64,000 bases of DNA from positions 32,001 through 96,000 of the forward strand of contig CAWJTV010000029.1 of assembly GCA_963845755.1 (NCBI GenBank). The letters run 5' to 3'. The notes under the pieces are model-generated. The model ran no database searches. It saw nothing but the letters and a program-made list of their open reading frames with translations, and was not told the DNA's origin. Origin of the DNA: an uncultured Planctomycetota bacterium (GTDB lineage Bacteria; Planctomycetota; Planctomycetia; Isosphaerales; Isosphaeraceae). Made by a program: the position numbers and the translations under genes. This document shows positions 1 to 64,000 of this stretch, piece by piece; positions within the stretch are counted from its first letter, which is position 1; each line of letters begins with the position of its first letter.

Positions 1-327
1 GCCTCCTTGAGGTCGTTGACGGCACGTAGCACGGCAGGATGTTGGATCGACGATGTTTCCCGTTCGACATCCACACTCGCCCGAGCACGGACATTCGCCT
101 CGAAGACCGAGAACAACACGAGGACTGCAAGATCATCGAGGTCGTCCAGAATCATTGACGCCCGGTCTAGAAGATCCGCCTCGGTGCGATGGCGAAGACG
201 GTTGTCGCGGCCCAATACCGTTTCCAGCGCCGGGTCGTTCCACTTCCCTGCCAGTTTCCTGATGTCGAGGGCGAGCATCCGGACCGCGAGATACCACTCC
301 CAGGCATCATCGAGCGACTCGGATCAT
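1..327 (-). CDS. Hypothetical helical protein, partial (runs off window); possible HEPN-like domain
   Basis: Manual translation of the minus strand gives ESLDDAWEWYLAVRMLALDIRKLAGKW...LDDLAVLVLFSVFEANVRAR..., open to base 1. The ATG at 327 overlaps the upstream stop (ATGA) but needs a 1-nt correction to be in frame. Confidence 0.5.
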
Positions 328-844
328 CCGAGCAAATCCCGCAGGATGAATTGGAGCCAAATCGGGTCGAGCGGCTTCGGCACGCCTTGATCGCCCGCTA
401 CCGCGTACCAGAAATCCCGACCGCCAGTGATGCTACGGAACAGTATAGTGTCTCCCTTCTCCGTTGGTCATGTCGACGCGGCCTCCGGAAAGGTCGCCAC
501 ATCTCTTCGGTTTTCCGCAATCGTGCCTGCAAGTGCTGGAGGAACAAGGGCCCAGTCGACGAAACGGCCCACGGGCTGGATGTCAACGAAGTCGAAGTCG
601 AGGCGGATCTTGACCGCCGGCGCGTCGTAGACGCCCAGGCGATCCTCGACGCGCTCGACTTCATACGACACGACTTCGAGGAGACCGTCCGGGTCCGCCT
701 CACGAATCAAACTCCCGGATCTGGTCGAAGAGGCGATTAAGGGCGTCGAGCCATTCCCGTCGGCGTTGCCTTCGATCCTTCCAATCCGAGCCTTCAGTTT
801 TCTGTCGCAGGAATTCCTGGAAGCTGGTCTCCAAGATCCGCCAT
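324..844 (-). CDS. Hypothetical protein (frameshifted)
   Basis: Pieces in several frames join into one protein: FQEFLRQK...REWLDALNRLFDQIRE / IREADPDGLLEVV...DFVDIQPVGRFV (ORF 468-710) / ...FWYAVAGDQGVPKPLDPIWLQFILRDLLG*. ATG at 844 is preceded by GAAGAGG. Confidence 0.5.
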
Positions 845-966
845 CCTCTTCCCGGTTACATGATGATCGGGATGCCTGCCCTTGAGGATACCAGTTCCCC
901 GGATCCGGGTCAGCCAGATCGATCCATCGCCGTGCCCGGCCTCACCCGCATACTAACGATGGCACA

Positions 967-1683
967 TCACACCTTGACCGGCTTGGCCGGCGCGGGCTTG
1001 GCGGCGGCCGCGGGAGCAGCTTTGGACGCGCCCAGGGCTTTCTGGAGCCGCTGGTCCTTCTTCTTGGCCACCTTGTTCCGCTCGGTGGTCTCGTCGGCGC
1101 TGTTCCAGGCCTCGGGATGGGTCTTGGCGTAGAAGTCGCTCGAGACCAGCAGGTCCTGGAGGTTGAAGATGTGGGTCTGGTGCCGCTCGTAGTTCGACAG
1201 CTCGAAGTTGTGGTCCATCTTGATCGCGTCGAACGGGCAGTATTCGGAACAAAGTCCGCAGTTCATGCAGACGTCCATGTCGATGTAGAAGTCCTCGGGA
1301 AGTGGGACGACCGTCCCCTTAGGGCTCTTGGCCTGGCTCATCCAGATGCACTGGGGCGGGCAGACCTTCGCGCAGATGTTGCACGAGGTGCAGCGGACGT
1401 TGCCGTCCTCGGTGTCGTAGATCAAGACGGGCAACACGCGGAACCGCTCGTAGACCGGCAGCCGTTCGTCGGGATACTCGACCGTGAAGAGCCCGGACGT
1501 CTTGAAATCCTGGGTGATCGTGGGTTCCTTGCCCCGGCCGGGGGTTCGGAACAGGTCGACCAGCAACGGGCCACCACCGCGCCGCGTGAATCCCTGCCCG
1601 GCCTTGATGTCCCTCCAGAACGTGAGCAAGAACCGCCGCAAAGTGACCAGGTGACCCCGGATGATGCCTGTCCCTACGCCCAT
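967..1683 (-). CDS. nuoI: NADH-quinone oxidoreductase subunit I (2x[4Fe-4S])
   Basis: TVEYPDER...RFR segment, CTSCNICAKVCP and CMNCGLCSEYCPFDAI ferredoxin motifs, directly downstream of nuoD. Confidence 0.93.
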   Translation of the reverse strand: MGVGTGIIRGHLVTLRRFLLTFWRDIKAGQGFTRRGGGPLLVDLFRTPGRGKEPTITQDFKTSGLFTVEYPDERLPVYERFRVLPVLIYDTEDGNVRCTSCNICAKVCPPQCIWMSQAKSPKGTVVPLPEDFYIDMDVCMNCGLCSEYCPFDAIKMDHNFELSNYERHQTHIFNLQDLLVSSDFYAKTHPEAWNSADETTERNKVAKKKDQRLQKALGASKAAPAAAAKPAPAKPVKV

Positions 1684-1828
1684 GTGATTCGCCCCTTGAT
1701 TACGAGGTGGGACCAGCCCACCCCACCCCATGATACTCGATCCGAATGCGGGAGTTCACGCGGCCGCGCCCGCCGTCACCGGATCGTAACGAACACATCG
1801 CAACAGGATCGACACGATATCTCCATGT

Positions 1829-4575
1829 TCACCGATCCACTTCGCCCAGCACGATATCGAGGCTTCCGAGGATGCCGACGACGTCGGCAATCGTGTGGCC
1901 CAGGCACATCGACTCCAATGCCGTCAGGTTGATGAAGCTCGGGCTGCGGACGTGGTAGCGATACGCCGTGGGTGAGCCGTCCGCGACGACATAATAGCCG
2001 AGCTCGCCCTTGGGGTTCTCGACCCGGGAATAGGCTTCGCCGGCGGGCACCTTGATCTGATAGCTCTTCTTGCCGGGGAGGATCGGCCCGTTGGGGATCC
2101 CGGCCACGGCCTGCTTGAGGATCTTGACCGACTCGCGCATCTCGAGCAGCCGGACGTAATAACGGTCGTAGAGGTCGCCGTTGCGGGCGGTGATGACGTT
2201 GAAATTGAACCGGTCGTAGATGCTGTAAGGTGCCGCGCGGCGGATGTCGTAGTTGACCCCCGAGGCACGCAGGACCGGGCCGGCTGTCGAGTAATTGATC
2301 GCCTGCTCGCGAGTCAGGACGCCGACTCCCTTGCCGCGGTCCAGCACGATCTCATTCCCCGACAAGTAGCGGTCGAGCTCGTCGATCTTCTTGTCGAGCC
2401 GGTCGTAGGCGATCCCCCGGCAGCGCTCGATCCACCCTTCGGGCAGGTCGAAGGCGACGCCGCCGAACCGGAAGTAGTTGCACATCATCCGGCTGCCGGC
2501 GGCCCATTCGAAGAGGTCGAGGATCAGCTCGCGCTCCTCGATGGCGTAGAGCGCCGGAGTGAAGAAGGCGCCCAGGTCGTTGAGCAGGAAGCCGATCGAC
2601 CACATGTGGCTGGCGATCCGCGTCAGCTCGGCCATGATCACGCGGATGTACTCGGCCCGCTCGGGCGGCTTGGCGTCGTCGCCCATGAGCTGCTCGACCG
2701 CCAGGGCATAGCCGAAATTGTTCCCCATGCTCGTGAGGTAGTCGAGCCGGTCGGTGAACGGGAAGTTCATCAGGAACGTGTTCCGCTCGCCGATCTTCTC
2801 GTGGTTGCGGTGCATGTAGCCCATGACCGGCTTGAGCCCGATGATCGTCTCGCCGTCGACGCGGAGGTTCAGCCGGAACACCCCGTGCGTGCTCGGGTGC
2901 TGCGGCCCCATGCTCACGATGAACTGGTCGGTGTCGAGCTCGGCGATCTCGACCCCGCTGGGCAGCAGGGTCTTGCCCTTGGGGTCGTCGCCGCTGGAGA
3001 GCGAGGCCCAGTCCTTGAAGTCCTTGGGGATCTTCACGTTGGAGCCGTAGGGATTGACCTCTTCGGCCCGGAAGTGCTGGCCGAACCCCTCGTCGACCCG
3101 GCTGGAGAAGACCTTGGTCGGGCCCTCGTAGTACGGCTCCAGGAAATCCTTGCGAAGGGGATAGTAGGCGAAACCTTCCCACATGAGGATCCGCTGGAGG
3201 TCGGGGTGCCCGGCGAACCGGACACCCATCATGTCGTAGACCTCGCGCTCCTGGAAGTCCGCGCCGCGATAGACGTGATAGAGCGAGGGGACCTCGCCCT
3301 GACCCTCGGCCTCCGCGGTGCGGACCCGCAGCTCGATCAGTGTCCCCGGTTTGGTCGATGCTCTCGAGCTGGTAGTTGACCTCGATACAATCCTCGTAAT
3401 GGACGCTCTGGAGGCTCGCCAGGTAGTCGTACTTGATGGGGTTCTTGTCGCGGAGGTAGAGTGCGACCTCGACCAGTTTGTCGGTCTGGACGAGCAATCC
3501 GGCCTGGATGGTGGTGACCGTCCCCGGTCCGAACGCGGCGTTGATGCGGCCGGCCAGCTCGCTGAGCTTCTCGGCACCGAGCCATACGAGGCTCGGCCGG
3601 GCTTCGGCCTTCTTCGCCTTCTTGCCGGGCTTGGCGGCGGGCGCCGCAGGGCTTGGCTTCGGCGGGCGCGGCCCCATCGGTCGCGGGCGCCGCCTCACCG
3701 CGCGCCTTGGCGCGGATCAGGTCGATCTTGCTCGGGGCCTTGGGGACCGCGGTGGCGGCTTCGGTCGGGGTCGCCGCCGCCTCGGTCGATTCCGGCTCGG
3801 GCTGGGGCGCGGGAATCTTGGCCGGCTTCGGCAATCCCGCCTCGCGCGCCTCGATCAGGCCCATCGCCGTGCGCTCGGCGCAGATCTCCACCGTGCGGAG
3901 GTCGATCAGGTCGGGGCCGAGCACCGGGATCGGGATGTCCCGCTCGACATCGTCGCGATACCACGGCGTGTTGCCCTTCCGGTTGATCAACGGCATATCG
4001 ATCTTCTCGCCGTCGATCTTCTTCTGGAGCATGATCAGGCCGTTCAGCAGGGCCTGCGGCGTGGGCGGGCAGCCGGGGATATAGACATCGACGGGCAGGT
4101 ACTTATCGATGCCCGAGACGACATTGTACCCCTCCTTGAACGGCCCGCCGCCGGTGGCACAGGCGCCCATGGACATCACGTATTTCGGCTCGGGCATCTG
4201 GTCGTACAGCCGCGCGATCATCGGCATCATCGTCTTGGTCACGGTCCCCGAGACGATCATCAGGTCGGCCTGGCGCGGCGACCCGCGGAAGACCTCGGCG
4301 CCGAACCGTGCAATGTCGAACCGGCTGGACGCAGTGCAGATCATCTCGATCGCGCAGCAGGCCAGGCCGAAACCCAACGGCCACATCGCCGAGCGGCGGC
4401 CCCAGTTATATACCGTGTCCACGATCCCCAGGAGCTTGTCCCATGTCGTCACCAGGACGTGCTGCTCCAGCTCCTTTTGCAGGACCGGGTCGATGACCGT
4501 GCTCCACTCCGGGCGGGTGATTGTCGCATTCGTCATGATCGGATCATCTATGCCTGAATGAAGACTCGCAGCCAT
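1829..4575 (-). CDS. nuoBCD: Fused NADH-quinone oxidoreductase subunits B/C/D (two apparent frameshifts near 3660 and 3350)
   Basis: NuoB motifs [20 protein letters not shown] and YIPGCPP (ORF 3337-5001). A Pro/Ala/Lys linker leads to the NuoC region ([12 protein letters not shown]...EREVYDMMG...GHPDL..YPLRKD). NuoD motifs [16 protein letters not shown] and DIVLGEVDR are in frame with the NuoC C-terminal part (ORF 1829-3577). Confidence 0.85.
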
Positions 4576-4705
4576 GGTGACAAGCCCCTGAATGCGGGAC
4601 GCGCCGCCAGACTGCTTCGTGATCGTTCGACCGTCGGATCGAGGGGGCGAGCGGTGGTCGCCAATCCTCGGATCGTTCGGGCTCCTTAAGCGGATGCGGC
4701 CTATC

Positions 4706-6638
4706 CTAAACGGCGCCGCCCGGTTCCGCCAGGGGGGACCCTGACTCGGGAGCCGGCAGGAGTTTCCGTCGAGAAACCGGACGGGGCGAAAGCTCAGCCC
4801 TCCAGGGGCGGCCGACCAGGCGATCGAAGTCCGCGACCGCACGACGCCAGGACCACCATCCGACCAGCGCCGGGCCGATGGTCCCGATGAGGCAGGTTGC
4901 GAGCACACGGAGCGCCCCCTTCCCCGTGTGAATTCCGACCCACTCCAAGGGGGGATAAGTGCCGTATCGAAGGGCGTCGTGGACGTCGCGATAGGACACA
5001 AGCGACAGCCAGACGACGGAGGGATGTGACCCGGCAGCGAGGAGCACCGAGTTGAATCCGCGGGGGAGCAATAAAGGTAACACCAGGAAGAGCATCAACA
5101 GAAACCCAAGATAAATGCTACGTCCCGAGGCCGTGGCCTGATCCTTGGCTCCCACGGAAGCTCGAACTCCCCACACGGCGAACATCCAGATCGATGCGGC
5201 CAGATTCAGCATCGTAAGAATGTAGCCGAGCGGATGGACAGCGCCCGCGAGCAAGCCTATCGTGCCCAGAACCACCAGGATCACGAAAGTCCCCCGTAAA
5301 CGCCAAATCAGCGACAGAATCGTCGACTTGAGGATATCGCGCGCCGACAAGGGAGTCGCGAGCAGGCTGCCCCAGGTCTCTTTCCTGCGCTCCAGCATGA
5401 GGATCTCTGTAGCGGTGCCCGCAACGATCAATGACATTAGGAGCGTGATTGTGATCATTACATAACGCAAGAACACATTGAACTCTGTCCGGGCCACATC
5501 CACCGGCGCATTGGCGTCCGAACCGGGCATGAACATGCGGACGAAAAGGTTCATCTCAGGACTCGCGGAGCGGGTCACGCCGGAGGAATACCCGTACCTC
5601 CAGACCTCGACCACGGCGGGTCGGGCGAAGTAATACGTCGCGTACGCCAGCGCGCCGACGACTCCGAGGTTGATGATCATGCCGATGGCCTTCATGAAGC
5701 CATTCGAAGTCGTGGTGTACATCTCTCTCCAGAGGATCGGGTCATCACCGACAGCGGGCCTCGGCCGGAGTCGCCAGACGAGGCGCCTCCGCGCCCGTTG
5801 ACGCTCCTGAACATCGCCAGTGGCCTGCGCCCGAAAGGTTGAACGCAGTCGAGCCATCGACCCGATCAGCAGCAGGACGCCACCCGCGACCTGGAGACCA
5901 CACATCCAGGCTAACGCATAAGTCAGCCCTTTCGACGCCCCGACGCCCATCGCAATCTTCATCATCACGGACATCGGACTGCTCGCGATCAGCCATGCGT
6001 TGATCATCGCGGCCCAATCGGGAAGTCTCAGCCCGAACCGGGACAGGACTATCGGTAAGAACATGGGGCCCATTAGCCAGGCCATGGTCGTGAGTACCGA
6101 GGCATTCACGGCCTGGCGGCCGACCGGTGACATGACGGAGAACCAGATCCCCACGGACGCCAGAAAGAACGCCGTAGTTCCGATCCCGCCGTACGTTACG
6201 AGGATTAGTCGAGAGTCCACGCCTCCCAGAAAGTGGAGCAACAGCATGACCGGCAGCGCCCGCGATGATCGTCGTGGCGAATACGACGAGGCACGCTGCC
6301 AACTTCTCCATGACGATTTCGGCCGCGCTCAACCGCGTGATGATCAGAAAGTCGAGCGTCCGGCGATCCTTCTCCCCGGCGATGGTCATCGTTGCACGGA
6401 CCAAGATCGCACCCATGAGTGCCATGGCGTGAAGACCGATGACGAGTAGGAACGCCCTTTCAGCCGCTTGTACCAACTCAATGTTCGGGAGTTCCCACCC
6501 TCCCGCGTACGCCCAGGCCACGAAAGTACACACGACAATCGCCAGCATGAACCCCGCGAAGTAGGCTCGCTGCGAGTGAAGCCCCTCTCGACGCACGGCG
6601 TGCACCAGCTCGCGCCGAAAGATCGGTATAATGCTCAA
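4706..6638 (-). CDS. ABC-2-type transporter permease-like membrane protein (frameshift near 6260)
   Basis: IFRRELV start, [28 protein letters not shown] and [21 protein letters not shown] duplicated ABC-2 motifs, many hydrophobic segments. Joins ORFs 5745-6638 and 4706-6247. Confidence 0.8.
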
Positions 6639-6839
6639 ATTGACGTCCTCGTCGTTGGCCCGAAGATTGTCCCCAGGGTTTCCCGAGGGCCGATTCCGAA
6701 TGGCGAGGTCTTGCGAAAAGGTCCTCGCTGAATTGCAGGGTGGCGATCTCCAGAACCTACCACAAATGTCAGATCAAGACAAGGATCGAGGAATCCCTCT
6801 CGGGACTCGAGGTGGGTCCTTTCGTCGAGGATAAGTTCG

Positions 6840-8290
6840 GTGACACCTGGACCCAAGGCACTCGAAACCATCTTGAGTCGGTGCGGCATTCGCCTGGAGC
6901 TTCAACAATTTGATCTGCTCTGGCGATATCATGAGAGGCTCCGCGCCGCGAACGCCGAGCTCAACCTGACGCGGATCCACAACTTCGAGAACATGGTGCT
7001 CAAGCACTATGTTGACAGCCTGCTGGTGCTCCGGTTCATCGAGTTGCCGTCGCCGTTGATCGACATGGGCTCGGGTCCGGGATTGCCGGGGATCCCGCTG
7101 AAGATCGCCCGGCCCTCGGTCCGGATGATCCTGGCCGAGCCGCGCGGGCGCGTGCGAAGTTTCTCCGCGAGGTCTGCGAACAGCTCGGGCTCGAGCGAAT
7201 CGAGGTCCATCCCCACAAACTCGGGCCGGATTATCCCGAACCGGTTGCTGGTGTGATCAGCCGGGCGGTCGGACCGATCCCCGATACGCTCGACCGCATT
7301 GCGTCGTGCCTCGTTCCCGGCGGGCGGATGATCTTCATGAAAGGCCCGGAGTGTGAGACCGAGGTGGCCGAAGCGAGGGAGTCGCACGCGGGCATTTTCC
7401 GGCTGGCCGACGATCAGGCTTATGCCATCCCCGGGACGACGCACCAGCGTCGGCTTCTGGTCTATGAGCGGTTGGAAGGAGAGCCGCCGTCGCGGTCGCG
7501 AGTCAGACAGACCGACCACACCGTCACCTTCGGCGGCTCCATTCGCGAGATCACCAGCGCGACCAATCCCACGTTCAAGCAGTGCCGCGACCTGCTCGCC
7601 GGTCCGGGCATCCGGAAGCATGGAGAGGCGATCCTGGCGGGCTCCCGGATCCGCGACGAGATCCTCGCGCGATTCCCGGAGCGCGTCCTGGGCTGGCTGA
7701 CAGACGCCAACGGACCGCCGCCTCCCTCCGAATCAATCGCGTGGCTGCGTCTGGGCGATCCGTTGTTCAAGGAGCTCGACGTGTCAGGGACACACGCACC
7801 GCTCCTGCTGGTGCGCGTGCCGGCGATCCTTGCCTGGTCCGACGACGATCCCTGGCCCGAGGGCTGTACGTTGTTCGTCCCGTTCCAGGATCCTGAGAAC
7901 GTCGGCACCGTGATTCGCTCGGCGGCGGCGTTCGGCGTCGCGCGGGTGGTGCTGCTGCGTGAGGCTGCTCACCCGTTTCATCCGCGCAGCACCCGGGCCG
8001 CCGGCCCGGCGCTATTCCAGGTGCCGCTCTTCCAGGGCCCGCGACTCGAGGACGTGCGCGTTGCGAACGCATCCCTGATCGCCCTGGATACCACAGGCCC
8101 CGAACTGTCCGACGTGCCCTTCCCAGCCCGTTTCGGCCTGGTCGTCGGGGTCGAGGGGCCTGGGCTGCCGGACCACTTGCGCCATGGCGAGCGACGCCGG
8201 ATCGCCATGCAGCCCGGCGTCGAATCGCTCAATGCGGCCACGGCCACGGCGATTGCACTCTACGTCTGGTCAACGCGGAGTGGCGGATGA
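6840..8290 (+). CDS. rsmG: 16S rRNA m7G527 methyltransferase RsmG fused to a TrmH/SpoU-family RNA methyltransferase (frameshift near 7150)
   Basis: RsmG motifs LNLTRI, HYVDSL, DMGSGPGLPGIPL and ISRAV...MKGP. The same frame continues into SpoU motifs QDPENVGTVIRSAAAFG, GVEGPGL and ESLNAATA. Confidence 0.85.
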
Positions 8291-8322
8291 TCGGTCACGA
8301 CCCGCGGGCGGACCACAACATT

Positions 8323-8754
8323 TCAGTCCTTGATGCGCGTCAACTCGGTCACGATCTGCTCATAGCCGTTTTGTTCGTACTTGGTAGGACGGTCGCCCAT
8401 CGGACAGAAGCAGAAGATGAACTTGTTGTCTCCGTCGAACTTGTAGATGCCTTTCGAGGTCTTGCCCTTGGCATCTTCGGGGCCCTCGTCGATCTTGAAG
8501 TCGATCGTCTTATCGGGCTTCGCGGTCGAGTCGAGAGTGACGGTCATCTCGTAGGACCGGGACGGCGTCTCGACCTTCAGCTTCTTCCCTTTGAAGCTAT
8601 AGGTGACCGTGCCCCCGTCCCCGGCGGGCGTTTTCCACTTGCCCTCAAGCTTCTTCAGGTCCGGCCCGGCTTTGTCTTCGGCTCCTCGCACCGCTCCGCC
8701 GGTCGCCAGCAAGCCAGCCATGGCCAGAGCCATCCAGGCGCGTCTCGTCATCAT
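8323..8754 (-). CDS. Planctomycete TIGR03067-like secreted protein
   Basis: Signal peptide followed by DLKKLEGKW...LDSTAKPDKTIDF...GKTSKGIYKFDGD...C...GDRP pattern. Confidence 0.8.
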   Translation of the reverse strand: MMTRRAWMALAMAGLLATGGAVRGAEDKAGPDLKKLEGKWKTPAGDGGTVTYSFKGKKLKVETPSRSYEMTVTLDSTAKPDKTIDFKIDEGPEDAKGKTSKGIYKFDGDNKFIFCFCPMGDRPTKYEQNGYEQIVTELTRIKD

Positions 8755-8898
8755 CCTCGTGACCTCCATCGTGTGTGGGCTCGTTCTTTCGCTCTCACAA
8801 CCCATCGGGATGACCCGGCTGTGGTACTCGGGAGTCCATGAGAGCGGGACACTCATATCCCATGCGGAATGAATGTATACCTGCGACCGTGCCGGAGG

Positions 8899-9429
8899 TC
8901 AAGTGCTGATGGGACCGACCGATTTGCGCGCCTCGCGCACGATGTGCGGAAGTTCGGGGAGGATGATCCGGCTCATCGCGAGATCGACTGCGGCGCGCGA
9001 GCCCGGCATGACAAGCACGGCCTGCCGGCCCACCAGGCCGCCGACGGCCCGGCTCAGGAGGCACGCCGGGCCGATCTCGGCATAACTCAGCATGCGGAAG
9101 AGCTCTCCATAGCCGGGGAGCGGCTTGGTCAAGAGGGCGTTCACCGTCTCATACGTCTGGTCCCGAGGACTGATGCCCGTTCCCCCTGTGATCAACACGG
9201 CATGCAACTCATCACGCGCGGCGTACGCGCGGAGCAGAGGAGTCATCCGCTCCGGTTCATCGGGCACGATGACCCGATCGACAATCCGATGCCCCACCGC
9301 CTCGGCCAGGGACACGATCAAGGCGCCCGATGTATCGGTCTCGAGCGTCCGCGTGTCCGAAACCGTCATCACGGCCAGGTTCAACGAATCCAGCGCCGTG
9401 GCGCGATGCTCGTTCACCGATTGGCTCAT
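8899..9429 (-). CDS. moaB: MoaB/MogA molybdenum cofactor biosynthesis protein
   Basis: TVSDTR, DTSG, VPDE, TGGTGISPRDQT, PGYGELFR, SRAVGG and PGS motifs. Confidence 0.92.
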   Translation of the reverse strand: MSQSVNEHRATALDSLNLAVMTVSDTRTLETDTSGALIVSLAEAVGHRIVDRVIVPDEPERMTPLLRAYAARDELHAVLITGGTGISPRDQTYETVNALLTKPLPGYGELFRMLSYAEIGPACLLSRAVGGLVGRQAVLVMPGSRAAVDLAMSRIILPELPHIVREARKSVGPIST

Positions 9430-9593
9430 GGAAAAGTTCTCCAGACCCCGAAGTCATTGCATCCCGCCCATCCCAACAAATGAGATCGGCCTGTGATGGC
9501 GGATTGCGTCGGGAAGCGGGGTATTCTTACAATGATAGGGCGTGGGGATCACGATGCGGAGGCAAGGTTTCACCGACTGACGGAGGTGTAATC

Positions 9594-10993
9594 ATGGCCA
9601 CAGCGCGGCGACGGGGCGGGAACGGCGCGTGGCTGCTGGGGATCTGTCTCCTGATGATGACCGGAGTGATCGCCTGGAAGACACCTCGAGCGCAGGCCGA
9701 CCTGATCGACCTCCGAGGCGGTGGCCAGGTGCAGGGCAAAGTGGTGCCCGACCCGAAGAATAAGGACCGGGTTCAGGTCTGGCTGCTCAGGGGGCGGAAT
9801 CCGCTCTCGTTCCACAAGGGGCAGATTGTCCGTGTGACTCGTCAGGCGAGTCCCCTGGACGAATATGTGCTGAAGCGGGCCAAGGATCCGTCGACGGCCG
9901 CGGCCCAGTCGGAATTGGGGTCGTGGTGCGATGAGCATGGCCTGCCGGACCTGGCCAAGGTCCATTTTGAAAACGCCCTGAGTCTGGACTCGACGCTCGA
10001 TGAGGCACACCGGAAGCTCGGGCACGTTTACCGGGAAGGTTCCTGGCTGACCCGGGACGACCTCAGTGCCGCCCAGGGATTGGTGAAGTACAAGGGCGCT
10101 GGATCACCGCCGAGGAGAAGACCAAGCGTGAGGAGGCGGCCCAGACCAACGCGTCGCAATCGTCCTGGCTGCGGCGGATCAGGCTCCTGCGGCAGGCGAT
10201 CATCAACGGCCCGGAGGATCGGCGGCGGGAGGCCGAGTCGCAGTTGATGTCGATCCGCGATGCGGATGCCGTGGTGCCGCTGGTCCGCGTCTTCGCGCAA
10301 GACGAGCGGCCGAGGCGAATCCTGCTCGCCTTGGTCTTGTCGGCGATCGGCACGCCAGAGGCCACCCGGGCCCTGGTCGGCCGGGTGCTGGCTGAATCCG
10401 ATTCGGAGGTCCGTCAGGTGACCTTCGAACACCTCAAGCAACGCGACGAGCGCGGAGTGCCGGCCCAGTTCGCCCGGGCCCTGGCGTCCGAGGACATCCA
10501 GGTGATCAATCGGGCCGCCTGGGCACTCGGCAACCTCGAGGCCGTCGAGACCGTCCCCCGCCTGGTGTCCGCGCTCATCACGGTACAACAACAGATCATC
10601 ATGGTACCCGTTCCCGGGGTCAATCTGCCCCCGGACCCGCTCGCGCCGATGGGGCCCGCCCCGGCCCTCAAGGCGTTGAACAGCAGCGGGATTGTCGTCC
10701 AGACGCCGCCGGCGGTCGGACCCGGCGTCGTCGCGTACGGCATGTCGGCGATCCCATGGTACCAGTTGTCGTCCCCCGGGGTGGCTGCCAGTTTGGGACT
10801 GACCCCCGGCTCGCGGCCTTCGCTTCCGGAGCCCAAGGTCGCCACCTTTACCTACCGGAACGTCGAGGTCCTCAGCGCCCTCCAGAAGCTCACGGGCCAG
10901 GATTTCGGATATGACGTGACTTCCTGGAAACGTTGGGTCGCGCGATCCTTCAACCCCAATCCCAAGCCGTCTCGCCTTGTGCCGCAGCCATGA
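9594..10993 (+). CDS. Secreted HEAT-repeat protein (frameshift near 10098)
   Basis: Signal peptide, then LGSWCDEHGL..LAKVHF...AHRKLGH. HEAT repeats follow (INRAAWALGNL..ETVPRLVSAL), ending VLSALQKLTGQDFGYD..WKRW. Joins ORFs 9330-10247 and 10244-10993. Confidence 0.75.
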
Positions 10994-11080
10994 AGTAGCG
11001 AGTGGCAGGAAACGACCGAAGCGGCCAGCCCTTGCCTTTTGGAATGCGGTGAATCCGGTCTGATACTGAGGTCGTGCACG

Positions 11081-11962
11081 GTGCCAAATGAATGGGACGA
11101 AGCGCTGGATGAGCGGCGGACATTGATCCGCCAGGTTCGGCAGCGGCTGGAGTCGTTGGGCCGAGCTGGGTTGACCTCCATCCCGGCGAGTGGGCGAACC
11201 ACCGAGCCGGCTCCGCCCCAACCGGCTCCGCCACAGCAGCCCGTCCTGCCGGTGGCGACGAAGCCGTCGGCGATCCTACCGCCCCGCGCACCGGCTGCGA
11301 GCCTGCCGCCGATTGCGACGTCACTATTCGAGGAATCGGGGTTCGAGACTCCGCCCGTCCCCGCGGCCGATCGACCCGCGATCCTGGCCGGGTGCGCGTT
11401 GGAGGTCGCAAGTTGCCGGCGGTGTCCGCACCTGGCCGCGACGCGCACGCAGACGGTCTTCGGCACCGGGACGCCGACGGCCCGGTTGATGTTCATCGGC
11501 GAGGCGCCCGGTGCCGACGAGGACCGGATCGGCCAGCCGTTCGTCGGCCGCGCCGGCCAGTTGCTCACCGACATGGTCACCAAGGGCATGGGACTGCGGC
11601 GTGAGGATGTATATATCGCGAACGTCCTGAAGTGCCGGCCTCCCGATAATCGCACGCCCACGCCCGAGGAGGCCGCCAACTGCTCGTCATACCTCGAACA
11701 TCAGCTCGCCGTGATCCGACCGGAGTTCCTCTGCCTGCTCGGCAAGACCGCCGCCTCGGCCCTGCTCGACATCCTGCCGACGACCACGATGGGGCAATTA
11801 CGCAAGCGGTGGCACCGCGTAAAGGGGATCAGGACCCTCGTGACGTACCACCCGTCCTACCTGCTCCGCACCCAGTCCGCCAAGAAGGATGCGTGGGAAG
11901 ACTTGCAAATCCTCATGAAAGAGATGGGGCTGGCGGTCCCGGGCAAGAAGCCCAGGGAATAG
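11081..11962 (+). CDS. Uracil-DNA glycosylase family 4 (Fe-S)
   Basis: CRRCPHL, IGEAPGADED..GQPFVGRAGQLL, NVLKCRPP.NR.P and TYHPSYLLR. Confidence 0.93.
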   Translation: MPNEWDEALDERRTLIRQVRQRLESLGRAGLTSIPASGRTTEPAPPQPAPPQQPVLPVATKPSAILPPRAPAASLPPIATSLFEESGFETPPVPAADRPAILAGCALEVASCRRCPHLAATRTQTVFGTGTPTARLMFIGEAPGADEDRIGQPFVGRAGQLLTDMVTKGMGLRREDVYIANVLKCRPPDNRTPTPEEAANCSSYLEHQLAVIRPEFLCLLGKTAASALLDILPTTTMGQLRKRWHRVKGIRTLVTYHPSYLLRTQSAKKDAWEDLQILMKEMGLAVPGKKPRE

Positions 11963-12015
11963 AAGGAATCTGTGTTCGGCGGGAAGACACAGCCCAGTAG
12001 AGGAGTGTCGAACGT

Positions 12016-12996
12016 TCAGCGCTTCTTGGCCGCGACGGCGGCCTTCGCCGCCTCGACGATCTTGCCCGCCGTGAGGCCGTACTTTTCGAGGAGGGCATCC
12101 GGCGCGCCGCTCTCGGCGAACGTGTCGCCCAGGTTGACGTACCGGATCGGCACGGGATGGACCTCGGCGACGGTCATGGCGACGACGCTGCCGAGCCCGC
12201 CGTGGGCAAGGTGTTCCTCGGCGACCACGAGCGCCCCGGTCTGCTTGGCGGCCGATTCGAGCACCGCCCGGTCGATTGGCTTGACCGTATGCATGTCGAG
12301 CACGCGTGCCTTGATCCCCGTTCCGGCCAGGGTCTCGGCGGCGTCGAGCGCCGGTGCGACCATCAGGCCGTTGGCGACGATCGTCACGTCGGATCCGTCG
12401 CGCATCGTATTCGCCTTGCCGATCTGGAAATTGGCGGAGCCGCCGGTGTAGATCTTCGGCACCTCGGGACGGCCGCAGCGCAGATACACCGGCCCGTCGT
12501 GCTCGATCATCGCGGCGGTCGCGGCCTTGGCCGAGTCCTCGTCGGCGGGGACGATGACGACGAAGCCGGGCAGGGAGCACGCCAGCGAAACATCCTCGAT
12601 CCCCATCTGCGACGCCCCGTCCTCGCCGATGGAGATGCCCGCATGGCTGCCGACGACCTTGACGTTCATGTGAGGATACGCCACCGACATGCGGAGCTGG
12701 TCATAGGCATTGCACGTGATGAACGCCGCGAAGCTGGCGATCACGCTGGTCTTGCCCGAGGAGGCCAGCCCCGCCGCGACGCCGACGAGATTGCTCTCGG
12801 CGATCCCGACGTTGAAGAAGCGGTCGGGATACTTCTTGCCGAACCATTCGGTCCGCGTCGAATTGCCGACGTCGCCGTTGACCACGACCAGGTTCGGATG
12901 GTCGGCCCCGAGCGCCTCGAGCGCCCGCCCGAACGCGTCACGGGTCGCCTGGCCCAGCTCTCGTTTCGTCTGCAACGCGGAAGAAGCACCCGCCAT
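12016..12996 (-). CDS. Transketolase C-terminal subunit
   Basis: ATRDAFG, FFNVGIAE, AYDQLR, GEDGASQ, GPVYLR, TVKPID and EEH..GGLGS. Confidence 0.92.
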   Translation of the reverse strand: MAGASSALQTKRELGQATRDAFGRALEALGADHPNLVVVNGDVGNSTRTEWFGKKYPDRFFNVGIAESNLVGVAAGLASSGKTSVIASFAAFITCNAYDQLRMSVAYPHMNVKVVGSHAGISIGEDGASQMGIEDVSLACSLPGFVVIVPADEDSAKAATAAMIEHDGPVYLRCGRPEVPKIYTGGSANFQIGKANTMRDGSDVTIVANGLMVAPALDAAETLAGTGIKARVLDMHTVKPIDRAVLESAAKQTGALVVAEEHLAHGGLGSVVAMTVAEVHPVPIRYVNLGDTFAESGAPDALLEKYGLTAGKIVEAAKAAVAAKKR

Positions 12997-13033
12997 GTGT
13001 ATGGACCTTTCTTGCTAGCCACTCGCCTCTTCG

Positions 13034-13870
13034 CTACTCTCCGCCTGCGGCGACCTCGGCCAGGGCTTCGTCGAGGTTCTTGGCTGGTACCGGCTTGCCG
13101 TGGAAATTGGTGTCGCCCAGCTTGCGGAGGAGCTTGAGGATCCCCTGTCCCTTATGCGTCAACGAGACGATGCAGGTCGGCATGCCCTTGACGGCATTGG
13201 CCCGGTCCAGGGCCTTGAGCACCTCGCGCATGTCGTTGCCGTTGATGACCTGCGTCTTCCAGCCGAATGCCGTGAACTTGCCGTCGATCGGGTCCATGTT
13301 CAGGACCTCCTCGGCGGGGCCGGTCTGCTGGAAGTGATTGCGGTCGACGATGAGGGTGAGGTTGTCGAGCTGGAACTTGGCGGCCGACGCAGCGGCCTCC
13401 CAGTTCTGGCCCTGGTCGAGCTCGCCGTCGCCCGTCATGACGTACGTGTGATAGCCCTTCTTGTCGATCCGCGCGGCCAGGGCATGGCCGACGCCGAGAG
13501 AAAGTCCCTGGCCGAGCGAGCCGGTCGAGGCCTCGACACCCGCGAGCCGCTTCATGTTCGGGTGCCCCTCCACCGGACTGTCGATCTTGCGGAGGGTCAT
13601 GATCTCGTCATGCGGGAAATAGCCGGCCTGCGCCAGCGCCGCGTAGAGCACAGGCGCCGCATGACCTTTCGAAAGGATGAAGCGGTCGCGATCCGGCCAG
13701 TGCGGGTTCTTGGCATCGTGCTTCAAGAACCCTCCAAAATAAAGCGCCGTCACGACCTCGGTCGCCGACAACGAGCTGCTGGGATGGCCCGAGCCGGCCT
13801 CGGTCGTCATCCTCAGAATGTCTTCCCGGATCGACTTGGCGCGCGCCAAGAGGGCGTCAAGGTCGGCCAC
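13034..13870 (-). CDS. Transketolase N-terminal (TPP-binding) subunit
   Basis: SGHP, RDRFILSKGHA, STGSLGQG, GDGE..G..WEA and FHGK. Confidence 0.92.
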   Translation of the reverse strand: MADLDALLARAKSIREDILRMTTEAGSGHPSSSLSATEVVTALYFGGFLKHDAKNPHWPDRDRFILSKGHAAPVLYAALAQAGYFPHDEIMTLRKIDSPVEGHPNMKRLAGVEASTGSLGQGLSLGVGHALAARIDKKGYHTYVMTGDGELDQGQNWEAAASAAKFQLDNLTLIVDRNHFQQTGPAEEVLNMDPIDGKFTAFGWKTQVINGNDMREVLKALDRANAVKGMPTCIVSLTHKGQGILKLLRKLGDTNFHGKPVPAKNLDEALAEVAAGGE

Positions 13871-14118
13871 TGTTACATCCTCCTCGATCCGCACACCCCC
13901 GTGGTTGCTCGGCTGCATGGGGGCTGGACGCTGGGACGGCCAGGCGGGGACTCGAATCGTGAATCTTCAAACTTCCACGGGATTTGCCCGCAAATCGAGT
14001 TCCAAAGTTAACGACTGACCGGCCCGCACGGCAAGAGGGTCCTTTCGTAGGTCAGGCTTTCCGGCCCGACGAACTGCCAACGTCAGGCTGCAAAGCCTGA
14101 CCTACCTCATTCGAACAC

Positions 14119-14176
14119 TTGACAACGACACCTCGAAGCTCTATGTATTAGATAACGATGCATAGGAGGTCGAGGT
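14119..14176 (+). promoter_or_regulatory. Sigma70-type promoter and inverted repeat (candidate PadR operator) upstream of padR
   Basis: TTGACA at 14119-14124, 17-nt spacer, TATGTA at 14142. Imperfect inverted repeat ACCTCGAagctCTATG...CATAGgaggTCGAGGT (14130-14176) covers the -10 region and the RBS. Confidence 0.55.
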
Positions 14177-14527
14177 ATGGACTCGCAATTCCTGGGCAGT
14201 GCGGTCGAGATGCTGATCCTGGAAGTGATCGCGCAAGGGCCGAGCTACGGATACGAGATCACGCAGACGGTGTCGGAGCGTTCCGAGGGATACTTCGAGT
14301 TGAAGGAGGGCTCGCTGTACCCGGCGCTGCACCGGATGGAGCGGCAGAAGCTCTGCTGCGCCTCATGGCGGGAGGCCGACGGGCGAAGGCGCAAGTATTA
14401 CGAACTGACCGACGCCGGGCGGGCGGAGCTGGCCTCGCGGAAGCAGTCGTGGCTGAGTTTCACGGCGGGCGTCAATGGCGTGCTGGGGATCGGCCGGGCC
14501 AGCCGGCTCGGGTTGGATCTCTCGTAG
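14177..14527 (+). CDS. PadR-family transcriptional regulator
   Basis: LIL..I..GPSYGYEI...EGSLYPALHRME...GRRRKYYELTDAGR. Confidence 0.93.
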   Translation: MDSQFLGSAVEMLILEVIAQGPSYGYEITQTVSERSEGYFELKEGSLYPALHRMERQKLCCASWREADGRRRKYYELTDAGRAELASRKQSWLSFTAGVNGVLGIGRASRLGLDLS

Positions 14528-14597
14528 GGTGCTCTGCGAGCACCAATTCGTGGCGTGAGAGGGAGACGGGGCTCGCGGAGCACCCGACAACGCACCC

Positions 14598-16037
14598 ATG
14601 GACCTACGCGACACACTTTCCGCCGAACTGCCCCCACCTCGCGATGACGAGCCGGCCAGCCTGCGTCGGGACATCCTCGACGAGTTGGCCGACCATCTCA
14701 GTTGTGCTTACCACCGTGAATTATTGCGCGGCGCGGATCCGGTCGAAGCGAGGCGGCGCGTCTTGAACCGGTTCGGGGAGCCGGCGGCCGTCGCCCGCCG
14801 GCTCTGGCTCGATGCGATGAAAGGCAAGATCATGGCCCAGCGAGTTGTCATGGCGACGTGCCTCGTCGTGACCCTGGCCAGCCTGTCGCTGGTCGGGGTC
14901 GTGTACCAGCGATCGGTCATGTCCCAGAGGGCTTTCGAACGAGCACTGGCCTTCGAGAGGGAGAAGGCCCAGTCCAGCCAGCAAGAGATGCTGAAACAGT
15001 TGCGCGAGATGTCCGAAGCGATCCGGAATCCCCGCTCGCCCGACTGGAATCCCGTGAAGTTCCGGATCACCGAGGAAACCCCCGACGGACCTCCCGTGGT
15101 CGGATGCTCGATTATGCTCCACCAGAACAACACGGCGGACTCGCGTCGATCTCGGACGTCTGACGCTTCGGGAATTGCGGACCTCGGGATTCTTCACCCC
15201 GGGCAATACATCTTCGAAGTCTCCAGGAGCTGGGGTGAAGGCAACCTCGGTGGATCGGGACTGCTCAGCGTCGAACCGGGCAGTCAGGTCAACCAGCTCA
15301 TCGTCTGCCCCAAGACCCTCCTCGAGCGCGTGCCCGTGCGCATCCGTTGTGCCTGGCCCGCGGATCTCGAAAAGGAGGGCCTGGTACTCGAAGCGCCGTT
15401 CGTGATCGATTCGGTTGACCGGTCGGGCGTGTCGTGGCGGGTCCTTCATCGTTGGAACTCGGAACCCAACGCGCGAACTCCCACCGCCGAGCATGAGGCA
15501 TGGAGGTATAGCGTGGTTCGGCCTGTTTTGATGGGTCCTGGGATGGCGTTAGCCGAGATCTTCAATCAAGCTGCGGGGCTCTCTATCTGGGCGGCACAAT
15601 CGACGCGGGGGGTCGACTTCCAGGCCGCCGTCCTGACGACGGACGTTCACGCGATCGAAGGGCCGGAGCCAACGCTGAACTGGGAGCACGGCAGTTATCA
15701 CCTTACCAGCCTGGTCGTACTCCGCCCGATCGTGCCGTCTGGTGGCAAGGGAGGAATCCGACAATTCGGGATCCTCGCCGAAATCCATTCCTGGAACGGT
15801 GGTAACCAAAGGCGGTTGCGGACCGACCCACCCACGGCGGAAGAGTTGAATATGCCAGAGATTCTCGGCGGTGTGACGATGGTCCCGTCCGAGAATCTCG
15901 AACTCCCCATGGAATACTGGTCCCGTATCGCCGGGAGCTTCGTGGCGCGCCCGGGTCAGGTGAACGAGTGGACGATCCCCTTGCCGGACAGGCTGATCCA
16001 GGCCGTTCGTGAGAAACTCAAGGCGGCAAAGCCCTAG
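14598..16037 (+). CDS. HAAS/permease-prefix-domain single-pass membrane protein, paralog 1
   Basis: N-terminal DILDELADHL..AY.RELLRG...EARRRVLNRFGEPAAVARRLW, one TM segment, a coiled coil, then a carboxypeptidase-regulatory-like beta domain (TSDASGIADLGILHPGQY). Confidence 0.8.
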   Translation: MDLRDTLSAELPPPRDDEPASLRRDILDELADHLSCAYHRELLRGADPVEARRRVLNRFGEPAAVARRLWLDAMKGKIMAQRVVMATCLVVTLASLSLVGVVYQRSVMSQRAFERALAFEREKAQSSQQEMLKQLREMSEAIRNPRSPDWNPVKFRITEETPDGPPVVGCSIMLHQNNTADSRRSRTSDASGIADLGILHPGQYIFEVSRSWGEGNLGGSGLLSVEPGSQVNQLIVCPKTLLERVPVRIRCAWPADLEKEGLVLEAPFVIDSVDRSGVSWRVLHRWNSEPNARTPTAEHEAWRYSVVRPVLMGPGMALAEIFNQAAGLSIWAAQSTRGVDFQAAVLTTDVHAIEGPEPTLNWEHGSYHLTSLVVLRPIVPSGGKGGIRQFGILAEIHSWNGGNQRRLRTDPPTAEELNMPEILGGVTMVPSENLELPMEYWSRIAGSFVARPGQVNEWTIPLPDRLIQAVREKLKAAKP

Positions 16038-16051
16038 TTCGGTCCTCATCC

Positions 16052-17482
16052 ATGGACGATCGTGACGTTCTTTCTGCTGAGTTGCCCCCACCTCGTGAGG
16101 ACGAGCCGCTCGGCCTGCGCCAGGACATCCTCGACGAACTGGCCGACCATCTCGGCTGCGCTTACCGCCGCGAACTCTTGCGCGGCGCGGGTCCGGTCGA
16201 AGCGAGACAGCGCGTCTTGAACCGATTCGGCGACCCGGCGGCCGTGGCTCGCCGGCTCTGGCTCGATGCGATGAAAGGCAAGATCATGGCCCAGCGAATC
16301 CTCGTGGCAACCTGCCTGGTCGTGACCCTCGCCAGCCTGGCGGTGGTCGGGATCCTCTCCCAGCAATCGATCCGTGCTCAGCGGGATGCCGCCCGCATGG
16401 CCGTGGAGGCCCAGAACAATCAGCGGGAGATGCTGAAGCAGTTGCGCGAGATGTCCGACGCGATCCGGAACCCGCGTTCCTTCGACTGGAACCCACTGAC
16501 CTTCAAACTGACCGAGGAAACTCCCGCTGGTCCAGCTCTCGCCGGCGTGGTAATCATGCTGGCCCAAGCGGATCAGCGACCGCAGAATTGGATTTCTCGG
16601 ACGACTGATGGTTCGGGCGTCGCCGATTTCGGTCTGGTCAATCCCGGTACCTACAATTATCAGTTCAGCGAGACCTGGGCTTCGGGTTTGCTGGGCGGAT
16701 CGGGCAAACTCCGTGTCGAACCGGGCCGCCAGGTTGACAAGGTGATCGTCTTTCCGAAGCACCTGCTCGAGAGCGTGCCCCTGCGAATGCGATCTACGTG
16801 GCCAAACGATCTTGAAAAGGAAAGGTTGATACTCGAAGCACAGTTCCAGACCAAACCCATCGTCCAGGACGAGGTAGAATGGACGATCCAGCATCGATGG
16901 ACCCTCGAGCAGCCAGACACCACGCCCTTCGGCATGTCGGCGCCACTCTATATCCAGACCCGTAGCGTGCTCTCTGGTCCCGGCCCTGCGCTGGCCGAGG
17001 TCTTCAATAGCCGGCCGGGACTTTACCTGTGGGGGTCCGACGTGGAAAACCCACCGAAAACCTGGGCGGACGTTTTGACGAACGACATTCGCGAGGTCAA
17101 GGACCCTGGTGGGACATTGATGTGGGAACAGTGCCACTATCAACTCACCAAACTGACCGTGCTACGCCCGGTCCCATCGTCCGATGGTAAGGAATCGATC
17201 AGGCACTTTGAGGTCCTCGCCGAGGGTTATAGTTGGGGTGGTGGGCAGCGCGGAATTCGACACGATCCACCCACCGAGAAGGAGTTGAAGACGGCCTTAG
17301 CGACGATGGGCGAATTCAGGCCCCAGCCCTCAAGTGTTAAGGTTAAGCTCCCCGCGGAGTTTTGGACCCGGATGTCCACCCGCTTCGATGCGCGACCCGG
17401 CCAGGTCAACGAATGGACGATCCCCTTGCCAGACGAGCTGATCAAGGTCGTTCGTGAGAAACTCAAGGTGGCTAAGCCATAG
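16052..17482 (+). CDS. HAAS/permease-prefix-domain single-pass membrane protein, paralog 2
   Basis: Near-identical N-terminus and C-terminal ARPGQVNEWTIPLPD.LI..VREKLK to paralog 1, with a divergent middle. Confidence 0.8.
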   Translation: MDDRDVLSAELPPPREDEPLGLRQDILDELADHLGCAYRRELLRGAGPVEARQRVLNRFGDPAAVARRLWLDAMKGKIMAQRILVATCLVVTLASLAVVGILSQQSIRAQRDAARMAVEAQNNQREMLKQLREMSDAIRNPRSFDWNPLTFKLTEETPAGPALAGVVIMLAQADQRPQNWISRTTDGSGVADFGLVNPGTYNYQFSETWASGLLGGSGKLRVEPGRQVDKVIVFPKHLLESVPLRMRSTWPNDLEKERLILEAQFQTKPIVQDEVEWTIQHRWTLEQPDTTPFGMSAPLYIQTRSVLSGPGPALAEVFNSRPGLYLWGSDVENPPKTWADVLTNDIREVKDPGGTLMWEQCHYQLTKLTVLRPVPSSDGKESIRHFEVLAEGYSWGGGQRGIRHDPPTEKELKTALATMGEFRPQPSSVKVKLPAEFWTRMSTRFDARPGQVNEWTIPLPDELIKVVREKLKVAKP

Positions 17483-17499
17483 CTCGGTCCTTTTCAGGG

Positions 17500-18950
17500 A
17501 TGATGGCGAAACCCTTTCCGTCGGGCTCCCCTGGTCCCATGATGACGAACCCTCCTGCGCCGGGACATCCCGGATGAGTTGACCGACGACCTCGATAGCG
17601 CCTATAACTGCGGGCAGCCGCGCGGGGTGCCTCCGGGCGCGGCTCGTCGGCGTATGATCGCACGGTTCGGCAGTCCGGCGACCGTGACCGGCCGGATCTG
17701 GCTCGATGCTATGAAAGGGACGTTCATGGCTCAGCGCATCCTGATCGCAACGTGCTTCGTGATGGTGGCGGCCTGCTTCGGACTGGTCGGGTTCGTCTGG
17801 TCCGAGTCGAATCGCTGGTCCCAGGTCAATCTGGTCCTGATCGACCAGACGCAGCGGACCAATCAAGAAATCCTCAAGCAATTAGAGACGTTGGCCAAAT
17901 CGCCACAGACCCCTCGCAAGTCTGACGAGTGGATCCCCGTGAGTTTCAAGTTGACCGTGGAAAAGCCCGACGGACCTCCCGCGGTCGGATACGAGATCTG
18001 GCTCGGCAAGGGCGAGGGCGGCTCGAGAAAAGACGGGGCGATTCGTCGATATACTGATGACAAGGGACTGGCCGATTTCGGTGTCATCCGGCCGGGTGAT
18101 TGGGAGTACCGCATTCAGGCCGATTGCGATGACGGGCGGTATTGGTTCGCGTCGTGGAATCTCAACGCGGTGCCGGGGACCAAGGTCTTCGAGCAAATCC
18201 GTTGTCCCAGGCGACCCCCGGATCGAGGAGCGGTTCGAGTCCGGGTGGCGTGGCCGGAGGATCTTTCGAGTCAGAACCTTCACCTGATTGCATTGTTCCG
18301 GCTTAAGGCACACACTTATCAGGGGCCACCGAGGTGGTGGTTGTCGGATCCGCAAGACCAACAGAGCACGCGATCAAGAGAGATCCTATGCGGGCCAGGA
18401 AGTCAGCAAGCGGAAATCGTTTCGGAGAATTATCCCTATTTCTGGAGACCAGCCACGCAAATCGAAGCGCGTACCTCACGAGGAGAGCGAGGGCTTCTGC
18501 TGCCCGATCCCGTAGCTCTAACAGGTTCACCTGATGCGAGTTCCGAAGCATCCGCCATCTCGAACCGAGTTTATGCCGAGTTCAATTCGACCCCCGAGTT
18601 TTCCGATTCGGGCGGCATCGAAATCGAGGCTGGGAAGTATCGACCCGAACGGCTGATCGTCCTCCAGACCCGCGCCGCCACGAAACCAGGCCGGGGAACG
18701 GATCAATTCGAAGTACTCGCGATGGGAGGCGGTCCCAGCATCACTCCCGGCGCACGGGATGAAGCTTCCGGCAAGGATATTCCTTACGCGTTTCTTGAAG
18801 CGAGGGTGCTCCAGGCCTCAACGAAAACGCAATCTCTGCGGGATGGACGATGCATTCGAGGCGCAGGCCGGCCAGGTCAAGGAATGGACGATCACCTTGC
18901 CGGGCGAGCTGATCAAGGCCGTTCGTGGGAAGCTCGCGGCCAAAAAGTAA
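17500..18950 (+). CDS. HAAS/permease-prefix membrane protein, paralog 3 (degenerate N-terminus, frameshift near 18830)
   Basis: Decayed N-terminal motif (LRRDIPDELTDDLDSAY...ARFGSPATVTGRIWLDAMKG). C-terminal AQAGQVKEWTITLPGELIKAVRGKL lies in ORF 18759-18950. Confidence 0.65.
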
Positions 18951-18960
18951 GGCCGGATGC

Positions 18961-20476
18961 CTACCGGCGGGCCATCGTCCCGCCCGGTTCGGCGAGCGTT
19001 CCTACCTCGCAGCGTGCGAACAGGATCGAGACGCTATCGAGATGGAGGACCGTCCAACCCGGCTCCTTGACCAGCCGCCGGGCGAGGCCACGGTCGGGGC
19101 GGAGCCAGACCAGGTCGATCCGGTCGCGGTCGCGGACGTGATCCCACGCCGGGCCGCCGGTCAGGACGTCGACGTATTCGACGATCGCCTCCTTGCCGAA
19201 CAGCTCGAACCGGTCGTCGAGATAAGACCGTCGGATCGGCTGGCACTCGGCCTCGAGGAATCCGCCCCAATCCTGCTCATGAAACAGGCGCGCCGCGATG
19301 GGCTGACGATCGAGGGTCGCCACGGCGGCGAGCGGCCATTTCTCGGGGGCGTAGCCGCCAAGCGTAACGCGACCGGCCACGAGTATCGCCAGGATGACCG
19401 TCGCCGCCATCGGCCAGATCGACTCGCGACCGTCCCGCTTCCACGATTGCCGTGATGATGCCGAAAGCGGCAATCCATCGAGCAGCGCGGCCAGCGCCGG
19501 GGCCGCCGCCATGGCGAACAGCGGGGCGTTGCGGATCGATGTCAGCGCCAGGTGCAGCCAGACCAGCAGGTGCACCAACTGGTAGCGATCGACCCGTCGC
19601 GACGAGATGACCGGTAGCCCGACCAGGGCCAGCAGCACCCACTCCAGGACCTCCGCGTCCGGCTTGCCGAACGGGGCCGGTTGGTATTCGATGATCCGGC
19701 TCGTCACCCCGCTGGAGATCAATAACGTCACGACATGCCGGTAAAGCCCGATTCCATAGGGGTTTGCCAGCGCCGCCAGACCGGAGGCGCCGAAAGGCCG
19801 CCGTGAACTTCAGCAGGTTGCGGCGCCTCACCGGGTCCCACGGCCCGGAGATCGCGTGCCCCACGCCGGCCGTTGCCACGATCATCGGCAAGGCCACGAA
19901 CCCGCCGTGCAGGTTCGCCAGGATCGCCGTGTAAAGCGGGACCAGGAAGACTCCCCAGCCCCCGCGCTCGTGTTGTTTCTGACAGGCCCTTAACGTCAGA
20001 TAGAAAAACATAAATGTGAACAGATGTGGTCTTATTAAGAAATGGATCGACCCGATGGCGGCGGTGAGGATGGCGACGATCACGGCCACCATGGGCGAGA
20101 TACCGTCGCGCACCAGCCCGCGCGCCATCGAGCCGTAGAGCACGGCCAATCCGACCGCCGTCAGGGCGATGACCGCCGACCAACCTCCGTGGTCGACCAG
20201 GACCGCCAGCAGGACGTCGAAGCCCCACGACTGGTTAACCCAGGGAGCACCCTGACGAGTGAACGTCAGGGTGTCGTGCCGGGGCACCGCGCCCGTGGCG
20301 AGGATCTCGCGGCCCAACCGCAGATGCCAGGGTGTCCCCGGATCGTTGAACAGGCCGTGACGACATCCGATGAGGATCAGCAAGAGCACGATGGCGAAAA
20401 CGATGTCGCCGGGTCCGGGCATCAGGCGGCCGGAACGGGTCCATCTCGGGGTCGTTGGAGGGTCGGAGGCTTGCAT
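18961..20476 (-). CDS. Polytopic membrane protein, possibly GT-C glycosyltransferase-like (frameshift near 19790)
   Basis: DPGTPWHLRLGREIL, WVNQSW, RPHLFT, ANLHGGF, EYQP, WGGFL and DDRFELFG motifs; many TM segments. Confidence 0.7.
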
Positions 20477-20620
20477 GGTGTCTCGGTCCAGATCCGGCGC
20501 GGTTCTCTATCTCCACCTTAGATCACGGCGACCAGGCTGGCCTCTTTTCGAGGGGGCGTCTCGGGTTATACTGAAAAGGAGCCATCCACCCCCCCTGCTC
20601 TCTGGACGTCGGGGCCACCC

Positions 20621-21718
20621 GTGAAACCTCCCCGCATCGACGTAAGTCGCCGCGATTTATTGCGTCTGCGACGGCCTGCACCCGCGGGCCTCGAGTCGGG
20701 TGCGACCGCGGGCAGCCACCAGGAGCTGATCCGGGCACATCGTCCGGCGATGGGATCGTCGTTCGAGATCCGGCTGCCGGCCAGTACACCCGGCGCGGTC
20801 GACCTGGCCTGCCGTGCGCTCGACCTCATCGACGCGCTGGAGGCCCAGATGACCGTCTACCGCGACGATTCCGAGGTGAGCCGGCTCAACGCCTCGGCCC
20901 ACCTGGGTCCCGTCCCGGTCGAGCCAGGGCTCTTCCGGCTGCTTCAGGACGCGTTGAATCTCAGCCGGGAGACCGGCGGCGCCTACGACGTCACGTCGGG
21001 GCGCTCTCGGAAGCCTGGGGGTTCGTCAAGGGGCCGAAGCGCGTGCCCGACCCGGCCGCCCTCGCCGAGGCGCGGGCCCGGACCGGCTGGCATCACCTCC
21101 GGCTCGAGCCCGGACCGCACACGGTCACCTTCGACCGCGAAGGGATCCGGATCAACCTGGGCAGCATCGGCAAAGGCTATGCGATCGACCGGGCGGTCGA
21201 ACGTGCTCCGGGGCTACTGGTGGCCGACGTCGGGCCTGGTCCATGGCGGCCGGTCCAGCCTCTTCGCGCTGGGGTCGCCGCCCGGCCAGTTCGGCGGGCG
21301 CTGGGAGGTCACTCTGCGCAATCCTTTCCAGCCGGAATCCCCCCTCGGAATGTTCCGGCTGAGGAATCGGGCACTGGGGACCTCGGGCGCCGCATTCCAG
21401 CAGTTCGTGGCCGAAGGACGCGCGTATGGCCACATCATCGATCCCCGATCCGGTGAGCCGGCCTTCGGACCGGCCAGCGTGACCGTGCTGGCGCCCACGG
21501 CCGCCGCCGCCGACGCCCTGTCAACGGCCTTCTATCTCCTGGGCCCCGACGCGACCGCGGACTACGTCGCGGCTCATCCCGAGATCGGCGCCGTGATCGT
21601 CGAGCCCGGTCCGGCCGATGGGGATGGATCCCCGCGAGTGCTCGCGTTCGGCGTGAGCGAATCGGATTATGTCGCGGGAACGGTAGGCAGTAGGCAGTAC
21701 GCGACAGGCAGTGAATAA
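20621..21718 (+). CDS. apbE: FAD:protein FMN transferase (two compensating frameshifts, about 21000-21200)
   Basis: AMGS, SEVSRLN, TGGAYDVT, INLGSIGKGYAIDR (alternate frame ORF 21043-21456), GTSG, HIIDPRSG and ADALSTA. Confidence 0.88.
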   Translation: MKPPRIDVSRRDLLRLRRPAPAGLESGATAGSHQELIRAHRPAMGSSFEIRLPASTPGAVDLACRALDLIDALEAQMTVYRDDSEVSRLNASAHLGPVPVEPGLFRLLQDALNLSRETGGAYDVTSGRSRKPGGSSRGRSACPTRPPSPRRGPGPAGITSGSSPDRTRSPSTAKGSGSTWAASAKAMRSTGRSNVLRGYWWPTSGLVHGGRSSLFALGSPPGQFGGRWEVTLRNPFQPESPLGMFRLRNRALGTSGAAFQQFVAEGRAYGHIIDPRSGEPAFGPASVTVLAPTAAAADALSTAFYLLGPDATADYVAAHPEIGAVIVEPGPADGDGSPRVLAFGVSESDYVAGTVGSRQYATGSE

Positions 21719-21819
21719 TAGGGGGCGGGGGTTTCCGTTGCCGCCCACGACCAGACCGAGGGTCTGCAACACAAGCAATCCCAGGACCCAAAGAGGTAAG
21801 GACTTAAGGACCAAAGAAC
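21682..21819 (+). repeat. Short heptamer-type tandem repeats
   Basis: GGCAGTA-like units at about 21682-21712 and AAGGACY-like units at about 21783-21815. Confidence 0.4.
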
Positions 21820-21821
21820 GA

Positions 21822-22847
21822 ATGGCACGCAACTATCCCGGATTCCTCGCGGCGTTCTTCATCATCCTGCTCCGGGTGGGCATCGGCTGGCATTTCCTGA
21901 ACGAGGGAATCGAGAAATACGAGTCGGGCCAGAACGGCAAGGAGCCATTCTCGGCCGAGATTTACTTGAGGAACGCCAACGGCCCACTGGCGCCCTACTT
22001 CCGGCAGATGGTGCCCGATGTCGACGGCCGGGATCTGCTCGACGAGTCGAAGCTGAAGGCGGCCTGGCGGGCGGACGTCTCGCGGGTCGCCAACCACTTC
22101 GGCTTTGAACCGGCCCAGGGGACCCAGGCCGAGAAGCTCGCCGATGAATCCGAGCGATGGATCGACTTCTGGTTCAACGACTTCGAGAACAAGGAGAAGC
22201 GGGAGAAGTATCTCCACGACCTGGACCATGTCGAGCAAATCGAGCACGACCCGAATGCGTTGTCGTACGAGCGCGAACGAGCCCTGGAGACGCGCCGAGG
22301 CCTGGACGCGGACCGTCGTTCGCTGATCGGCCCGCTGGTCGAGCGCGGCAAGACGTTGCGAGCGGCGGTCGCCAAGCTCGCGACGGACGACCAACTCCAG
22401 AAGGCCGGGGGGATCGGGGCGCCCTGGACCCACCTCGACGCGATCAACCTGGCGACGACCTACGGGCTGATCGCGATCGGCGTCTGCCTGATCCTGGGGT
22501 TCCTGACTCCCCTGGCGGCACTCGGGGCCGCGGCGTTTCTCGCGATGATCTACCTGTCCATGCCCCCGTGGCCGGGCCTACCCCCGAACCCGAGGACCGA
22601 GGGGCACTATTTCATCGTGAGCAAGAACCTGGTCGAGTTGATCGCCTGCATGGTCATCGCCACCACGCCGAGCGGCCACTGGATCGGCCTCGACGCCTTG
22701 TTCTTCGGCGCCCGGCGCCGACGACGGCTGGCCCCTCAGCCTTCCGAACCGAATCCGAACGCAAGACCGACCCGCGATCGCCCGGTCACGAAACCGGTGA
22801 CCGACCGCGAGCTGGCCGAGGACCACAAGCCGATCCCGATCGGTTGA
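21822..22847 (+). CDS. DoxX-family membrane protein with large extracytoplasmic insertion
   Basis: LLRVGIGWHFLNEGIEK...GLIAIGVCLILGFLTPLAA...YLSMPPWPG...EGHYFIVSKNLVE. Confidence 0.85.
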   Translation: MARNYPGFLAAFFIILLRVGIGWHFLNEGIEKYESGQNGKEPFSAEIYLRNANGPLAPYFRQMVPDVDGRDLLDESKLKAAWRADVSRVANHFGFEPAQGTQAEKLADESERWIDFWFNDFENKEKREKYLHDLDHVEQIEHDPNALSYERERALETRRGLDADRRSLIGPLVERGKTLRAAVAKLATDDQLQKAGGIGAPWTHLDAINLATTYGLIAIGVCLILGFLTPLAALGAAAFLAMIYLSMPPWPGLPPNPRTEGHYFIVSKNLVELIACMVIATTPSGHWIGLDALFFGARRRRRLAPQPSEPNPNARPTRDRPVTKPVTDRELAEDHKPIPIG

Positions 22848-22942
22848 GAGTTGCGAGTCGCTTCCGTTCGATGCGTGTCTCCCAACCCCGCGGTACCCCG
22901 AATCTCCACTGCCTACCGCCTACTGAAGACAAGGAGCGATCC

Positions 22943-24594
22943 ATGACGAACTTGACTCCCGAGCAACGGGCCCTGGGCCGAGAGAATGCCGATCGGGCGC
23001 TGGGCGGTCTCCGCCGCCGCGACCTGCTCAAGGCGGTGGCGGCCACGCCCGCTCTGGGCGCCTTCTATTTCGGCTACAAGGATATGGGGAACAAGGACGC
23101 GGTCAGGGCCGCGATCATCGGCACGGGCGATGAAGGTTGCCAGGCGATGATCCGTTCCCACAACCGCGCCTACCTCAACTTCATCGGGTTCTGCGACATT
23201 CGGCCTTCGCAGCGGGAGCGCACCGTCAAGGAGTTCACGAACCACAAGGACTATACTCCTGCCGACGTCAAGAAGCTCAAGCAGTACGCCACCAAGGAGG
23301 AGATGTACGACGATCCGGACGTCGAGGTGGTCGTCATCGCGCTGCCCTTGTGGCTGCACGCACCGGTAGCGATCGAGGCCATGAAGAAGGGAAAGCATGT
23401 CTTCACCGAGAAGCTGATGGGCCACACCGTTGCCGAGTGCAAGGAGATGTGTAAGGTCGCCCGAAAGGAGAACCGGCTGCTGGCCGTGGGCCATCAGCGG
23501 CATTACTCGGCGCTGTACGACAACGCCAACTACCTGGTTCAGAACGATGTCCTGGGCGAGATCCGCCACATCCGCGCCCTCTGGCATCGCAACAACGCCA
23601 TGCCGCTGGTCGCCAAGGACAAGGACGGCATTCCGATCATCGACCCCAAGACGGGGTTGCCCGAGGTCGTCCTCGACAAGAAGGGCGCATCGTCTACCGG
23701 GATAGCTGGAAACGGCCCCATCCCGGCCTGATGGAGGAGATCGAGTTCGCCAAGTACGGTTCCACCTTCGATCGGCAAAACAGCCCCGATTTTATTGCGC
23801 GCCAGTATCTCGACAACCTCAAGGACAAGGATGTCGACTACAAGAAGTACGGCTACGACAGCCTCGACCAGATGATCAACTGGCGGCTCTATGACAAGAC
23901 GGGTGCCGGCCTGATGGCCGAGTTGGGCAGCCATCAGCTCGACGCCTGCTCGATCTTCCTGGGCAAGAAGCATCCGCTGGCGGTCACCGGCATCGGCGGG
24001 ACGTTCTTCTACAAGGATGGCCGCCAGGTCGACGACCACGTCTTCACGGTTTTCGAGTTCCCCGGCAAGAAGGAGGACGACCGGATCATCGTCACGTATT
24101 CCTCGATCAACACGAACTCGTTTGACGGATACGGCGAGATGGTGATGGGATCGGACGGGACGATGATCGTCAGCCAGGAGAAGGAGATCCTGCTGTACAA
24201 GGAGGCGGGCAACCCGCTCACCTCGCGGACGACCAGCGTGTCGATGGAGACCCACGGGAACAAGCCGACTCTGGAGACCAGCCCCAGCACGGCCGGCCCG
24301 ACGCAGGCCGCGTCGCTCGGAGGCCTGGCCACGGCCGAGCCCTCGCGCGGCTACCGCGAGGAGCTCGAGCACTTCGCGTATTGCGTCCGCCACGGCAACG
24401 CGTCGAACTACCATGCCGACACCGAGCATCAACCGCGCTGTCGCGGCGAGGTCGCCCTGGCCGACGCCGTGATCGCGCTGACGAGCAATATCGCCATGCG
24501 CCAGAAGCGCCGGATCGACTTCGATCCGCGGTGGTTCGACTACGAAAAGCCCGAGGTGCCCGACGGGAATGCGGCCATCGTCAAGCGGGTCTGA
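22943..24594 (+). CDS. Gfo/Idh/MocA-family oxidoreductase with Tat-like leader (frameshift about 23685-23730)
   Basis: RRRDLLK leader, IIGTG..G, LPLWLHAP, HVFTEKLM, VGHQRHY and WRLY..TGAGLMAELGSHQLD. Confidence 0.87.
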
Positions 24595-24711
24595 CAGGGT
24601 GTACGAGAAGCCTCTTGTACGGTGGGTCGAACGATCGGAAGGTCGTGAGGCCCGCCGAAAGAAGCCTCATGCGGTGGATCGCACTCGATGAATCGGGGCG
24701 CAGGCAGACCC

Positions 24712-24744
24712 TTGACGAACCTGGTGAGTGAGTATAAACTCACC
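24712..24744 (+). promoter_or_regulatory. tetR promoter with overlapping palindromic operator
   Basis: TTGACG (24712), 17-nt spacer, TAAACT (24735). Perfect arms GGTGAGT-N8-ACTCACC at 24723-24744. Confidence 0.7.
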
Positions 24745-24771
24745 GCGAATGACACCCAGGAAACTGCTCTC

Positions 24772-25464
24772 ATGAAATCGGGCTCGAAGCTTTCCAGCGA
24801 GGATCGCCGACAGGCGATTATTCGCGCGGTCCGGAGGGTCTTCTCGGAGAAGGGGTTTCATGGGACGACAACCCGGGAGCTGGCCGAGGCGGCGGGCGTC
24901 TCGGAGGCCCTGTTGTTCAAGCACTTCCCCAACAAGGAAGAACTGTACTCGGCGATGCAGCGCTTCTGCGGTGCCGAGCAAGACCCGGAGAAACTGGAAC
25001 GAATCAAGGCCCTGGTGCCCTCGACCTCGACTCTCGCCCTGATCGTGCACCTGATGGTGTCCAAGACCATCGGAGGGGTCTGCAATGCGGATGACGACGC
25101 GCTGATCCAGGATCGGCTGATGCTGCGCAGCCTCATGGAAGACGGAGAATTCGCCCGGATCTTCTTCCAGCGGAGTCTCTCCTGCTGGATGACCAAGGTG
25201 GAAGAATGCCTGGAAGTTTCGGCCGCCAAAGGCGAGGCGATCCATCAACCGGTCCATCCCAGGCTCGGTGCCATCTTCGCCAGGCACCTGGCACGGACGA
25301 TCATGCTGTCGCTCATCCCGCCGACGCCCGTTGTCAACTACGAAGTGCCGCGCGATCAGCTCATCGAGCAGGCCGTCTGGTTCTCGCTCCGCGGCATGGG
25401 CGTCAAGGATGAAGCGATCCGGATGCATTACAACCCGAAGGCCCTCTTGCTCCTCGTAAACTGA
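24772..25464 (+). CDS. TetR/AcrR-family transcriptional regulator
   Basis: RRQAIIRAVRRVFSEKGFHGTTTRELAEAAGVSEALLFKHFPNKEELY HTH. Confidence 0.93.
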   Translation: MKSGSKLSSEDRRQAIIRAVRRVFSEKGFHGTTTRELAEAAGVSEALLFKHFPNKEELYSAMQRFCGAEQDPEKLERIKALVPSTSTLALIVHLMVSKTIGGVCNADDDALIQDRLMLRSLMEDGEFARIFFQRSLSCWMTKVEECLEVSAAKGEAIHQPVHPRLGAIFARHLARTIMLSLIPPTPVVNYEVPRDQLIEQAVWFSLRGMGVKDEAIRMHYNPKALLLLVN

Positions 25465-25509
25465 CCGCAGCGGGTTCTTCTCATACGGGCCCGCCAGGAC
25501 GAATTCGAT

Positions 25510-25531
25510 GGTAAGTAAGCACAAACTCACA
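25510..25531 (+). promoter_or_regulatory. Second copy of the TetR operator, upstream of csrA
   Basis: GGTAAGTAAGCACAAACTCACA matches GGTGAGTGAGTATAAACTCACC at 17 of 22 positions. Confidence 0.6.
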
Positions 25532-25723
25532 CTGCGAGAATCCGGCGTGCGAGTCCTTGATGAGGTCCCTGCTGACGAGATCCGAAAAAACCTCGGCCCG
25601 GGGTCTTTTCCATGTCGTATATTCTTCGAGTGAAGGCAGGAATCGCGGATCGTTTTCCCGCGAATGGTCATCTTCAGTGACAGCCCGGGAAGACTCAGAG
25701 GATTTACCCAAGGAGGAACTGAC

Positions 25724-25915
25724 ATGCTCGTCCTCAGCCGCAAACTGGGTGAGCGTATTGTGGTGCCGAACTGCGAGTTGTCGATCACCGTGGTCGCCAT
25801 CGAGGGCAATACCATCCGGCTGGGAATCACGGCCCCTCCCGAGATCGGCGTCTACCGCGAGGAGTTGTGGCAGCGTGTCTGCGCGGAGAAGGAGCAACGC
25901 GCCCCGCTCCGTTAG
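25724..25915 (+). CDS. csrA: Carbon storage regulator CsrA/RsmA
   Basis: MLVLSRKLGERIVV...IRLGITAPPEIGVYREEL, with AGGAGG RBS. Confidence 0.92.
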   Translation: MLVLSRKLGERIVVPNCELSITVVAIEGNTIRLGITAPPEIGVYREELWQRVCAEKEQRAPLR

Positions 25916-26480
25916 TCAGACCGCCTGATGATTGGATTCCGTACGCTTGCACCAGCACCGGGACCGGGTCGGCGAAGTCGGGTGTTCCGTGAGCACCACG
26001 CAGGGCCGGCGACCAGGATCGGTGCTCCCGAAGTACCCTGCTGGCTCCTTCGTTCATCACAAGCCACACGTGGCCCCGCCTGACCGCCATTCCAGCAGAC
26101 CAGGTCTGCCCAGACCGGCGAACCGCGACAACATCAGATTCCAGCGGCACCGAGCGTCAACGCGCAGCTCGAGTGCCGCGGGAACACCTCAAGGCCGGAT
26201 AAATGGACTTTCTTTGACGATTGTGCGGGAGAGTCCCCTTGATTCCGATCCGATCCGCTGTAGAAAGTGGATGAGATCCGCGAATCTGATGATCTGATCG
26301 TTGGCCCGGCCCTTCCTTCCGACTTCTTGCGAAGCGGTCTTCGGGTCTCGGGGGTTCTTCGGCAGGGACGCCGTTCACGCAGGCTGAGTCTCACTCGCCC
26401 GGTAGGGGAGCGAGCGCGCCGCGACGGGCGCGGTCCGTGAGGTCTCATCCGCGAGGCATTCTCGTCCGAGGAGCTGCTCG

Positions 26481-29400
26481 ATGGTTCGCCAATGGCTGGG
26501 CGGGTGGAATAAGAGCGCGTCGTCGTTGTCGAACCGCTTGCAACCCCCGACAAGGCCCGATCGGCGCCGCGACGGCAGCCGCCGTCGGGCCTGGCTGCCC
26601 GAGAGCCTGGAAGGCCGGGTCCTCCTCTCGGGGAATCCCACCGTCTATACGGTCGATTTGACCAGCACCAACGGCACGGGAACGGGAACCACCGGCGACC
26701 TGGTCTACGTCCTCGGCCAGGCCAATGCCAACACCAACACGGCTGGCAGCCTCATCGAGTTCGACCTCTCCGTCTTCTCTTCGTCGAAAACGATCACTTT
26801 GACAGGACCGCTGACGCTTTCGGAGACAGCCGGTCCCGAGGTGATCGACGGTCCCGGCGCAAACCTGGTGAACCTAAACGGAGGTGGCTCGACCCAGGTT
26901 TTCTCCGTCAATTCGAGCGTGACGGCCACGATCTCGGCGCTCACGATCTCGGCTGGTTCGGCGAGCACCTCCGGTGGCGGGATCCTTAACAATGGCACTC
27001 TGACGATCTCCGACTCCACGATCGCCAGCAACTCGGCTGCCGTCTCGGGAGGCGGCATCGACAACGCCGGCAGTCTCTCGATCACGGGCAGCACGGTCGC
27101 CGGCAATGCCGTCACCAACCAGTATGGCACCGGTGGCGGCATCGAAAACACCGGTACGCTGTCGATCTCGAACAGTACGATTGCGGCGAATGCGGTCTCC
27201 GGCCAGTATGGGGTCGGCGGAGGCATCGACGACGAGGGGACGTTGACGACCATCAACGCCACCGTCACCGCGAACGGGGTTTCGCCCGGAGGTTCGGGCG
27301 GCGGGCTCAACCTCGGCAAGGGCTCGGCCACGCTCGATAACACGATCGTCGCCCTCAACGCGGCCGGCAGCCAGGCCAGTGACATCGCGCTGGGCAGCCT
27401 CGGGGTCTCGATCGCCAGTTCGAGTACCCACAACCTCATCGGCACCGGCGGTGCGGGCGGGTTGACCAATGGGACCAATGGCAACCTGGTCGGCGTCACC
27501 AACCCGGGGCTCGCCTCGTCGCTGGCGAATAACGGCGGGCCGACCTTGACCATCGCCCTGTTGCAGGGCAGCCCGGCCATCGACGGCGGAAGCACCAGCA
27601 TCCCGGGCGTCACTGTGCCGGTCATCGACCAGCGCGGCGTATTGCGCGGACCGGCGGGCCTGCATGGCGGCCCCACCGTGGATATCGGTGCCTACGAGGC
27701 CAGCTCCTCCTATCTGGTCACCACCGCGACCGACTCGACCGACGCCGGCACGCTCCGCGCGGCCATCGGCTGGGCCAATCTCAACAGCAACGCCAACCCC
27801 ACCAACCTCGAGAACCCCGCGGCCAACACCATCTTTTTCAATACGGGGGGCACCTTCGCCACCGATCAGACCATCACACTCGCCGCGGGATTGGGGACTC
27901 TGGCGCTCACGAATGCGGGCACGGCTGAGTCGATCGATGGCCCCGGTGCGGCGATCGTGACGGTCAGCGGGGGCAACGCGGTCGGCGTCTTCTCGGTCGC
28001 CAGCGGCGTGACCGCGACTCTTTCAGGGCTGACCGTCTCCGATGGCGCAACCAACACCAACGGGGCCGGTGTCCTCAACTCGGGCAACTTGACGATCCAG
28101 GATTCCATCCTCTCGGGCAACTCGGCGTCCAGCCTCGGGGGCGGCATTGCGAATCTGGGGACGCTGACCCTCACCGACTCCACCCTGACCGGTAATACGG
28201 CCGAGCTCGGTGGCGGCCTGGAGAACGACAAGGGGACCGTGACCATCAACGGGTCTGCCATCGTGCAGGACTCCGGCTTGAACAATGGCGGCGGCATCGA
28301 GAATGACGGCGGTATGACGACCGTCAACAATAGCGAGATCGAGGACAATTCCGCCGCCAATGACGGTGCCGGAATCAACAATGCCACCGGCACGATGACG
28401 TTCACGGGCTCGACCATCGCAAACAACTCCGCGGCCGACGGCGGCGGCGTTGCGAATGCAGCCACGCTGACGATCACCAACAGTACGCTCGCCCAAAACC
28501 TCGCCACGACCGCGGGAGGCGCTATCGACAACTCGGCCACTCTGACGGCGGTCAACGACACCATCGCCGACAATAATGTCGGAGCCTCCGGCAGCGGGGC
28601 CGGCCTGGATGCCTCGGGTGGGACAGCTACGCTGTACAACACGATCGTCGCGCTCAACACAGCCGGCAGCGGCGGCACCGCCACGGCCAGCGATATCGCC
28701 CTCAGCGGCAGCGGCGGCGTCTCGTCCTCCAGCTCCAATAACCTGATCGGCACCGGCGGCACCGGCGGCCTGTCCGGCGGGACCAATGGCAACCAGGTCA
28801 ATGTCGTCAACACGGGCCTGGGCACGCTGGCCAACAACGGCGGGCCGACCCTGACCATCGCGCTGCTGGCGGGCAGCCCGGCCGTCGATGACGGGAGCTC
28901 GAGCATCCCGGGGGTGACGATTCCCAGCACCGATCAACGGGGCGCCTTCGCGGACCGGCCGGGGGGAGTTTCAACGTCGACATCGGCGCCTATGAGTCCA
29001 GCTCCTTCTACCTGGTGACCAGCACGGCCGACTCGCTGGATGTCGGCACCCTGCGGACCGCGGTGGAGTGGGCGAACATCAGCACCAACGCCAATCCGGA
29101 AGTGAGCAGTCCGCCGAACGGCGGCATTTTCAACCCGAATACGATCGAGTTCGACACCACGGGGGTCTTCGCCACGGCTCAGACCATCACGCTTTCTGCC
29201 AGCTTGGGCCCCCTGGTTCTGAGTGGCACCTCGGTGACCGAGATCGTTGGTGGTGGTCCTCCGTTGCCGGCCCCCGTCACGATCAGCGGAGGCGGCTCGA
29301 CGCAGGTCTTCTCGATCGCGAGCGGGGTCTCTGCGTCAATCGGCGGTCTGACGATCGCAGGCGGCTTGGCCGGATCGGGAGGCGGCATCGACAACGCGGG

Positions 29401-31297
29401 CAACTTGATACTCGGCTCGTGCACCGTCACCGCCAACACGGCCACCAATTATGGCGGCGGCATTGATAATTCCGGCACGATGTCGGTCTATGACAGCAAT
29501 ATCACCGGCAACTCGGCCGTGGTCGCCAACGGCGGCGGCGTCGAGAACTCGGGCACGATGGTGATCCAGAATTCGACAATCGCCGGCAATTCGGTGCTCA
29601 ACAAGAACCCGAACGGGGTCGGCAATGGCGGCGGCATCGAGAACGAAGGCACGATGACGATCAGCTTCAGCACGGTCACGGGGAATTCGGCCAACGGCGG
29701 CGACGGCGGTGGGATTGAGAACCAGTCCGGCTCGCTGACGTTCATGGGCGGTACGATCGCCAACAACAACGCGGGCAACGGCGGCGGCATCGACAACTTT
29801 TCCGGCGAACTGACCCTCACCAACAGCACGATCGCGGGAAACACCGCCACCGGCGCCGGCGCCGGCATCGACATGGAGAATGGGCAAAATGGAACGCTGA
29901 CCGCGTTGAGCAGCACCATCGCCGCTAACACCGCCTCCATTTCCGGCGGTGGGCTGTTCGCCGCTGGCGGCACGAGCGCCCTCTACGATACCATCGTCGC
30001 GTTGAACACCGCGAGCGGTTCGGCGGCCAGCAACATCGCACTCAGCGGCGGGAGCGTCTCAGCCACCAGCGCGTACAACTTGATCGGCACGGGCGGCTCG
30101 GGGGGATTGACGAACGGGACCAACGGCAACATCGTGGGCGTGGCTAATCCGGGGCTCGGCGCGCTGGCACTCAATGGCGGGGCGACTCAAACGATGGCCG
30201 TCCTTCCCGGGAGCCCGGCGCTGGGTAACGGGAGCAGTACCATCACGGGTGTCACGTTCCCGGTCCCGTTCTCGGATCAGCGCGGAATCAGCCGGCCCAG
30301 CGGCAATGTCGACATTGGCGCGTTCCAGGACCGCGGCTTTACGCTCACCATGATCGCGGGAGGCAGTCCTCAATCGGCGGCGGCGAACACGGCGTTCGCG
30401 AGTCCGCTGGCCGTCGAGGTAACAAGTCCCTCGGGCGATCCAGTCCAGGGAGGGATTGTCTACTTTACTCCGCCGTCCAGCGGCGCCACGGCCAGTTTGA
30501 GCGCCACCACCGCGACCATCGGAGCCAATGGCGGCGCCGAGGTGACGGCGATGGCCGGCAGCACCGGCGGCACCTATTCGGTGACGGCTTCGATCCTCGG
30601 CACGACGAGCCCGGTCGCATTTTCTCTGACGAATCACGCCTCGGGCACGACCGGCTCCACGGCCATCATCAGCGGGGTCGGCGTGATCTGGGGCACCCAG
30701 ACCGCGGCGCTGGTGCTCCCGGCCGCTGCCGGCGGGCTCTTGCTGCCGGCGGGCCGAGCGACCGATCTCCCCTGGTTGGGCATCCAGGTCTTCCAGATCA
30801 CGCTCAGCCAGTCCGAAACCCTGACCACTTCGGACTTCACCTTCACCAGCGCCAGGGGCATCAGGTACAGGGCGGCCGGCCTCTCCGGGTCCGGAACGAA
30901 CTATACGATCTTCCTGTCGCGGCCCATCAAGACATCCGACCGGGTCACGATCAAAATCGCTGGCACAGGATTGACCACCTTCACCGGCCGGCTCAACGTC
31001 CTCCCGGGCGACTTCAATGACGACGGCGTGGTCAATAAACGGGATGTCCTCGACGTCCGCGCCAAAGCCCGGGGGCTCGGCCCGGCATCGTCGATTTTCG
31101 CCGACATCAATGGCAATGGCGTCGTCAACAACACGGACGTCAAACTCGTGCGGCAACGGGTGGGTAGCAAGCTGCCCCGCCAGACGGCGACCACTCGCGT
31201 GAGGGTCCTGGAGGCAAGACCCCGGATCGCTCTGGCCCACATGGTCCTGGCTCGTCACGGGGACTTGCCGCTCCGGAATCGCTTGCCTCGCGGCTGA
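26481..31297 (+). CDS. Large secreted beta-helix/Pmp-like repeat protein with choice-of-anchor-Q-like repeats and a dockerin-like C-terminus (frameshift about 28945-28975)
   Basis: Planctomycete motif ESLEGRVLLS and many GGGI.N.G repeats. Three modules each end LA.NGG.T.T.ALL.GSPA...DQRG...DIGAY/F. C-terminal LPGDFNDDGVVN..D and ADINGNGVVN..D. Confidence 0.85.
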
Positions 31298-31401
31298 TCT
31301 GTCGCGCGACCGAGGAGTCGGCGCACGATTGCGGCCGGTCGAATCCTGGCCTACACTCGCTGATCACTCATGAGAATCATGGTCATCAACGAGTCAGCCC
31401 G

Positions 31402-32502
31402 ATGGAAGAAACGCAGGCACCCGCCTCACTCGGATATCGCATGCCCGCGGAATGGGAGCCGCACGCGGCGACCTGGATCGCCTGGCCGCACAACCGCGAT
31501 GACTGGCCCGGCAAATTCGGGCCGATCCCCTGGGTTTACACCGAGATCGTCCGCCTGCTGAGCCGAGCCGAGCCGGTCCACATCGTGGTCCGCGACGGTG
31601 CCATGAAGCGCCGGGTGTCCGACCGGCTCGACGCCGCCGGTGTCGACCCCGGACGCGTCTGGTTCTTCAGAGCGGCGACCGACCGGGCCTGGCTCCGCGA
31701 CTCGGGACCGACCTTCGTCGTCAAGGACGACGCATCGGCCGAGGCGAACGCGCGCGTCGGCCTCATCAACTGGAAGTTCAACGCCTGGGCCAAGTACGAC
31801 AACTACCACGCCGACCGCCGCCTCCCGCGCAAGTTTTCCAAGTGGCTGGGGCTCCGGCGCTGGGTGCCGCGGGTCAATCGGGGAGATCATCGAAGCCGCG
31901 TGGTGATGGAAGGTGGCGCGATCGACGTCAACGGCCGTGGGACGCTGTTGACGACCGAAGAATGCCTCCTCGGCGAAGTCCAGGCCCGCAACCCCGGCCT
32001 CGATCGCGGGACGCTCGAACGGATCTTCGCCGACACCCTGGGAATCCGGCATGTCATCTGGCTGGGCCGGGGGATCGCGGGCGACGATACCCACGGCCAT
32101 GTCAACGACCTTACGCGGTTCGTCGATCCCACCACGGTCGTCACCGTCGTCGAGCCGAATCCCGACGACCCCAATCACGAGCCACTTCGCGCGAACCTCG
32201 AACGCCTTCAGGACGGTCGCGACCAGGACAACGAGCCGCTCCGCGTGGTGGAGCTGCCGATGCCCCGCCCCGTGGTCTTCGACGGCCAGCGGCTGCCCGC
32301 TAGTTATGCGAATTTCTACATCGCCAACGGATTGGTCCTGGTGCCGACGTTCAACGATCCGGCGGACCGGATCGCCCTCGACACCCTGGCCCAAGTCTTC
32401 CCCGACCGCGAGGTCGTCGGCGTCCACTGCGTCAACCTGGTCCTCGGACTGGGGACCTTGCATTGCTTATCGCAGCAGCAGCCGGCCGGGACACCCCTTT
32501 AG
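31402..32502 (+). CDS. Agmatine deiminase family protein
   Basis: MPAEWEPH..TW..WP, WLRDSGP, FNAW, MEGGAI, DDTHGHV, ASYANFYI and GTLHC.SQQQP. Confidence 0.92.
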   Translation: MEETQAPASLGYRMPAEWEPHAATWIAWPHNRDDWPGKFGPIPWVYTEIVRLLSRAEPVHIVVRDGAMKRRVSDRLDAAGVDPGRVWFFRAATDRAWLRDSGPTFVVKDDASAEANARVGLINWKFNAWAKYDNYHADRRLPRKFSKWLGLRRWVPRVNRGDHRSRVVMEGGAIDVNGRGTLLTTEECLLGEVQARNPGLDRGTLERIFADTLGIRHVIWLGRGIAGDDTHGHVNDLTRFVDPTTVVTVVEPNPDDPNHEPLRANLERLQDGRDQDNEPLRVVELPMPRPVVFDGQRLPASYANFYIANGLVLVPTFNDPADRIALDTLAQVFPDREVVGVHCVNLVLGLGTLHCLSQQQPAGTPL

Positions 32503-32575
32503 ATTGGAATCCTGAATCCCACGCTGTTTGTGGCCTAACCCCGCGTCGGGCGTTCGACCTCTCGCGAAGATCGCG

Positions 32576-33928
32576 TCATCCGCCGCCCCCGGACCGCGTG
32601 GTGCCCGGCCGCGAGGGCCGACCTTTGGGCCGCGCCGGCTTTTGATTCCGACTCGGCTTCGCGGGTTGGCCCTTCTTCTTGAGGTAGTCGAGCCACTTCT
32701 GATACTGCGGGGACTTCACGAAGTCGGAATAGGCCGGGATCTTGGTCAGGTCGTTGAACGTCATCTGGAACGTCTGATCGAGCGACTTGAGCTGCGCCAG
32801 GGTCTCATCGTGGTCTTTCAGCGCCACGGCATAGCCCAGGACGCTCTGATGAGCGAGAAGCAGCGTGGGTTCTTGGTCAACGGCCTTCTGGGCGAGTCGC
32901 TTCGCCTCCTGCAAGTTGCCTTGAGCTTCGCACATATTCGCGCGCATCACGTTCAGGTAGGGGTCTCCATCGAGGGATCGATCCACGCGGTCGATCGCCT
33001 TCATCGCCCCCGCGAAGTCCTTCTTCAGCACGTACGAGTCGATGGAGATGAGATCCAGGCACGCGTCGTGGGGAAAGAACTTCTCGAAGTCCTCGAGCAC
33101 TTCGCCGTATTCCTTCTCGTCGACCGCCTGCGCCGCGCGGAGGCGCATCAGGAGGACCAGTTTCTGTTGCTGAGTCTCGGGGCTCAGGGCCTTGAGGATC
33201 GTCAGGGCTTCCTTGAACTTGCCTTGATTGAGGAGCTGTGTGGCCTGTGTCCACTTGGGGAAATCCTTGACGTAGTCCTTCTCGCCGGTCAGAAGCTTGT
33301 CGAGGAATGTTCGCGAACCGCTGGAAATGATGGGCAGCAGGGCACGACGGAGTGTCGCACTCAGGAATTCCCCACTGAGGTAGACGTAGATGTCGGACAT
33401 GCGGACCTCGCCATCGGCCGAGCGTTGCGGGACGAGCTCCATGTAATTGAATCCACCCTCGCTGGACGGCTTGAGCATCCGGAACAGGATCACCTGGCGC
33501 CCGTGGTTCTGTCGGGTCCGCAGGAAGCTGAAGCTTCCCCCTTGCTTCGAGTTCTGGATCAGTTGGCCGGTGACTCCGGTCGGCTGTTGCATACCCTCTT
33601 TCAGCCCGGAAAGCGTGTCCTGGCTCGCCTTGGCGGGTATATCCCAGCCCATGGAGATCCTCTTGAAGAACGCGTCCCAATCGATCAGGCCATTCAACTT
33701 GGCCTGATCCCCGGTCGCAATAGCCTTGGCGACGGTGTCGGCGAACGCGCGGCATTCCGCCTCCGAGAGAGCCCCCTTTGCCTTCGCGGTGTTGCGAGCG
33801 GGCTGGCTGGGACGCGCCTTCGATCGGGGAGCGGGGCCTCGCCGGACCTGTCCCCAGGTCGGAGAGGTGGTCGCAATCAGGAGCGCGAGGACACAAACCA
33901 TGCGAGCGAACAACACCCAGAGCTTCAT
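32576..33928 (-). CDS. Secreted TPR-like hypothetical protein
   Basis: Signal peptide, long ORF with GC-type codon usage and helical TPR-like C-terminal half. Confidence 0.7.
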   Translation of the reverse strand: MKLWVLFARMVCVLALLIATTSPTWGQVRRGPAPRSKARPSQPARNTAKAKGALSEAECRAFADTVAKAIATGDQAKLNGLIDWDAFFKRISMGWDIPAKASQDTLSGLKEGMQQPTGVTGQLIQNSKQGGSFSFLRTRQNHGRQVILFRMLKPSSEGGFNYMELVPQRSADGEVRMSDIYVYLSGEFLSATLRRALLPIISSGSRTFLDKLLTGEKDYVKDFPKWTQATQLLNQGKFKEALTILKALSPETQQQKLVLLMRLRAAQAVDEKEYGEVLEDFEKFFPHDACLDLISIDSYVLKKDFAGAMKAIDRVDRSLDGDPYLNVMRANMCEAQGNLQEAKRLAQKAVDQEPTLLLAHQSVLGYAVALKDHDETLAQLKSLDQTFQMTFNDLTKIPAYSDFVKSPQYQKWLDYLKKKGQPAKPSRNQKPARPKGRPSRPGTTRSGGGG

Positions 33929-34247
33929 CGGATGACCTCCGTTGGGAGACAACGATGTCACGAAACGCCGACCGATCGGGGAGGATTGCGGTTAAATCGC
34001 GTATCATCTTAAACAAGCAGCCTGCTTGATGCGAGAGTCAACGCGAGACACCCTGGAAATGAGGCTCCTTGGCAACGAATGACGATTCCCGAATCGCCGA
34101 GGGGGTTGATCAAATCCGGGTCTCCTGGGCGATAATGGGATCATCGCCGCCGGCCCGACCGTCGGATCCCGCGTTTGTTGCGTCCCCGCGCCGCGTCGAG
34201 AGCATCTAGATGGCTCGGTTTCCACCGGGCTGGAGTGGAACCGAGCC

Positions 34248-35819
34248 ATGGCCAATCATCGTCCAAACCACCGTAAAGGTCAGGGATCGAACCCATCGCG
34301 ACCGGGACAGCGCCCGCGCCCGGGGACCGGGCCGGGCCCTCGGCAGGGATCGTCGGGAAAATCCGGAGGACGACCCTCGGGCGCTCGGTCCAGGGCCGCC
34401 CCGGCCGGTCGCCAGCCGGCGGCATCCACCGGCTCCCGCTCGGAGTCGGGCAAGCCGGAACGGCTCCAGAAGGTCCTGGCGCAGGCCGGTCTGGGCTCGC
34501 GGCGCGGCTGCGAGGAACTGGTCCTCCAGGGCCGGGTCACCGTTGATGGGAAGGTGGTCCGTCTGCTGGGCACGAAGGTCGATGCCGCCCGGGCCCGCAT
34601 CGCGGTCAACGGCGAACCGATTCGTCGGGAACCGATCGTCTACTTCGCCGTCAACAAGCCCAAGGGTTACGTATCGACCAATTTCGACCCATCCGGACGC
34701 CCCCGCGTCGTCGACCTGCTCCCCGAGATCCCCGAACGGGTTTATACCGTCGGACGCCTGGACGAGGACAGCACCGGGCTGATGATCCTGACCAACGACG
34801 GCCATCTGGCCAACGGGCTGGCGCATCCCCGCTACGGCGTCGAGAAGATGTACCGGGCGCTGGTCGCCGGCCTGCCAGCCCCCGAGACGATCGGCAAGTT
34901 GACCGAAGGCATTTGGCTCTCCGACGGAAAGGTCCGCGCCAAGCGGGCCCGGGTCGTGGGCCGCCAGGGCCAGGCCACTCTCGTGGAGCTGGTCCTCGCC
35001 GAGGGGAAGAAGCGCGAGATCCGGCGGATGCTGTCCAAACTCGGACATAAGGTGATGGCGCTGAACCGTGTCGCCGTCGGGCCGATCACGCTCAAGGGGC
35101 TGCCCGTCGGCGAATGCCGGCCCTTGACGCGCCACGAGGTCGACCTGCTCCGCAAAGTCGCGTCCGGGATCGCGGTGTCGGTGCCGGACTTTGCCGATGC
35201 CAAATCGTCGACCCGATCGCGTCGCGACGGACCACCCCGAGACCGGCAACGACCTCACCCACACATCGCGGAACCATCCCGCTCGCCTCGTCGGGAGCGT
35301 GACCGGCCCGCGAGCGAGGAGGACGCCGGAGCGGCCCGGCCGCCGAGACGCCCCGCAGGCGCACGCGATCGCTCGTCCCACGGCGGGTCGCGACCGGTCC
35401 TCCCTCACGATCGGGGCCCCGCCGCATCGGGCACCCGCGGCAGTCCACCGAGCCGGGGCCCTCGCGGCCATGCGGTGGATTCCGGCGCACCACCCGACAC
35501 AGCGACCGGACCGGCGTCCAGGTCGAAGCGGGCTCCGATCGGCGCGAACCCACCTCCCGACAAACCGAAGCGTCCGGCGCGAACCCCCCAGCCCAAAACC
35601 GCTCGACCGGTCTCCGCTCCACCCGAGGAGGCACCACCCCGGCGCCGCATCATCGGACTGGAGGAACCCGCGCCCACCACGGGCCCCCGCCGGACCCTCG
35701 CGGGCCGTCCCGGTCGAAAACGACCGACGGCCCGGAAGCCCAGGCCACCCCGCGGCACGCCGGCACCCCGGCCCAGCCGTCCGGTTCCCGACGAGAAGAC
35801 GAACGACGATGGACCATAA
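34248..35819 (+). CDS. rluB: RsuA/RluB-family pseudouridine synthase with long low-complexity tails
   Basis: ERLQKVLAQAGLGSRR (S4), NKPKGYV, VGRLD..STGLMILTNDG and EGKKREIRRM. Confidence 0.88.
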   Translation: MANHRPNHRKGQGSNPSRPGQRPRPGTGPGPRQGSSGKSGGRPSGARSRAAPAGRQPAASTGSRSESGKPERLQKVLAQAGLGSRRGCEELVLQGRVTVDGKVVRLLGTKVDAARARIAVNGEPIRREPIVYFAVNKPKGYVSTNFDPSGRPRVVDLLPEIPERVYTVGRLDEDSTGLMILTNDGHLANGLAHPRYGVEKMYRALVAGLPAPETIGKLTEGIWLSDGKVRAKRARVVGRQGQATLVELVLAEGKKREIRRMLSKLGHKVMALNRVAVGPITLKGLPVGECRPLTRHEVDLLRKVASGIAVSVPDFADAKSSTRSRRDGPPRDRQRPHPHIAEPSRSPRRERDRPASEEDAGAARPPRRPAGARDRSSHGGSRPVLPHDRGPAASGTRGSPPSRGPRGHAVDSGAPPDTATGPASRSKRAPIGANPPPDKPKRPARTPQPKTARPVSAPPEEAPPRRRIIGLEEPAPTTGPRRTLAGRPGRKRPTARKPRPPRGTPAPRPSRPVPDEKTNDDGP

Positions 35820-35856
35820 TGAAAGTCGGTCAGGCTTTCGCACGGACCGAAGATCA

Positions 35857-36747
35857 ATGTCCCGGCTTGTCCCGATCGTGGAGAACGTGCGGATCGCGAG
35901 GGACACCTACCGCATGAGGCTCGGTGATCCGGAGATGGCGGGGGCGATCCGGCCCGGTCAGTTCGTGATGATCCGGCCGGGACCGGAAGGGACGAGCGAC
36001 CCCTTGCTCGGCCGTCCGCTGGCCCTCTACGATGTGGTCCGCGACCCCGCCGGTGCGGCCGTCGCCTTCGAGATCGTCTATCTGGTCGTCGGGCGAGGGA
36101 CGGCTGCACTCACCCAGCGGCGATCGGGAGAGCGGATATCCGTCTGGGGCCCGCTCGGCAATGGCTTCGGACCACCCCCGGCAGGACCGGTCATCTTCGT
36201 GGCCGGCGGGATCGGACAAACTCCGTTCCTGGCCCTGGGCCGATGGTGGCTCGGGCGGGAATCAACCCAGGAGTTGCCGCGACCGTCCGGAACCACGACG
36301 GCTCTCACTCGCGTTCGAGACACCGAGGCGCGAAAGACTCCTCCGACGATCACGATGCTCTACGGAGTCCGGACCGCCGCGTTCCTGGCGGGCGTCAACG
36401 ACTTCCGCCGCGCCGGGATCGAGGTCGAACTCGCGACCGACGATGGCACAGCCGGCCACCATGGCTTCGTCACCGACCTCCTCGCCCGCCGCCTGGAACG
36501 CGGGGAGCATCCGGCCCGAGTCGTCGGCTGCGGACCGCCCCCGATGCTGGCCACCTTGTCGCGACTGGTCGAACGTCATGGAGTGGCTTGCGACGTCTCG
36601 CTGGAGAACCACATGGCCTGCGGCTTCGGCGCGTGTTTCAGTTGCGTCGCCCCGATTCGCCAGGCCGACGGTTCGACGGACCTGCGGCGCGTCTGCATCG
36701 AAGGGCCGGTGGTCGCCGCGGATCGCGTCGATTGGACGGCGTATTGA
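35857..36747 (+). CDS. pyrK: Dihydroorotate dehydrogenase electron transfer subunit
   Basis: PGQFVM, GPLGNGF, AGGIG..P, ATDDG, CGP..ML and SLE..MACGFGACFSC...VCIEGPV. Confidence 0.9.
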   Translation: MSRLVPIVENVRIARDTYRMRLGDPEMAGAIRPGQFVMIRPGPEGTSDPLLGRPLALYDVVRDPAGAAVAFEIVYLVVGRGTAALTQRRSGERISVWGPLGNGFGPPPAGPVIFVAGGIGQTPFLALGRWWLGRESTQELPRPSGTTTALTRVRDTEARKTPPTITMLYGVRTAAFLAGVNDFRRAGIEVELATDDGTAGHHGFVTDLLARRLERGEHPARVVGCGPPPMLATLSRLVERHGVACDVSLENHMACGFGACFSCVAPIRQADGSTDLRRVCIEGPVVAADRVDWTAY

Positions 36748-36749
36748 GA

Positions 36750-37523
36750 TCAACGCCGAGCCCGGCTCTGGTCCCGGATCCGGTCGCGGAGCCGGGCGGC
36801 CTGCTCGTAATCCTCGCGGGCGACGGCTTCGTCGAGCTGCTCGCGCAGCGTTTTCTCCACCGAGAAGTTCTTGCGGATCTCCTGCTCGATTCCGCGGAGG
36901 GTCTCGATCAGGGCGGGGTTCGGGGATTCGGCCGCGTCGTGTTCGTCCCACCAGTTCCGTTGATGGGCCGAGAGGCGATCGACCCCCTCGCGCAAGGCGT
37001 CAACGGCCTCCTCGGGCCGTCGACGCTCCAGCGCCAGCGCGGTCGCGGCCTGGGTGCGATGGAACAGGACGGGCCCACGGAATTGCTCGTGGGAAGCGAT
37101 GTACTCGTCCTCGAGTCCATGCCGGTGGATGAAGTCCATGAGGGCGAGCGTATGATCCGCGTCCAGGATGGCCTTGTCGTAGCGACGAAGGGCCAGCCAC
37201 GCCACGCGCCGATGATAGAACTGGATGAATTCGCGATCGGCCTCCGAGCACTGGTGCGACGTCATCATCCACGGCGGGGCCTTACCCCCCGGCGCCTGGC
37301 CTCGTCCCGCCGCGTTATGCCGCAGGTAATCGAGATAGGTCGCGAAGCCGTGGGGCCGCAGGCCATCGGGTCGTCCCCCGACCTCGAGCTGGAGCACCCC
37401 CAGCTCGATCCGGACCTGCAAGACCGTGCGTCCGTCGCGCGCCCGGACTTCTCGCGCCAGGACTTCCCCAGGCTCGGGGTCGTACGGCCAACCCTGGATC
37501 ACGTCATCCAAGTCCCGTCGCAT
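36750..37523 (-). CDS. UvrB/UvrC-motif-containing protein
   Basis: LQVRIELGVLQLE..GRPDG.RPHG N-terminus; C-terminal LDEAVAREDYEQAARLRDRI (UVR motif). Confidence 0.85.
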   Translation of the reverse strand: MRRDLDDVIQGWPYDPEPGEVLAREVRARDGRTVLQVRIELGVLQLEVGGRPDGLRPHGFATYLDYLRHNAAGRGQAPGGKAPPWMMTSHQCSEADREFIQFYHRRVAWLALRRYDKAILDADHTLALMDFIHRHGLEDEYIASHEQFRGPVLFHRTQAATALALERRRPEEAVDALREGVDRLSAHQRNWWDEHDAAESPNPALIETLRGIEQEIRKNFSVEKTLREQLDEAVAREDYEQAARLRDRIRDQSRARR

Positions 37524-37867
37524 CACGTTCCCCCGCCCCGTCCCGTTGTCTCGTGCCACGGCTCGCGCGAGCCGACTTCTCGCGGAACAGCCCCGCCTCC
37601 CACCGATTCTTCACAATTGGTCGAGGCGCGTCTCCCGAGTTCTTGATCCGATCCGATGCACCCGAAGCCCTCTGAGACTCCAGTTTGAATTATAGCACTC
37701 CCCTCCTCTCGAATCCTACTGGTTGTCGTAGGGAGGATCCACGGAATCCCCGACGTGTTTGACGCATGCAACATCACCACCGCGGACCGGGACCCGGCCC
37801 ACGAAAGCCGATCACCTCGATGCCAGCGTCTCGACCCGACGAGGTCACGACAGCGGGACTGCGAGAC

Positions 37868-38433
37868 CCAACGCGGCCTCAGGCCGTAACCCCAAAAGGG
37901 ATTCAAGATTCGAGATTCCGGATTCCAGAAGCGGAATGATCCGGGATTCCGGAATCTCGAATCCGGAATTCGGAATCCCCAGAGGCGCGCACGGCGAGGG
38001 ATCCTACGGAGGAAGACGCTGACGCGGCCTGCGGCCGCAACCCCATCGGGATTCCCGATTCGCGATCCCGGATTCCCGAAGGGGAATGATCCGGGAATCC
38101 GGAATCGCGAATCCGGAATTCGGAATCCCCAGAGGCGCGGCAGCGGCAAGGGATCCTACGGAGGACGACTCTAACACGCTGTTTCAAAACAGGGCCTGGC
38201 TCCGAGTCTTCGAGGTGCCTGTCCCCCTTTTGAATCCACCTCTAACGCGGCCGGTCCGCAACCCCGTCGTCCCCAACAGGATTTCACGCGGAGGCGCGGT
38301 GGACGCGGAGAAATCCCTCATCAGTCCCGATCCGATTCTTAACCGTCAGCGTCCTCCTCCGCGCCTCCTCGTGAGAATCTTCCCTTCCGAAGATGCGCGG
38401 CACGGCGCAGAGATCCTACGGAGGAAGACGCTA
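37868..38433 (+). repeat. Three copies of a ~150-190 bp palindromic repeat element (A 37868-38018, B 38019-38170, C 38242-38430)
   Basis: Each starts CYRAC-GCGGCC-loop-GG(C/T)CG(C/T)AACC and ends GATCCTACGGAGGA(A/C)GAC-N-CTRA(C). A and B have a GATTCCG/GAATCCG heptamer hairpin inside; C has a different hairpin. Confidence 0.85.
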
Positions 38434-38803
38434 CGAGCCCGACGCGCCAGCAAGTGGATTCCGGAAGGGAAGATCCATTCGCGCGCTGGCGCTTTGGGCT
38501 CGCATCCGATCGCGGCAGCGGCCACCCATACTGGCCCAGGAGCCAAGCCTTCTACGCGCGATCGAATTCCCTGTGACCCGACGAGAATAAAGATCAGGGA
38601 ATGAAACATCATCGGACCACGAAGGTTCAAGGAAAGCAACGCACGCGATCGTCGCGTGGAAGGGCCGCATCATTAGTGTTCGAGAAACGATCAACTTATT
38701 CCAAAAGGACGATTATTGATTACCTTGTTTATGTTGAGTACCATCCGTCCGCTCGCAGGCGGGATGGGGCATCAACGATTCTTCACCCGTGGAGCGAATT
38801 CCT

Positions 38804-39541
38804 ATGGAAGCGATGTGCGATCCAGCCTCGGTGAGCGGCCGTGTGGCGCCAAATCCCGTCTGTCGGATCGGCCGACCCGCGCTGGGATTGGCGATCTTGG
38901 TCCTCGCTGCGACGGCGTCCGCCGGAGGCCGAGCCGAGGCCGGTTCCCTGTACGTTGGAACTAACTACAGTCCCCCGTTTAACTTCACATTGAACGGTAT
39001 CTCGGAATCCTCGCCCGGAGGGAATATCACCCCTTCGACCCTCAATGGCGTCGCCTTACCGTATCTGTACTGCATCGCGGAAGACGTCAACATTTATGTG
39101 GGCAATACTTATAAGACCACCGTTTCTACCACCGGTTATTACAACGGCCATCTCATGAACAATGCCGGCCAGATCGCCTGGCTAATGACGAACCTCGCGC
39201 CGTCGGCAACGACGTTGGCCGAGCAAGAGGGCCTCCAGGGGGCGATCTGGCAGCAGGTCTACGGATCGAACTTCGTCTTCGATCAGACAAACAATGATCC
39301 GAATGTCATCGCCGCCTTCAACGCCGATATCGCCGCCCTGGATGGTCATACCGCGCCCGTGGACAGTCTGCTCTGGCTGACTCCGTTCAACAGTGATTGT
39401 TCGGTTGCCCAGGGCCTGGTCGCCCTCAACGCGGTCCCCGAGCCGGCTTCCTTCGTCCTCGCCGGATTCGGCAGCTTGGGCCTTGTGTTGTACTACCGAC
39501 TGCGTCGCCGCAAACCATGCGGTCTGACTCAGCCCGGCTGA
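38804..39541 (+). CDS. PEP-CTERM sorting-domain protein
   Basis: Signal peptide ending AEAG; C-terminal VPEPASFVLAGFGSLGLVLYYRLRRRK. Confidence 0.88.
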   Translation: MEAMCDPASVSGRVAPNPVCRIGRPALGLAILVLAATASAGGRAEAGSLYVGTNYSPPFNFTLNGISESSPGGNITPSTLNGVALPYLYCIAEDVNIYVGNTYKTTVSTTGYYNGHLMNNAGQIAWLMTNLAPSATTLAEQEGLQGAIWQQVYGSNFVFDQTNNDPNVIAAFNADIAALDGHTAPVDSLLWLTPFNSDCSVAQGLVALNAVPEPASFVLAGFGSLGLVLYYRLRRRKPCGLTQPG

Positions 39542-40201
39542 GGGAGGGTAAGGAGGGGGTGTCACCGACGCCCTCTTACGCCGATCACGACATGTGATCG
39601 TTCCCCTGATGGGTCTGGGCCTCTTCCGCCCCACCGGGAAAAGTGGCTCCGCTTGATTGAACGATCGAACAGATCTCATGGCCCGCTCTCAAGTCGATCC
39701 ACCGATCGCTCGAGTAGGCGCCGGCCCTGACTGAAACTGCAAATCGGCAGGGTCTTACCTGATTAAAAGTTCACTCTACCAGACCACCCAAACCCGGTCT
39801 TTCCATTTCACGGTGAACCAGCAAAGAACGGAATCAACAACTGGCCCGCCCACCAATACCGCTCCCCGCCCCGTAGGATGACTGCCGCCATGCGGGTGCC
39901 TCCTTCCATGGAGCCGATGACGGCGTGTCATAGCAAAAAAACCCAAACCAGGGAACAATGCTTTTCTGGTTCCCGGGAGGGGAAACGAACGGGTACGTAG
40001 CGAGTTTCCCAGTCTTCGGCGTTATCTTCGGATCAGCCCCGCCGGCAAGTCCACGAAGAAGGAGCTGAAAAGGGATTACGAGCTGAAAAGGGGGCGGCGC
40101 AGGCTCGAATGCGCCGATCCGAAGATCCCACAGGATGGAACAATTGGTCCTCGGCGCGACATTACTGCGTAGAGACCCGATTGGAGGAGGACGGATTCGC
40201 G

Positions 40202-42823
40202 ATGCCCGGCCTAGATAACAGGATTCTTCGACAGATCGATGACGTGTTCAATGCCGGGACGGTCGTCGGGCTGACAGACCGGCAGCTCGTGGAGCGATTC
40301 ACGGCGCGAGGTGACCCGAACGCCGAGGTCGCCTTCGCGGCCCTGGTCCGTCGGCACGGTGCGATGGTGTTGCGCGTCTGCCGGAACATCCTCCGCGACC
40401 ACCACGACGCCGAGGACGCGCTCCAGGCGACCTTCTTGATCCTGGCACGCAAGGCCGGGTCGCTCTGGGTGGAGGATTCGTTGGGACCCTGGCTCCACGG
40501 GGTGGCTTGTCGTGTCGCATCCACCGCCAGGGCGGCCGCCGCTCGACGTCGGGCTCACGAGAGCAAGGTCGCCCGGCTGACGACGACTCTCATCTCCGAG
40601 AAAGCCCCGGACGATTCCTCCGCGATCCTTCACGAAGAGCTCGCGAAGCTGCCCGATCGGTATCGTGCGACGGTCGTCCTCTGCGACCTGGAAGGACGCA
40701 CTTACGAAGAAGCGGCGCACGAACTCCGCCGACCGGTCGGAACGATCAAGAGCCGCCTGGCGCGGGGCCGCGAGCACCTGCGAAGTCGGATGATACGACG
40801 CGGCGTGGTTTCACCGGCGGTTGCGCTCGCCGGGGCGATCTCGGTCGAGTCGTCGCGATCCGCGGTCTCCGCGGCCACGGTTGATACAGTCTCTCGCCTC
40901 GCCACCCGAATCATCGCCGGGTCCACGGCGACGGATGGGATCCCCTCCGCCGCCCTCGTACTCACGGAAGGAGTGCTCAAGACCATGTTCCTTTCCAAGT
41001 TGAAGCTGGCTGCGGCGGTCGTGCTGGTCGTCTGCGGCATGTTATCCGCCTCGGTGCCCCACATCGGCTTGATCCCGAGTGAAGCCGGGCAAGTCGCCAA
41101 CCAGGGGGAACCATCGTCGAGCGACCTCGCCGAGCCGACGACGCCAACCCCAGTCCCGGCGAGTTCCCCCGCGTCGCCGCTACCCTCGCCGGACGACCCG
41201 GGTGCGCCCGCGGCCAAACCCTGGGAGACCGTGGTCCGGATCAAGATCCTCCACGATGCGAGTATCGGCCTCGGTTCCGGGACGATCATTCGTAGTTCGC
41301 CGGCTGAGTCGCTCATCCTGAGCTCGGCACATCAATTCAAGCTCGACAGGCCAGTGGCTCCCCGGGAGATCTCGTACCGAATGAAGGTTGACCTCTTCGA
41401 AGGGACTGGGCCGGCGCAAATCCAGTATCTCGAAACCGTCGATGGCGAGGTCGTCGATTGTGATTTCGAGCGCGACATCAGCCTGGTCCGGGTCAGACCG
41501 GGTCGTCTGTTGCCGACTTCGAAGGTTGTCCCACGGCGATGGGTGCCGCGTGCTCGGATGAAGATGCTCACGCTCGGCTGTTCGGAAGGCCGAGACCCGA
41601 CGGCCGGAAATACCCACATCACCAACCCTCGCTTCCGCGGATTGTTGGGCAACCCTGGGTATCAGGCGATCGAATGTCAGACCGCCCCCAAGCAAGGTCG
41701 AACGGGAGGTGGATTGTTCACCAAGGACGGGTACCTCGCGGGAGTCTGCAACTTCGCCGAGCCGAACGCGGATCACGGGCTGTACGCCGGCCCCGATTCG
41801 ATCTACCTCCTCCTGGATCGAAATCATCTGACCTTCCTCTACGACGCGTCCGTGGTCACCGAGAAGGAGATCGACGATCTGCTCCGGGCGGCCGAAGAAC
41901 AGCTCGAGAAGGATGACCGGGAGGGAGCTGGCCGGACGATCCACCAGGTGGATGCGCTCATCGAAGCGCGACGCAAGGGGTTGCAGGACGCGCTGCGATC
42001 GCTGGATGCCAACGACTCGCGACGTCGAAACGACCTGTTCCGACGGGCTTCCGAGAGCGGGTCCGACCCTCAAGGGAATGCGATTCCCAAGGAAGACATC
42101 CGCGAGCCTGGGAGCGAACTCACGCCGGACTCAACACTTCAACCCGGAGCCGACGCCCGGCTCGGCCGCATCCTCGACGAGTGGCGCCGCCGATCGGCCG
42201 CCTGCACGAGCCTGGACGTCCGGTTCACCGGGCGCGACCGCCGTCCTGACTGGAACGAGGACGAACCTCTGGCCGGTCGGATCGTCCTGACGTCCGGCGG
42301 ACGGGCGTTCGTTGAGGTCGTCAGAGGAGTCGGAAAAGGAAGCCAGAGGGAGCGCATCATCTGGACGGATGACGCCATGCACCAGTTCCTCGTCGAGCAG
42401 AAGACGCACATCGTCAGGCCCATTGGCGCACAAAATCGAGGACGCCTCCCGGCGTTCCTCGCCCTGCCGTTCTTCTGGAATCTGAACGCCGAGAACCTGA
42501 AATCCCGGTATAGCCTGGAACTCGTCAAGGAAGAGGCCGAGACCTGGTCCCTCCGCGTGACTCCGCTGTCCAAGGTCGGACGGGAAACCTTCTCCAAGGC
42601 TCTGATCGAGCTCGATCGGTTGACCTATCTTCTGAAGCGTTATCTCCTGATCAGCCCCGACGGCAAGTCCACGAAGGACTTCCGTGTCACCGAGGCGCGA
42701 CGCAACCAGCCGGTTCCCGAGGAGATCTGTGCACTTCCCGATGACAGTGGCTGGAAAGTGGATCGGATCGAGGATGCCGCAGCCCATCTTTTCCCGAAGG
42801 TCAATCTCGACCTGCTCCCGTGA
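40202..42823 (+). CDS. ECF sigma-70 factor with TM segment, trypsin-like domain and LolA-like C-terminal domain
   Basis: AFAALVRRHG.MV..VCR..L...HDAEDALQATFL.L, LGPWLHGVA and LCDLEG.TYEEAA...GTIKSRL.RGR. TM LAAAVVLVVCGML. Trypsin-like GSGTII...SAH...D...GRTGGGLF. C-terminal ILDEW...SLDVRF...LPFF...LKSRY. Confidence 0.85.
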   Translation: MPGLDNRILRQIDDVFNAGTVVGLTDRQLVERFTARGDPNAEVAFAALVRRHGAMVLRVCRNILRDHHDAEDALQATFLILARKAGSLWVEDSLGPWLHGVACRVASTARAAAARRRAHESKVARLTTTLISEKAPDDSSAILHEELAKLPDRYRATVVLCDLEGRTYEEAAHELRRPVGTIKSRLARGREHLRSRMIRRGVVSPAVALAGAISVESSRSAVSAATVDTVSRLATRIIAGSTATDGIPSAALVLTEGVLKTMFLSKLKLAAAVVLVVCGMLSASVPHIGLIPSEAGQVANQGEPSSSDLAEPTTPTPVPASSPASPLPSPDDPGAPAAKPWETVVRIKILHDASIGLGSGTIIRSSPAESLILSSAHQFKLDRPVAPREISYRMKVDLFEGTGPAQIQYLETVDGEVVDCDFERDISLVRVRPGRLLPTSKVVPRRWVPRARMKMLTLGCSEGRDPTAGNTHITNPRFRGLLGNPGYQAIECQTAPKQGRTGGGLFTKDGYLAGVCNFAEPNADHGLYAGPDSIYLLLDRNHLTFLYDASVVTEKEIDDLLRAAEEQLEKDDREGAGRTIHQVDALIEARRKGLQDALRSLDANDSRRRNDLFRRASESGSDPQGNAIPKEDIREPGSELTPDSTLQPGADARLGRILDEWRRRSAACTSLDVRFTGRDRRPDWNEDEPLAGRIVLTSGGRAFVEVVRGVGKGSQRERIIWTDDAMHQFLVEQKTHIVRPIGAQNRGRLPAFLALPFFWNLNAENLKSRYSLELVKEEAETWSLRVTPLSKVGRETFSKALIELDRLTYLLKRYLLISPDGKSTKDFRVTEARRNQPVPEEICALPDDSGWKVDRIEDAAAHLFPKVNLDLLP

Positions 42824-42908
42824 AACGCCGATTTCTGTGGTTCGTGTCTCCTGCACCAGACGTCTCCGTTCGCGAGTGCGGATTCGACGCGCCTTGCAGA
42901 AAGACGGT

Positions 42909-43075
42909 ATGGCTCTCTCGTATCGCGAGATCGCCGAAGTGTTCGGCGTGAGTGCGGATGTGGTGCGAGGAGCAGCGCGGCGGATCCGAGGGCGTTATCG
43001 CGAACTACTGCGCAAAGAGGTCGGCCGCACAATCGGCAACCCGAGGCGATCGACGAAGAATTCGACACTCCTCGC
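42909..43075 (+). pseudogene. Fragment of an ECF sigma factor region 4
   Basis: LSYREIAEVFGVSADVVRGAARRIRGRYRELLRKEVGRT; no region 2 upstream. Confidence 0.6.
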
Positions 43076-43105
43076 TCATCACCACCTCGGTTCGACAGAG
43101 TTCTC

Positions 43106-43315
43106 TACGCCAACGGCGTTGCACAGCAAAGCCCAGGGTCGCCGCAGGCGCACCCTGGGAACGTCGAGTCGCCACCGAGTTCCGGTTTCCCTCTCCTCCG
43201 GCGCACCCCAACGGGGTTTCCCCAGCCCGACGCTCCGGTTCGCCTGGGGAGGAAGTTCCCGACCCAGGGTGCGCCTGCGGCGAACCTGGGCTTTGCTCTT
43301 AACGCCTTTGGCGTA
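43106..43315. repeat. REPIN-like long inverted repeat
   Basis: Arms 43106-43159 and 43263-43315 are near-perfect reverse complements (TACGCCAA.GGCGTT...AGCAAAGCCCAGG.TCGCCGCAGGCGCACCCTGGG), each with internal hairpins. Confidence 0.8.
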
Positions 43316-43384
43316 AGGGTTGCCGCGGAATCCCGCTCGTCGGTTCATGAACCGAGTGGTGTTCGGCGAGAAGTGTCACAGCCG

Positions 43385-43567
43385 TGAAGGTCGCCGACGA
43401 CGACCTCGGCGCCGATGGCCCGGAGCGACTCGGCGCGTTCATCTTCGGTGCGGATGGGCGCGTGGACGGGCGCGCCGCGTTCGCGAAGGATCTCGACCAC
43501 CTCGCGACCCACTCCGCCGACGCGGCCGGCGAGCGCCCGTGACGAGAATCGGCGCGTCGATCGACAT
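43385..43567 (-). pseudogene. Truncated NmrA/NAD(P)-binding Rossmann protein (N-terminal ~60 aa)
   Basis: MSIDAPILVTGA / GRVGGVGREVVEILRERGAPV..IRTEDERAESLRAIGAEVVVGDL, then homology ends. Confidence 0.7.
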
Positions 43568-43783
43568 GAAGGTGGCTCCCTGGTGGACAATGGAAGATCC
43601 GCACCGTCGCCGGCGACGGGAGCGGCAACTCCCCGACCCCCGGACCATTGTAGGACGATCGTCATCGAAGTCGAAGGCCGACTGCTCCCCTCGCGTCGCG
43701 TCGCGGTTTTCCTGGCGCCTCGTTGACTTGCCAGATCACGCTCGTAATATGAGGATCGATCCCTGGCCAATTCACGCCCTGAC

Positions 43784-44297
43784 CTAACGCGGCCTTTGGC
43801 CGCAACCCAGGAGGGATTCCCGATTCGCGATCCCGGATTCCCGAAGGGGAATGATCCGGGAATCGGGAATCTCGAATCCGGAATCCGGAATCCCCAGAGG
43901 CGCGCAGGGCGCAGGGATCCTACGGAGGACGACTCTGACGCGGCCTTGGAATGCCGACGAAATAACTTCCCGGATTCCGGAGGTACTTAGTGACTATCTC
44001 GGAAGGTCTTTGTAGGGTGCTCTGTGAGCACCGATCCGGTGTACTTTGCCGAATTCGGTGCTCACAGAGCACCCTACGAGACGGCCATTGAGGCTTCCAG
44101 GACAGACTCGTACTTACCAGCGGGTTTTCGGGAAGTTGTTTCGTCAGCGGTCCTCGGCCGCAACCCAGGAGGGATTCCCGATTCGCGATCCCGGATTCCC
44201 GAAGGGGAATGATTCCGGAATCGGGAATCTCGAATCCGGAATCCGGAATCGCCAGATGGGCGCACGGCGATGGGACCCTACGGAGGAAGACTCTAAC
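43784..44297 (+). repeat. Two more copies of the 37868-type element (D 43784-43934; E 43935-44292, interrupted)
   Basis: Same start and end motifs and heptamer hairpin as copies A/B. Copy E is split in its first hairpin loop by a 206-bp insert. Confidence 0.85.
43948..44153. mobile_element. MITE with 25-bp terminal inverted repeats containing a GTAG-type REP doublet
   Basis: TIRs GGAATGCCGACGAAATAACTTCCCG (43948-43972) and the reverse complement GGACCGCTGACGAAACAACTTCCCG (44129-44153). Perfect 23-bp IR GTAGGGTGCTCTGTGAGCACCGA at 44012-44077. Confidence 0.75.
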
Positions 44298-44310
44298 GAC
44301 GGAGACTCCA

Positions 44311-45321
44311 GTGGCCAGAGAAACCGACCGATACAGCAGGCGGGAGATCCTTCGAGCCATCGGCGCCGCGACCGTGCTCGGTGGGATCGCCCGCGGGGAT
44401 GAGCCCGAGAAGTCCGTCCCCGAGCAGATCGTGGACACGATGAACGCGCTGTTCGGCAAGCATCCCGGGTTCCGGGCCGCCCATGCCAAGGGCATCGTGT
44501 GTGAGGGAGAGTTCACACCCGCCGCTTCGGCCGCCACGCTGTCCAAGGCCCCTCACCTCCAGGGCCGGCCGGTCAAGGTGTCGGTCCGCTTCTCCGACAG
44601 CACCGGCATCCCCGACATCCCGGACGGAGTGCCCGACGCCGGCCCACGCGGAATGGCCGTCCGCTTCCATCTCCCCGACGGCGCCATCACCGACATCGTG
44701 ACCAACGCTTTCAATGGCTTCCCGGTCTCCACCGGCGAGGATTTCCTGGCCTTCCTCAAGGCCGTCGCCGCGTCCGGCAAGGACGCGCCGAAGCCGACTC
44801 CGGTGGAGAAGTTCCTGGCGTCGCACCCCAAGGCGATGAAGGTCGTCACGGCGCCGAAGCCGGTCCCGGCCAGCTTCGCCACCGAGCCCTATTTCGGCAA
44901 CAACGCCTTCTCCTTTACCAACGCCGAGGGCAAATCCCGCTTCGGCCGCTACCAGCTCCGCCCGGAGGCCGGCTCGAAATTCCTGGGCGCCGAGGAGGCT
45001 GCCAAGAAACCGCCCAACTTCCTGATTGACGAGCTGGGCGAACGGCTGGCCGCGGGGCCGGCGAAGTTCCGCATCGTCGTGCAACTGGCGGGCGAGGGTG
45101 ACAAGGTGGACGACGCGACGGAGGTCTGGCCCGACAAGCGGCCCACCATCGAGCTCGGCGTCCTGTCGATCACCGGCAAGGTGGCCGACAATGACTCGGC
45201 CCAGCGCGCCCTGGCGTTCGACCCGCTAAACCTGGTCGACGGCATCGAGGCGTCCGACGACCCGTTGCTCGAGACGCGCTCGGCCGTATATGCGATCTCC
45301 AGGCGACGGAGGCGGACGTAG
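44311..45321 (+). CDS. Catalase-related peroxidase (SrpA-like), Tat-exported
   Basis: SRREIL twin-arginine-like leader, GKHPGFRAAHAKG, VRFS, RGMAVRF, FDP and GIEASDDPLLETRSAVY. Confidence 0.88.
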   Translation: MARETDRYSRREILRAIGAATVLGGIARGDEPEKSVPEQIVDTMNALFGKHPGFRAAHAKGIVCEGEFTPAASAATLSKAPHLQGRPVKVSVRFSDSTGIPDIPDGVPDAGPRGMAVRFHLPDGAITDIVTNAFNGFPVSTGEDFLAFLKAVAASGKDAPKPTPVEKFLASHPKAMKVVTAPKPVPASFATEPYFGNNAFSFTNAEGKSRFGRYQLRPEAGSKFLGAEEAAKKPPNFLIDELGERLAAGPAKFRIVVQLAGEGDKVDDATEVWPDKRPTIELGVLSITGKVADNDSAQRALAFDPLNLVDGIEASDDPLLETRSAVYAISRRRRRT

Positions 45322-45746
45322 CCTCGAGATGATCTTCCATCCGCCCGCAGACGTGTTCCGCGGGGGCGTACGTACCGACCCAGACGCCGACCAAACGTCT
45401 CCCAACGATGGCCAGCCATACTGCGTCGTTTGAAAGTTCTGTCCAGTCTATCTTCCAGCGGTTTTGCTGACGAATTCTCGGCCTGTATCTCATCCTTCGA
45501 GAAACCCGATCCACGTCAATGACCGTCTCAGTTCCGGCGATAATCAGTCGGAACGTAGTCAGCGTCATCGCACGGGGCTGAATACCGCGCGTCGGCGTCA
45601 TCGGACCGAATCGCGTAAGAGGACTTCCCAAGCGAAGTGACCGGTGCGGACAATACCGAGGGAAGGCGACCGCACGCTCGCTTCAGCGACTTGGTTCGTC
45701 TCCTGTGCGCAATCCATTTGCGAGAAAGTGACGGTGCTCGGCCGGC

Positions 45747-48700
45747 TCAGCTCGTCACCGTTAACGTCAAGCTGCCGCTGCCCCACACCGGCTTCAAGGA
45801 CCGATGGTCGGGCAATCCCAGACCGATCTCCGTGGTGAAGCCACCCGTGTACTCCGCGAAGGTCAAGATCTGGAAGGTGGTGCCGACGGCGGGGACGTAG
45901 TTGTCCAGCAGCGACACCACGAGCGTGCCATCGAGCGTGGCACGACCGGCAATCACGAGCCGGCCATACTGGTTGCTGCCGGCGATCTGGATGACCAGCA
46001 CGCCGGTGGCCGTCTGCGTGTAGTTGCCCAGGATGGTCAGCGTGCCCAAGGGGTCGCCTGGGACGATCAGCGCGGCGTTGATCACGTTGACCACAGAGTT
46101 ACTCGTCCCGCAGATCATGCCGGTCCCGTTGAGCGAGCCGCCGACGAGATCGACCGCGACGGCCTGGAGGATGCCGTCGACCGTGGTGGTCCCGCCCGAT
46201 TGGATGTAGGCGACGGTCCCCGTGTTGAACGCCGCCCCGCGGCCGACCGTCACCCGGCCGGCGTTGCTGAAGGGGTCCGGCGACACCACCACCAGGACGC
46301 CCCGTGAGGCGTCCTCCGCGATCGTGCCCTGATTGACGATGGCGGCGTTGGGCGACTCAATGAAGCTGTTCCGTCCGCCCTGGATCGTGATGCCCGGCCC
46401 GAAGGTCATGGTGCCATAGCTCGTATTTTGCAGGGTGTCCGCGCTCGTTTGGCCGAACAGGATGGTACCCGTGCCGCCGATGGTCTCGGGAGTGGAGTCG
46501 TCATCGCCGAGGTCAAGGACAGCCCCTGACCCTGTTAATGCGATGGTGCCGTTGAGGGTCAGTCCATTCAGTATCGTCGCCGTGGCGGCGGGGATGGACT
46601 GCATGTCGAGCGTGCCGTCCAGCGTCACGCCGTTGAGCGTGCCGCCCCCAATGGTGTATGGGCCGGAGTCATCGTAGTTGTAACTGTCATCGGTGGCGAT
46701 CAGCTCCTGCCGGCCCGTGGTCGTGATGGTCCCCCCGTCGATGACACCGGCGGACAGGTACAGGGAGCCGGTCGCGCCGTCCAGGACCAGGTTGCCGCCG
46801 GTGAGCGGGTTGTCGGCCGGGCTGTTGTCGATGGTCCCGACCAGGTTGACTGTGTACTGGGACAGGTCGAGGTTGACGCCGAGCTGGCGGAAGTGGTCCG
46901 CGAACTCGTCGGTGGTGAAGTAATCGCCCAGGTTGACCGTGGCGCCCTTGGCGATCGCCAGGGTGCCGGAATTGGACCAGATCAAACCCGGCGTGGGAGA
47001 ATAGTTGCCCTCAGTGACCGGGCTGCCCAGGCTGACGGACGAGGAGGCATCGACGAGGATCCGGCCGTCGTTGATCCAGTTGTCGTACAAGGCCAGCGAG
47101 CCGCCGTCGCGTGCCGTGATCGTACCGTCGTCGGCGTTGATCCACGGTGACCCAAGTCCAAGGAGCGCGGTCTCGAGGCTGATGACGCCGCCGTGGCTGG
47201 CCGTGATGGTGCCGTCGTTGACCAAGCCGCCGAGCTGCAGATCGCCGGGGGTGTTCTGCTCGATCGTGCCCCGGTTGTCGATTTCCCCGATGGTCCCCGG
47301 CTCGAAGCCGAAAATGAAACCGCCGTATGGACTCCCGCCAGCGATGGTGATCCCGGGGTCGATGGTCAACGTCTGCGTACCTACATTCGCCAGGAAGGAG
47401 TCAAGGCCGCTCAGGTGGATAGTGGCACTGCTGACGGCCGACCCGATGCCCACCGCCTGGGGGTTGCTGCCTTCGAACTCCAGATTGGCGTTGTAAGCGG
47501 AGAGGTCCAGGTCGGTGTTGAGGGTCAGCCCGTCAACGACAGTAACGGTATTATTTCCGCTCGACATGTCCAGGGTGCCATCCAGCGTCACGCCGTCCAG
47601 GAGATTAAACGCGTAGTTGAACAAATCGAGGACGTCGGGTGCACTAGACCAGTTGACGAGGGCGGCCCCTCCCGTGGTGGCGATGGCGCCTCCGTCGATG
47701 CGACCGCCGGCGAACGCCCAGCTTCCGGTGCTGCTGGTGACGCCCGGTGCCAGTGCCAGGGTATGCCCGGCATTGTCCAGAGTGCCAATCAGGTTGACGG
47801 CGTCGGTGCCCAGGTTGAGCGAACCGAGGTTGGTGCCGGTGTCGGTGAGCCAGCCGCCCAGCTCGACGGTGGCCTGGTTGGTCGTGATGGTGCCGTTGTT
47901 GACCCAGGCAGCGCCGGCGGCGCTCGGGTCGTCGACGCCCGCCGACCAGTAATCCCCCAGGATGAGGGTCGAGCCGCTGCCGGCCGTGATGGTTCCGTTG
48001 TTGGTCCAGTTGCCTGCCAATTGCAGCGTCCCGGACCCCTGCACTTGCACCGCGCCGTCGAGCACGCCCCCGTTCACGAGACCGATCGCCGAGTTGGGAA
48101 CGGTGATGGTCGTATTGGAAGTCACGGTGGCGTTCTGAAGCACTCCTGCCGCCAGGTTGACGACATCGCCGGGCTGGTCGACCTGGAATGTGCCCAGGGT
48201 GCCGGCGCCCGAAAGATCGAGGGTGCCGGAGTCGAGGTTCAGCGTTACATTCTGGGCGGTGACGCTCAGGCTGCCGATCGTGTCGTAGCTGGCGGACAAA
48301 CGGTTGATCGTCACGCCGCTGGTGTCGATGACGACGTTGTTGTTGGGACCGGGCAAGACGTTGCCGGGCACATGATCGACAAGAGACCAGTTGCCGGGAT
48401 CATTCCAGCTGTCATCGCCGGCAGCGCCGGTCCAGTAGACCGTGGTCGGGGTTGGGGGCGTGCTGTAGGCGGCGACGAGGTCCGGAACCAGGTACTGGGC
48501 GTTGGGAGTGCCAAGTCCCGTGACGAGGTCGTAGCCAGGCCCGGCGGGATAGTAGTTGTTGCCGCTGGTGATGTCGTGGAAGGCGTTCGGGTCGGTCTGG
48601 GCGATCTGGTAGACTGCGGGCAAGAGCTGGTTGGGACCGTCGAGGGTGCCCTCGCTCTTTGCCGCCCGCGCCTGGTCGGCGATCGCAACCAATGCGGACC

Positions 48701-49835
48701 ACTGCGGGGCGGCCATGCTGGTGCCGCCGGCCTGCGACCAACCGGGCGCAATGCCGAGGGAGGTGTTGTCGAGAGTGTCGTAAATGGGGACGCCGGTGCC
48801 GGGATCGGCGTCGTAGGCGACGTCCGGTACGGTGCGGTAGCCGCCCGAGGGATAGCCCTCGGCGGTCAAATCCGCCTGGATGCCGTCCTGGTAGGCCGGT
48901 TGCGTCTCAACCGTACTGATGCCGCCCCCGCTGGCAAGATAGGTTGCATTGGGATCGCTACCCTGGCTCCAGCCGATCTCCTGGGACCGGTCTGGATTCC
49001 CGTCCTGATCCGGGGGCAACGCCGTGCCGCCGACAGTGAACACATTGGGAGACGCCTGGGGCAAGAACAAGCCGATCTCTCCGGGGGACTGGAAAGCGCC
49101 GTAGTCCCCGCTGGCGGCCACAAAGGCGACGCCCTGGTGCCCGACCGGCGTGGTGTAGAGGCCGTCCTGCAGGTATTCGTCTTCCGCCGAGCCTGTGTAG
49201 GAGGCCGGCGCTTCGGCACCGGTAGAAAAACTCATGGAGACAACGCAGACGTTGGGCTGGCGCGCCGCGTACTGGATCGCCGTGTCCAGGTTGGCCCAGA
49301 CGAAATCGTCCGCTTGGACCAGCAGGATGTTGGCCCCCGGTGCGATCGCGTGGGCCCATTGGACGTCCAGGCTTTCCTCGAGGTCCCAGCTCGAGCCGGG
49401 GGCAGCGGCGGGCAGGGTGTTACCGCCGTGTTCGTTGACGATCTGGAGGAAGTTGGTGTTGGTGGGGTCACCGGCCGCTCCGCCGATGTTGAAGGTCTCG
49501 TCGAACTGCTGCACGTCGCTGCGGAGGTTCGGGTCGCCGTAGGCATCGACGATGGCGATCGTCTGCCCCTGGCCCGCCAGGTTGTCGTTCGAGAGGCCAG
49601 GGATTTGGTCGAAGCCATAGGCCTGCCGGAGCTGAGCCGGCGTGTAGCCGGTGGGGCCTGACGCTTGTTGCGGCTGTGCCAGGACCAGGTTGACGACGGC
49701 CCCGGGGCCCAAGGCGGGAGGCGCGGTGAGCAACCGGCGTTCTTCGAGTGGCTCGACGACCAGCCGGCGACGAGCGGCCTTGCGTACGGGCCGGGGCTTG
49801 CGTGTTCGAGACCAGGTGCGGAATCGAGAGAACAT
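45747..49835 (-). CDS. Secreted S53 (sedolisin-like) peptidase with long beta-helical passenger region
   Basis: VEPLEERRLL motif, GYTPAQLRQAYG, EESLDVQWAHAIAPGA (E-x3-D), ASGD, VPDVAYDAD, GGTSMAAP and GYDLVTGLGTP. Confidence 0.9.
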   Translation of the reverse strand: MFSRFRTWSRTRKPRPVRKAARRRLVVEPLEERRLLTAPPALGPGAVVNLVLAQPQQASGPTGYTPAQLRQAYGFDQIPGLSNDNLAGQGQTIAIVDAYGDPNLRSDVQQFDETFNIGGAAGDPTNTNFLQIVNEHGGNTLPAAAPGSSWDLEESLDVQWAHAIAPGANILLVQADDFVWANLDTAIQYAARQPNVCVVSMSFSTGAEAPASYTGSAEDEYLQDGLYTTPVGHQGVAFVAASGDYGAFQSPGEIGLFLPQASPNVFTVGGTALPPDQDGNPDRSQEIGWSQGSDPNATYLASGGGISTVETQPAYQDGIQADLTAEGYPSGGYRTVPDVAYDADPGTGVPIYDTLDNTSLGIAPGWSQAGGTSMAAPQWSALVAIADQARAAKSEGTLDGPNQLLPAVYQIAQTDPNAFHDITSGNNYYPAGPGYDLVTGLGTPNAQYLVPDLVAAYSTPPTPTTVYWTGAAGDDSWNDPGNWSLVDHVPGNVLPGPNNNVVIDTSGVTINRLSASYDTIGSLSVTAQNVTLNLDSGTLDLSGAGTLGTFQVDQPGDVVNLAAGVLQNATVTSNTTITVPNSAIGLVNGGVLDGAVQVQGSGTLQLAGNWTNNGTITAGSGSTLILGDYWSAGVDDPSAAGAAWVNNGTITTNQATVELGGWLTDTGTNLGSLNLGTDAVNLIGTLDNAGHTLALAPGVTSSTGSWAFAGGRIDGGAIATTGGAALVNWSSAPDVLDLFNYAFNLLDGVTLDGTLDMSSGNNTVTVVDGLTLNTDLDLSAYNANLEFEGSNPQAVGIGSAVSSATIHLSGLDSFLANVGTQTLTIDPGITIAGGSPYGGFIFGFEPGTIGEIDNRGTIEQNTPGDLQLGGLVNDGTITASHGGVISLETALLGLGSPWINADDGTITARDGGSLALYDNWINDGRILVDASSSVSLGSPVTEGNYSPTPGLIWSNSGTLAIAKGATVNLGDYFTTDEFADHFRQLGVNLDLSQYTVNLVGTIDNSPADNPLTGGNLVLDGATGSLYLSAGVIDGGTITTTGRQELIATDDSYNYDDSGPYTIGGGTLNGVTLDGTLDMQSIPAATATILNGLTLNGTIALTGSGAVLDLGDDDSTPETIGGTGTILFGQTSADTLQNTSYGTMTFGPGITIQGGRNSFIESPNAAIVNQGTIAEDASRGVLVVVSPDPFSNAGRVTVGRGAAFNTGTVAYIQSGGTTTVDGILQAVAVDLVGGSLNGTGMICGTSNSVVNVINAALIVPGDPLGTLTILGNYTQTATGVLVIQIAGSNQYGRLVIAGRATLDGTLVVSLLDNYVPAVGTTFQILTFAEYTGGFTTEIGLGLPDHRSLKPVWGSGSLTLTVTS

Positions 49836-49899
49836 GGTCAATCCCCTTTGGGGCGTGAGGTCGCATTGGAACAGAAAACCGGAATAAGCCCGTGGTAGG

Positions 49900-49927
49900 C
49901 TGAGTCCGTTGCGGCGCGAGGTTAGGA
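49900..49927 (-). other. Left half of an attC-like site (truncated by the IR)
   Basis: Minus strand TCCTAAC-CTCGCGCCGCAACGGAC; the gene stop codon lies inside the inverse core YYTAAC. Confidence 0.55.
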
Positions 49928-50436
49928 GGATTCCCACGGGCGGCGCGCAGCCGGTCCTCGCGGGCCGGTCCGGCGACCAACCGCATCACCCCGTGGCCCA
50001 CGAGCACGAGGACGACGTAGCTCGCGGAGATCGCCAGGACCGGAGCGATCCCCGGCCCGTAGCTGCCCCATTCCGGGAACTGCCTCATGTACCAGTAGTT
50101 TCGCAGCGGTCCGATGACTGCCACGACAACCAGGTCCACGGCCAGCCCCCGCCAGCCGAACCGGCGGGCGATCCGCCAGGTGACGAGGAAAATGAACGCC
50201 CAGAGCGTCGCGCCAATCAGCATCAGTGTCAGGAAGTACGGCCTCCATGGGATCGTAAAGTGCCACCACCCCACGCGCTCACCAAAGCCGACGATGCCCA
50301 GCATCACGACACCCGTCGCGGCCCCGCCGGCCAGGGCACCCGCGATGCGCCGTGGCGTCGCGCGAGTGAGGATGGCGACCACAACTGAGAGGACCAGGTA
50401 GAGGAAGTTAAACAGGTGGAGCTGCGTCGTGGTCAT
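49922..50436 (-). CDS. Small polytopic membrane protein (cassette gene; frameshift near its 3' end)
   Basis: MTTTQLHLFNFLYLVLSVVVAILTRATPRRIAGALAGG...; about 5 hydrophobic segments; GGAGG RBS; ends RRPWESS* in the adjacent frame. Confidence 0.75.
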
Positions 50437-50450
50437 GCCCCCTCCACTTC

Positions 50451-50583
50451 GCCTAAATCCTGCTTGTTCGGACATTTTGTGCATAAGATTACTTATACGT
50501 TCAGTTCAAGGTGAAATCAGCGTAAAATACGCTGATTCCGGCCCGTTAGCCTCGAAAAACCTCGTCGTATAATGAGCTTATGC
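50451..50583 (-). other. attI-like / tyrosine-recombinase-type site cluster
   Basis: Minus strand GTCCGAAC-AAGCA-G(GAT)TTAGGC just upstream of the cassette gene. Two inverted GCATAA-N5/6-TTATACG dyads (50481-50499 and 50566-50583) flank a perfect hairpin at 50515-50537. Confidence 0.5.
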
Positions 50584-50731
50584 TGGGTTTCTATTCCAAT
50601 GCTACTCACGTTCCTTTCACGAGTGAGCCTGCGATCGAATGCTGGAGCAGATCTCTGGGCGTGCCGATCAACCGCCAGGACCGGCTGCTTCGGTTCCCGC
50701 GGTTTCCGTGGCTGGCGACGCGCATCAACGA

Positions 50732-52106
50732 TCACGTCTCGATGTACGTCCCGAAGATATTGGGGTTGCTGGTGGAGGCGGTGTTGGAGATGACGTGGGC
50801 CAGCGTGAAGGCGTCAATGTAAACGGTCGTCCCCGTTGCAATGTACAGGCCGCCGCCCTCCCCCAGGGGGTCAGCGGGCCAGGGGTCGCCCGGGGCGTTC
50901 GAGCCCCCATAGGCATGATTGGTTGTTACGGTGACGCTGGTCAGAGTGACCGTACCGGCGGCAACCTCCAGCCCGCCCCCGAAACCGTTGCCGCCGGCCC
51001 CGCCGTTGGTGCTGCCGGGCCCACCCCCGCCGGGGGGGCTGCCGGTCCCACCGTTTCCGCCCTGAGTGGTATTGGAGGACAGTGCGGAGTTTGACACGCT
51101 GACCGTGCCGCCGCTCACCTGCAGCGCGCCCCCGAAACCGTTGCCGCCGTGGCCGCCATAGCCCGCCGATCCTGCGCCGCCTTGGCCCCCCTGGGCGACA
51201 TTGGAAGAAAGGGTGTTGGTGCTGAGTGTGACCGTGCCGCCAGCGACCTCGAGCGCGCCCCCGAACCCGTTGCCGCCGGTGCCGCCTGTACCCCCACTCG
51301 AGTATGTGCCGACGCCTTGGCCGCCCTGAGCCGTATTGGAGGACAGGGTCACGCTGGTCAGGGTGGCCGTTCCGCCGGCAACGTAGAGCCCGCCTCCGGA
51401 CCCGTTGCCGCCGCTCGGTGCCCGACCTTGCACCGCCATCAATCCGGCGCTACTACCACCGAGTGCCTGGTTGTTCTGAACCGTGGTGCTGCCTTCCAAC
51501 GTCAGCGAGGCGCTCGAGTAGATGCCGCCGCCGGCTGCGTTCTGACCGGCAGATGACCGGGTCGGTGGGGTGCCCTGCGCGATGTTGTTCTGCACGGTCA
51601 CGCCGTTGAGGGTCAGGGCACCCTGGTTATCAATCGCCCCGCCGTCGGCCGAGATCCCCGAGCCCGATGCCAACCCGCCTTGCAGCGTCATGTTCCCCAG
51701 CGTCAGCGATGCCCCGGCCGCCACGTCCAACAGCCGAAAGCTTGGCGTTCCCGAGGCCGTGCTCCGCTCAATGGTGTCGCCGCTGCCGACGATCGTCAGG
51801 GTGTCATTGGCGGCAATCACCGGCAGCGCCGTTGGCGCCGTCGGTGGAGTTGTTCACAGCCGTCAGGACATAGGGCGAAGTTGTCGGGGCCGTCAGGGTG
51901 ATGGTGTTGGACCCGCCGGCCGTGTTGGAGGCGGTGATGTCGGCGATCAGGACCGCCACGTTGGCGGCGGAGTAATTCGACAGCACCACGCGGTCGTCGA
52001 GGTGCTCCAGGAACAGGCGCGTGCCCCGGCGTGTCGTCCGCGGCTCCTGGCGCCGCCTCCAGGAGGGCACCGATTTCCACGACGCCAGTTAAGAATTGAA
52101 CCACAT
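50732..52106 (-). CDS. Secreted Gly-rich beta-helix repeat protein with LExR motif (frameshifted)
   Basis: LEHLDDRVVLS motif (ORF 51804-52070) joins ORF 50732-51820 with GG.G.GG.L.V.GG repeats. ATG at 52106 with AAGGAG RBS. Confidence 0.75.
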
Positions 52107-52277
52107 CGTCAGTCTCCTTTCCCGAGCCAGTCTGCGATCGAATGCCGGAAGTCGCCTGGCGCGCAGACTCGAGCGCCAGGGGCCGGCCGGGTCGGTGAAC
52201 TTTCTGCCTGACGGCCAGGGACTCACCGGCCGCATTGTTCCTGTTCCGCGCGTCCGCTCATCGTTTTCTGAGCGGGT

Positions 52278-54947
52278 TTACGGCCTGGCCGCCGGCTTCA
52301 CCGCGGCCTTCGCTTCTGCCAACTTCTGCTGCCACTCTTTCGCCTTGTCTGGCTGCCTCGTCGCTTCGTAGAGCTGTACGAGCCGTTCCAGAGCCTGGAT
52401 CAGGACTCTCTGGCTCGGCGCGGGAATCTTCGCCTCGCGCTGCTTCAATCCCTGGTAGCCGGCCAGCAGCAGCGGTTCGGCGCCGGCATCGTTTTTCTGG
52501 TCCAGCAGCGCGGCGCCCAACAGGGATTTCGTGGCAAACGTGGTCCAGGCGTTGGGCTCCTTTTTCTCTCGAATCGCCAGGCACTCGCGAAGGAGCGGCT
52601 CGGCCTTGACAGGTTGGCCGGCCCGGATGTAGCCCCTGCCAAGGTTGGTCATAACCACGAGGGTGTGATCGTGGTCGGGGCCGAACTTGGTCTTGATCGG
52701 TTTGAGGATCTCCTCGAACAAGGGCAGGGCCAGGTCGAGCTTGCCGGAGTCCTGGTAGCTCAGGGCGAGACTGTTCATACTTCCAAGCGTGTCGGGGTGG
52801 TCGGGGCCGAACTTCGCCTTCCTCCGCTTGAGCGTCTCCTCGAAGAGCGGCAGGGCCAGGTCGAGCTTGCCGGAGTCCCGGTAGGTCAAGGCGAGATTGT
52901 TCATGGTGGTGAGAGTGTGGGCCCGGTCAGGGCCGAGCTTCGCCTTGGTCAGCCTGACCGTCTCCTCGAACAAGGGCAGGGCCAGGTCGAGCTTGCCGGC
53001 GGCCCGGTAACCCAGGGCGAGATTGTTCATGCTCTGGAGCGTCTCCTCGTGGTCGGGACCGAGCGTCGCCTTCCTCCGCTCGAGTGTCTCCTCGTGGAGC
53101 GGCAGGGCCAGGTCGAGCTTGCCGGCCTCCTGGTAGTCCAGGGCGAGATTGTTCATGCTCTGGAGCGTGTCCTTGTGGTCGGGGCCGAGCGTCGCCTTCC
53201 TTCGCTCGAGCGTCTCCTTGAAGAGCGGCAGGGCCAGGTCGAGCTTGCCGGCGTCCTGGTAGCCCCAGGCGAGCTGGTTCATGCTTTGGAGCGTGTCGGA
53301 GTGATCGGGGCCGAGTTGATCCGTGAAGGTCGTTCGGGCTTTGCTCAACAGCCGAATGGCCTTGTCCGCGTAGCCCAGGCCGAGTTGAGATACACCGAGT
53401 GTTAATTGCATTCGTGCGACGGCCAGGGAGTCGCCGATGACCTCGCCTTCCAGTTCGGTGGTGGCCTGGTCGAGACGTTCGCCCAGCAGGGCCTGAAGCG
53501 GCTTGCCTTCTTGTTCCGCGGCTTCCGGATTCAGGTCCTTGAAGATCGACCCCAGAATCTCATTGGCCTTCTCGATCTGCGTCAGCCGACGCTGGGCCGT
53601 CTCTTTCGCCTGGCGCTCGGCTCGGGCGGTGCGCTCGGCCCGAAGCAACCCCAACGAAGTGCCGATCACTCCGCCCACCAGCGCCAGCAGCACCAGGCTC
53701 GCGGCCAGTACCGGCCCCCGGTTCCGCCGCACGAACTTCCTCACCCGATAGCTGGCGCCCGGCGGCCCCGCCAATACTGGCTGGTCGTCCAGATAGTGCC
53801 GCACATCCGCCGCGAAGGCGCTGGCCGTCTCGTAGCGCCGCGCCCGGTCCTTCTCCAGCGCTTTCATCATGATCCAGTCCAGCTCGCCGCGCATCAGGCC
53901 GCTCAGCTTCTTCGGCTCCGTCCCGCGGTTGGCCGCGATCGACGGCAGCGCCTCCGTCGTACCCAGCCGGGTGCTGGGCCTGGTCGCTTCTTCCTCGCGG
54001 ACGAGCCGCAACAACTCCAGGATCGCGACTTGCTTGATCCGCTTCTGCTCCAGCGGCGTGGTCCCGGTCAGCAGCTCATACAGGAGCACGCCCAGGGAAT
54101 AGATGTCGCTGCGCGTGTCCACATCCAGTTGATCGAGCACGGCCTGCTCGGGGCTCATGTACTCGAACGTACCGACGATGGCCCCGAACTCGGTGTAGAG
54201 TGTCCGCTCCGTCAGCTTGGAACCGGTCGCTTTGGCCACGCCGAAGTCGATCAGCTTGGGCGTCGGCTTGCCGTCGTAAATGCAAACCATGACGTTGGAC
54301 GGCTTCAGGTCGCGGTGAATGATCCCCTTTTGATGGGCGTGCTGGACAGCCTGACAGACCGGAACGAACAGCTCCAGCCGCTCTCGGGGCGTCAAGTGGT
54401 GTTCGTCACAGTACCGGGTGATGGGCACCCCCTTGACGAGCTCCATGACGAAGTAGGGGCGGCCGCTGCCGGTGGTGCCCGCGTCGAGCACCTTGGCGAT
54501 GTTAGGATGGTCCATCAGCGCCAGCGCCTGCCGCTCGACTTCGAAGCGCGCGATGATCTGCCGGCTATCCATGCCGGCCTTGATGAGCTTCAGCGCGACC
54601 TTGCGCTGCACGGGATGGGCTTGTTCGGCCATATAGACGGTGCCCATGCCGCCTTCGCCGATCTCCTGCAACAGCTTGTACGGTCCAATGACGGTGCCGG
54701 CATGCTCCGCCGCCGGAGCGGGCGGCGATTGGGTTGCGTCACCGCTGAGCGGAGGGGCCTGGGTCCTGCCCCCCAGTGGGCCAGCGGGCTCTTCCAGAAA
54801 GCCAGGGTCGGTGGCGTGGGCCTTCAGCAAGGCCTCCACCTGGGCCTTGAGGTCGTCATTCCCGGCGCAGACCGCGTCAAGGTAGGCGGCTTGCTCACCC
54901 GGCGTAGCGAGCTTCAGGGCGTTGCCGAAGATCTGGCTCTCGTTCAC
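52278..54947 (-). CDS. Hanks-type Ser/Thr protein kinase with TM segment and TPR repeats
   Basis: IGEGGMGTVY, VALKLIK, HRDLKPSN, IDFG, GTFEYMSPEQ and DIYSLG; 42-aa LGPDH.DTL.SMNNLA repeats. Confidence 0.95.
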   Translation of the reverse strand: MNESQIFGNALKLATPGEQAAYLDAVCAGNDDLKAQVEALLKAHATDPGFLEEPAGPLGGRTQAPPLSGDATQSPPAPAAEHAGTVIGPYKLLQEIGEGGMGTVYMAEQAHPVQRKVALKLIKAGMDSRQIIARFEVERQALALMDHPNIAKVLDAGTTGSGRPYFVMELVKGVPITRYCDEHHLTPRERLELFVPVCQAVQHAHQKGIIHRDLKPSNVMVCIYDGKPTPKLIDFGVAKATGSKLTERTLYTEFGAIVGTFEYMSPEQAVLDQLDVDTRSDIYSLGVLLYELLTGTTPLEQKRIKQVAILELLRLVREEEATRPSTRLGTTEALPSIAANRGTEPKKLSGLMRGELDWIMMKALEKDRARRYETASAFAADVRHYLDDQPVLAGPPGASYRVRKFVRRNRGPVLAASLVLLALVGGVIGTSLGLLRAERTARAERQAKETAQRRLTQIEKANEILGSIFKDLNPEAAEQEGKPLQALLGERLDQATTELEGEVIGDSLAVARMQLTLGVSQLGLGYADKAIRLLSKARTTFTDQLGPDHSDTLQSMNQLAWGYQDAGKLDLALPLFKETLERRKATLGPDHKDTLQSMNNLALDYQEAGKLDLALPLHEETLERRKATLGPDHEETLQSMNNLALGYRAAGKLDLALPLFEETVRLTKAKLGPDRAHTLTTMNNLALTYRDSGKLDLALPLFEETLKRRKAKFGPDHPDTLGSMNSLALSYQDSGKLDLALPLFEEILKPIKTKFGPDHDHTLVVMTNLGRGYIRAGQPVKAEPLLRECLAIREKKEPNAWTTFATKSLLGAALLDQKNDAGAEPLLLAGYQGLKQREAKIPAPSQRVLIQALERLVQLYEATRQPDKAKEWQQKLAEAKAAVKPAARP
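52660..53320 (-). repeat. 126-bp intragenic tandem repeats encoding TPR units
   Basis: Five near-identical GGCAGGGCCAGGTCGAGCTTGCCGG units at 126-bp period. Confidence 0.85.
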
Positions 54948-55005
54948 GGGATGTCTCCTCCCGACACCAATGCGCCGTCCGGAGAGGAAACCCCCGACGG
55001 TTTTT

Positions 55006-55587
55006 TCAAGTTTTTTCCATTTCGCGTTTCAGCCAGGCCTTGGCATAGGTCCAGTCGGCCTCGGCGGTCAACTGCGAGATGCCGAGGATCTCGGCCACCT
55101 CCGGCAGAGTGAGGCCGGCGAAGTAGCGGAGCTTCACCAACCGGGCCCGGCGGGGTGACGCCGCTTCAAGCCGCGCGAGGGCTTCGTCGAGCGTCAGCAG
55201 ATCGACCGCATCCACCGGCGCCGAAATGGCCGGCTCGTTCCCTTCAAGGGGCGCTTTCCGCAGTTGGCCCGCGTGACGCAGCCGCCGCTTGCGGCGGGCC
55301 GTGTTGACCAGGATCCGCCGCATGGCTTCGGCGGCGGCGGCGAAGAAGTGCCCCCGACTGTCCCAGCGGGGCTCCGCGCCCTCGGACTCACGGTTGGGCT
55401 CCACCATCAGCCTGAGGTAAGCCTCGTGCACCAGGGCCGTGGCCTGCAGGGTCTGGCCGGGCTTTTCCTGAGCCAGTCTCTGGGTGGCAAGCTTGCGAAG
55501 CTCGTCATAGACCAGGGGCAGAAGTTGCTCGGCGGCTTTCGAGTCGCCCTGCTCGATCGCAGAGAGGATCTGGGTAACGACGTTCAT
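55006..55587 (-). CDS. ECF sigma factor of the kinase-associated type (ECF43/TIGR02999-like)
   Basis: LLPLVYDELRKLA...TLQATALVHEAYLRL...HFFAAAAEAMRRILV, LRYFAGLT and W.YAKAWL; directly upstream of the kinase. Confidence 0.92.
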   Translation of the reverse strand: MNVVTQILSAIEQGDSKAAEQLLPLVYDELRKLATQRLAQEKPGQTLQATALVHEAYLRLMVEPNRESEGAEPRWDSRGHFFAAAAEAMRRILVNTARRKRRLRHAGQLRKAPLEGNEPAISAPVDAVDLLTLDEALARLEAASPRRARLVKLRYFAGLTLPEVAEILGISQLTAEADWTYAKAWLKREMEKT

Positions 55588-55932
55588 GGGCGGCGTACCG
55601 AGGACCACCCTTCCGACGACCCGACCGACCCTCGAGCCTCGTTGCTCGGGAGTGATTGAGAAGGGTGAGCGCGGATGGGATCATTGGCCAAGAATGAGCT
55701 TAACCCGCCGCGATTCCGCAACTCGGGGGGTCTTGAGCAACCGAGACGGTCCCCCGTGCTCAGTTTCGTAGGTTTTCCGGTTTTCCGGCTTGCAGAGGAT
55801 GGGAGGGAAGCACTTTCGCGACGTGCTGGGGCGCGGACTTGGAGTCGGGGACAGAGTCTCCTCGGGACCGCCGCCACGGGCATCGTGGCGGGGTCAGGTC
55901 GCGGGGCATGCCGGTCCGATCTTCAGCGTAGC

Positions 55933-57168
55933 TCAGGGAGCCCGGACCAACCGACCCGACCAGGGCGCTCGGCAGCCCACCAAGCCTCGATCCAAGGCCC
56001 GCGCCAACGCGATCAGTGTCAAGGTCGCGCACAGTGCCGGCTTGAGGTCCCTGAGCCAGAAGCTTTGCATCAAGGCATATACCACGAACGACGTCAGCAG
56101 GAAATTGACGATCGCCTGAGCCGCGTGCTTGAAGCAGTGGTTCAAACCCCAATGCGTTGCCAGCGTGTTGAAGCCATCGTTCTCGATGTCCCAGCGGGCA
56201 TGGCCAAACCGCCACAGCCCGCGCGTCGAGAGTGGGACTTCGTCAGCGTCGTGGCCCACGACCAAGTCGTCGTCTCGTCCGTCTCCTGCCACTGGCCGGC
56301 GATCCGCTCTCGCTTTCGCACGGTCTCCTCGGTGCGCGAGAACCGCAGCGGTTGCTGGACGCCTTCGCACGAGGTGAACCCGTCCTCGTCCCAAACTGGA
56401 CGGTGCGCTGCGCTTTCTCATCGACCCAACCACCGGGCTGCTGATGGGCAAACAACCCCGCCGCGTCCTGCACCAGCAGTCGATTCTCTCCCTTGGCCGT
56501 GACGATGACATGCTTCTGATGATCCCGGCAGAAGTTGATGAAGGGCGTGTCGAAGTAGAAGGCGTCGCCGGCCACCACATCGAAGAAGCGAGGATATTGG
56601 GTGAACACCCGTTCGAGGAGTCGCTTGGCGGCGGTCTCTTCCCCCTCGCCGGGCCGGAGCAATTCGACATCCAAGACCAGCGCCAGATCTTGACCGATCA
56701 GATGGCAGACCGCCCCCTGATGATAGAATTCCGTCACCTTCTCCCCATCGACGGTGAGGGTCCGGGTCTGGCAGTCCGGGCAACACCGCTTCCGGCTCGA
56801 GAAGAACTCATGGCCGTCCACCGCCGCGACGTACCAGCCCTCGTGGCTGGTCAACGCCTTGTTCCGCTTGAGTCGGTGGGCGATGTCGCCGACCATGTCC
56901 CTCAGGGGTTGGCTGTCCATCAGCGCATCGATGCGGCCGAGGGAGTTGACGCTGGGGACCTTCGCCCCCACGATGCCTGCAGCCGGGCGGGGATGCGCAG
57001 GTCCGGCTCGAGGTCATTGAGACTGCGGCGGCGGGTGGCGAAGAGCGTAAAGGCACTGGCGAAGGCCGCGGCGGTGGGGATGCGAGGCCGGAGCCGAGAG
57101 TCGGTCAGGGTGAAGAATCGCTCTCCCAACCCGAAGACCTTCTCGACATAGGCACAGAATCGTGCCAT
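55933..57168 (-). CDS. DDE transposase (IS4-superfamily-like), frameshifted
   Basis: AAVDGHE...CC..C, GEGEETAAKRLL, VAGDAFY and GHARWDIENDGFN.L...W.L.HCF across ORFs 56920-57171, 56243-56971 and 55933-56670. Confidence 0.82.
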
Positions 57169-57537
57169 CACGGTGAAGCGGCCTCCGATCCCGAGGGCGC
57201 CTGGCGTTGCGCGAGGGACTGTTTCTGCTGCACGAGGTCCTGGAGGTTGTGCTGAGACATCTCAAGCAGTCGCTTGACCCGGCGCCCGGCCTGGACCGCT
57301 TGGCGGACCGGGTCGTGGAGGGCCTTGGGGATATAGGTGCCGATCTGCTTGCCCTCCGAGCGGGTGTAGAGATAGAGAGCCGGATGCTTTTGGCTACGCT
57401 GGCACCGGCAATACGGCTTACCACAAGAGCGATACCGAAGCCGAGCGAGCCGCGGAGAAACGGTTCGTTGGCGAGGATTTGAGCGGCGGGGAGCGTGCCT
57501 GGCGTTCCGGGCTGGAACGTTGAGTCCGTGAAGTCAT
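57168..57537 (-). CDS. DUF6788-like small Zn-binding protein (frameshifted)
   Basis: Manual translation: EPFLRGSL / RYRSCGKPYCRCQRSQKHPALYLYTRSEGKQIGTYIPKAL...; TGA overlaps the transposase ATG; TATAAT and AGGAG upstream. Confidence 0.65.
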
Positions 57538-57989
57538 CGAGGTCTCCTGTTCTGGGCGAGGAATTATACGCCAGTACAGGTGGCCCAGGTCGAGGCGCGA
57601 GCGAGTGCGAATTTGCTCAGTTGTGCGGAGAGCGATAACCGGAAGACGGATCGGAGGTTATCCCTCCGCAAAAAACTCAATTGTGAGCTTAACCCTCCGG
57701 CGCTCCGAAAGACAGCCACACGAGGTCCGACGAACATCGTCATGAATCGGATTCGACCGTCACTTTTCCCCTGATGACACGAATGTTGAGACTGGTGGCG
57801 AATTCGTCTGCTGGCGGGTTTCCCCTTCACCGTGGTCCCCATCTCTCCCAGGCTCCGGCCGATCGGCCACCGACGGGAATTCGCCACCAGTGTCGCAAGG
57901 TTGGGCGGCTGAGAAGGTCCCAACACGACGCGCGATGGCGGCGAGTTGCCCCGTCTCGGCGCTCATAGATGATCGAGGACCCGGCCCGC

Positions 57990-58201
57990 CAGTGCATGGC
58001 GACACCGCCCTGCCGGGCGAGCAACTGCCCGACGAGGCGAGCGAGTTCTTGCCGCTGGCTCTGTGTGAGTTGGTCCCAAAGGGGCGGTCCACTGAGGTGC
58101 GGACTCGTCCGCTTCAGGGTTGGGGGGGACCGGTCCGGACCCGTGCCTGCGCAGGGTGAAGCTCCTGGTTGTTGAGAGTGGTGCCGCCACCACCGGGTCA
58201 G
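57990..58201 (-). pseudogene. Probable end fragment of another mobile element
   Basis: PLWDQLTQSQRQELARLVGQLLARQ resembles the short ORF I recall upstream of serine-recombinase elements; hairpin GGTG-GCGG-CACC at about 58180-58195. From recall only. Confidence 0.3.
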
Positions 58202-58658
58202 TCCCAGCAATGCCGCAACGGCGATTGTAGGCGGCGCGGCTGAGGCGGGACAGCCGCTCGCATGGGTTGCAGTCTGAAGTTGCTTTGAAGACGCGCCACT
58301 GACGATCCGAGACTACCGACGAGCTTTCGTCTTATCACCATCCACGCACGCATAATTACATGAATGATATCGACCTCGAGAGTGAGACCCGGTCCCACCT
58401 GACCCGGGTTCACTCCGAGGGGTCCGCTTCCGATCGACCACTTACGGCGATCAGGGCTGATCGTCGTCACGACCATCACCGCCCATTCCAGGAATTTCCT
58501 GAATTCAGGCGCTGAGTCCGAACAAAGTGCGTATAATTAGGAATAATGGGACTTCACAGGGGCGTTCGGGGTGCGCAAAGAGACAAAGAAAGCAGAAACG
58601 AGAATGCAGAACAATGAGTGCATGGATCGTGAACGTGCTCGAAACGCCCAGGGCGAAA

Positions 58659-58758
58659 CGACGAAACGAAGCCACAATGGTGTCCAAGATTGCACGATCT
58701 CGACGAAACGAAGCCACTACCGTATCCGACAAGCAGGAAATCGAGGATACGAAGCCAC
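58659..58758 (+). repeat. Three spaced repeats CGACGAAACGAAGCCAC (third partial), 41-42 bp period
   Basis: Copies at 58659-58675, 58701-58717 and 58749-58758. Confidence 0.7.
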
Positions 58759-59174
58759 GATTGTATGGTCTGAGCGGAAAATAACGAATACATCAAGAAT
58801 GGTGACAACAGAAAATCAGATAAAATACGCAAAGAAAGACGACTAGGAAAAATGCACCGATTTTCTGGAATATCGCGGGTTGATGTTGAGTGACGGGAGG
58901 TATCCGGCGTTTCGTGATCACGAGAATGAACTCCTTCTCGCGTTGCTCGTAAATGGGGAGTGAGATGGCGTTCTCCGAGAAAGCCCACCCCGGCCCGATT
59001 CGCCAAACTTCTGGACCCGTTCAGCCGATCAGTAAAAGAAGGTAATTGAGGGGGTTCATGATCACCGAATCGAGATTGCCTGCGTTGACGACTCTACGGG
59101 GATGGGCTATGGTGCGGCCGCCGGTGGGCAGGGCCGGTAGGGGGATGTTGTCGACTGGGGCAGGGAGGCCCACG

Positions 59175-60196
59175 ATGGCGATGATCACGGATTGGTCGCT
59201 GGCCTCGGATACCGAGGCCGAGGGCCTGGCCTTTGCGCGCGAGGTGCTCCGGATCGAGGCGGAGGCGATCGAGCGCGTCCGCGAGCGGCTGGGTGAGGTG
59301 ATCGCGCGGCCGCCGAATTGATCCATCGGGCGACGGGGAACGTGATCGTCACGGGGATAGGCAAGACGGGCGTCGTGGGTCAGAAGCTTGCCGGGACCCT
59401 GTCGTCGACCGGTACCCGGGCCTTTACCCTTCACCCCGCCGAGGCCGTGCACGGCGACCTCGGCCGGATCCGTGCCGACGATGTGGTGATCGCGCTCTCG
59501 CAGAGTGGTGAGACCGAAGAAGTCCTGCGTCTCGTGCCGGCCTTACGCCGGCTGGGGGCCTGCCTGATCGCGATCACCGAGCGGGCCGGCAGCTCGCTGG
59601 GCCGCGCCGCCGATCTGTGCATCGCACTCGGATCGGTCGAGGAGGCGTGTCCGCTGGGGCTGGCACCCACCGCCAGCACGACCGTGCTCATGGCCGTCGG
59701 CGACGCCCTGGCGCTTCTGGTCAGCCGGCTTCGCGACTTCACCGCCAACGACTTCGCCCTGAACCACCCCGCGGGGAGCCTCGGCCGGAAGCTCATGCGC
59801 GTCGAAGAGTTGATGCGTACCAATCGGAAGCTCCGTACGGCCCACGTCGAGGAGTCCGTTCGATCGGTCTTCGTCCGGTTGGCCGGTCCCCGTCGACGCT
59901 CCGGCGCGGTCCTGATCGTCAACGCCCACTCGGTGCTGCTGGGCATCTTCACCGATAGCGACCTGGCCCGGCTCTTCGAGATGCGCCGCGAGGCCGATCT
60001 CGATGGTCCCATCGGGGCCGTCATGACCCCCGACCCTTACTGCATCCGCGTCGGCGCCACGCTGGCCGAGGCGGTCGAGGTGATGAAGTTGCACAAGATC
60101 AGCGAGCTGCCGGTCGTCGACCGCGGCAGCGGGCTGGTCGGCCTCGTCGACGTCACCGACCTGATCGGGCTCCTGCCCGCGGATTTCGAGGAGTAA
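59175..60196 (+). CDS. kdsD: Arabinose-5-phosphate isomerase KpsF/GutQ (frameshift near 59312)
   Basis: VLRIEAEAI, TGIGK.G.VG.KLA.TLSSTGT, HP.EA.HGDLG, EACPLGLAPTAST, HPAGSLG and a CBS pair. Confidence 0.92.
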
Positions 60197-60203
60197 GCGG
60201 CCC

Positions 60204-60725
60204 ATGAGTACGAATGTGCTCGACCGGGCCGAGCTGGCCGAGCGTTGTCAGCCGATCGAGCTGCTGATCGTCGATGTTGACGGCGTCCTGACCGACGGCG
60301 TCATCGCGGTCGATGATCGCGGGCACGAGACCAAGCATTTCCACGTGCGCGACGGGCTGGCGTTCGCCCTCTGGCATCAGGCGGGCAAGCGGTCGGCGAT
60401 CCTCTCGGGTCGACGGACGGCGGCCGTCGATCGTCGAGCGGCCGAGCTGAAGATCCCTCATGTCATCCAGGGGGCGGCCGAGAAGGCCAGCCCCTTTCGC
60501 GCCTTGCTCGAAGAGCTCGGCCTGGGACCCCGGCAGGCCTGCTTCATCGGCGACGACCTCCCCGACTTGCCGGTCCTCCGCGCCGTCGGGCTGGCCGCGT
60601 GTCCCGCGGACGCCGCCGAGGAGGTCCGTCAGGCCGCCCATCTCGTCGCCCACGCGCCGGGCGGCCGCGGCACCGTCCGGGAGGTTGTCGAGGTCATCCT
60701 GAAGTCTCAAGGGAAATGGGTCTGA
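60204..60725 (+). CDS. kdsC: KDO-8-phosphate phosphatase (HAD)
   Basis: DVDGVLTDG, F.VRDG, ILSGR, IGDDLPD and GGRG.VRE. Confidence 0.93.
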   Translation: MSTNVLDRAELAERCQPIELLIVDVDGVLTDGVIAVDDRGHETKHFHVRDGLAFALWHQAGKRSAILSGRRTAAVDRRAAELKIPHVIQGAAEKASPFRALLEELGLGPRQACFIGDDLPDLPVLRAVGLAACPADAAEEVRQAAHLVAHAPGGRGTVREVVEVILKSQGKWV

Positions 60726-60851
60726 GGGTTCGTCCCTGGTCCTCAGACCACCTCATAAGCCGACTCACTGCCTCGAGCTGACACGGGACGCGTGACGTCA
60801 TTCGGATGATCCTCCTGGCGGGGCTAACCCAGGACAAAGGGCTCAGGACGA

Positions 60852-63800
60852 ATGTTCAAGAACCTCCTCAAGGCCGGGATGACATTCTTCCTGCTCCTGG
60901 GGGGCTACTACGCCTACGGTCGGGCCTTCGAGTTCGTGGTCCAGCGGTTGCGCACTCACCATTCCACGTATACTTCCGTATTCCCGACGCGCCAGTCGAA
61001 GTCGAAGCAGCAGGCCACCGCGCTGGCCCGCGAATCCTTCGGCTCGGATCACTGGAGCGTCACGTCGGATCATCTCTACGCCTATTACAACGCCGAGCGC
61101 GGCTTCTGGATGTTCGCCCTCGACGTCGAGGAGATCCAGGAAGAGAACGGCGTCCGATACGACGGCAAGCGGCTGAAGATGAAGCCGTTTGCCATGATCT
61201 GGAATTCGAGCGACCGCAAGAGCCACCAGATGCTCACCGCCGAGAAGGCAACCCTGGACATGAACCAGCCCATCGGCCTGAGCAAGAAGGAGAGCACCGA
61301 GGCGATCAAGGTCGAGCATGCCTTGATCGAACAGAACGTGCGGATCCGCGATGAGCGCGGGACGCCGGGAAAGCTGTCCGACGACATGGTCGGCACCATG
61401 GACTGGGTCCGATATGACGAGGAGACCCAGAAGATCACGACGGCTTCTCACGTCGTCTTCCAGGATCCCGACCAGACGACCATCGGCGACGGCATGCTGA
61501 TCCAACTGACCAAGCAGGACCCGAATGCCCAGCGCGGCCAATCGTCTTCGGGCTTCGGGGGGGCGAAATTCGCGATCCTCGACAAGAACGTGCATGTCCG
61601 GTTGCGGGACATGGGAGACTCGGGCGTATTCCCCGGCGCGGCCCCGAAACCGAAGTCCCCCGCGAAAGGTGCCGCCGTCAACCTCCAGGTTGCCGGCAGC
61701 CCATCATCCGGGAAGTCGGCACCCACGGCCCCGGCCGGTCCGTCGCCGATGGACATCCTGTCCGACGGACCAATGCACGTCGATTTCGCCAAGAACTCAC
61801 CCCCCGTCGAGGTCGGACCTCCGGAGCCGCCGGCCCCCACCTTCGTCCGATTCGAGCGGAACGTCGTCGCCCTCTTCGGCCATCCCGGCCTGTTGCCGGA
61901 TCAGCTCAACTGCGACACCTTGCGGCTGACCCTCGTCCCGCCCACGAAGCCGACGCAACCGAAGCCCTCCCAGTCCGACCAGGGCGGGCCGAGCGATGCG
62001 GTCGCGGCGGTCCCGGGCGACCCCAACGCAACGGCACCTGCCAGCCGGTCGGCCGTGGGCGTGGATCGATCGGAATCCCGGAGTGGTGCCAGTCCTGGCG
62101 GAACCGCGTCTCCGGCCGAGCTCGTGGCCCAGTCCGGCGCCGCGGCGGACGTGAACGCCGTCAAGCCGGGCGCCGGGAAAGACGACGGCGATGGCTCGGC
62201 CCCGGCGGCCGGGCCCAGTCAGGGCCCGTTTGGCAACCTGACCCTCCAGAGGGCCCATGCGACGGGCCATGCCGTCTGGCTCCAACTCCGCGAGCAGGGC
62301 GCCAAGGTGCGCTGCAATGAGCTGATCCACGAGCGCCGAGCACCATACGAGCCCGACATGACCTATTTCCGCGGCGACGTGACCCGTCCGATGTGGCTCG
62401 AGAAGATCGACCGCGAACCGGTCGAGCCCGACGACAAGTCGACGCAGATCGCCGACGGAAGCACGCCGGCCACCAGCCCTGAGGCGCGCGCCCAGGCAGC
62501 CAGGCCGAAGCAAGGAAAGATCACCGGGGTCACCCACGTCGTGACGCTCGACGCGACCCTCCTCGGCCAGGGAAACAACGTGGACCTCGCGGATATCATC
62601 GCACGTGGCCCCGGCAAGCTCGAATCCCGGCCCGACCTCCAGGAACCGGTCGAACGGATCGCGGTCTGGCAGGATGAGCTGAGGATCACGAACATCCTCG
62701 GGCCGGACTCCCAGCTCCTCCAGAAACAGGTCGTCTTGACGGGCACGCGGCCCTACTTCGTCGACGTGGCCCAGAAGACCTCGCTCGACTCGGGCGAGAG
62801 TATCTACGTATGGCTCGAGCCCTCGAAAGTCGCAAAGGGGAACACGACGGGCTCCGCCGGGCGCCGAACTCGCCAACGGTCGACTCCGCCCGCGGAGTCT
62901 CCGGCGATGGCGGGCCGTCGGCCGACCCGGGGACGACCGGCGGCGGGCTCGGAGGCGGCGGACTCGAGGTCAAACGCATCCTGGCCTATCGCGATGTCCA
63001 CGCCCTGGCCCCCGACAGGAAGATGGTAGGACGCGAGGATCTGGAGCTCCGCTTCGTCGAGGCCGACCCCGCCCCGGTCGTAGCCTCGACGACATCGGCA
63101 CCTTCGGAGGTCCCGGCCGACGCCCCGCCACCGGAGGCGGCCCAGGAGAGCCAGCCGACGGCACCCGCCGAAGGTCAGGTCGCGGCCGCCCAGGACGCCG
63201 AAGCCCAGAAGCCGCCGGCCGAGCCCACCATGACCGGCGTGGCCAACCACATCTGGGCCACGGTCGCACGCAAGCCCGGCGCGGGCCTCGATCCCACCTC
63301 GAGCCGGCGGCGAACGCGGCACCGGTCGCCAAGCCGAAGGGCACGACCGGCACCATCGCGGCGGCTGACACAGCGGGAACTGCCGGTGGCCAGGCCGCGG
63401 GATCCGAGGACTCCGACACCGAAGTCCGCGAGGCCTGGCTCCGAGGCAACGTCGCGCTGCACCAGGATTCGCCTCCCGAGAAGCCGGAGAACCCCGACGG
63501 GACCAAGGCCGAGCCCAAGCGGCAGGACATCACCGGCGAAGCGGTCTACCTGGACAACCACAAGGGCAAGGGGAAGATGCTCGCCTGGGTCTTCTACCGC
63601 GACCCGCATCAGCCGCCTCGGCCGGGCCCCCTACCTTGGGCTCGGGTCACCAACGGCGACAGGACGATCCGTAGTGAGACCATTCGGCTCGACCAGGAAC
63701 ACGACAAGGTCTGGGGCGATGGACCGGGCGTGATGACCCAGTGGACCGACCGAGCCCTTCTGGCGGACAAGGCGGAGGAGCCGGCGGGCGAATCCGACGG

Positions 63801-64000
63801 GGCAACCAGCGGAGGCGCAGCCGCGCCGGCCGTGGACCCCGCCGCTTCTTCCGCATCGGCACCGGGCCGCGGTACTCGGATCCGGACGTCCTCCAGCAGC
63901 CCGCCGGCAGCGGATCCTTCCACCGGCACCGAGCCGTCGGCGAAACCCAAGCCTCGCACCCGCGCCGGCCGACCCATTCCCGACAAGGAGCTGCTCACCA
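60852..64000 (+). CDS. Very large membrane-anchored periplasmic protein, candidate LptC/LptA-like; partial and frameshifted
   Basis: N-terminal TM segment. Beta-rich segments (VRFERNVVA, LNCDTLRLTL, AHATGHAV, GPGKL, LRGNV.LHQD, WGDGPG.M) are separated by Pro/Ala-rich linkers. Lies directly after kdsD-kdsC. Confidence 0.6.

Follow-up and report, generated by a model that had tools for sequence, protein, structure and literature searches.

The segment at positions 49850–50612 of the window (the whole 64,000-nt stretch of DNA that was analyzed) is probably a decayed non-autonomous Tn3-family element, a mobile insertion cassette (MIC) that was derived from a TIME-like miniature and carries a fossil integron cassette. 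The element comprises 763 bases between two copies of CCTTT (Table 1), and it is a mobile insertion cassette rather than a minimal integron or a working gene-capture platform. Its sole plausible gene is the membrane-protein gene, the remaining ORFs being overlapping ones in alternative frames; a transposase gene is absent inside the element, and a cognate tnpA is present in related genomes. The proposal of a preliminary description that this is a non-autonomous Tn3-family element without its own enzymes was thus supported. In the proposed mechanism, the insertion of a Tn3-family element upstream of a secreted-protein gene would have created the 5-bp CCTTT duplication. The transposon-derived parts would be the two 38-bp-type inverted repeats (IRs) and the core of a TnpI-type internal resolution site beside the right IR; a Tn3-family TnpA, supplied in trans, would act on both IRs, and a TnpI-like tyrosine recombinase, also supplied in trans, would resolve cointegrates at the core. 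The stranded cassette would consist of the TTAGGCG boundary, a ribosome-binding site, the 171-aa gene, and approximately the first 40 nt of attC, with this remnant abutting the left IR directly at its inner side. The cassette would sit where an autonomous transposon has its recombinase and transposase genes, so that it is probably transcribed from a promoter in the resolution-site region. A promoter scan of 49800–50700 yielded no sigma-70-like site.

Table 1. Positions of the features of the element and of its target duplications in the window.
Feature	Position	Strand	Basis or remark
Left target-site duplication, CCTTT	49845–49849	.	Paralogous leader alignment
IR-L, 39 bp, GGGG tip to inner TAAG	49850–49888	+	1-nt insertion relative to the 38-bp family consensus
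Putative truncated attC	49889–49927	-	R box TCCTAAC with ancestral stop, first arm, part of centre
Cassette gene, conserved 171-aa helical membrane protein	49922–50436	-	Homologue alignment
Cassette leader	50437–50479	-	Ribosome-binding site, R'-type box, GTCCGAAC stretch
Ribosome-binding site	50440–50445	-	In cassette leader
R'-type box TTAGGCG, cassette 5' boundary	50450–50456	-	Homologue R' box alignment
GTCCGAAC stretch	50466–50473	-	In cassette leader
Resolution-site core (dyad 2), CGTATAA / TTATGCA	50480–50499	-	Inverted 7-bp arms, 6-bp spacer
IR-proximal module of transposon end	50500–50576	-	Conserved spacer and subterminal motif
Hairpin in module spacer	50513–50539	-	This copy
Subterminal recombinase-type motif TTATACG beside IR (dyad 1)	50566–50572	-	Module comparison
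IR-R, 36 bp with duplication CCTTT (38 bp to 50614)	50577–50612	-	Tip degenerate
Right target-site duplication, CCTTT	50613–50617	.	Paralogous leader alignment

The insertion point precedes a gene for a large secreted protein, 14 nt before its start codon. The left flank (49821–49849) and the right flank (50613–50694) were aligned to a single uninterrupted paralogous leader at 52093–52196, and both CCTTT copies were mapped onto 52116–52120 of this leader; the alignment scores were attained by 1 of 500 and 0 of 500 shuffles for the left and right flanks, respectively. As an empty-site proxy, this leader, located 1.5 kb away, indicates a clean insertion with a 5-bp duplication. No orthologous empty site was found among 25 relatives searched, and a second paralogue on contig C27 was uninformative as a proxy, its scores being attained by 62 and 344 of 500 shuffles. 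The duplication is perfect only with a 36-bp right IR whose tip is not GGGG; if the right IR is given its full 38 bp, CCTTT on one side faces TTTCA on the other and the flanks disagree. The IRs described earlier at 49850–49888 and 50577–50614 were confirmed as the longest inverted pair in a 2.5-kb scan, but the 5-bp duplication places the right end of the element at 50612 instead of 50614. The inner 26 nt of IR-L recurred at 50577–50602 on the minus strand with 4 mismatches, and no match with 5 or fewer mismatches to these 26 nt was obtained in 200 shuffled windows. A pattern search allowing up to 3 mismatches detected IR-L alone, because IR-R carries 4 mismatches. The tip of IR-R reads AACG or GGAACG in place of GGGG.

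The preliminary description had called for a search for further copies of the IRs and for an autonomous cognate tnpA with the same IRs, and both were found in related genomes. In these genomes, autonomous Tn3-family elements terminate in the family IR on their tnpA side; a match to the IR profile (E ≤ 2e-8) directly followed tnpA in 4 of 12 fetched tnpA loci, and the transposase domain PF01526 was present in 51 of 120 other genomes of the order. The related autonomous elements have the same 38-bp ends, a TnpA of approximately 1050 aa, and 5-bp target duplications. Three of them, in G033, G029, and G012, were 3951, 8335, and 4188 bp long, respectively. The first has identical 38-bp IRs, the duplication GTGAA, and the genes tnpR and tnpA, its TnpA (1057 aa) being 54–59% identical to plasmid Tn3-family transposases; the second has the duplication GTAAA; and the third carries tnpA, a tyrosine recombinase gene, and the IR-proximal module. 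The IR profile gave no real match to the Tn3-family element of an E. coli plasmid. The Tn3-family argument rests on the cognate tnpA rather than on the likeness of the left IR to that of classical Tn3 claimed in the preliminary description. Eight copies of the IR were found in the host genome. No complete tnpA and no close TnpI-like gene turned up in the host assembly, which is 88% complete, and PF01526 was represented there by one 57-residue fragment on contig C43. Decay of the window copy is evident from its damaged right tip, from one extra nucleotide in the left IR, and from the frameshifted cargo gene. Because of the damaged right tip and the lack of a whole tnpA or close recombinase homologue in the assembly, this copy is presumably immobile.

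Both dyads and the hairpin of the earlier description are present. Rather than an attI, the dyads represent a TnpI-type resolution site, one being its core and the other its subterminal motif; the attI-like interpretation was not borne out, as the dyad block lies upstream of a TnpI-like gene in autonomous elements and occurs in cargo-free 241-bp forms. A resolution-site identity of the block was among the outcomes that the preliminary description had named as refuting its interpretation. In 6 of 6 close loci, the core and two direct accessory motifs approximately 46 nt apart were located directly upstream of the ATG of the TnpI-like gene, with 7-bp arms in the core and a spacer of usually 6 bp. 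The full motif cluster was absent at 11 of 11 distant recombinase loci, one of which (L202) had the inverted pair alone. The TnpI-like recombinase copies in G012 and G029 appear to be truncated or frameshifted. The window copy retains only the core and one subterminal motif. In Tn5401, an extra recombinase motif adjoins the terminal IR, an arrangement that the subterminal motif of the present element recalls. The putative assignment to the TnpI/IRS type is based on this architecture and gene neighborhood, not on sequence similarity to Tn4430. The hairpin is perfect in the window copy only, and the homologous stretch in other copies pairs poorly.

The IR-proximal module was 69–75% identical to those of two other copies in the host genome (contigs C16 and C47) and to the end of the G012 transposon, where the shared end lies upstream of the recombinase gene. 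A locus of a cargo-gene homologue (L021) also has the IR-proximal part of the module. Within the host's order, 36 of 121 genomes contained the module. At 15 of 30 fetched module loci, IR pairs were found 240–745 bp apart, five of them with a perfect 5-bp duplication, and related miniatures with other cargo also carry perfect duplications. The cargo-free 241-bp elements consist of IR, core, and IR. These results uncover a common family of Tn3-type miniatures with a tyrosine-recombinase resolution site; text searches of the literature returned no paper combining Tn3-type miniature elements with planctomycetes. For annotation, the IRs and motifs account for many of the short repeats, and of the small orphan genes for membrane proteins, in these very large genomes.

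The homology between elements with different cargo ends just past the core, which raises the question of whether the core is itself an exchange point at which TnpI-mediated recombination swaps cargo, in an integron-like TnpI/IRS capture system. Four different contents share the IR-proximal module and lose homology at this position, namely the cassette, a membrane protein of 153 or 254 aa (G046 and C16), a 120-aa membrane ORF (C47), and tnpI (G012). The other side of the core likewise varies in the transposons of G034, G071, G029, and G108, and TnpI recombination at a bare core is described as 'relaxed' without accessory motifs in the available text of PMC2847244. However, the homology runs through both core arms, and the break therefore lies beside the crossover region and not inside it. 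Mosaics are known to arise, without any specialization, when related Tn3-family elements undergo exchange at their resolution sites, which counts against a dedicated capture system. The same pattern would arise from plain deletions under selection to retain the IRs and the core, and neither a circular cargo form nor a second core flanking any cargo was seen. We therefore regard cargo exchange at the core as unlikely. The broader proposal, that planctomycete-like genomes contain a large undescribed family of TnpI-type Tn3 miniatures whose bare core doubles as a cargo-exchange point, appears similarly improbable. If it were true, insertion behind the core would place small membrane-protein genes, and in a single lineage an integron cassette, under the promoter of the recombinase, transposition would then spread them, and the core would provide a second, transposon-borne route of gene capture able to take over integron cassettes.

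The cargo of the MIC is a genuine, widespread integron cassette. Using a covariance model built from the host genome's own attC sites (E ≤ 0.01), full attCs directly flanking homologues of the gene were detected at 5 of the 66 loci from genomes and at 17 of the 80 from metagenomes, as would be expected if the gene had been correctly taken for a cassette in the preliminary description. The account given there of the minus-strand membrane-protein gene, and of the sequence that separates its end from the left IR, was confirmed, and the claim that the attC is cut off by the IR was supported. With an attC profile from the host genome, the best of 62 matches in the window was located at 49888–49934 (4.4 bits, E 1.7). 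The putative remnant is collinear with approximately the first 40 nt of the full attCs, about 110 nt long, behind homologues, and pairwise alignments were in register at attC positions 19–42 (shuffle p 0.014–0.09). Approximately the first 40 nt remain, whereas the distal arm and the R' box are missing and the IR stands in their place. The covariance model gave no attC match at the window remnant, and scores below zero or nothing when both remnants were given alone; the attC call in the window accordingly rests on the sequence profile and collinearity. According to the 171-aa homologues, the ancestral stop codon TAA (49922–49924) falls in TCCTAAC, where the stop had been placed earlier, but in the window copy the deletion of 1 nt between 49948 and 49949, eight codons short of this stop, shifts the frame, so that the ORF, which starts from the ATG at 50436, runs through the IR to 49468. 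The same deletion was found in L021, L015, and L013.

At the 5' boundary, TTAGGC (50451–50456, minus strand), 14 nt before the ATG, agrees with the TTRRRY consensus. The R' boxes of the upstream attCs detected by the covariance model at cassette-borne homologues align with TTAGGCG approximately 21 nt before the ATG. The placement of the boundary depends on this 7-nt box, and the rest of the cassette leader, which is conserved in L024 and L021, had no significant similarity to attC. The leader stretch from GTCCGAAC to TTAGGC was considered as a candidate collapsed attC or attI, and as a candidate whole 110-nt attC in L118 and L121; the covariance model found nothing there. In the corresponding stretch of L118 and L121, the arms appeared unpaired by eye and a part resembles an accessory recombinase motif.

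Copies of the cassette-bearing element were found in metagenomes. L108 is 89.9% identical over 762 nt and has the perfect duplication ACGAG and an intact gene; in L118 the flanks match at 4 of 5 positions, and L123 and L121 are partial copies. The junction between attC and IR-L is common to L015, L016, and L019. All 8 cassette-bearing copies with this junction contain the same cassette, and the attC truncation point is identical in at least 7 of the 8, L015 having approximately 30 extra nt at the junction. Copies with target duplications at different sites document the spread of the cassette by transposition. The element thus represents a concrete exit of a cassette from the integron, in which the distal part of attC was lost, the cassette was fixed in a Tn3-derived miniature element, and movement continued by transposition.

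These copies bear on the earlier interpretation of the element as a minimal integron on a Tn3 vehicle, in which the dyads and the stretch from GTCCGAAC to TTAGGC would be attI-like and IntI would swap cassettes in trans. The host does encode a true IntI, as had been supposed (484.9 bits against a cut-off of 265; C3:161245–162186), and has about 100 attC sites (109 profile matches; 69 sites in the alignment); the cargo is a genuine cassette with an R'-type box at its 5' boundary, and the long-leader copies L118 and L121 have the canonical GTTAGGC. Nevertheless, the dyads are part of the resolution site, and both the 241-bp elements and transposons have them in the absence of any cassette. Neither the element nor its immediate surroundings contained an integrase, and the single intI that passed the cut-off was on another contig (C3). 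A BLAST search of the module against its own genome returned C16, C47, and an IR-like site on C40, with nothing near that intI, so that the dyad block was not found beside intI. At the 30 other module loci, no attC was detected except for one weak match (E 0.34). Copies with different cassettes, another expectation of this interpretation, were absent among the 8 junction-bearing copies with their single cassette and, in at least 7, single truncation point; therefore, there is no sign of IntI loading in trans. The R' box here starts with T, not G. A 3-nt insertion at the crossover had been suspected of locking the attI core of this copy, but L024 shares these letters and L021 has a nearly identical version, so that they are no insertion of this copy; the stretch from GTCCGAAC to TTAGGC is not a crossover site locked in this way. 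From integron biology, a truncated attC is expected to be unable to form the folded substrate and hence to be unusable by IntI, and the cassette would therefore now move by transposition only. Taken together, an integron platform is very unlikely. It is hardly credible that the element is no discrete mobile unit and that its IR-like sequences are two unrelated solo ends, or palindromes arisen by chance, on either side of a native gene with its regulatory region. Although the two IRs of the window are alike to only about 77%, the tip of the right one departs from GGGG, and solo IRs exist in the host assembly (C20, C48, and C16:44714), the IR-to-IR unit recurs elsewhere with its own duplication in L108 and, at 4 of 5 positions, in L118, the paralogous leader shows a clean insertion, and the shuffled windows gave no chance IR match.

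As a decayed MIC with a fossil cassette, the element was compared with known systems. It resembles TIMEs and IS101 in its Tn3-type 38-bp IRs, 5-bp duplications, lack of a transposase, and mobilization in trans. IS101 indicates that a miniature element can retain a resolution site, as here, and the 241-bp forms in relatives are TIMEs in this sense. On the other hand, TIMEs are typically gene-free elements of 50–500 bp from Proteobacteria, and the IS101 site serves a serine resolvase, whereas the window element has a site for a tyrosine recombinase (TnpI type) and planctomycete-like hosts. With 763 bp and a 171-codon gene, the window element lies outside the strict definition of a TIME (typically 50–500 bp, no gene); we accordingly class it as a MIC that arose from a TIME, with the 241-bp forms as its relatives. 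In the available text on the MICs of TnXax1 in Xanthomonas (PMC4337579), passengers likewise lie directly between Tn3-family IRs with 5-bp duplications and without a transposase, which is supplied by a related element, and solo IRs and decayed copies are common; those passengers are effectors, the non-TALE effector and pathogenicity MICs are 3–19 kb long, and that text describes neither a retained resolution site nor an integron cassette, unlike the situation here. In IMU composites with blaGES-5 cassettes, as far as a secondary summary goes (PMC13367494), Tn3-type miniature repeats also move a cassette without an integrase, but two separate miniatures flank an integron remnant of 2.2–2.8 kb; in the window, the cassette lies between the two IRs of one element, beside a resolution site.

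Tn4430 has its tyrosine recombinase gene upstream of tnpA, and its IRS, just upstream of the recombinase gene, consists of an inverted core pair with DR1 and DR2, an arrangement similar to that described above, according to the available text of PMC2847244. The motif sequence is different, with 14-bp motifs and a 4-bp spacer in Tn4430 (PMC2847244, same text) against 7-bp arms and a 6-bp spacer here, and the accessory repeats have been lost in the window copy. CALINs, single attCs, and insertions at secondary sites resemble the present case in having a cassette away from intI with a degraded attC, as outlined in the accessible part of PMC4889954; relative to that outline, the cassette here is enclosed in a transposable unit, and it is this unit that has spread, with the same attC cut in most copies.

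The homology search with the cargo protein yielded 2224 homologues at E ≤ 0.001, and the best 120 of these were up to 90% identical and nearly all 171 aa long. At 47–81% identity, the gene was found in genomes labelled Planctomycetota, Acidobacteriota, Verrucomicrobiota, Actinomycetota, and Armatimonadota. From its hydropathy, the protein would have about five membrane helices. The protein matched no Pfam family, and its Atlas matches were unnamed clusters only; the AlphaFold model (mean pLDDT 65, pTM 0.38) was too poor for a structure search. A Pfam search of 49 neighboring ORFs at 7 homologue loci detected neither a Tn3 transposase nor a resolvase beside the gene. At L016, the one Phage_integrase match of this search (273 aa, E 1.8e-11) was observed approximately 1.7 kb downstream of the gene.

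A scan of 2.5 kb showed no inverted pair longer than the two terminal inverted repeats (IR-L and IR-R). The 26 innermost nucleotides of IR-L reappeared at 50577–50602 on the opposite strand with four mismatches, and none of 200 shuffled windows gave a match at ≤5 mismatches. All features that the preliminary description had listed within the element were present on re-examination. The flanks to the left of 49850 and to the right of 50612 both aligned with a paralogous leader that precedes the next gene and is not interrupted (52093–52196), and both flanking CCTTT pentamers mapped to the identical five bases of this leader (52116–52120), which is the signature of a 5-bp target-site duplication (TSD). 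This duplication places the element at 49850–50612 (763 bp), inserted 14 nt ahead of the start codon (ATG at 49835) of a gene encoding a large secreted protein. This reading leaves the right tip 2 nt short and not GGGG; when a 38-bp IR-R was assumed, the window flanks failed to match each other. Under either length, the right junction is damaged compared with intact copies. A conserved leader of about 80 nt precedes two adjacent genes for large secreted proteins (50613–50694 and 52116–52196); both stretches start with CCTTTC, include CTGCGATCGAATGC, and may represent a shared 5′-UTR or regulatory element. The transposon insertion lies within one of them.

Features of the window element, its further copies, and related elements
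Feature	Location	Length or identity	TSD or flanks	Remarks
IR-L	49850–49888
IR-R	50577–50614
Dyad	50480–50499			minus-strand order between IRs: IR-adjacent subterminal motif, hairpin, dyad, GTCCGAAC...TTAGGCG stretch, ribosome-binding site, membrane-protein gene
Membrane-protein gene	start 50436, minus strand
Copy L108	metagenome	89.9% over 762 nt	ACGAG	GGGG tips, intact 171-aa gene
Copy L118	metagenome	81%	GAACC and GAACT
Copy L123	metagenome			same IR-to-IR element, one IR cut by contig end
Copy L121	metagenome			same IR-to-IR element, left IR truncated
Transposon of G033		3951 bp	GTGAA	identical 38-bp IRs, serine resolvase gene, 1057-aa TnpA
Transposon of G029	L095 8433–16765 (G029:C9)	8335 bp	GTAAA	frameshift-split tnpA, tyrosine recombinase gene, 951-aa WD40 passenger
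Transposon of G012		4188 bp		1045-aa TnpA, tyrosine recombinase gene
Cargo-free minis	L228 1380–1620, L229, L227, L222 (relatives G071, G008, G061, G012)	241 bp	GGACC, perfect (L228)
Mini of G046		665 bp	TACTT
Host mini	C47	1004 bp
Host segment	G000:C16:36928–41687 (L006 2929–7688)	4.76 kb	no matching TSD	same IRs at ends

Eight IR copies were found in the host assembly (14.27 Mb in 49 contigs, 88% complete), whose only Tn3 transposase domain was a 57-residue fragment; no source of enzymes for the window element was found there. The transposase domain PF01526 was present in 51 of 120 other genomes of the same order, and a profile built from the host's own IR copies detected the IR directly behind tnpA in four of the 12 fetched tnpA loci (E ≤ 2e-8). 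The TnpA of relative G033 shared 54–59% identity with plasmid Tn3-family transposases. These cognate tnpA elements with the same IRs, together with the TSD signature, bear out the earlier assignment to Tn3-type non-autonomous elements: the window element is a Tn3-family element that transposed. In the transposon of G029, passenger DNA including the WD40 protein adjoins one half of the resolution-site core.

The dyads inward of IR-R had been described as an attI-like site. The approximately 115 nt inward from IR-R showed 69–75% identity with two further host copies (on C16 and C47), and in the G012 transposon the same stretch separates the terminal IR from the beginning of the tyrosine recombinase gene. 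A search of the order with the G012 recombinase yielded six close loci (G012, G034 twice, G071, G029, and G108) and 11 distant ones. In each of the six close loci, the region immediately before the ATG contained two 7-bp arms in inverted orientation with a spacer, and then two CGTATAA motifs in direct orientation, spaced by about 46 nt. The arms were CGTAGAA or CGTATAA paired with TTATACG, the second arm of G108 being degenerate, and the spacer was 6 bp in four loci and 4 bp in G012. The full cluster was found in none of the 11 distant loci, where L202 had the inverted pair only. This architecture matches that of the internal resolution site of Tn4430, in which, according to PMC2847244, an inverted-motif core lies together with DR1 and DR2 ahead of tnpI. 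In the window, dyad 2 corresponds to a resolution-type core (CGTATAA, 6 bp, TTATGCA) and dyad 1 to one further motif adjoining the IR; no accessory repeats are left. The proposed neighborhood of the dyad block and intI was not seen, as BLAST of the module (subterminal motif, spacer, and core) against the host genome gave no match near the host intI, and what had been taken for a 3-nt insertion at the crossover proved to be the conserved state in other copies. The dyads, which lie upstream of TnpI-like genes in transposons, are predicted to be the transposon's resolution site rather than attI.

The host genome encodes a true integron integrase (TIGR02249, 484.9 bits, cut-off 265; intI at C3:161245–162186), and its integron is complete, the first attC lying some 400 nt upstream of intI (G000:C3:150000–169999, L096). 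About 100 host attC sites of approximately 62 nt, all of a very homogeneous single type, form arrays on at least six contigs. The arrays beyond C3 are on C18, C34, C39, C41, and C47; most of the attC sites are far from intI, in CALIN-like arrays. With a covariance model built from 69 host attC sites, the full attCs looked for directly beside homologues of the cassette gene were detected in five of 66 genome loci (L011, L012, L029, L061, and L063) and 17 of 80 metagenome loci (E ≤ 0.01); both counts are minimum values, since the model represents the attC type of one genome, and the 17 include near-duplicates and four loci (L110–L113) with attC on the opposite strand. Several attC-flanked homologues sit within cassette arrays.

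The covariance model gave no attC match in the window. The top match of a host attC sequence profile in the 64-kb window was at 49888–49934, exactly between the IR and the gene end; it ranked first of 62, yet was weak (4.4 bits, E = 1.7), and the result was the same in L108, L123, and L015. This flank was collinear with the initial ~40 nt of the ~110-nt attCs that follow the gene in L011, L012, L014, and L017, and pairwise alignments with attCs were in register at attC positions 19–42 (p = 0.014–0.09). TTAGGCG, located ~21 nt before the ATG, aligned with the R′ boxes of attCs upstream of cassette-borne homologues; upstream of TTAGGCG, no recognizable attC or attI was found. The host intI, the full attCs beside homologues, and the profile match support the earlier view of the cargo and suggest that it is an integron cassette whose attC has been truncated.

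The gene had been reported to stop within TCCTAAC. This holds for the 171-aa homologues, which stop exactly at its TAA, whereas the window ORF passes TCCTAAC and continues through IR-L to 49468 owing to the loss of one base between 49948 and 49949. Three related loci lack this base too, which points to natural variation rather than an assembly error. The frameshifted ORF (49468–50484, minus strand) overlaps the start of the neighboring 1362-codon gene in another frame, so the insertion 14 nt before the ATG of that gene may change its expression. The window copy is decayed: its tip is damaged, one IR carries an indel, and the gene is frameshifted.

Among the further copies, L118 has a longer leader and keeps an accessory-type motif and the canonical GTTAGGC. 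The junction between the attC remnant and the left IR is kept in L015, L016, and L019, and the right IR and module are kept in L021. The attC cut point was identical in at least seven of eight copies, which argues for a single cassette capture followed by spread through transposition. In metagenome locus L126 (888–930), a copy of the cassette has IR-like sequence directly against the ribosome-binding site, without the module between them.

In the proposed mechanism, the IRs would be recognized by the TnpA of an autonomous relative and the core by a TnpI-like recombinase, and IntI would be left without a usable substrate. Since the cassette occupies the place of tnpI in the transposon, it is probably transcribed from the tnpI promoter; a sigma-70 scan found no promoter. 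The nearest known counterparts are TIMEs (among them IS101, which has a res site), TnXax1-type MICs, IMU composites mobilizing blaGES-5 cassettes, and the Tn4430 TnpI/IRS system. What is new is the combination within a single element, the fact that a miniature element has a site of the tyrosine-recombinase type, and the host group. A text search of the literature, which is a weak guide to print, returned no paper joining Tn3-type miniature elements with planctomycetes.

The module was present in 36 of 121 genomes, and in 15 of the 30 fetched module loci IR pairs lay at a distance of 240–745 bp, with a perfect 5-bp duplication in five of the 15. The 241-bp forms, consisting of an IR, the module with its core, ~70 nt, and an IR, appear to be basal within the family and qualify as TIMEs in the sense given in PMC13367494. 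Other minis (that of G046, the host C47 mini, and the host C16 segment) carry other small membrane-protein genes without attC. In the host C16 segment, the core is followed by a membrane-protein gene; the segment also encodes an IS66-family transposase, a serine hydrolase of the beta-lactamase family, and an ArsR-type regulator accompanied by a small membrane protein.
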